Shown one piece after another: positions 1 through 31,012 of a stretch of DNA of 31,012 bases. Every line of letters begins with the position of its first letter. The first letter of the stretch is position 1. Source of the stretch: Thermoproteota archaeon (GTDB taxonomy: Archaea; Korarchaeota; Korarchaeia; Korarchaeales; Korarchaeaceae); NCBI GenBank assembly GCA_037917635.1, contig JAVCBX010000149.1, positions 1-31,012 on the forward strand, given 5' to 3'. Both the position numbers and the translations under genes were made by a program. The notes beneath the pieces were generated by a model. It was not told where the DNA came from. It worked only from the letters and a program-made list of their open reading frames with translations, and searched no databases.

Positions 1-2
1 AT

Positions 3-734
3 GTGGTTGCGGTGGCGGAAGTTGAAGAGCCTTGGAAGTTCGGCGTTGTAGTAGAGGAAGGAGGACTGCTCAAGCGGATTGAGGAGAAACCGCCGAAGGG
101 AAAGGAGCCGAGCAACATGGTGATAGCAGGGGCCTTCTTATTCAAGAAGAAAATCTTCTCGCACATGGAAAGGCTTTCGAAATCATCCCGTGGAGAGTAC
201 GAGTTAACGGACGCGATTCAGGAAGCGGCTTCTTCAGGGGAAAGGGTTGGCATTTTAAGGCTTGAAGGAGGTTGGACCGATGCAGGAACATTCTTCGACC
301 TTCTAAAAGCGTCCAGACTCCTTTTTGATGAGATTCTTGGGCAAGGCCTTTATTCGATTTTTGGTTTTGAGCGAAAGGATGATGTAATCTCAAAGGGCTA
401 CAAAGGAGCTCCTCAATCCAGGGTTAAAGGGCCAACTTTCATCGGAAATGGTGTGAGAATAGGCGAAGGATCAAGCATAGGCCCATACGTCGTCCTCTGC
501 GATGAAGCTTGTATTGAAGAAGGGGCGGAGGTATCGAGATCCATAGTCTTTGAAGGAGCCTCAGTGGGCAGGGAGGCTTCCATAGAGTTAAGCATCTTGG
601 GAGCTCGTTGTGAAGTTGGGAAGGGAGCAAGGCTTAAGAGAAGGCCTAGAAAGGGAGAATTTGGCTTAGTCCTCGCCGAAAAGGCCAAAGTTCCAGACTT
701 CGCTGAACTTGAACCCGGAACTATCCTGGAGTAG
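3..734 (+). CDS. Sugar-phosphate nucleotidyltransferase (GlmU/RfbA/Mpg1-like) with C-terminal left-handed beta-helix; 5' end lies outside the window
   Basis: EEKP, RGEYELTDAI and W.DAGT motifs of NTP transferases; hexapeptide-type repeats (GPTFIGNGVRIGEGSSIGP). Confidence 0.85.
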   Translation: MVAVAEVEEPWKFGVVVEEGGLLKRIEEKPPKGKEPSNMVIAGAFLFKKKIFSHMERLSKSSRGEYELTDAIQEAASSGERVGILRLEGGWTDAGTFFDLLKASRLLFDEILGQGLYSIFGFERKDDVISKGYKGAPQSRVKGPTFIGNGVRIGEGSSIGPYVVLCDEACIEEGAEVSRSIVFEGASVGREASIELSILGARCEVGKGARLKRRPRKGEFGLVLAEKAKVPDFAELEPGTILE

Positions 735-738
735 CTCA

Positions 739-1938
739 TTACCTCCTTATTATGACTTTCAGAACGTCCCTATGGTTTGGAATATGAGAAAGCCCGACTT
801 TTACCCTTTTTCTCACATCAAAACCAGCAATAGCCCTTTCTGCTATCTCAGTGTGAATTTCCAATGCCAAATCCCTAACATTAGCATCTTCTGGCATTAA
901 AAAAACGTCAGGAAGGATCCTTCCATCTTTATCGGATAATTTGACCTCATTTTCAACTGGAAAAACCGCTTTATACCTACCAAGGTTAAAGATGCTCTTA
1001 TCAAGGGCTTCTTGGACGCCAGTCGTGCCGTAAACATCCAGAACTCTCTCTTGAATCAACTTAAGTGCCTTTATCTGAGGCTCTGCAAGCTTACTCTCAT
1101 CTAAAATTTCGAAATCGCTGTCTCCCGGCTCATATCTAATAAAGCCCATCGAAGCGGCCCTTCTAAGTATGAGTTCAGCTTCAGCCGAGGTTGGGACGAC
1201 GGGCTCCTTCAAATTTTCCTTAAGCCTTTCTAGGTTCCTTTCACTTCCTGGAACATCTATCTTATTGGCAGCTATCAACATCGGCTTTGTGTTCTCCCTG
1301 AGCAAGGATGAGAACGAGAAGAGTTGTTCCTCTGACCACTCATCTATCTTAGATAGGTTAAGGTCAAGCTCCTTTGCTGTCGCTAAGACCTCAACCTTAG
1401 TGATTCCTAGACCTGAAAGGATCCCTCCAAGCACCTCTTCTGGCTTCTCCTTCACTATCTTTATCCTCCTTCTTATCGTAGGCATGTTCCTCTTTATTAT
1501 GCCCTTAAGCCAGTGGGCGAATTCCTCCTTAACCAACAATGCATCTCTCGTAGGATCGTATGATCCGGGTTTTGTGGGCCTTCCCTCCTCATCAGTTGCT
1601 CCTGAAGCATCAACAACTAATATGTGGACCTTAGCCTTTCTTAGATCGTCCAAGAACTTGTTTCCGAGTCCTCTACCCATATGAGCACCTGGAACTAGTC
1701 CAGCCACGTCCAAGAGTTTTACAGGCACGTACCTGCTCCTTCCGTTGCACCAACCGAACCTGGGCTCGCATTTCAATCCAAACTCGCTGCAAACTGACTT
1801 AACTCTCACGTAACCTATTCCCTCATTTGGCTTGATTGTTACAAAGGGCCTATCCCCAATCTCAGCCTCCACAAGAGTGGCTGCGGAGAAAAAAGTTGTC
1901 TTACCCACGTTCGTCTTTCCAACTATACCGATGAGCAT
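739..1938 (-). CDS. ychF: Obg-family redox-regulated ATPase/GTPase YchF (archaeal type) with C-terminal TGS domain
   Basis: [10 protein letters not shown]-loop, [38 protein letters not shown]. Confidence 0.93.
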
Positions 1939-1974
1939 CTTTCAATAATCACACTCAATAATTTTAAATCAGGG

Positions 1975-2607
1975 GTGGTCAAACGAGAGGGAAGCATCGG
2001 GTGGGATGAAACTTTGCCAGTCTTTGGAAGATACTTAGAAAAGTTGATCTGGAGAGAAAGAAAGAAGATGCCTGAACTCGTGAAGCTTTGGCAGGAGAGA
2101 CTGGCCAAGTGGAGGAGACAACCCGCAGTCGTTAGGATAGAAAAGCCAACTAGACCTGATAGGGCTAGGGAACTCGGATATAAGGCCAAACAGGGCTTTG
2201 TAATAGCTAGAGTTAGGATTAGAAAGGGAGGCAGGAGGAAGCCAAGACCAAGATCAGGGAGGAAGCCAGGGAGCATGGGGGTCAAGAAGCTGACCCCAGC
2301 CAAGAGCTTAAGATGGATAGCTGAGGAGAGAGCTGCAAGAAAGTTCCCAAACTTGGAAGTGCTAAACTCCTATTACGTGGCCGAGGACGGAAAGTACAAG
2401 TGGTATGAGGTAATACTCGTTGACCCCAATCACCCCGCCGTCAAATCAGATCCAACTATAAACTGGATAACCAGGTCTGTTCACAAGGGAAGGGTGTTTA
2501 GAGGGCTTACAAGCGCTGGAAAGAAGGCAAGAGGTCTAAGGAAGAGGAGAGGAATTCCAGAATGGGTCAAGAGGTTTAAGAGGAAGTTTAAGAGGCTTCT
2601 CCGTTGA
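1975..2607 (+). CDS. rpl15e: 50S ribosomal protein L15e (true start probably TTG at 2014)
   Basis: [47 protein letters not shown]. Confidence 0.97.
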
Positions 2608-3071
2608 AGGGTGAGTTCAAGGTTAAGGTAGTATCAGCTCAGCTTGACATGTTCATCTATCCCACTGAGAATAAAGAGAGGGCACTTAGGGCGCTGATGA
2701 ACCTGATCCCACAAGATTTGAGGGAAAGGGTTCCCATTGAGAGGTCATCCTTCAAAAGCCATTACGGCTATTCTTTGGAGAAGGCCTCAGTTAAGTTGAT
2801 TGGGAAGGATGCAAGGGCCCTTATAAGCCATTTAGAGTCGATGATGGATGAAGAAACTGCAGAGGAAATCTCAAGAACGCTAGAGATGAGAACTGATGAT
2901 AGAAACCTTTACATAAGAGTCAACAAGCAGGATGCTTTTGAGGGAAGGATAAAGCTTCATGGAAGGGACCCGGGAGGGCAAATAAGGATTAAAATAACCT
3001 ATTTTGGTTACCTTCCTAAAGGAGGACTTATAAGGGCGATTAGGGAAAGGGGAATAGGAATTACCAGATGA
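2604..3071 (+). CDS. DUF54-family RNA-binding protein of the exosome superoperon
   Basis: YPTE...[20 protein letters not shown] pattern; canonical position between rpl15e and rnp3. Confidence 0.75.
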
Positions 3072-3730
3072 GGAAATACGTCGACCTAAAGCTTTGGTGC
3101 TGCGATTCGAATGAGGAACTTAAGTTTTTGATTGATGCTGCAGAGGAAATGGGCTACTGGGCTGTTGGAATCGCCTGCAAGCCTGAGAACTTTGAAAAAG
3201 CTAGAAAGGCGGTTAAACTCCTTAGATCTGAAGGTAAAAAAGTGTTTATTTCTGTCGAGGTTAGCCTTGAGAGTCCAAATGACTTAAGAACACTTTCAAA
3301 ACTCTTAAAGAAGAAAGCTTTCGTCTCTGCAGTTCCAAATTCCCTTGAGATGACGAGAAGGGCGGTCAAGTCAGGTGTTGACTCAATCGTCCTCTCTGCA
3401 AAGAAGAGAAGGCTTTTTTTCGACTCCGTTTGTGCAAAAGACCTCGCTAGAAAGGGAGGGGGCGTTGAAGTTCACCTGATTGACCTGATAAAATCGGATA
3501 GGGGAACTCTGATAAGGGCTCTTAGGGCAATAAGGCTGGAGCTAAAGATAGCTAGAAAGTACGGGATCCCCCTCATTTCATCAAGCGGAGCCTCAAAAAA
3601 GCTTGAGCTAATGGATCCTCTGATGATGGCATCTTTGGCAGAGACTCTCCTCGAAATTCCTGTAGAAGCAGCATTAAATTCGATAAGCGACTATCCCCAT
3701 TCCTTACTCCTCAATAAGGGGTTGATTTAA
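3068..3730 (+). CDS. rnp3: RNase P protein subunit p30 (Rpp30)
   Basis: YVDL start, PLISSGA...L.DP..MASL motif; superoperon position. Confidence 0.85.
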   Translation: MRKYVDLKLWCCDSNEELKFLIDAAEEMGYWAVGIACKPENFEKARKAVKLLRSEGKKVFISVEVSLESPNDLRTLSKLLKKKAFVSAVPNSLEMTRRAVKSGVDSIVLSAKKRRLFFDSVCAKDLARKGGGVEVHLIDLIKSDRGTLIRALRAIRLELKIARKYGIPLISSSGASKKLELMDPLMMASLAETLLEIPVEAALNSISDYPHSLLLNKGLI

Positions 3731-4057
3731 GTGAGGGCTAAGGTGCCGATAGGGTTTGTTCACCCTAAGAGGTATGTGCTGCTTGAAGTTAAAGGGATGG
3801 AGCCTCAAAACCTGATAGGATCGGTTATAAAAGTTATTCAGGAGCTTTATGGGATCATTGGAGCTTCGAAGATTAGAATAGCGTTGAAGCACTACGAGAA
3901 TGGCAAGGCCATAATAGAGACGACGAACAAGGACTTGCCGAGGGTCATGACAGCGCTTGCCTTTGCATCTATAAGATCTAAAGCAAAAATAAGGGTCAGG
4001 GGGATTTATGGGACCATCAAGAAGTGCATTCAATCCATGAGAAGACAGAAAGATTAG
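3731..4057 (+). CDS. rnp2: RNase P protein subunit Pop5/Rpp14
   Basis: KRYVLLEV, LYGIIG, GIYGTIKK. Confidence 0.88.
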   Translation: MRAKVPIGFVHPKRYVLLEVKGMEPQNLIGSVIKVIQELYGIIGASKIRIALKHYENGKAIIETTNKDLPRVMTALAFASIRSKAKIRVRGIYGTIKKCIQSMRRQKD

Positions 4058-4168
4058 CGGAAAGTAGCTTATGCCTAATGTAGCTTTTATTGTTAATTGT
4101 TATACATAATATTAGAGGGTGAGCCTTTTATTCGGCACCGATAAGGAGTTCTAGTCGGGTGTAATCTC

Positions 4169-4879
4169 ATGTTCCCTGATACGATAAGGGCTTATGATAG
4201 AGCTATTACCGTGTTCAGCCCAGATGGGCGACTATTACAGGTCGAGTACGCTCTAACTGCTACAAGAAGGACACCACTTGCTCTAGGAGCGAGATGCGTT
4301 GAAGGAATTGTCTTGATGGCCAAAAGGCCGGGATCTCCTCTACTTTCCCTTCCAGGAAAGATATACAAGATAGATGATCACATAGGAGCAATAGCAGCCG
4401 GCCTGGTTGGAGATGGCTTAGTGCTGGTGGATAAGGGAAGGATAGAGGCCCAGTCTCACAGGCTGATCTTCAACGAGCCTATAACCGTAGAGAACCTGGC
4501 AAGGAGGATAGCTCTTTTCAAGCAATCCTACACTCAATATGCTGGAGTAAGGCCCTTCGGAGTCGTAATGATATTTGGTGGAATAGACGAGAAGCCAAAC
4601 CTTTACGTAACCCATCCTGGAGGAGCCTACTTCAGCTACTTAGCAGTTGCAATGGGAAAGGGAAGCGACGAGGTTAATGAATTCTTTAGGAAGAACTACA
4701 AAGAAGATCAAAGCCTAGATGAGGTTATAAAACTTCTAATGGGACAAATAGTCAGGACTAGCGAGGAAAAGCTCACGCCTAGGCACATAGAAGCTGCAAT
4801 AGTTCCAGTGGAAACTAAGAGATTCAGATTCCTCGCTGAGGAAGAGGTCAAGCGCTACCTCGAGGAGGTTCAGGGCTAA
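4169..4879 (+). CDS. psmA: Proteasome subunit alpha
   Basis: AYDRAITVFSPDGRLLQVEYA; QYAGVRPFGV. Confidence 0.97.
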   Translation: MFPDTIRAYDRAITVFSPDGRLLQVEYALTATRRTPLALGARCVEGIVLMAKRPGSPLLSLPGKIYKIDDHIGAIAAGLVGDGLVLVDKGRIEAQSHRLIFNEPITVENLARRIALFKQSYTQYAGVRPFGVVMIFGGIDEKPNLYVTHPGGAYFSYLAVAMGKGSDEVNEFFRKNYKEDQSLDEVIKLLMGQIVRTSEEKLTPRHIEAAIVPVETKRFRFLAEEEVKRYLEEVQG

Positions 4880-4886
4880 GGAGGCA

Positions 4887-5591
4887 ATGAATTTAGGAGG
4901 GATTGGAATGAGCGAGCCAGTCATCGCAAGAATTGACGTTAGAGGAAAGCACCATTTTGAAGTGTATGTTTATCCAGAGAAGGCCTATTCTTATCTTGAA
5001 GGTAAGAAGATAAGTGCAGAGGAAATACTTGCCGTTGAAAAGGTTTTTAAAGACGCTAAGAAAGGAATAGAAGCTTCATCAAAGGAGCTAATTGAGGCCT
5101 TCGGAACCGACGATCCGTATGAGGTTTGCAGGAGGATACTGGATGAAGGAAAGGTCCAGTTGACAACCGAATACTTAAGGAAGCTTCAGGAGAGGAAGAG
5201 AAGGTGGATAGTGAATTTCATACATCAAAACTTCGTCGATCCAAAGACAAACCTCCCTCATCCTATCGCTAGGATAGAGAGGGCCCTGAAGGAAGCAAAG
5301 GTAAGGGTTGACCCTTATAAGAGGCCTGAGGAACAGGTTAGCTCAATTGTTGAGTCCCTTAGAAAGGTCTTACCTCTAAAAGGAGGCGTTTCGAGGTTAA
5401 GGGTTAAAATACCCATAGCGGCTTGGGGCAAGGTAAGGGCCGGCCTCTCAGGCCTTGGAAAGGTTCTAAAGGAGGAGGTATCGAAGGACGGAAGAATGGC
5501 TGTAATAGATGTTGAGATTTCGATAAGGGCCCAAGCCTCGGTTTATGAAGTTGTTGGAAAGGTAGGTGGAAACGTTGAGGAGATCAGCTAG
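4887..5591 (+). CDS. sdo1: Ribosome maturation factor SBDS/Sdo1 (likely start ATG 4908)
   Basis: KHHFEV.VYPE, FKDAKKG, VDPKTNLPHP..RIE.A. Confidence 0.95.
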   Translation: MNLGGIGMSEPVIARIDVRGKHHFEVYVYPEKAYSYLEGKKISAEEILAVEKVFKDAKKGIEASSKELIEAFGTDDPYEVCRRILDEGKVQLTTEYLRKLQERKRRWIVNFIHQNFVDPKTNLPHPIARIERALKEAKVRVDPYKRPEEQVSSIVESLRKVLPLKGGVSRLRVKIPIAAWGKVRAGLSGLGKVLKEEVSKDGRMAVIDVEISIRAQASVYEVVGKVGGNVEEIS

Positions 5592-6309
5592 CTCTGGTTC
5601 CGGTTTCAAAGGTGAACTCTTCGTTAAGAACAGGGAGCTCGTCCTTCCAGGACAACCCCTTGCTAAAGGGGCTTTTAAGGCTGATAAAGGGATTTATGTA
5701 GATGAAGAAGGAATTCTGAGGTCTTCTGTAATAGGTTTGGCCGAGATAAGTGAGAATAAGATAGGAATAATACCACTTAAGGGGAGCTACGTTCCAAAGC
5801 CGGGGGACTTAGTGATTGCGATGGTAGAGAAGGTTTCTCAGAGGATTATATTTGCAGACATAAACTCACATTGCAAGGCGATTATGATAGTTCCAAAGCA
5901 GGAGGAAAAGAGAAGGAACCCCCTTCTCGAAAAGTACGAGAAGCTAGCTCCAGGAGACATGGTCTTGGCTAAAGTGATGGCATATGATGGAATATCCAAC
6001 CCTCTCCTCTCTATAAAGGGAGAGGGACTTGGAAAACTTGAAGGAGGATCCTTAATTCGAATAGAGCCTAGCAAGGTGCCAAGGGCGTTGGGTAGGAGGC
6101 AGTCGATGCTTCAAGTTCTTAAGCAGAAGACCAGGTGCGACATAGTCATAGCTCAGAATGGGATGGTTTGGGTCAACTCAACCGACCAAAGGGTTGTGAA
6201 CGCATTGGAAATGGCCCTTAGAATGATAGAGAGGGAGTCCCATCTCTCCGGCCTTACTGAGAGGGTAAGTCAGCTCCTAGACTCCGTGCTTGGAGGGAGA
6301 AAAGGATGA
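5566..6309 (+). CDS. rrp4: Exosome RNA-binding subunit Rrp4 (S1+KH)
   Basis: [37 protein letters not shown]. Confidence 0.93.
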
Positions 6310-7058
6310 GCATATTCGTTGAAACTAAGCCAGAGGTTCTGATAAAGGAGGATGGAACAAGAATAGATGGAAGAAGACCGGATGAAATGAGACCAATTAG
6401 CATGGAAGTTGGGGTTTTGAAGAAGGCAAATGGATCGGCTTACGTAGAATGGGGTGGAAATAGAGTCCTAGCAGCAGTTTACGGGCCTAGGGAGGTTCAT
6501 CCGAGGCACCTAGCCCTTCCTGATAGGGCTCTGCTTAGGTGTAGGTATAACATGGCTCCCTTTTCAACTCTCGAGAGGAAGAGGCCAGGTCCTGATAGGA
6601 GAAGCGTTGAGTTATCTAAGGTCATAAGAGAGGCTCTTTTGCCCGCTATATTTGTGGAGAAATTTCCAAACACAACTATAGATGTTTTCGTAGAAATCTT
6701 AAGGTCAGACGCAGGAACAAGGGTGGCTGGGATAACGGCAGCATCTTTAGCCCTTGCAGATGCAGGAATTCCAATGAAAGGCCTTGTCTCTAGTTGTGCC
6801 GTTGGAAAGATTGGAAAGTGGATAGTCTTAGATGTCGGTCATGAGGAGGACATGTGGGGGGATGCGGATATGCCGCTTGCAATGATAATGGAGACGCAGG
6901 AGATAACCTTGCTTCAAGCTGACGGAATCTTAACTCCCGATGAGTTCAGAAAAGCCATGGATTTGGCAATAAAGGGCTGCAACTTCGTTTACGAGCTTCA
7001 GAAGGAGGCGCTTAGGAGACCTTACATCTTAGTTGAGAGGGAAAGGGAGGTGGTTTAA
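6306..7058 (+). CDS. rrp41: Exosome catalytic subunit Rrp41 (RNase PH fold)
   Basis: [45 protein letters not shown]. Confidence 0.96.
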
Positions 7059-7874
7059 ATGAGCCTTGAGGAAAGGATATCCTCATCTTTACTAAAGGAG
7101 CACATAGTAAAGCTTGCAAGGGAAGGGAAGAGGAAGGACGGGAGAAAGTTCGATGAGATCAGGCCCATAGAGATAAAGGAGGGAACCTTCACTAAAGGCC
7201 TTGGAGAGTGTTGGGCCTCTCTCGGCAAGACTCAGGTGCTCACTAGCTTGAAGTTCGATGTAGGAGAACCCTATCCCGACTCTCCTGACAAGGGGGTTCT
7301 CATATCTAATGTTGAGCTCCTCCCCGTTGCATCTCCAAGCTTTGAGCCGGGTCCTCCTGATGAGAACGCCATAGAGATGGCAAGGGTTGTAGACAGGACA
7401 TTCAGGGGATCCAATGCCATAGATCTATCAAAACTCGTCATAGAAGAGGGAAAGCTTGTCTACATACTATTCCTTGATCTTTATGCTCTTGATTACGACG
7501 GAAATTTGTTCGATGCTCTAACTCTCTCATCTCTAATAACCTTCGCAAGGGCCGAGATGCCAGTTGTTGAACTGGGGGAAGATGGGAGCCCGAAGCTTTT
7601 GGATGAAACCTTCCACCTCCCCTTAGTTGACTATCCCCTCAGCTTTTCCTTCGTGAAGATAGGAGGGCACCTTATGCTTGATCCAACTTTGGAAGAGGAA
7701 TCTGTGGCAGACGCATCCCTAACTCTAGCAATAAACAAGGACCTGAACATATGCTCCATACAAAAAAGGAGTGGGGCGTTTAAGACTAGTGAAATTAATA
7801 AGGCTGTTGAGATAGCTCGTGCTAAGTACCCTGAGGTAATGGAGAAGGTAAGGGAGGTGGTGGACGTTGCCTAA
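7059..7874 (+). CDS. rrp42: Exosome subunit Rrp42
   Basis: RKDGRKFDEIRP, PYPDSPDKGVL, FEPGPPDENAIEMARVVDR. Confidence 0.96.
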   Translation: MSLEERISSSLLKEHIVKLAREGKRKDGRKFDEIRPIEIKEGTFTKGLGECWASLGKTQVLTSLKFDVGEPYPDSPDKGVLISNVELLPVASPSFEPGPPDENAIEMARVVDRTFRGSNAIDLSKLVIEEGKLVYILFLDLYALDYDGNLFDALTLSSLITFARAEMPVVELGEDGSPKLLDETFHLPLVDYPLSFSFVKIGGHLMLDPTLEEESVADASLTLAINKDLNICSIQKRSGAFKTSEINKAVEIARAKYPEVMEKVREVVDVA

Positions 7875-8148
7875 GGCAGGAGTTCCAAGGGCCAAGCTAA
7901 GGGTTCCAAGGTATGGAAGGAGGATCAGAAAGCAATACGAGGCCATACTGGCGAAGGCAAAGGCCAAGTACAAGTGTCCAAGGTGCAACGTTCAAGCGGT
8001 TTTCAGGGTGAGACTAGGGGTCTGGAGGTGCAAGAAGTGTGGCTTTGAGTTTACAGGAGGAGCATGGGTTCCCCAAACCCCAACTGCAAGGTCAAACTAT
8101 GCCTCCTTGATGAGGACTGTTTCTCAGCTTAAGAAGGAGGAATCCTAA
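7867..8148 (+). CDS. rpl37ae: 50S ribosomal protein L37ae
   Basis: RYGRRIRK, CPRC...GVWRCKKC, FTGGAWVP. Confidence 0.96.
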   Translation: MPKAGVPRAKLRVPRYGRRIRKQYEAILAKAKAKYKCPRCNVQAVFRVRLGVWRCKKCGFEFTGGAWVPQTPTARSNYASLMRTVSQLKKEES

Positions 8149-8159
8149 GGGTCCATGCC

Positions 8160-8744
8160 ATGCTGCTCATCACAACATCGAGGAGACCTTCAAGAAGGAC
8201 TAGAACTTTCATAAGAGACCTCTATCACGTAATACCAGGGGCAAAAAGGGTTAACAGAGGGAAGAAAAGCATAGAAGATCTTAAGAAGCTTGCGATAGGA
8301 GAGGGCTTTAAGAGGGTTCTAATAGTAGGGACCCTGAGGGGAAATCCCTCAACCTTGACCTTCATCGCAACGCTTCCAGCCGAGATAAGGTACCTTCCTC
8401 TAATGATCTGGCTTAAAGGAGTGGCGCTGAGAAGGGAGATGACTAAGAAAAGGGCTCCTTATGCAAGAACCCTCGGAGTTGTCGTGACATCAGAGGTTCC
8501 AAGGGAATTCGGCCTCGGCTTTTCTGAGGGATTTGGGGTCGAGAAGCCAAAGGAAATTGAAAACTCACGAGATCTGACTGAACTTGTTGAATATAGCGAT
8601 GTGGTCCTTCTTATTCAGAAGAAAGGAGGGGATCTCGTTGCAAGCTTCTACTTCACCCACCCTTTAATGGAGCTGGGACCAAGGATGTATCTGGGAGGGA
8701 TGAAAAGGCTTGAAAGTGAGATTTTCAGCGAAAATCAAGGTTAG
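8160..8744 (+). CDS. Brix/Imp4-domain ribosome biogenesis protein
   Basis: MLLITTSRRPSRRTRTFIRDL, NRGKKS, GPRMYL. Confidence 0.9.
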   Translation: MLLITTSRRPSRRTRTFIRDLYHVIPGAKRVNRGKKSIEDLKKLAIGEGFKRVLIVGTLRGNPSTLTFIATLPAEIRYLPLMIWLKGVALRREMTKKRAPYARTLGVVVTSEVPREFGLGFSEGFGVEKPKEIENSRDLTELVEYSDVVLLIQKKGGDLVASFYFTHPLMELGPRMYLGGMKRLESEIFSENQG

Positions 8745-8967
8745 GGGGGATCCTAACCTAGTTGAGAGGATGAGAAAGGTACTAGTTCCTGACTTCAAGC
8801 AGGCGCTTGAGGCGGAGAAGCTGATGAAGAACCAAGAAGAAGCGGTATGGGAAATCGAGATATCAGAGGAGAAGGTATCAAGGCTGAGAGCCCTTACAAA
8901 TAGCATTTTAAGGGCAGTATCCCTCTTCTTAGAAGTAGAAGGCATCTTTGAGAGCTCGGAAACATAA
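8710..8967 (+). CDS. pcc1: KEOPS complex subunit Pcc1
   Basis: Small protein with LVPD and SRLRALTNSILR; canonical position after Brix. Confidence 0.75.
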   Translation: MKVRFSAKIKVRGDPNLVERMRKVLVPDFKQALEAEKLMKNQEEAVWEIEISEEKVSRLRALTNSILRAVSLFLEVEGIFESSET

Positions 8968-9011
8968 GATGGCAAGCGATAACTAAATAAGGTAAGGGGA
9001 TGAAAGTTATT

Positions 9012-9084
9012 GGGCCGGTGGTCTAGTGGCTATGACGCCGCCCTCACGCGGCGGAGGTCGAGGGTTCGAATCCCTCCCGGCCCA
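9012..9084 (+). tRNA. tRNA-Val (anticodon CAC), no intron, CCA not encoded
   Basis: Full cloverleaf: GGGCCGG/CCGGCCC acceptor, CCGCC-CTCACGC-GGCGG anticodon arm, GAGGG-TTCGAAT-CCCTC T arm, A73. Confidence 0.97.
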
Positions 9085-9231
9085 CTTCTTTCATGAGAGG
9101 CATTTGATCAATGCGTTAACTTTTGAGGGGCTTTAATAAGGGAAAAGCTCTTGTCTTAGCTCAGGCCTAAGGATTAATTAGAGACCACAAATTTTATTTT
9201 AATGGAAGAATAAGCCCTAAGGCTGATTCAG

Positions 9232-9900
9232 ATGGATTGGGAGAGATGGAGGCTAATAAGGAGAACCTCTGAGAGACACGAGTACTGGATCTTCTCAACT
9301 CGCTTCAACAGACCCTTATCAAATGTGATAACTTATTTTCTCCTGGAAACAAGGATAACCCCAAACCAAGTAAGCCTTTTGACAATACCTGTTGCCTTGC
9401 TTTCCTCTATTTCATACATTAAAGGTAAGCTTGCATTGGGTGGACTTCTTTTCCACTTTTCCTCCATATTAGATGGTGTTGACGGTGAGATAGCTAGGGC
9501 GAGGGGGATAGCGTCTCCTCTAGGCAGGGTGATAGACTCCCTTTGTGACAGGTTTGTGGAGGCCTCTGTGTGTCTCTCTATAGGTTATCACTCATTCGTC
9601 TCCTCCAACTCCCCCCTCGGCTTCTTGTTCTCTACCATAGGCCTTATAGGCCTGTTCTTTGATCCATACTTAGCCGAGCTTATTAAGGCAAGGACAGGAA
9701 GGCCTCTTCATGATGCTACGAAGCTGATAGAGTCCAGACTTAGGTTCAGCCTTGCTGACAGGGGATTTAGGATTTTTGTCGTTATGATAGCATCCATCCT
9801 CGGTAGACCTGAGCTGGGTTTGCTCTTTGTTGGGATTCTATCTCTTCTTTACGCAACAGCTAAGTTCTTGTGCTGGTTGAAGATAAAAGGTCGTTTTTAA
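9232..9900 (+). CDS. CDP-alcohol phosphatidyltransferase family membrane protein (DIPP-synthase-like N-terminus)
   Basis: DGVDGEIARARG...GRVIDSLCD signature; NRPLS and ITPNQVS motifs; hydrophobic helices. Confidence 0.9.
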   Translation: MDWERWRLIRRTSERHEYWIFSTRFNRPLSNVITYFLLETRITPNQVSLLTIPVALLSSISYIKGKLALGGLLFHFSSILDGVDGEIARARGIASPLGRVIDSLCDRFVEASVCLSIGYHSFVSSNSPLGFLFSTIGLIGLFFDPYLAELIKARTGRPLHDATKLIESRLRFSLADRGFRIFVVMIASILGRPELGLLFVGILSLLYATAKFLCWLKIKGRF

Positions 9901-9972
9901 GGAGTTTGAAGCCTAGAAAGGCATTTGATCCTTAAGCTAAGGAACAGAAGGCCAAGTCACTCTTTTTAAGGT

Positions 9973-10275
9973 TTGAGAATGATTCCTCCGGAGAAAATGC
10001 CAACTTACACCTTCGTTATCTTTTACAAGATAAGGCCTCTAACTCCGGAGGAGGAGGAAAGGGCAAGAAAAGAATGGTCAGAAATACTTGAGAAATGGCC
10101 CTCCAAGATCAGGCTGACAGGAATATTCGATCACGCTTGGGGAACCTCCTATAACGGGTTCATGACCATAGAGTGCGAGGACTATGGGGAGTACGTCAAG
10201 TTCTGGAAGTGGTTTAAGGATCGGATAAGGTGGTATGTGACCGAGACCAAGACGGTCATAGGGGTGAGGAGGTAA
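9973..10275 (+). CDS. Hypothetical ~100-aa protein, possibly dimeric alpha+beta barrel (ferredoxin-like) fold
   Basis: Open frame with native-like codon use between two genes; alternating beta/alpha pattern (TFVIFYK, helix, RLTGIF, GFMTIEC, helix, TKTVIG). Confidence 0.7.
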   Translation: MRMIPPEKMPTYTFVIFYKIRPLTPEEEERARKEWSEILEKWPSKIRLTGIFDHAWGTSYNGFMTIECEDYGEYVKFWKWFKDRIRWYVTETKTVIGVRR

Positions 10276-10328
10276 TAAATCCTCAACCTCCTTTTTTCTT
10301 CGAGGAGTTGGGCGTGGTGAGCTTTGGG

Positions 10329-11717
10329 ATGGAGTTAGAAGCGATCCTAAGGAAGGCATCTGAGATGCTAACTCCCTCTCCAGAGGAGAAGAAAAGGGCT
10401 TTAAAGGCGTTGAATGAGGCCGTAAAGTTGCTTGAAGGCGCAGCGAAAGAACTAAGCCTTCAGGTATCAGTAGTGCCAGTTGGCTCGATAACTAGGGACA
10501 CTTGGCTTCCCGGAAAGACTGATCTAGACATTTTTGTCCTGTTTGAAAGGTCATTTCCGGAAAAGAAGTTGGAAGAAGCTATCATTGAGATGGCAGAGAC
10601 GGCATTCGGATCCTACATCCTCAGGTACTCTGCTCACCCCTACGCAAGAGTGGAGTACAAGGGCTTCGAGATGGACGTAGTTCCAGCTTACAGGGTAAGA
10701 GAAGCTACAGAGCTCAAGACGCCGGTGGACAGATCGCCCCTCCACTCAAAATTCTTGGAAGAGAGAATGACGCCAGAGCTAGCAAGGGAAGCAAGGCTAA
10801 TGAAGGCCTTTGTGAAGGGAATTAGGGCTTATGGAGCGGAAGTGAGGGTTGAGGGATTCAGCGGATACCTATGCGAGCTTCTAGTCCTTTACTACGGTTC
10901 CTTCTTAGAGACCATAAGATCTGCGATCAAGTGGGATGAGCCAGTAGTTATAGACATCCTAGGTAGCATACCATCCGAGCAAGAGGCGATAAAGCTGTTT
11001 CAGCATCCTCTCATAGTAATTGATCCCGTGGATCCGAGGAGAAACGTAGCATCAGCCCTATCGAGAACCCAATTTTACAGGTTCAAGGCAGCTGCGAGGG
11101 CCTTCTTGAAGAGACCATCTTTGGAGTTCTTCAAGGAAAGGCAAGACGAGGAAAAGGAGCCATCAATATCAAACCTATTAAGGGAAAGGAGGTCCTTCAT
11201 TGCAGCCATAGCTTTCGAGGGGGTTAAGGAGCCTCCTGACACCCTCTGGACTCAAGCCAAGAGCTGCTCTAGGAGGATAATGAGGATCCTAAGGGATAGG
11301 GAGTTTGAGCCCATCCAAGTTGAGGGCTTCACTGATGAGAGATCAAGGGTAATGATATTGATAGAGGTTCCAAGCAGGAAGATATCTGAGGTTAAGATAA
11401 GGGTAGGGCCCGAGGTAGGAAGGAAGGGAGAGCTGGATTTCATAAGGAAGCACATTGGAGCTGAAGACACGATATCAGGCCCATTCATAAGGGAAAACAG
11501 GTGGATAGTCCTTAAGAAAAGGAGAGAAAACGATTTGATGTCCCTCCTCTCTTGCTTCATCAAGAAGGGCGAAGGAATACCTAGGAAGCTCCTAAAAGCT
11601 CCTATAAAGGAAGTAAAACCTCTTGAGGAGATGAAAATTCCAGATTGGGCTATTGACTTCCTAAAGAAATTTCTAAAGAAGGAGGAGCCCTTCATTAAGG
11701 AGCTAGCTGATCCTTAA
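10329..11717 (+). CDS. cca: CCA-adding enzyme, class I (start taken at ATG 10329; ORF open from 10230)
   Basis: GSITRDTWLPGKTDLDIF, YSAHPYAR, PVDRSPLH, GFSGYLCELL, IDPVDPRRNVA. Confidence 0.96.
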   Translation: MELEAILRKASEMLTPSPEEKKRALKALNEAVKLLEGAAKELSLQVSVVPVGSITRDTWLPGKTDLDIFVLFERSFPEKKLEEAIIEMAETAFGSYILRYSAHPYARVEYKGFEMDVVPAYRVREATELKTPVDRSPLHSKFLEERMTPELAREARLMKAFVKGIRAYGAEVRVEGFSGYLCELLVLYYGSFLETIRSAIKWDEPVVIDILGSIPSEQEAIKLFQHPLIVIDPVDPRRNVASALSRTQFYRFKAAARAFLKRPSLEFFKERQDEEKEPSISNLLRERRSFIAAIAFEGVKEPPDTLWTQAKSCSRRIMRILRDREFEPIQVEGFTDERSRVMILIEVPSRKISEVKIRVGPEVGRKGELDFIRKHIGAEDTISGPFIRENRWIVLKKRRENDLMSLLSCFIKKGEGIPRKLLKAPIKEVKPLEEMKIPDWAIDFLKKFLKKEEPFIKELADP

Positions 11718-12989
11718 AGCCCTCTTTCCAGGGAAAACAGCTGACTTCCCGAGTTCCCTCTCTATCTCAAGGAGTCTGTTGTACTTGCACACCCTTTCAC
11801 CTCTAGCAATAGCTCCGGCCTTTATTAGTCCGCAGCCCATTCCAACCGCTATGTCAGCTATGGCAGTATCCGAAGTTTCTCCTGACCTGTGGCTCACTAT
11901 AACGGAGTAGCCTGCTCTAAAGGCGATTCTTGCCGCTTCAAATGCTTCAGTAAGAGTTCCAATCTGGTTTATCTTTAAAAGAAGGGAGTTCCCAGCGCCA
12001 ACCTCTATTCCTCTCCTTAACCTCTCCGCGTTTGTTACGAAGAAATCATCACCAACCAAATGGATCCTATCTCCAATTCTCTTCGTTAGTTCTGAGAATG
12101 ATTCAAGGTCATCCTCCTCGAAGGGGTCCTCTATGCTCACTATGGGATATTCCCTGACCAGCTCGATGTAAAATTCGAGAAGCTCCCCCTTATCTAACCT
12201 TTTACCATCTATTAGATAATTACCAGATTTTGCATCGTAAAAGCTGCTTGCAGCGCAATCTATCGCAAGAAATACCTTTCCATAATATCCACTCTCCTCA
12301 ACGGCTTTTAAGATAGCGTCCAGAGCCTCCCTCGTCCTGGACATTGGAGGAGCGAAGCCCCCCTCATCTCCAACGTTCTTTGCTGATATTCCGTACTTCG
12401 AGACCAAGAGATCCCTTAAGTTGTAGTATATCTCCGCAGCAGCAAGCAGGGCTTCTTTGAGGCTCCTGAAGTCAGCAGGAACTATCATGAACTCCTGAAT
12501 TGAGAGCTCATTTCCTGCGTGAAGCCCCCCGTTTATGAAGTTCATCAGAGGGACTGGGAGCAGGTTTGCAGAAATGCCTCCTATGTACCTGTAAAGGGGT
12601 TGTCCCATTGTGCTTGCTGCTGCCTTAGCGCAGGCAACTGAGACGGCAAGGATAGAATTTCCTCCAAAATTGGACTTATTAGGGCTTCCATCAGCCTCTG
12701 TCATCGTCCTATCTATTTCCTCCTGCTTCCTACAGTCCATTCCTATGAGAAGTGGAGCAATAATCTCCTTTATTGTTGCAACCGCCCTCCTTACCCTCTT
12801 ACCCCTTAGTTGCTTCCCACCATTCCTAAGCTCAGCTACTTCTCCTTTGCCCTTTGAAGCTCCTGAAGGAACGGAAAAGCTCCCAATTCCTCCTCCCTCA
12901 GTCCTAACTATAGCCTTAACCGTTGGATATCCCCTTGAGTCAAAGACCTCCAAGGCATCGATCCCAGAGATCTTGAAATTCTTGCCCAA
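11703..12989 (-). CDS. eno: Enolase
   Basis: DSRGYPTV, PSGASKG, GDEGGFAP, SHRSGET, KYNRLLEIE. Confidence 0.98.
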   Translation of the reverse strand: MGKNFKISGIDALEVFDSRGYPTVKAIVRTEGGGIGSFSVPSGASKGKGEVAELRNGGKQLRGKRVRRAVATIKEIIAPLLIGMDCRKQEEIDRTMTEADGSPNKSNFGGNSILAVSVACAKAAASTMGQPLYRYIGGISANLLPVPLMNFINGGLHAGNELSIQEFMIVPADFRSLKEALLAAAEIYYNLRDLLVSKYGISAKNVGDEGGFAPPMSRTREALDAILKAVEESGYYGKVFLAIDCAASSFYDAKSGNYLIDGKRLDKGELLEFYIELVREYPIVSIEDPFEEDDLESFSELTKRIGDRIHLVGDDFFVTNAERLRRGIEVGAGNSLLLKINQIGTLTEAFEAARIAFRAGYSVIVSHRSGETSDTAIADIAVGMGCGLIKAGAIARGERVCKYNRLLEIERELGKSAVFPGKRALRIS

Positions 12990-13057
12990 AGGACCACCTC
13001 CTTGCCAAGCTTCAACTAAGATGGGTTAATATTTCAAATAAAAATGGCAAATGATCC

Positions 13058-13417
13058 TTAGCACGTTACGTGAAATAGGGCTGCAACCTTCTTCCCACTT
13101 CTAAAAAGCTTTTCGTAGAGCTTGATGGCTTCAGGAGTCCTTGTCTTTAACACCTTTATTCCAAAAGATCTGAGATACCATCTATTTCAGCCAGTGAGAG
13201 GTCGCCATAAATTCCGGTTCCCACAACTAAGATCTCTGGACTTTCCTCAACCAGCTCCCTTAACTCCTCCTTCGTCAAAGGAGTGTGTCCGTATTTCTCC
13301 TTTAACTAGCTTGAAATCTCCTTCTTCTTCCTTGAAACCCTTCCATCAATGTGTATCAAGACGTCATGCGTATATTTTATCTCCAACCTTTATCGAGCCG
13401 AACTTTACGGAGATCAT
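13058..13417 (-). pseudogene. Disrupted Mth938-like (DUF498) gene downstream of pheT
   Basis: Hand translation: MISVKFGSIKVGDKIY / HDVLIHIDGRVSRKKKEISS*LKEKYGHTPLTKEELRELVEESPEILVVGTGIYGDL / ...TPEAIKLYEKLFRSGKKVAALFHVTC*; frameshift near 13369, TAG at 13308-13306, second frameshift near 13170-13190. Confidence 0.85.
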
Positions 13418-15086
13418 CTTTCATCCCAATTAATGGATCCAAACTCAGTTCAAAAGCCCCAACTGGGCACCTTATCCCGAGCCTCTCAAGCACTTCTGGC
13501 CTTACCTCTCCAATGCATCCAGCCTCGATGAAGCGGTCTTCAAGCTTGTAAATGACCGCGGCTGACCTTCCTGGTATCAGCGTTGGGTGCTCAAACCTCT
13601 CAAGCTCATACTTAACTCCTAGATTCCTGAGAAGGGCATCTAAGTGAGATTGGATCCTTTCAAAGCCAACTACGTCATCAGCTATGGCAGCAGCTATCCT
13701 TCTCTCGTTTCTAGTCTTGGTCTCTTGATTCTCATCTATCAAGACAACATCTCCAACCTCAAAGATTTGTTGGGGATAGGAAGCATGAACGTTGTTAGAA
13801 AGGAAGCTAAGGAGCCCTGGCATCAAGGAGTCTCTAAGCACGGTGAATGCCAAGCTTACCGGATTTGAAACCTTGACAACAGGTTTTCTAGGCCTTAAAA
13901 CATTGTCAAATAACTCCTCCTCACTGGTCATGATGTAGCTGAGCACCTCTTGATAGCCTAGCCCGACCATTATGAGCCTAACCTTCCTCGAGAGCCTATG
14001 AACTGGGTGAACCCTTCCTATCGTCATAACGTTCGGTATCTCCCACTCAAGCCTATCATAACCATAGACTATGAGAGCTTCTTCAACGAGGTCTATTGGA
14101 TGGAGAAAGTCCGCCCTGTAGGGAGGTATTATTGCCTCAATTACCCCGTCCTTTACAAAAGAGTCAAGCCTGGCCTTTTTAAGCAGGGCTGCTATCTCCT
14201 CAGAGGATAGATTAAGTCCCGTCTTGTTCCTGAAGTAGCTAGCCTCAAGCCTCATCCTAATAGGGGTTAGATCAGGGGTTATGAGCTCTCTGTCAGGAGA
14301 CCTTATCCTAACCCTCCCAATCTTCCCTCCCTTCTCGGCAAGCGACGATACAACTACCAAGAGGGCCTTTTCAACGTCCTTCTGAGATGTTCCAGTTACG
14401 TCTATCAGGAGGTTCTTCGTTTCAGGGGTTACTCTGGTCATCTCCGAGTTTATTATGGGTGGAAAAGAGAGAACCTTGCCCCTGCTGTCCCTTATGACGG
14501 GGAAAAAGGGCTTATCAGCTATTATATGGCCGTATTCGATCCCCTTCTCGTGCTTCTCCAATATATCTAAGGCGTTCATCTCCTCGAAGCAGCCGAGCGG
14601 TATGAACCTGATCTCCTCAGGCCTTTCGCCAGCGTACCTAACTGGGGGGACAAGCTTATCCAAGTCGTGAACCCCTATAGAGACCTTTCTCCTCTTCCTT
14701 CCCCAAGTTTGGTGGATCTTTTCCTGAAGGTGCATTAGAGAGAGGAGGCCTTGCTCCCCAAGCTCAACATCTCTGACCACTCCAAGGGCAAATCCAGGCC
14801 TAACATTTAAGACGGTCTTATCAACGATGCCCTCAACCCTAGAATCGAAGATCTCATACTTAGGAATGCCTTCCTCAATTCCAAGCAGTCCCTTAAAGTG
14901 CCTAGCTATACCTTCCTCTGAAAGCAGGTCAATCCTGTCCGTGGTAACCTCTACCTCCGCCTCGTCCCCCTCGATCCTTTCAAGACTCATCTTAGACTTT
15001 TCAAGAAGCTTAATAAGCTCAGATTGAGTGAGTTCCCTCCCTATGAGGGAGAAGAGGTAGCTAAGGCTTAAGGTAATGGTTGGCAC
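13377..15086 (-). CDS. pheT: Phenylalanyl-tRNA synthetase beta subunit (GTG start at 15086 behind GAGGTGAGG)
   Basis: DRIDLLSEEG, RKRRKVSIGVHDLD, LSFPPIINS, PYRADFLHPIDLVEE. Confidence 0.96.
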   Translation of the reverse strand: MPTITLSLSYLFSLIGRELTQSELIKLLEKSKMSLERIEGDEAEVEVTTDRIDLLSEEGIARHFKGLLGIEEGIPKYEIFDSRVEGIVDKTVLNVRPGFALGVVRDVELGEQGLLSLMHLQEKIHQTWGRKRRKVSIGVHDLDKLVPPVRYAGERPEEIRFIPLGCFEEMNALDILEKHEKGIEYGHIIADKPFFPVIRDSRGKVLSFPPIINSEMTRVTPETKNLLIDVTGTSQKDVEKALLVVVSSLAEKGGKIGRVRIRSPDRELITPDLTPIRMRLEASYFRNKTGLNLSSEEIAALLKKARLDSFVKDGVIEAIIPPYRADFLHPIDLVEEALIVYGYDRLEWEIPNVMTIGRVHPVHRLSRKVRLIMVGLGYQEVLSYIMTSEEELFDNVLRPRKPVVKVSNPVSLAFTVLRDSLMPGLLSFLSNNVHASYPQQIFEVGDVVLIDENQETKTRNERRIAAAIADDVVGFERIQSHLDALLRNLGVKYELERFEHPTLIPGRSAAVIYKLEDRFIEAGCIGEVRPEVLERLGIRCPVGAFELSLDPLIGMKDDLRKVRLDKGWR

Positions 15087-15091
15087 TCCCC

Positions 15092-16606
15092 TCACCTCAG
15101 CCCCCTGTATTCGAACTCCCTGAGGAACGTCAGGTCCCTCGAGTGAAGATCCCTTATGTCCTCTATTCCAAGCCTTGCCATGGCAAGCCTGCCTATCCCT
15201 ATTCCCCAAGCTAAGGCCCCAACCTCCTTTGAATCTATTCCTAAGGGCTCAAGGACCTCAGGTCTAAACATCCCAGCCCCAAGAACCTCTATCCATCCAA
15301 GCCTCTCGTGCTTGACTAGGGTTTCCACGCTTGGCTCCGTGAATGGAAAGTAATCAGGCTTAAAGCGAATCTCGTCCCTCTTAAAACCAAGTTCCATAGC
15401 AAGCGTTGCAAGGAAGCCTAGAAGATGCTTCACGTTCAGGCCCTTATCCATGACCACTCCTTCGCACTGATAGAAGTCCATGGAATGGGTTTTGTCAAGA
15501 ACATCGGGTCTAAAAACGTGATCTATAGAGAATATCTTCATTGGAATCTCCCTTCTAGCAGCAATTGTCCTTGCTGAGACGGCTGTCGTCTGACTTCTCA
15601 AAATAAGCCTCCTAGCAAGCCTGAAAGACCACTCGTATCCCCATCCCGTGGATCTAGTTATCCATCCATCCTCATGAACCCTTCTAACCCTCTCTACAAG
15701 CTCCGTGTCCTTTATGTTTGCCTCCTTAGGATATTCAAGGATGTAAGAGCTGTGTATCTCCCTTGCTGGATGATCTTGAGCCTGAAAAAGGACGTCGAAG
15801 TTCCAGAATTCCGCCTCAACGAAAGGTCCCTTAACCTCCTCGAACCCTAGGCCAACCAATATCTCTCTAACCTCATCGAGGAACTCAGCGTACATCTGGA
15901 GCTTTCCTGGATAGACCTTCGGGGGCTTTGCCTTAACATCGTACTCCTTCAGCCTTGCCTCTTTCCACAACCCGCTCTCTATGTGCTCCTTAGTGAGGGC
16001 CGAGATCTCCCTGATCACCTTAACCTCTCCAGTAAGAACCTTCTTTCCCAGCTCAGTTAGCCTCAATCCGAGCTCTAAAATCCTCTCCTCCTTTACTAGA
16101 CCTCTTCTTCTCATGGTTTCAAGGAGCTCGGAGTCAAGCTCCTCGGGCCTTACCTCTGACCTGTGGACCTTAATCAAGGCCCGCTTCAAGGGAATAGTTT
16201 CAGGACTTCTGACGAGCTCTACTACTCTCTCCTCACCCAGCCCCACCATCCTTATCAGGCCAATGCGCTTTGCCTCTCCTATGGCCACTCCAACCTCCTC
16301 TTGTTCCAAGACTCCTGACTTGGCTATCTCCTTGATGGGGATCGAACCTCCCCTTCTTCTGAGGAGGTTAAGGAGTCTCTCCTCGGGAAGGCCCCTATTT
16401 AGGCAGTCTATTCCCCTTTGAGTAAGCTTTATGACCTTTCTCTTCCTTTTAACAAACTCTAGTATTCTCTTCTCCGCCAAAAGATGTGCAAGGGCTACAG
16501 CAGAGCTCTTTTCCATGGATATCTCCTCTAGCTTAACTAGTCCTTCCTTTGGGGCTAGGAGCTCAAGCAATCGTATCTCTCCCTCGCTAAGGGATATACT
16601 TCTCAA
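15092..16606 (-). CDS. pheS: Phenylalanyl-tRNA synthetase alpha subunit (archaeal long form)
   Basis: FWNFDVLFQAQDHPARE, LRSQTTAVS, FPFTEPS, GAGMFRPEV. Confidence 0.97.
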   Translation of the reverse strand: MRSISLSEGEIRLLELLAPKEGLVKLEEISMEKSSAVALAHLLAEKRILEFVKRKRKVIKLTQRGIDCLNRGLPEERLLNLLRRRGGSIPIKEIAKSGVLEQEEVGVAIGEAKRIGLIRMVGLGEERVVELVRSPETIPLKRALIKVHRSEVRPEELDSELLETMRRRGLVKEERILELGLRLTELGKKVLTGEVKVIREISALTKEHIESGLWKEARLKEYDVKAKPPKVYPGKLQMYAEFLDEVREILVGLGFEEVKGPFVEAEFWNFDVLFQAQDHPAREIHSSYILEYPKEANIKDTELVERVRRVHEDGWITRSTGWGYEWSFRLARRLILRSQTTAVSARTIAARREIPMKIFSIDHVFRPDVLDKTHSMDFYQCEGVVMDKGLNVKHLLGFLATLAMELGFKRDEIRFKPDYFPFTEPSVETLVKHERLGWIEVLGAGMFRPEVLEPLGIDSKEVGALAWGIGIGRLAMARLGIEDIRDLHSRDLTFLREFEYRGLR

Positions 16607-17351
16607 CCTATACTCACCTCTTCTCCTCTTTGATTGGTGCAGGATGAAATGCCCATTCTCTAAACTTCAGGATAGAAAACAGGAAATTAACGACTGAGGG
16701 ACACGAACATCTGGGTTTCATGCTCAGGTAAATTGGCGGACAATCACTCCCTACACCAGCTCCCACAGGCCCCACTTACTTTTAACCTTTAACCTCTCCT
16801 CTGGAGTTCTAGTTAAATAAGCTAGTTTCCCTTGAATGGCATCTCCCACATTGTTCTTGCGTAAATTTCTGCCTTTTTTCATCTGATAGCACAGTTCTCA
16901 AGTTTGTTGAAGCGTAAACTCTCTTAGGGCTGTGGACCCTTACTTCATACAACCATTTTTGCTGCCAGGCTTGTCCTTTCGAGGACCTTCCGTAAGGCTT
17001 GGCGCCACCATATGACTGAGATGGTAATTCAGCCCTTTCATCTCCCGAGAAGGATGATCCTACGCTGAAGCTCGATGTCGGGAGTAGTAGATTTCAAAAA
17101 GATCCATTCTCGAATAAGCTGCTCGAAGTCGCGATATGAACGGGTCGGGGTCTCACTATAGGTAAAAAGTTGGAGATAGAAAGCCCTACCCCCTATTGTC
17201 TCTTCCAAGTCTTTCAGTAGGGGATATTCACACTTCAAGCAGGAAGGGAATCAGCCGGTTAATATCGCCACAATTAGGACAAACTCAGGTTAGAGTTCAA
17301 ACTTTAACTTCTGAGGGACCTTTTTATCCCTAAGGGGATAGGGAGACAAGA

Positions 17352-18452
17352 ATGAGGGCAAGGAGAACTGGAATAGCTGGGCTCCCGCTTCACGGCGGAA
17401 AGGCACCGCCATGGCTCTTCAAGAGGATGAAGAAGCTCTCAGGAATCATAGCTAGGGCCATAGTTCTTGAATATGGGAGGGATGAGTTCCTAAGGAGGAT
17501 AAGCGACCCTATCTGGTTTCAGGCTTTTGGCTGTGCCCTCGGATACGACTGGCACTCTTCAGGCCTCACCACCGTCCTAATAGGAGCCCTCAGGGAGGCA
17601 CTTCTCGATGAAGAACTTGGAATAAGGGTCCTTGGAGGAAAGGGGAGGGCTTCAAGGGAAGTTCCTAATCAAATTGCCTGCCTCTCAAGGGACTTCGGCC
17701 TCTCGGAGAGTAAGTTAAGGGAAATTGAGAGAGCAAGCAGGCTGAGCGCAAAAGTGGACAACGCGGTGCTTCAGGATGGATATCAGCTTTACCACCACGC
17801 CATTTTGGTGACAGAGGATGGAAGTTGGGCTGTAGTGCAGCAAGGAATGAATCCGGAAGTAAGACTGGCTAGGAGGTACCACTGGCTCGGAGAGAGAGTT
17901 TCTTGCTTCGTGGAGGAGCCACACTCAGGCCTGATATCTGAGAGGGCAGAGGAAATAGTGTTGGACCTAACTGCAAGGTCGAGCAGAGAGGCGAGAAAGG
18001 CTTCGGTAGATTTGGCATTGGAAGGCCCGGAGAAGATCAAGAGTAAATTGAAACAAGCTGTAAGAGGTCCTCTTTCCAAATACTTGGATGAAAAACCGCT
18101 TCCTACCTACATAGAGTTTCCTAGAAGGCTAAACTGGGATGCGATAAGAGAAGCTAATGAGCTGGGGGTGTCAAACTATGAGGAGCTGGTAGAGGTGAGG
18201 GGAATGGGCCCAGCAACCATAAGGGCCCTTGCTTTACTTTCGGAGCTCATAGAAGGGGTCGAGGTATCCAGAAAGGATCCCGTTAGATACTCCTTTGCAT
18301 TCGGCGGTAAGGACAGCGTCCCATATCCGGTTGAATTAAGCAGAATGGACGAAGCTATTTCATTCATGAACGACATAGTTTCATGGCTCGAGCTTAAGCC
18401 TGAGGAGAAGAGGGAAATCGTAAGGAGACTTTCAAGGCTTCTTCCCAGGTAA
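17352..18452 (+). CDS. DUF763 domain protein
   Basis: [49 protein letters not shown]. Confidence 0.9.
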
Positions 18453-18873
18453 TGAAGGCCTGAAAGAACGCTCAACAAAAGGGTGTAAGGGGGAACCATT
18501 ATTCTAGAAGCTTATGGTTTCACTTATTCCAAAGGGAGTTGGATGGTTTGAAGGAATAAGGTGGGCTATCAAGGCAAAAGTAAGAAAATATGGCTCTGAT
18601 GAATGGAAAAATTAGAATGCACATTGATACCCTTTTAAGCTCTAAGGAGAGGATGAGGAGTTCTATCTTAGGATAGAACACTACTTCATCCGAGAGCTTT
18701 GATTCAAAGAAGTAAAGAGAGTCTTTTTCAGTCGTTAACACGCATATGAGGAAAAATAATTGAGTTTAAGGAGGAGAGAATTGTAGTTAGAGGTAAAATT
18801 TGGTTTCGTTCTGATTTAGATTCCTTAAAATAAAAAGGTCAGAAAAGGCTTATTTTTGCAAGAAAATAAAGTA

Positions 18874-19014
18874 TGGACCGGGGGGGATTCGAACCCCCGA
18901 CCTCCCGCATTTTGGGGCAAAATGAAGAATTTTGCCATGCCAAGCGGGCGCGAATCTGGATTTTGAGGGGATTTTTAAAATCCCCTCTCGTTTACCAGGC
19001 TTCGCCACCGGCCC
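18874..19014 (-). tRNA. tRNA-Ala (anticodon GGC) with two introns: 39 nt at 21/22 (18992-18954) and 28 nt at 37/38 (18937-18910)
   Basis: Removing both introns gives a 74-nt cloverleaf GGGCCGGTGGCGAAGCCTGGTATCGCGCCCGCTTGGCATGCGGGAGGTCGGGGGTTCGAATCCCCCCCGGTCCA with the G3:U70 Ala identity pair; 4-bp central helices TTGG/CCAA and CTGG/CCAG flanked by 3-nt bulges. Confidence 0.93.
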
Positions 19015-19040
19015 AATTCCCTAAAGTATGCTTTTCCCCT

Positions 19041-19048
19041 TATAAAAC
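19041..19048 (-). promoter_or_regulatory. TATA box of tRNA-Ala
   Basis: TTTTATAA on the minus strand about 27-34 nt upstream of the tRNA 5' end. Confidence 0.55.
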
Positions 19049-19268
19049 TTATCCTTCTTAGCGTATAGGCTTCTTAACTTGGTAATTCCTTCCTCCTAAT
19101 GCAAGCAGTCCCTTTCCAATCAATCATGCTTTTTGAAGCTATAGGGCGGAACATACTCCTTCACTGGAGCCGAATCGAAACCTCATAAAAACAGATCACA
19201 AGACTACATGATCTAGAAGGTTGAATGGCGATTCTTGATTTATAGGTAGTGAAAACTCTCAGAAAAGT

Positions 19269-19729
19269 TCATGACAGCTTACTTGCTATTTCGCTTCCGT
19301 ACTCCTGACATCTCCTAGAAACCTCTTTCCAGTCATCGCCAGCTGCTCTAACAATCCCAGGAAGCAATTTCATTCTGTGATGGAGACCAAAGGCCAGTTC
19401 TAACATTCTGATACAATCCAATCCGTCCCTTCTTGTCCCAGAGGACGTAAAGCAGCCTCCAATCTTGCCTTTCAGCTTGCGCCCTCTATAAAGGACAATT
19501 GACTCGTCGATAAGCTTCTTCACCTGCCAAGAAACGTTGCTGAAGTACGTTGGTGAACCTATTACGATCCCATCTGCCCTTTCCAAGTCTTCAACTCTGC
19601 ATTCCTGAGCCTCTTTTATGATAACATTAACTCCTGCCCTTTTGGCCCCTTTAGCAATTTCCTCGGCCATCTTTTTTTGGTATTACCCGTCTTTGAATAG
19701 TAAACTATCAGTAAAGTCCTCTTCTTCAC
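19269..19729 (-). pseudogene. Flavodoxin/WrbA-like NAD(P)H-dependent oxidoreductase, frameshifted in an A7 run
   Basis: GTG at 19729 gives MKKRTLLIVYYSKTGNTKK; MAEEIAKGA...IVIGSPTYF...IGGCFTSSG continues in another frame after A7 (19678-19672). Confidence 0.85.
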
Positions 19730-20009
19730 CTTTCTCACCTATTCTTCACTGACCAAAAAATAAGCCTTTACATTCAGTTAGCTCCAATGGTTGAGCTAAA
19801 CAAAATCTTGTAAGCCTTAGAGGAGTTCAAACAATCTAAAGAAGGCTTTTATGCGCAAAGGGGTTAAAGTAAGGAGGAAGAAAGAAAAACCATGAGAATA
19901 TTCAAGATGAACAGGCGAGATGAGAGTTTTAGGTGAGCAATGAGCCCTATCACAAATGAGAGTCAGCTTTTAATGGGGACCTATTGCCCATCATGAGTCA
20001 ATGGATCCT

Positions 20010-20204
20010 TCAGATGGCCCTCTTAACCCCAGCCACTACCCTCTTCTTAGCCCATTTATACTGTCTCAACCTCTTGCTCCTTCCAAAGCCGCACGAAGCA
20101 CAATATTTCTTCCTAACGTTGTAGGAGTGCCTTCCGCACCTCCTGCATCTTATGTGAGTCTTCCCTCTACTCCTTTTTCCCATTGATGGAGTTCCCTTCG
20201 TCAT
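20010..20204 (-). CDS. rpl37e: 50S ribosomal protein L37e
   Basis: [25 protein letters not shown]...CASCGFGRS. Confidence 0.97.
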
Positions 20205-20210
20205 CCCAGC

Positions 20211-20462
20211 TCACCTTCGAATGTTTGGAGATGAGATAGCTACGACGTTGTCCCCCCTTATAAGAACTCTTTTCCCTATCCTTATTACGTGGTTCTCCGA
20301 TTCCTCCTCCGCTGCTATTATTGCCTCAACCTCGTCCATTATAAGGTTTAGGTGCTGGTCGAATGACCTCAGGATTCCCCTAAGCCAGAAGTTCGCCTTA
20401 ACAGAAACAAGGACGTTTGTATTCATGCTCCTGCTCAAGTACTCAAGTGTTGCGTTGCTCAA
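20211..20462 (-). CDS. Sm-like (Lsm/SmAP1) RNA-binding protein
   Basis: LRGILRSFDQHLNLIM (Sm1) and VLIRGDNVV (Sm2); canonical linkage to rpl37e. Confidence 0.93.
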   Translation of the reverse strand: MSNATLEYLSRSMNTNVLVSVKANFWLRGILRSFDQHLNLIMDEVEAIIAAEEESENHVIRIGKRVLIRGDNVVAISSPNIRR

Positions 20463-20980
20463 AGCTCATCGCCCTCGCAATCCCTATTTTTTGATAGGTT
20501 ACAAGGTTTTTTAAGGTTAAGCATAGTGCCTTAGTCGTCGCCCGAGGAAGAAAGCCATATGGACCTAGAAGATAAGACAAGAGATAAGGTCTTTCTACTT
20601 AATAAGGAGCTTAGCAGCGTTTTAAGGCTAAGTTAAGACAATGAGGGACCTAAAGGAGGTCGATGTCTGTGCACATTCGATGTTTGAGGGCAGGTTAAGG
20701 GGCCTCTGTTTGGAAGTGCAAATTCCCTTTTAAAGTAATAGAAGCACTTGGACGGCTCTCTCATCCCATGGACTTTGAATTTAAGTTTTCCATGAAGTTC
20801 TCTCTTAAGTCCCTAAAGATGCTTCTTTTCCCACCTCTATCCTTGAGATGAAGTAAGACTTGGAGTCTGAAGCGAGAGTTCTCAAAAATTTCTTTTGCAA
20901 CGATCGCCCTTTAGTGTGCATAAAAATAATTCATTATAATTATTATAATTTATAGTTAAATTAATTAAAAAATTACAATA

Positions 20981-20994
20981 GTAAAGTTTATATA
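20981..20994 (+). promoter_or_regulatory. BRE/TATA promoter for the putative structured RNA
   Basis: GTAAAG-TTTATATA at the end of a 74-bp AT-rich tract; spacing predicts a start near G21015, the first base of the closing stem. Confidence 0.65.
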
Positions 20995-21014
20995 CTCTCC
21001 TAACATCCATCAAT

Positions 21015-21160
21015 GGACACCCATCTCCCGAAAACCCGAAAGGGAGCGAAACCTCTACTGAAGTTCTAGGGAGCCTTAAAACCTTAGGGTTTTAGGAACT
21101 CTCGAAAAACCCGAAAGGGTTTGAACTTCGTTGTTAGGGATTTCTAGGGAGGTGAGTGCC
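21015..21160 (+). ncRNA. Unassigned structured non-coding RNA candidate with two pseudo-symmetric three-way junctions
   Basis: Terminal stem 21015-21029/21147-21160; long central stem 21048-21066/21123-21144; two CCC-GAAA-GGG hairpins; inner stems 21069-21083/21088-21103; upstream TATA and downstream pyrimidine tract. Confidence 0.7.
21023..21151 (+). repeat. Imperfect tandem duplication of the module CTCYC-GAAAA(A)-CCCGAAAGGG-NNN-GAAM...KTTC-TA-GGGAG
   Basis: CTCCCGAAAACCCGAAAGGG (21025-21044) vs CTCTCGAAAAACCCGAAAGGG (21099-21119); TTCTAGGGAG at 21064-21073 and 21142-21151. Confidence 0.9.
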
Positions 21161-21193
21161 CCTTTTCCTTCAGAAAGAGGGACTTCCTTTCTT
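21160..21193 (+). terminator. Possible 3' end signal: small hairpin plus pyrimidine tract
   Basis: CCCTTTTC-CTTCA-GAAAGAGGG followed by ACTTCCTTTCTT. Confidence 0.35.
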
Positions 21194-21374
21194 GACTGAT
21201 AAAAAATTTGAGGAAGAGAGCAGACATTTATGTGAAAGCTTTTTTGAGAGATCTTGCAAAGGAACAGATGATTTATTTAATAACTTAACCTATAAGCGAA
21301 TTAACCATCTGACAGGATTTCTTTAAATATTCAACGTGGGGGTTGTTAGGTGACGGTCTTAGGAGGGACCTTGA

Positions 21375-21749
21375 TTGGGATTCTTTAGAAGAATCTTTGG
21401 AAAGCTGGAGGAGCCCAAAGAGGAACAGATTTTCCCTTCAGAAACTGAGACAATACCAGAAGTTGTCCCTGAGAAGCCCATTGCCATAAAGCCCATGATG
21501 CTCTCGAATGAGGCCGATGTAGAGGCGATCCTGAAGGAAGTTAGGAGCGGAAACATAGTGATAGTCAGATATAACGACTATGCATCCAGGGATGCGGAGA
21601 GGCTCGCGGAAATCATTCAGAGGCTTAAAGAGAGTGTCATGGAGGAGGGAGGAGAGACTGTTTTGATAGAAACTAAGGAGTACCCGCCTCTGTTAGTGGT
21701 GCCCCACTTCATAGAGGTCTGGAGAACTCCAAAGAGAAGGAGGGTCTAG
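21375..21749 (+). CDS. sepF: Cell division protein SepF (archaeal DUF552 type)
   Basis: MGFFRRIFG amphipathic N-terminus; DVEAILKEVRSGNIVIV, ..EGGE, LLVVP; AGGAGG upstream. Confidence 0.8.
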   Translation: MGFFRRIFGKLEEPKEEQIFPSETETIPEVVPEKPIAIKPMMLSNEADVEAILKEVRSGNIVIVRYNDYASRDAERLAEIIQRLKESVMEEGGETVLIETKEYPPLLVVPHFIEVWRTPKRRRV

Positions 21750-21788
21750 GAGTGAGACCTCTTTTTTCTCTTAAAGTCCTAGCTTTTC

Positions 21789-23705
21789 TCAAGCCAACTT
21801 GAACCTTTCCATGATGTCTGGCACTATCACTTGGGTGTGGGCCGATCTTAACGTATTCTGAACCAAGGAGGAGAAGGTGTAAAGCTTTTTCTCCTCGCTG
21901 TGAACCAGTATCACCCTTTTGGGCTTTGGTTCCAGTCTAGCAAGGTAGCTGAGCAACTGAACCTTATCTGCATGAGCTGAGAAGCCTTCTATAAGGTGTA
22001 CAGATGCTCTTACCTTCACCTCTTTTGGGCCCGAGGGAGTTTGAACTGTTACCTCCCTCGCTCCCTCAACAAGCTTCCTTCCAAGGGTTCCTCTTGCCTG
22101 ATAGCTCACTAGGAGGATGGAGTTCCTATCATTAGGAGCAAGGGCTGAGAAGTACTCTACGCTGGGCCCCCCTACTAGCATTCCTGACGGCGCTATTATG
22201 ATGCAAGGCCCTCCCGATACTATCTCCTCCCTATCCGAGGGACCCTTTATCGGAGTTATGTGAGGCTCGAGGAAGGGATTGAAGTCCTCCTCAAATATCT
22301 TGTCCCTTATTCCCTTTGCGAGGTAGACGGGATAAGCTGTGTGAATTGCGTTTGAGTCCGAAATCATTCCATCTATGAATATAGGGACGTCCGGTATCCT
22401 CTTCTTATCAAGAGCATTAATCAGAGTTAGCATAACCTCTGTCGACCTTCCAACCGAGAGGGCTGGAATTAGCACCTTTCCTCCTTGGTTTAATGTCTTC
22501 TCAACCAAGGAGATGAGCCTTTCCTCCGCTTCCTCGAATGGAGGAAATACGTCCTGCTCCCCCCCATAGGTCGTCTCCATTATTATGGTATCAACCCTTG
22601 GAACCGAGTCTTCTGCAGCATCTAGAAGCCTACTGTTCCTGTACCTGAAGTCCCCAGTGTAGAGTATGGTGTGCTTGCCCTCATCTATGTTTAGGTAGGC
22701 CATTGCAGAACCAAGAATGTGCCCAGCGTTGTAGAGCGTAAGTTTTATGTCTGGCGATATGTCGACGGTTTCTCCGTAATCCAAGGTGAAGACCTGAGTT
22801 ATAAAACTGGTAACGTCTGCCTTACTGAAGAAAGGAATTATTCCGTTTCTCATTGCCACATTTATGTAGTCGTGAAGCAGCAAAGCCGTAAGATCTCTGG
22901 TCGGAGAAGTTGCGTATATTAAGCCCTCGTATCCGTGCTTAAGCAGGAGAGGTATTGCTCCTGAATGATCCAGATGAGCATGCGTTATAACGACTGCATC
23001 AATCTCGGAAAGTCTGAAGTCAGGGGAGTCAAATCTCGGAAAGAACTCCCCTCCTCCAACAGCAATTCCAGCATCGAGCAAGATGGAGCTCTTCCCCGTC
23101 CTAATCAGTACGCAACTCCTTCCGACTTCCTTCGCCCCTCCAAGGAATGTTGCAGTTATCTCCTCACTTATCTGAAGGGCCGACCTATAGATCCTAGATG
23201 CTGCTTTCCTGAACTTCTTACTCCTCGTGTAGGCCTGATCTATTAAGATGCTTTGAAGGGTTTCGAAAAAGGTTGATCTCATGGAGGGAGCCCTTATTAT
23301 CACGGGCCTCCAGCCAGTTAGCTCCAATATCCTGTTTATGTTTGCCCCCTTCTTTCCAACAATGTATCCGGTCCTCTTTGCTATTATGTAGACCTCGCTC
23401 GTCTCCTTCTTAAATATCATGTCAGAGATCTCTGCGTTTGAAGGTATTATCTCAAGTATCTTCTTCCTAGCTTCCTCCTCACTTAGAAGGGGTTTCTTTG
23501 CGTTTATTATTATCTTCTTCCTTATGGTCTTAGCTAGCTCCGCAATAACGTCGTTCCTCCTTATGAAGATCCCTGGATCCTTAGCGTAAACCACCACATA
23601 GGGACCTTCAAGCACCACTTTTGAGATCTCTCCAAGCCCAGATAGGACCTGCTTTACCCTTCTCTGGATGCTTTGAGAGTTCTCCTTAATCACTTCTTTC
23701 ATCAT
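21789..23705 (-). CDS. KH-domain beta-CASP ribonuclease aCPSF1 (transcription termination factor)
   Basis: EGPYVVVY, VGKKG KH loop, LGGAKEVGRS, HAHLDH, YNAGHILGSA, ETTYGG, GFSAHAD. Confidence 0.95.
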   Translation of the reverse strand: MMKEVIKENSQSIQRRVKQVLSGLGEISKVVLEGPYVVVYAKDPGIFIRRNDVIAELAKTIRKKIIINAKKPLLSEEEARKKILEIIPSNAEISDMIFKKETSEVYIIAKRTGYIVGKKGANINRILELTGWRPVIIRAPSMRSTFFETLQSILIDQAYTRSKKFRKAASRIYRSALQISEEITATFLGGAKEVGRSCVLIRTGKSSILLDAGIAVGGGEFFPRFDSPDFRLSEIDAVVITHAHLDHSGAIPLLLKHGYEGLIYATSPTRDLTALLLHDYINVAMRNGIIPFFSKADVTSFITQVFTLDYGETVDISPDIKLTLYNAGHILGSAMAYLNIDEGKHTILYTGDFRYRNSRLLDAAEDSVPRVDTIIMETTYGGEQDVFPPFEEAEERLISLVEKTLNQGGKVLIPALSVGRSTEVMLTLINALDKKRIPDVPIFIDGMISDSNAIHTAYPVYLAKGIRDKIFEEDFNPFLEPHITPIKGPSDREEIVSGGPCIIIAPSGMLVGGPSVEYFSALAPNDRNSILLVSYQARGTLGRKLVEGAREVTVQTPSGPKEVKVRASVHLIEGFSAHADKVQLLSYLARLEPKPKRVILVHSEEKKLYTFSSLVQNTLRSAHTQVIVPDIMERFKLA

Positions 23706-24388
23706 CTTGAGACTTTCACCTTCTCGATAATGGACTGAATCTCGTCGGGTTTAAGGAAGTGAATGCCCTTATCATCTACTACGGTGAGATCTATACCATC
23801 TCCGGTCGCCGAATCCCTCTCAAGGGCCGAAATCATTGCGCTTATCGCTAGCCTCTTTCCCTCCTCAATGCTCATTTTGGGATCGTAGTTCTCCTCTATT
23901 ACTGAAATCGCTATAGGGGATCCTGAGCCTGTGGCTATGTACTCCTCCTCCGTCATGCTCCCGAGAGGATCAACGTTAAAGAGGTGAGCTCCGGTCTCAT
24001 CGATGCCCCCAACCATGATGTGCGCTATGAGCACGTAGGGCCTGTAGGACCAAAGTATAAGCGCTAGTCTCCTCGCAAGAGCCCTAACAGACATTCCCTT
24101 ACCAAATTCGAGTTCATATAGCTTTGCAACGGCCTTAAGGTTGTTTGTAAGGAATTGCCCGTCCGCCACCGAGCCAGATATTGTTGCAACAACCTTATCT
24201 GATATCTTTATCGTCTTCCTAACCCTCTTGCTAGCTATGTAGGTTGCGATGGATGCCCTCTTGTCGGATGCAATTACTATTCCGTCCGAGCATTTTATTC
24301 CAATTGTAGTGGTCCCCTTTAGGATTGATGGTTCCCTCTGAACCATCTTCCATCCAAACTGAAGCGAGTTTTTCTTGAAGATTGACAT
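23702..24388 (-). CDS. psmB: Proteasome subunit beta (likely start ATG 24346; propeptide ending LKG before catalytic Thr)
   Basis: KG-TTTIGI, IASDKRAS, GSVADGQ, ATGSGSP, RDSATGDG. Confidence 0.96.
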   Translation of the reverse strand: MSIFKKNSLQFGWKMVQREPSILKGTTTIGIKCSDGIVIASDKRASIATYIASKRVRKTIKISDKVVATISGSVADGQFLTNNLKAVAKLYELEFGKGMSVRALARRLALILWSYRPYVLIAHIMVGGIDETGAHLFNVDPLGSMTEEEYIATGSGSPIAISVIEENYDPKMSIEEGKRLAISAMISALERDSATGDGIDLTVVDDKGIHFLKPDEIQSIIEKVKVSR

Positions 24389-24465
24389 TCAACCACCCTC
24401 TAGGGTTGAAAAAGCCACAAGGGCAAGAAGCCCATTTCTAAATTAATAGATGTTACTTAAAAAGA

Positions 24466-24936
24466 ATGAGGTCCTCAGAAGGAGGAAAGCTGATGGGAGA
24501 GATATCGGTTCTGATCCCTGAGAGCATGGCCAAAAAAGGTTTTAGGTTCTTCCTTTTTGGAAAGGCAGATGCTTGTGAGAAATGTGAGCTCAAAAAGGCT
24601 TGTGTTGAGAATATAGAGCCGGAGAGAATTTACGAGGTTCTGAGAGTTATGAAGAAGTCATTTAACTGTCCAGTTCACGGAGAAATGAGGGTTTGTAGGG
24701 TCAAGAAGCTTGAAAAGACCCTTTTAGCCATTAGGAAGGACGAAGCCGTGGAGGGACTCTCGATCAGGTATCAAGGGCCTAGATGTCAAGAGCTGACGTG
24801 TCCTAACTTCGAAGTTTGCAACCCATTTGGGATAAGGAGGGGAGAAAGCCTGAAGATAGAGAGGGTAGAAGAGCTAGAAGAGCCTTGCAGGATAGGAATG
24901 GAGCTCGTCAAGTGCTTGGTAAGGGTTGAGCTTTAA
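24466..24936 (+). CDS. UPF0179 family protein
   Basis: CEKCELKKACV.NIEP.RIYEV, CPVH, second Cys cluster. Confidence 0.8.
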   Translation: MRSSEGGKLMGEISVLIPESMAKKGFRFFLFGKADACEKCELKKACVENIEPERIYEVLRVMKKSFNCPVHGEMRVCRVKKLEKTLLAIRKDEAVEGLSIRYQGPRCQELTCPNFEVCNPFGIRRGESLKIERVEELEEPCRIGMELVKCLVRVEL

Positions 24937-24940
24937 CCCA

Positions 24941-25699
24941 TTAGCTGATCTCCTCTTTCTGCTTTGGCATCTCGAACGTTTCGATGAATCTCACCTTTTC
25001 TACTTCAGGCATGTACTTCATCAGGGCCGATAGGAACCTAACCTTCCTAATGAAGCAATCTCTTTTCGAATAGGCAAGCTTTGGAAGCTCTATGGTGAGG
25101 ATTGATTCCTTAAAGGATGTCTCGAACTTCGAGGGCTCAACATCGAATATATCAGAGGCAAGAGCCTTTATCTTTTCTTCTCTCTTCTTTAAAACCTTCT
25201 CAACCCTTATCATCACCCTGAGACTCTTCCCAGCCAGGGGATGATTGAAGTCAACCTTAACCCTCCCTCCTGAGACCGTCTTTATCACTCCTCTCTTTCC
25301 CTCTAGGTCGATCAAGGCCCCTGGCCTTATATCATTTGAACCGAGGAGCCTTCTTATCCTGTTAAGGGAGAAGGTAACCACCTTTGATTCATCGTAGGAT
25401 CCGTAAGCCTCTTCTGGACTTAGGACTATGATCCTCTCTTCTCCCTCCTTCATGGTAGATATCTCTTTCTCTAGCGCTGGAAGGAGCCTTCCTTCACCAA
25501 GGACCACCAATATGGGAAAGTATTGATCCCTTCCGGAGAAGTTCCTCTCCTTCGCCACCTTCTCCATAGTCGTGTCTATTAGCTCGTTGGTCTCAGCATC
25601 CTCTACACAATAATCAATGAGGAGGAATGAGCCATTCAGCATCCTCTTCTCCTTTTTAACCTCTTTGTCCTTTGTCTTTACTTTCCCTTCCGTGCCCAT
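24941..25699 (-). CDS. FKBP-type peptidyl-prolyl isomerase (long archaeal SlyD-like form)
   Basis: LIDY, DTT, PEEAYG, GRVKVDFNHPLAGK. Confidence 0.92.
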   Translation of the reverse strand: MGTEGKVKTKDKEVKKEKRMLNGSFLLIDYCVEDAETNELIDTTMEKVAKERNFSGRDQYFPILVVLGEGRLLPALEKEISTMKEGEERIIVLSPEEAYGSYDESKVVTFSLNRIRRLLGSNDIRPGALIDLEGKRGVIKTVSGGRVKVDFNHPLAGKSLRVMIRVEKVLKKREEKIKALASDIFDVEPSKFETSFKESILTIELPKLAYSKRDCFIRKVRFLSALMKYMPEVEKVRFIETFEMPKQKEEIS

Positions 25700-25703
25700 T
25701 CAA

Positions 25704-27155
25704 TTACCCCTTTACAACGCCTATCGGAACCATTCTGACCGCTAGTCTTGCGATTCCAGCCTTGTGCGTTGAAATTGCAACCTCATCGACGTCCTTGTAG
25801 GCCTCTGGAGCCTCTTCTGCGGCTACCTTGAGGGATGCCGGTTTCACCAAGATTCCCCTTTGGGCAAGTCTTGAAACAATTTCGCTTCCCCTGAACCTTC
25901 TTACTGCTACATGCCTGCTGAGAATCCTTCCTGCTCCATGAGCGGCAGAGCCAAACGTTTCCTCCATCGCCCTCCTGGTCCCGAACATGAGGAAGGAAGC
26001 AGTGCCCTGAGAGCCAGGTATTAAGACCGGCTGGCCCGTCTTGGCATAATCCTTTGGAATGAAGGGACTTCCAGGCGGAAAAGCCCTTGTAGCTCCTTTC
26101 CTGTGAACGAAGACTTCCACCTCCTTCCCATCAACCTCATGTCTCTCCCTCTTTGCGATGTTGTGGGCAACGTCGTAGATGAGCTCCATCCCAAGCTTCT
26201 CTGGCGATGCTCCAAAGACTTCCGAGAAAGCCTCCCTGACCCAGTGGGTTATCATCTGTCTATTGGTCCAGGCGTAGTTTGCAGCCCCCTTCATGGCTGA
26301 GAAGTATTGCATGGCAAGCTTTGATGTGGTGTAGGCGCATATTAGCTGCTTGTCAGGAAGATGGAAGTCCAGCCTATTTATGTTCCTGAGCATGAGCTTC
26401 AGGTAATCATCTGCAACTTGGTGACCAAATCCCCTGCTCCCTGTGTGAATCATCACAGTTACTTGACCCTCGTGAGTTATTCCGGCTGCCTTTGCGAGGG
26501 CCTCGTTGTATATCTTGTCGACGACTTGAACCTCAAGGAAGTGATTTCCGCTTCCAAGCGTTCCTAGCTGTGGTCTACCCCTCTCCTTGGCTCTAGAGCT
26601 TATCAGGTCCGGATCAGCCCCCTCCATGCAACCCCCTTCTTCCGTGTGCTCAAGATCCTTCTCCCACCCATATCCTCTCTCAACCGCCCATCTCGCTCCC
26701 ATCGAAATTACATCATTTAGTTCAGCCGTGCTAAGTCTAAGCTCCCTGCTCCTGCTTCCGAGGCCCGACGGGACCTTCTGGAACATGGTGTTAACAAGCT
26801 GCTTTAGCTTAGGCCTCACGTCCTTAACATCTAGATTAGTCCTTAGAAGCCTTACGCCGCAGTTTATGTCGAATCCAACCCCTCCAGGGCTTATTATACC
26901 ATTGTTCGCGTCAAATGCAGCAACTCCTCCTATAGGAAAGCCGTAACCCCAGTGTATATCAGGCATGGCTATGGAGTACTTGTAAATTCCAGGGAGCATG
27001 GCTACGTTGGCAAGCTGCTCTATTGCTCCCTTCTCTACCTGGCTTATTATCCTCTGCGTCCCTATGACAAGCCCTGGAACCCTCATCCCCCTTTTATATT
27101 CCTTTGGAAGCATCCATCTTACTTCATCGAGTTTTTTGAGCAGCGACATCACCAT
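25704..27155 (-). CDS. rtcB: RNA-splicing ligase RtcB (tRNA ligase), no intein
   Basis: MPDIHWGYGFPIGG, GFDINCG, GSGNHF, HTGSRG, YDVAHN, HRKGATRA, HGAGR. Confidence 0.97.
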   Translation of the reverse strand: MVMSLLKKLDEVRWMLPKEYKRGMRVPGLVIGTQRIISQVEKGAIEQLANVAMLPGIYKYSIAMPDIHWGYGFPIGGVAAFDANNGIISPGGVGFDINCGVRLLRTNLDVKDVRPKLKQLVNTMFQKVPSGLGSRSRELRLSTAELNDVISMGARWAVERGYGWEKDLEHTEEGGCMEGADPDLISSRAKERGRPQLGTLGSGNHFLEVQVVDKIYNEALAKAAGITHEGQVTVMIHTGSRGFGHQVADDYLKLMLRNINRLDFHLPDKQLICAYTTSKLAMQYFSAMKGAANYAWTNRQMITHWVREAFSEVFGASPEKLGMELIYDVAHNIAKRERHEVDGKEVEVFVHRKGATRAFPPGSPFIPKDYAKTGQPVLIPGSQGTASFLMFGTRRAMEETFGSAAHGAGRILSRHVAVRRFRGSEIVSRLAQRGILVKPASLKVAAEEAPEAYKDVDEVAISTHKAGIARLAVRMVPIGVVKG

Positions 27156-27198
27156 TTAATCGTCACCGTTGTACTCATGATTGAGGAGTAATTAAAGG

Positions 27199-28053
27199 TT
27201 GCCAGGGTTTATGATGTCAGACCTAAGATCAAGGGCACTCGAATTCGTAGCTAAGAGAAGCACGAGAGAGCTAAAGGAGAGAGATCAGCACTTTATGATA
27301 AGCAAGAAGGAGATAGAGATCATAGTTGATCTAGCCGAAATATCTGAGAAGGACGTAGTGCTTGAGATAGGGGCAGGCCTTGGTTTTTTGACGGAAGAGA
27401 TCGTTTCCAGGAAACCAAAGGAGGTCTACGCTGTTGAGAAGGATCCAGAGCTTGCTTCAATTCTCAGGAGAAGGTTTGAGGGTGAAAAAAGCGTGAAAGT
27501 TATTTGTAGGGACATATTGGAGCTTCTTCCTTTTAAGGACAAGTACACTAAGGTGGTTGCAAATCCTCCCTTTTCCATATCATCAAGGATATTGCTGGGC
27601 CTTCTGGAAAGCGATTTCAAGCTTGCTTCCATGACTTTTCAACATGAATTTGCCCAAAGGCTGGTCTCAAAGGAAGGATCAAGTCAGTACGGAAGCCTTT
27701 CAGTCCTAACTTCACTCAGGTTCGAGGTAGAACTTGTAAAGAAGGTTAGTAGGAACTGTTTCGTTCCAAAGCCAGATGTTGATGTTGCCCTAGTTAGGTT
27801 GAGGTCTAGGGACCTTCCCATGGAAGAGGGAGATTGGAGGCTTCTCATGGAAATGCTTCCCCATCTCTTCGAAAGGAGGAAGAGGAAGCTGTGCAATGCG
27901 CTTGAGGATTTTCTGGTGTGGAAAGGGGTGAATAGGTCTCTTGCAAGAGGCTTCGCCAAGGAGCTTGGAGATGAGAGAGTTTACAAGATTACACCAATGG
28001 AGTTCGCGAAGCTAGCTGCAAAGGTCAGGGCCTTCCTTTCAAGGCCCTCATAG
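27199..28053 (+). CDS. rsmA: 16S rRNA m6,2A dimethyltransferase KsgA/Dim1
   Basis: DQHFMI, VLEIGAGLGFLT, VEKD, VVANPPF, QHEFAQRL, FVPKPDVD. Confidence 0.93.
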   Translation: MPGFMMSDLRSRALEFVAKRSTRELKERDQHFMISKKEIEIIVDLAEISEKDVVLEIGAGLGFLTEEIVSRKPKEVYAVEKDPELASILRRRFEGEKSVKVICRDILELLPFKDKYTKVVANPPFSISSRILLGLLESDFKLASMTFQHEFAQRLVSKEGSSQYGSLSVLTSLRFEVELVKKVSRNCFVPKPDVDVALVRLRSRDLPMEEGDWRLLMEMLPHLFERRKRKLCNALEDFLVWKGVNRSLARGFAKELGDERVYKITPMEFAKLAAKVRAFLSRPS

Positions 28054-28225
28054 CGTCCTTTATCAACTTATAGTGCCTTCTGCAAAGGAGCAACTCCTTT
28101 GCATCTGGAGGATCTAGCTTGAGGTTTAGGCCGTCTAGAACCCTCTTGTAGCTCCTATTGAGCCTCTTTTCAGCGAACTTATTGCACCCAATTATCATGC
28201 ACTTCTTCTTTTCTTCCATACTCAT
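28025..28225 (-). CDS. Small hypothetical protein with C-x4-C ... C-x2-H metal-binding pattern
   Basis: CMIIGC and LCRRHY; directly follows tRNA-Arg on the same strand. Confidence 0.65.
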   Translation of the reverse strand: MSMEEKKKCMIIGCNKFAEKRLNRSYKRVLDGLNLKLDPPDAKELLLCRRHYKLIKDAMRALKGRP

Positions 28226-28233
28226 TACCTCTA

Positions 28234-28308
28234 CGGGCCCGGCGGGACTCGAACCCGCGACCTACGGCTCCGGAGGCCGTCGCTCTATCCAGACTGAGCT
28301 ACGGGCCC
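28234..28308 (-). tRNA. tRNA-Arg (anticodon CCG), no intron
   Basis: GGGCCCGTAGCTCAGTCTGGATAGAGCGACGGCCTCCGGAGCCGTAGGTCGCGGGTTCGAGTCCCGCCGGGCCCG folds as a full cloverleaf. Confidence 0.97.
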
Positions 28309-28361
28309 TTAAAACTATTAAATAGTTTCCAGTTATAGCTTTAACCCTGCTGTCCCTGCCC

Positions 28362-28523
28362 TTACTTGAAAAACTCCGTGTATCCGCATTTTCCACAGGT
28401 GTACCTGTTATGATGAGTTGCCATAAAGGATCCGCATCTAGGACATTTTCTGGCCTTTCTTATAAGCTTACCATCTTTAATCTCATACAGATTTGATATA
28501 AGGACGTTCTTGTGCTTGACCAA
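28362..28523 (-). CDS. rps27ae: 30S ribosomal protein S27ae (TTG start near 28523)
   Basis: [19 protein letters not shown]...[12 protein letters not shown]. Confidence 0.93.
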
Positions 28524-28533
28524 ACTGCATCCC

Positions 28534-28839
28534 CTATCCCGCCTCGGCTTGAGCCTCAGCCTTCTTCTCATGTCTCTTAATTATGTGCTCAGGCTCTATT
28601 TCCTTTGCCTTATTTGGATCATCGTAAACCAATATCAGCGCCCTTGCCTCTGTCATCCCGTACTCTTGAGTTATCTTCCTCACTATCACCCTCTCTTCTT
28701 CAACGCCAAGAAACCTGGAAACTTCTTCCCTTATTTGCCTTCTGCTTGGAGTTGATCCGTCAAATCTGAGCCTAAATAGCACTTCCTCTCTGTGTAGAAG
28801 AGGATTTCTCCTCCTCTCCAAGACCTCCAAGTCTGGCAT
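28534..28839 (-). CDS. rps24e: 30S ribosomal protein S24e
   Basis: [24 protein letters not shown]. Confidence 0.94.
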
Positions 28840-28928
28840 TTGCACTCTACCCATCCATGGATGAGGCGCTTATAAACTCAACCCAACATGAGGTTGGTAG
28901 CTAGGCATCTTAAAGCGCTTAGGAGATC

Positions 28929-29117
28929 TCAAAGGACCCTTAGAGCGTATATTCCCGATCTCGTCAGCCCGAGCTTCTTCGCAAGCTCAGACCTTGTGGG
29001 ATCTACTATGACAACGACCCCCTCCCAGTTGACCGTGAGGTCTTTAGAGCCACAGATTGTGCACCTATCACCCTCTGTCAAGGCCTTACATGAGCGACAT
29101 GCTCTAAGCTTGGGCAA
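28929..29117 (-). CDS. spt4: Transcription elongation factor Spt4 (RpoE'')
   Basis: ACRSC, CTICGS, WEGVVVIVDP..SELAKKLG...GIYALRV. Confidence 0.95.
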   Translation of the reverse strand: MPKLRACRSCKALTEGDRCTICGSKDLTVNWEGVVVIVDPTRSELAKKLGLTRSGIYALRVL

Positions 29118-29129
29118 CTTCTCCCCTCC

Positions 29130-29690
29130 CTACTTCTCCTCCCTTTCCTCCTCTATCTTCCCGAGGCCTGGCTGCCTGCAGGAAAGAGCTATCCTTATTA
29201 TAGGCTCTCCTCTCTTAGGAGCAGTTGGATCAGGCTTGCTAACCGCTGTTATCCTTGCCCTTATCCTGTCTCCTGGTCTGAAGGTGACCTTCGTCTTTCT
29301 TCCTTGAAGCACCCCTCCCCTCTGAATGAACACGTCGTCCCCAAGTTGAGAGATGTGGATGAAGCCGTCAACGGGCCCGACCTTAACTATGGCACCGTGG
29401 GTGACTATCTTGTCTATCTCCCCCTCTATGATCTCCTGGACCTTTGGAAGGAATGAGAGAGCCTTGAACTTCGCCTTAAAGTAGAGTGCGGGGCTAGAAA
29501 TGAAGAGCTTTCCCAAACTTATCTCCTCTATTCCAACTATCTCAACTATCAAACCGGCTCCTGAAACGTACTTGCCCAGATGCTTGTTTCTAAGATAATC
29601 CTCAGCTATCTTCCTTGGATCCTCTCCGATCCTCTCCGGAGGTACAAAGGCTATGTCTGAGAGGGTTACTAGGTAGTACATCGAGATCAC
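29130..29690 (-). CDS. rpoE1: RNA polymerase subunit E' (Rpo7)
   Basis: VPPERIG, VGPVDGFIHISQ, IRARITAV, SCRQPGLGK. Confidence 0.95.
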   Translation of the reverse strand: MISMYYLVTLSDIAFVPPERIGEDPRKIAEDYLRNKHLGKYVSGAGLIVEIVGIEEISLGKLFISSPALYFKAKFKALSFLPKVQEIIEGEIDKIVTHGAIVKVGPVDGFIHISQLGDDVFIQRGGVLQGRKTKVTFRPGDRIRARITAVSKPDPTAPKRGEPIIRIALSCRQPGLGKIEEEREEK

Positions 29691-30097
29691 CTTATTCCGG
29701 GCTCCTCAAGCATCAACTTCTTCCCCGCCCTCAGGTATATAACGGGTATTCCCTTATCAAGGAGCTTTTTCTTAAGCTCTATGTCAAAGGTGGCAACTAT
29801 AACACCTTTCTTGTCCTGGCAGAACTCAACTATGGCTTCATCGCATGCCTTCAAAGCCCTTTCTTCCTTAACTCCTAGCCTTTTAAGCGCCTCAATTATG
29901 CTTGAGGCAACTAACTTCTCCATTTGGGATCCGGATCTTAGCTTTCTTCTTATCTCATCCATGCAGCTGGACAAAACTATGGTTTTAGATGGGTGAGCCA
30001 TTTCTATCACACTTGAGAGGTCGAAGGAGACTTGCCTCTCAAAGATAGCTAAAAGGACCGAGGTGTCGATTACTAGCAATCTAGACATCTCTAACAC
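29687..30097 (-). CDS. PIN-domain protein (Fcf1/Utp23-like) of the rpoE operon
   Basis: VIDTSVL, ACDEAI, VATFDIELKKKL..KGIPVIYLR. Confidence 0.85.
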   Translation of the reverse strand: MLEMSRLLVIDTSVLLAIFERQVSFDLSSVIEMAHPSKTIVLSSCMDEIRRKLRSGSQMEKLVASSIIEALKRLGVKEERALKACDEAIVEFCQDKKGVIVATFDIELKKKLLDKGIPVIYLRAGKKLMLEEPGIR

Positions 30098-30111
30098 GTT
30101 ATTTTGTTTAG

Positions 30112-30200
30112 TGGGCCCGCCGGGATTCGAACCCGGGACCTCTCGGTTATCAGCCGAGCGCTTTTGGCGGAATACCTCTGCCAGGCTGAGCCACGGGCCC
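30112..30200 (-). tRNA. tRNA-Ile (anticodon GAT) with a 15-nt intron at 22/23 (30177-30163)
   Basis: Removing AGGTATTCCGCCAAA restores the GCTC/GAGC D stem; CTCGG-CTGATAA-CCGAG anticodon arm; TGGC/GCCA central helix with AGA and AAA bulges. Confidence 0.93.
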
Positions 30201-30450
30201 AGATAAATTATCTAGATAAAGAATTGAATACCAACTTATATAAATTTAATACCCTATGCCAAGGTGGTAGTCTCATCCTTAATTGCGAAGATCTAATCTT
30301 TCCGAGCGCCTTTTTAGCGCATGCGCTGTGCTCCTTAGCAGAATTCTTCTAGCTCAAGACAGTGAATTTAGATATGAGATTGGCGTGGCTTTCATCTATT
30401 AGATTAATTTAATGCAGAGAGGGCTTGAAAATTATTTTGATGAACCCCCA

Positions 30451-30512
30451 TGCTCTATTAGAGCACAACTTACTGTGCTATGATAAGAATGAGCATTACC
30501 TTTATGTAATGC
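30451..30512. promoter_or_regulatory. Three inverted repeats upstream of vapB (candidate operator)
   Basis: TGCTCTA-T-TAGAGCA (30451-30465), AGCACA-N6-TGTGCT (30462-30479), GCATTAC-N6-GTAATGC (30493-30512), then TTTTTATAT. Confidence 0.5.
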
Positions 30513-30521
30513 ATTTTTATA

Positions 30522-30779
30522 TTGACAAAAATGAAAATATATATGAGTATGGATAAGAAGGTTACTATAAGCGTCAGGATCCCTAAAGAGCTCAAGCAAA
30601 AGATAGAGGAGCACGGGATAAGAGTTAGTGAGGTTGTTAGAAGGGCCCTTGAGGAGGAGATTAAGAGGAAAGAGCTAGAGAAGGCTGCTGAAGCTGCTGA
30701 GGAACTCGGTAAGATCTTCTCCAAGATACCAGAGCAGGAGATAGTACGCCTCATTAGGGAGTACAGGAGGTCAAGGTAG
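30522..30779 (+). CDS. vapB: Type II toxin-antitoxin antitoxin, ribbon-helix-helix VapB-type (likely start ATG 30549)
   Basis: VTISVRIPKELK...VSEVVRRALEEEI; stop TAG abuts the next ATG. Confidence 0.85.
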   Translation: MTKMKIYMSMDKKVTISVRIPKELKQKIEEHGIRVSEVVRRALEEEIKRKELEKAAEAAEELGKIFSKIPEQEIVRLIREYRRSR

Positions 30780-31012
30780 ATGTACATGTTGGACTCAAGC
30801 GCAATAGCGATTCTCCTCAGGAGGCTCGGCAGGAAGGCGTTAAAATACATCAAAGACGTGTACACTTTAGAGCTTGCACGCTACGAGCTGGGCAACATCA
30901 TCTGGAAGGAACACGCAATTAGAGCTTCGATCAGCTTAGATGAGGCGGTAAGTAAGGCAGGCCACATCGCAAAGTTGCTAAAAACCATGAAAATTAGAGG
31001 AATACACTCGGA
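30780..31012 (+). CDS. vapC: PIN-domain toxin VapC, truncated by the window end (not in the supplied ORF track)
   Basis: Hand translation MYMLDSSAIAILLRRLG...LARYELGNIIWK...; D-S-S-A and YELGN.IWK PIN motifs; coupled to the antitoxin. Confidence 0.85.
   Translation, partial: MYMLDSSAIAILLRRLGRKALKYIKDVYTLELARYELGNIIWKEHAIRASISLDEAVSKAGHIAKLLKTMKIRGIHS

Follow-up and report, generated by a model that had tools for sequence, protein, structure and literature searches.

A single-copy gene for a small structured RNA lies at 21015-21162 in the 31,012-nt stretch of Korarchaeota DNA analysed here (the window, from the window genome, G000). The gene unit, its fold, the variation in the number of its modules between relatives and its independence from neighbouring genes are established by the comparisons described below. 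The product is tentatively read, at somewhat less than an even chance, as a very stable trans-acting non-coding RNA of one sub-clade of a Korarchaeota genus, with a predicted role as a protein-binding scaffold or decoy. The RNA family is new but narrowly distributed, and does not so far amount to a new kind of system.

Apart from the universal ones, very few structured non-coding RNAs have been described from thermophilic archaea that are uncultivated. The module RNA is compact (66 nt in its one-module form) and its gene is clearly bounded from promoter to terminator, which makes it tractable for work on RNA folding and RNA-protein interaction at high temperature. One- and two-module forms, with self-paired or cross-paired arms, provide a natural experiment. 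The narrow distribution limits the present weight of the RNA. The features of the gene are listed in Table 1.

Table 1. Features of the RNA gene, with positions in the window
Feature	Positions	Strand	Details and basis
Conserved promoter block	20969-20994	+	Upstream element AAAATTACAAT-R-GT..., purine-rich BRE, TATA box
TATA box TTTATATA	20987-20994	+	20 nt ahead of G21015
Outer helix H1, 5' strand; likely transcript start	21015-21029	+	MFE fold; partner 21147-21160
Module 1 core	21030-21047	+	Linker GAAAA, hairpin CCC-GAAA-GGG (21035-21044), linker AGC
Module 1 arm P3, both strands, and UA linker (21067-68)	21048-21068	+	Fold and energy comparison
Inner helix (21069-73/21099-103) and central hairpin (21075-21096, loop UUAG)	21069-21103	+	MFE fold
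Module 2 core	21104-21122	+	Linker GAAAAA, hairpin CCC-GAAA-GGG (21110-21119), linker UUU
Module 2 arm P3 and UA linker (21145-46)	21123-21146	+	MFE fold and energy comparison
Outer helix H1, 3' strand	21147-21160	+	MFE fold and variant alignment
Pyrimidine/T tract, likely archaeal termination signal	21161-21172	+	TTTT at 21163-66; sequence read
Genome-specific stretch of about 790 nt with the RNA gene	20523-21308		Between the Sm gene and the sepF promoter

Fold, strand and comparison with known RNA families

An earlier description of this DNA, made without database searches (the sequence-only reading), had placed two copies of one module at 21015-21160, and both were found on rereading the sequence, at 21025-21073 and 21099-21151. 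The layout of the module is a CUCYC strand, GAAAA(A), a CCC-GAAA-GGG hairpin, three linker bases, a GAA...UUC arm, UA and GGGAG. The predicted transcript, about 148 nt in the window genome, would extend over 21015-21162. The minimum free energy (MFE) of this segment on the + strand was -60.2 kcal/mol, against -44.0 +/- 4.0 kcal/mol for dinucleotide shuffles (z = -4.01), and 0 of 200 shuffles folded as well. Every helix named in the sequence-only reading reappeared in the MFE fold, and with them the rod carrying two look-alike three-way junctions. Pairs were formed between 21025-29 and 21147-51, 21069-73 and 21099-103, 21048-51 and 21141-44, and 21060-66 and 21123-29; both CCC-GAAA-GGG hairpins were present, and the terminal stem joined 21015-29 to 21147-60. 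The P3 arm of module 1 has that of module 2 as its partner in the window genome (21048-58/21134-44 and 21060-66/21123-29). The inner helix is capped by a central hairpin of 9 bp, and the UUU linker of module 2 is able to pair with AAA, extending the hairpin of that module in the MFE fold. The segment that is invariant among relatives was predicted to be unpaired (unpaired-probability profile).

The opposite strand was nearly as stable (-57.0 kcal/mol, z = -3.76), so folding energy alone does not decide the strand. The + strand is favoured because it follows the conserved promoter and because its fold holds many G-U pairs, which become mismatches if read on the other strand.

The RNA had been left unassigned in the sequence-only reading, and its absence from Rfam was upheld: cmscan gave no match at gathering score, and a search of 20850-21400 up to E = 10 gave matches at chance level only. 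Riboswitch families, including that of c-di-AMP (ydaO-yuaA, RF00379), were without a match on 20850-21400 even at E = 10, and no self-cleaving ribozyme was found up to E = 10 (hammerhead, twister, twister-sister, pistol, hatchet, HDV-like and hairpin). RNase P RNA and SRP RNA had been set aside from their missing signatures, and the searches agree, with no match to RF00373 or RF02357 and with the SRP RNA of the genome (RF01857) located elsewhere (contig C15, 1816-2090, 128.7 bits). Run over the whole window genome, RF00373 gave no match; in G002 and in G013 it found an RNase P RNA of conventional type. RF02357 was likewise without a match in the window genome, in a search that matched none of its controls either and so shows little.

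RNase P RNA was undetected in the window genome and in three of the other genomes of the genus (G001, G003 and G004), in which Rpp29 and Rpp30 are present; the Rpp30 gene of the window lies at 3122-3649. All three genomes with the module RNA are without a detectable RNase P RNA, and G002, which has no detected module RNA, has one. The module RNA was considered as a replacement for RNase P RNA and rejected. Rpp29 and Rpp30 occur in all five genomes, SRP RNA is also missing from most, and a module RNA of 66 nt is too small for the catalytic core; for these reasons the missing RNase P RNA is likely an assembly gap. Elsewhere in the window, an Rfam tRNA match of 59.5 bits at 30112-30200 (-), with a 22-nt insertion in the D-loop region and no call by ARAGORN, probably marks a tRNA whose intron occupies a non-canonical position. 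At 18874-19014 no tRNA was called by Rfam at gathering score or by ARAGORN.

Promoter, genomic setting and distribution

The RNA occurs at two types of locus, and homology between them was confined to 20969-21162, that is, to the RNA and about 46 nt upstream, with the upstream element, the BRE and TTTATATA. As the sole block shared by two genomic locations, it bears out the proposal of a stand-alone RNA gene with its own promoter. The flanking DNA differs, yet every variant has kept the promoter block together with the RNA. From the end of the TATA box to the first G of the terminal stem the distance is 20-21 nt in every variant, and the bases between vary. The start had been expected some 21 nt after a promoter box, and in the window the TATA box at 20987-20994 ends 20 nt before G21015. 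An archaeal promoter at such a spacing is expected to direct initiation to the base of the terminal helix. The pyrimidine tract noted at the 3' end was also present, as a T tract after the terminal stem (TTTT at 21163-66); relatives have a T- or pyrimidine-rich tract after H1 too, weaker in G003. The upstream promoter element was not found elsewhere in the window genome. From its sequence, the RNA would be transcribed as an independent gene with a strong BRE/TATA promoter of its own.

Neighbours of the RNA in the window, as recognized by Pfam, encode L37e, LSm, SepF and FttA/aCPSF1. The start of the Sm gene and that of sepF are about 130 nt apart in sister genomes, without the RNA, and roughly 50 nt stand at the site of the extra stretch of G000. 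The Sm-sepF spacer of G000 carries about 790 nt of extra DNA (20523-21308), in which Pfam recognized no ORF and of which the genome has no further copy; homologues were found for the RNA gene with its promoter (20969-21162) alone. A 56-aa frame at 21156-21326 was without a Pfam match and without a counterpart in relatives. The sepF gene has a TATA-like box of its own (TTTAAATAT, 21323-21331), about 45 nt before its TTG start, which is kept in sister genomes and sits 150 nt past the RNA.

Relatives carry the RNA gene away from both Sm and sepF, beside an M42 peptidase gene. In G003, G004 and all metagenome loci it stands between a SHOCT or a 2-hydroxyacid-dehydrogenase gene and the convergent M42 peptidase gene, and the M42 locus of the window genome is without the RNA. 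This synteny, together with the separate TATA box of sepF, marks the RNA as an independent gene and removes the link to Sm or to SepF and cell division, which the sequence-only reading had raised as a possibility. A cis-acting reading is likewise removed because the RNA adjoins a convergent gene in relatives. No gene for a partner protein was consistently adjacent to the RNA across the loci examined. A predicted membrane protein of 149 aa, without a Pfam match, is encoded between the SHOCT gene and the RNA at locus L117 (3665-4114, -); its gene is also found at L122, L126, L129 and in G004, at single-module loci only. A type III antitoxin (ToxI-like) was considered for the RNA and rejected, there being no conserved same-strand downstream toxin ORF.

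The RNA was found in three of the five species of one Korarchaeota genus (window genome, G003 and G004) and on contigs from hydrothermal sediment. The NCBI name of a protein encoded beside the RNA places the clade in Korarchaeota. The two further species came from a BLAST search over 61 related genomes. Covariance models were built from one module (R1) and rebuilt from five (R2); in 43 genomes of the phylum and 151 archaeal genomes they matched the same loci only. No other credible module match was obtained in the 151 archaeal genomes with the covariance model, and weak matches in other genera fell in coding sequence. Module instances numbered five in the species genomes and 13 in metagenome contigs, at one or two per locus. 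A relaxed pattern run over 401 genomes returned the same clade only, and when collections of genomes, metagenomes and viruses were scanned for the exact pattern, the same RNAs and no others came up. The M42 peptidase neighbour was traced into public assemblies, which yielded 15 further loci, and R2 found the RNA in 9 of them. The gene is single copy, with no second copy in its own genome. It was not found in the sister species G001 and G002, and so is either dispensable or was missed by those assemblies. A search for published work on small or structured RNAs of Korarchaeota, or on the hairpin sequence, returned nothing relevant.

Module variants and pairing of the arms

Six sequence variants were distinguished. 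The RNA has two modules in the window genome, in G003, at L120 and at L124/L130 (Guaymas-type sediment), and a single module (66 nt) in G004 with its identical copies and at L117/L129. The single-module form looks, in sequence, like the L124 two-module form after recombination between the repeats. Because natural one-module versions of 66 nt exist, what is conserved as a unit is the three-way junction and not the rod with its two-fold symmetry.

In the alignment of the four two-module variants 93-94% of cells are paired. Two base pairs of H1 are changed on both sides, with 92% of its cells paired, and most of the other changes are to or from G-U; the inner helix is also paired in 92% of cells in the other variants, with one-sided changes only. 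Within the segment of the inner helix and central hairpin, AAAACC-UAGGGU is kept in all two-module variants, except for one loop change in L120. G003 and L120 differ by three substitutions and the two single-module variants by one, and each of these changes is in a loop or creates a G-U pair. Covariation links the outer 5' strand with the 3' strand of module 2, not with that of its own module, which upholds the outer and inner helices as drawn in the sequence-only reading. The variant set holds six sequences from one genus and marginally exceeds its shuffle controls. Given this low diversity, and with double-sided changes in the outer helix only, the covariation is thin, and supportive rather than statistically strong.

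The statement that the copies pair with each other rather than within themselves held for the window genome, in which self-folding of the arms costs 7.6 kcal/mol (-52.6 against -60.2 kcal/mol); in the other three two-module variants cross-pairing is not clearly favoured, being ahead of self-pairing by 0 to 1.1 kcal/mol. The alignment gives 93-94% paired cells for both arrangements alike, and energies discriminate between them in the window genome only. Homologues do not require cross-pairing.

The segment GAAAA(A)-CCCGAAAGGG was invariant in 18 of 18 module instances, and the arms vary. An invariant core beside variable arms fits sequence-specific recognition, as far as can be judged from the alignment. 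Such a motif, repeated on structured modules, is the arrangement looked for in multi-site protein-sequestering or scaffold RNAs. The central hairpin bears a weaker copy of the A-rich/hairpin motif. Module 2 of the window genome has UUU in place of AAY/AGC, which reshapes one of its junctions.

For the 66-nt single-module RNA at L003 (1485-1550), nearest-neighbour energies placed an unbranched fold 5 kcal/mol better than the junction. This alternative, in which the far strand of P3 takes up the hairpin's CCCGAA as its pairing partner, might represent a switch, or else an artefact of the energy model.

Proposed function and rival explanations

As a protein-binding scaffold or decoy, the RNA would be transcribed from its own BRE/TATA promoter and end at the T/pyrimidine tract, as a molecule of about 148 or 66 nt. 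Its functional unit would be a three-way junction, closed by a long G+C-rich helix that unites the 5' and 3' ends and built from the invariant single-stranded GAAAA(A), the invariant 3-bp hairpin capped by C(GAAA)G, the UA linker and a variable arm that starts with GAA and ends with C. Tandem duplication would have given transcripts with two junctions, and in the window genome the variable arms may have co-evolved into one intermolecular-style duplex, to give the pseudo-two-fold rod. The A-rich strand and hairpin at each junction would form a putative sequence-specific binding site, most likely for a protein, and each molecule would offer one or two (perhaps three) such sites. A protein is the most likely partner, by a binding step that we infer. 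One of the closest likenesses is with CsrB/RsmZ, the bacterial multi-site protein-sequestering sRNAs, with which the module RNA shares a stand-alone gene, a strong promoter and a short invariant motif on repeated hairpin modules whose number varies between relatives. Unlike them, it is archaeal, has 1-2 (perhaps 3) sites and carries its motif inside a three-way junction, without a known CsrA-like partner and without sequence relation.

A base-pairing regulatory small RNA, with the exposed A-rich strand and hairpin loop as a seed for mRNA, would also have a stand-alone gene, a strong promoter, a protective terminal stem and an invariant segment predicted to be unpaired. This is nevertheless unlikely, since the invariant part, for the most part a GNRA hairpin that is closed, would serve poorly as a seed, and the window genome (75% complete) held no complementarity beyond chance (best E about 0.2). 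The small-molecule reading raised earlier, a trans-acting or orphan aptamer, single or tandem, with one ligand per junction, agrees with the compact three-way junction and its invariant nucleotides, with the pseudo-two-fold rod of the window genome and with the coexistence of singlet and tandem forms, as in some riboswitch classes. We consider it improbable: no riboswitch family was matched even at E = 10, one junction of the window genome has a different linker (UUU), and there is no expression platform, most loci lacking a same-strand downstream gene. The 5' leader position of a riboswitch was not found either, the downstream gene being convergent in relatives and sepF having its own TATA box. 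The ydaO (RF00379) and tandem glycine riboswitches likewise hold a pseudo-two-fold or tandem pair of similar junction domains in one RNA; the module RNA, by comparison, matches no such model, has other conserved bases and another order of junctions, does not precede a regulated gene and has natural one-module variants. The chances are similarly slim for a new class of heat-stable three-way-junction receptor, in which an arm-dimerising monomer and a covalent 'domain-swapped' dimer would present two identical pockets for a ligand or a dimeric protein. Each putative pocket would combine the GAAA hairpin and the UA linker with the A-rich strand that is invariant, and, if this were true, no trans-acting aptamer or decoy RNA would have been described in Korarchaeota before it.

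The RNA might instead fold without any cellular function, as part of a decaying or selfish DNA element (a mobile remnant or a passenger of a variable island). Its different chromosomal location in the window genome, within an orphan insertion of about 790 nt, the variable gene island that holds it in relatives and its not being found in G001 and G002 would suit such an element. We give this little credence, however, given a promoter conserved at fixed spacing, substitutions that keep the structure, and a single copy without terminal repeats or an associated recombinase and absent from the viral contigs scanned. That the three-way junction forms a small catalytic RNA, self-cleaving or of another kind, is highly improbable: the size and three-way shape are hammerhead-like and the junction nucleotides are invariant, but no ribozyme family was matched at E <= 10 and the sequence lacks the hammerhead core CUGANGA...GAAA.

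A relic or derivative of a CRISPR repeat (a mini-array, a CreA/CreR-like RNA or a repeat mimic) that binds Cas6 or another Cas protein was also considered. The core CCCGAAAGGG, followed by A-A/G-Y-GAA(A)C, resembles archaeal repeats of 24-25 nt, among them GAATCCCGAAAAGGGAGTTGAAAG, of Korarchaeum type, and the repeat of G288, which ends in ...CATCCCGAAAGGGATTGAAAG. With archaeal repeats of type I-A/III style, which end in ...AUUGAAAG, the module shares a 3-bp CCC/GGG hairpin with a GAAA loop, a tail resembling AUUGAAAG and a location downstream of an AT-rich region. An AT-rich composition gives the promoter region a leader-like character, the modules have a period of about 75 nt, and the weak Rfam matches, at chance level, were to CRISPR-DR models. 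A covariance model of five real repeats (R3) nevertheless scored no module, and its run on the window genome gave no match at 21015-21162; the edit distance between module and repeats (6-8) was equalled by about 70 or more random genome sites; arrays with such a repeat were not found in the genus; and G003 has the RNA with Cas6, RAMP and Cas1 undetected (incomplete assemblies). There were no cas genes beside the RNA, either in ORFs within about 1.5 kb in the window or at the loci of relatives. Unlike CRISPR repeats, the module units are non-identical and without cas association, and the 'spacers' between them are conserved and base-paired with the flanks. Having failed the repeat-model, background and cas co-occurrence tests, a CRISPR origin was rejected as very unlikely. 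The window genome does have one CRISPR array, on contig C202 (2792-3060), with four repeats of about 37 nt at a period of 77 nt, beside Cas6-like and RAMP genes; its 37-nt repeat is unrelated to the RNA module.
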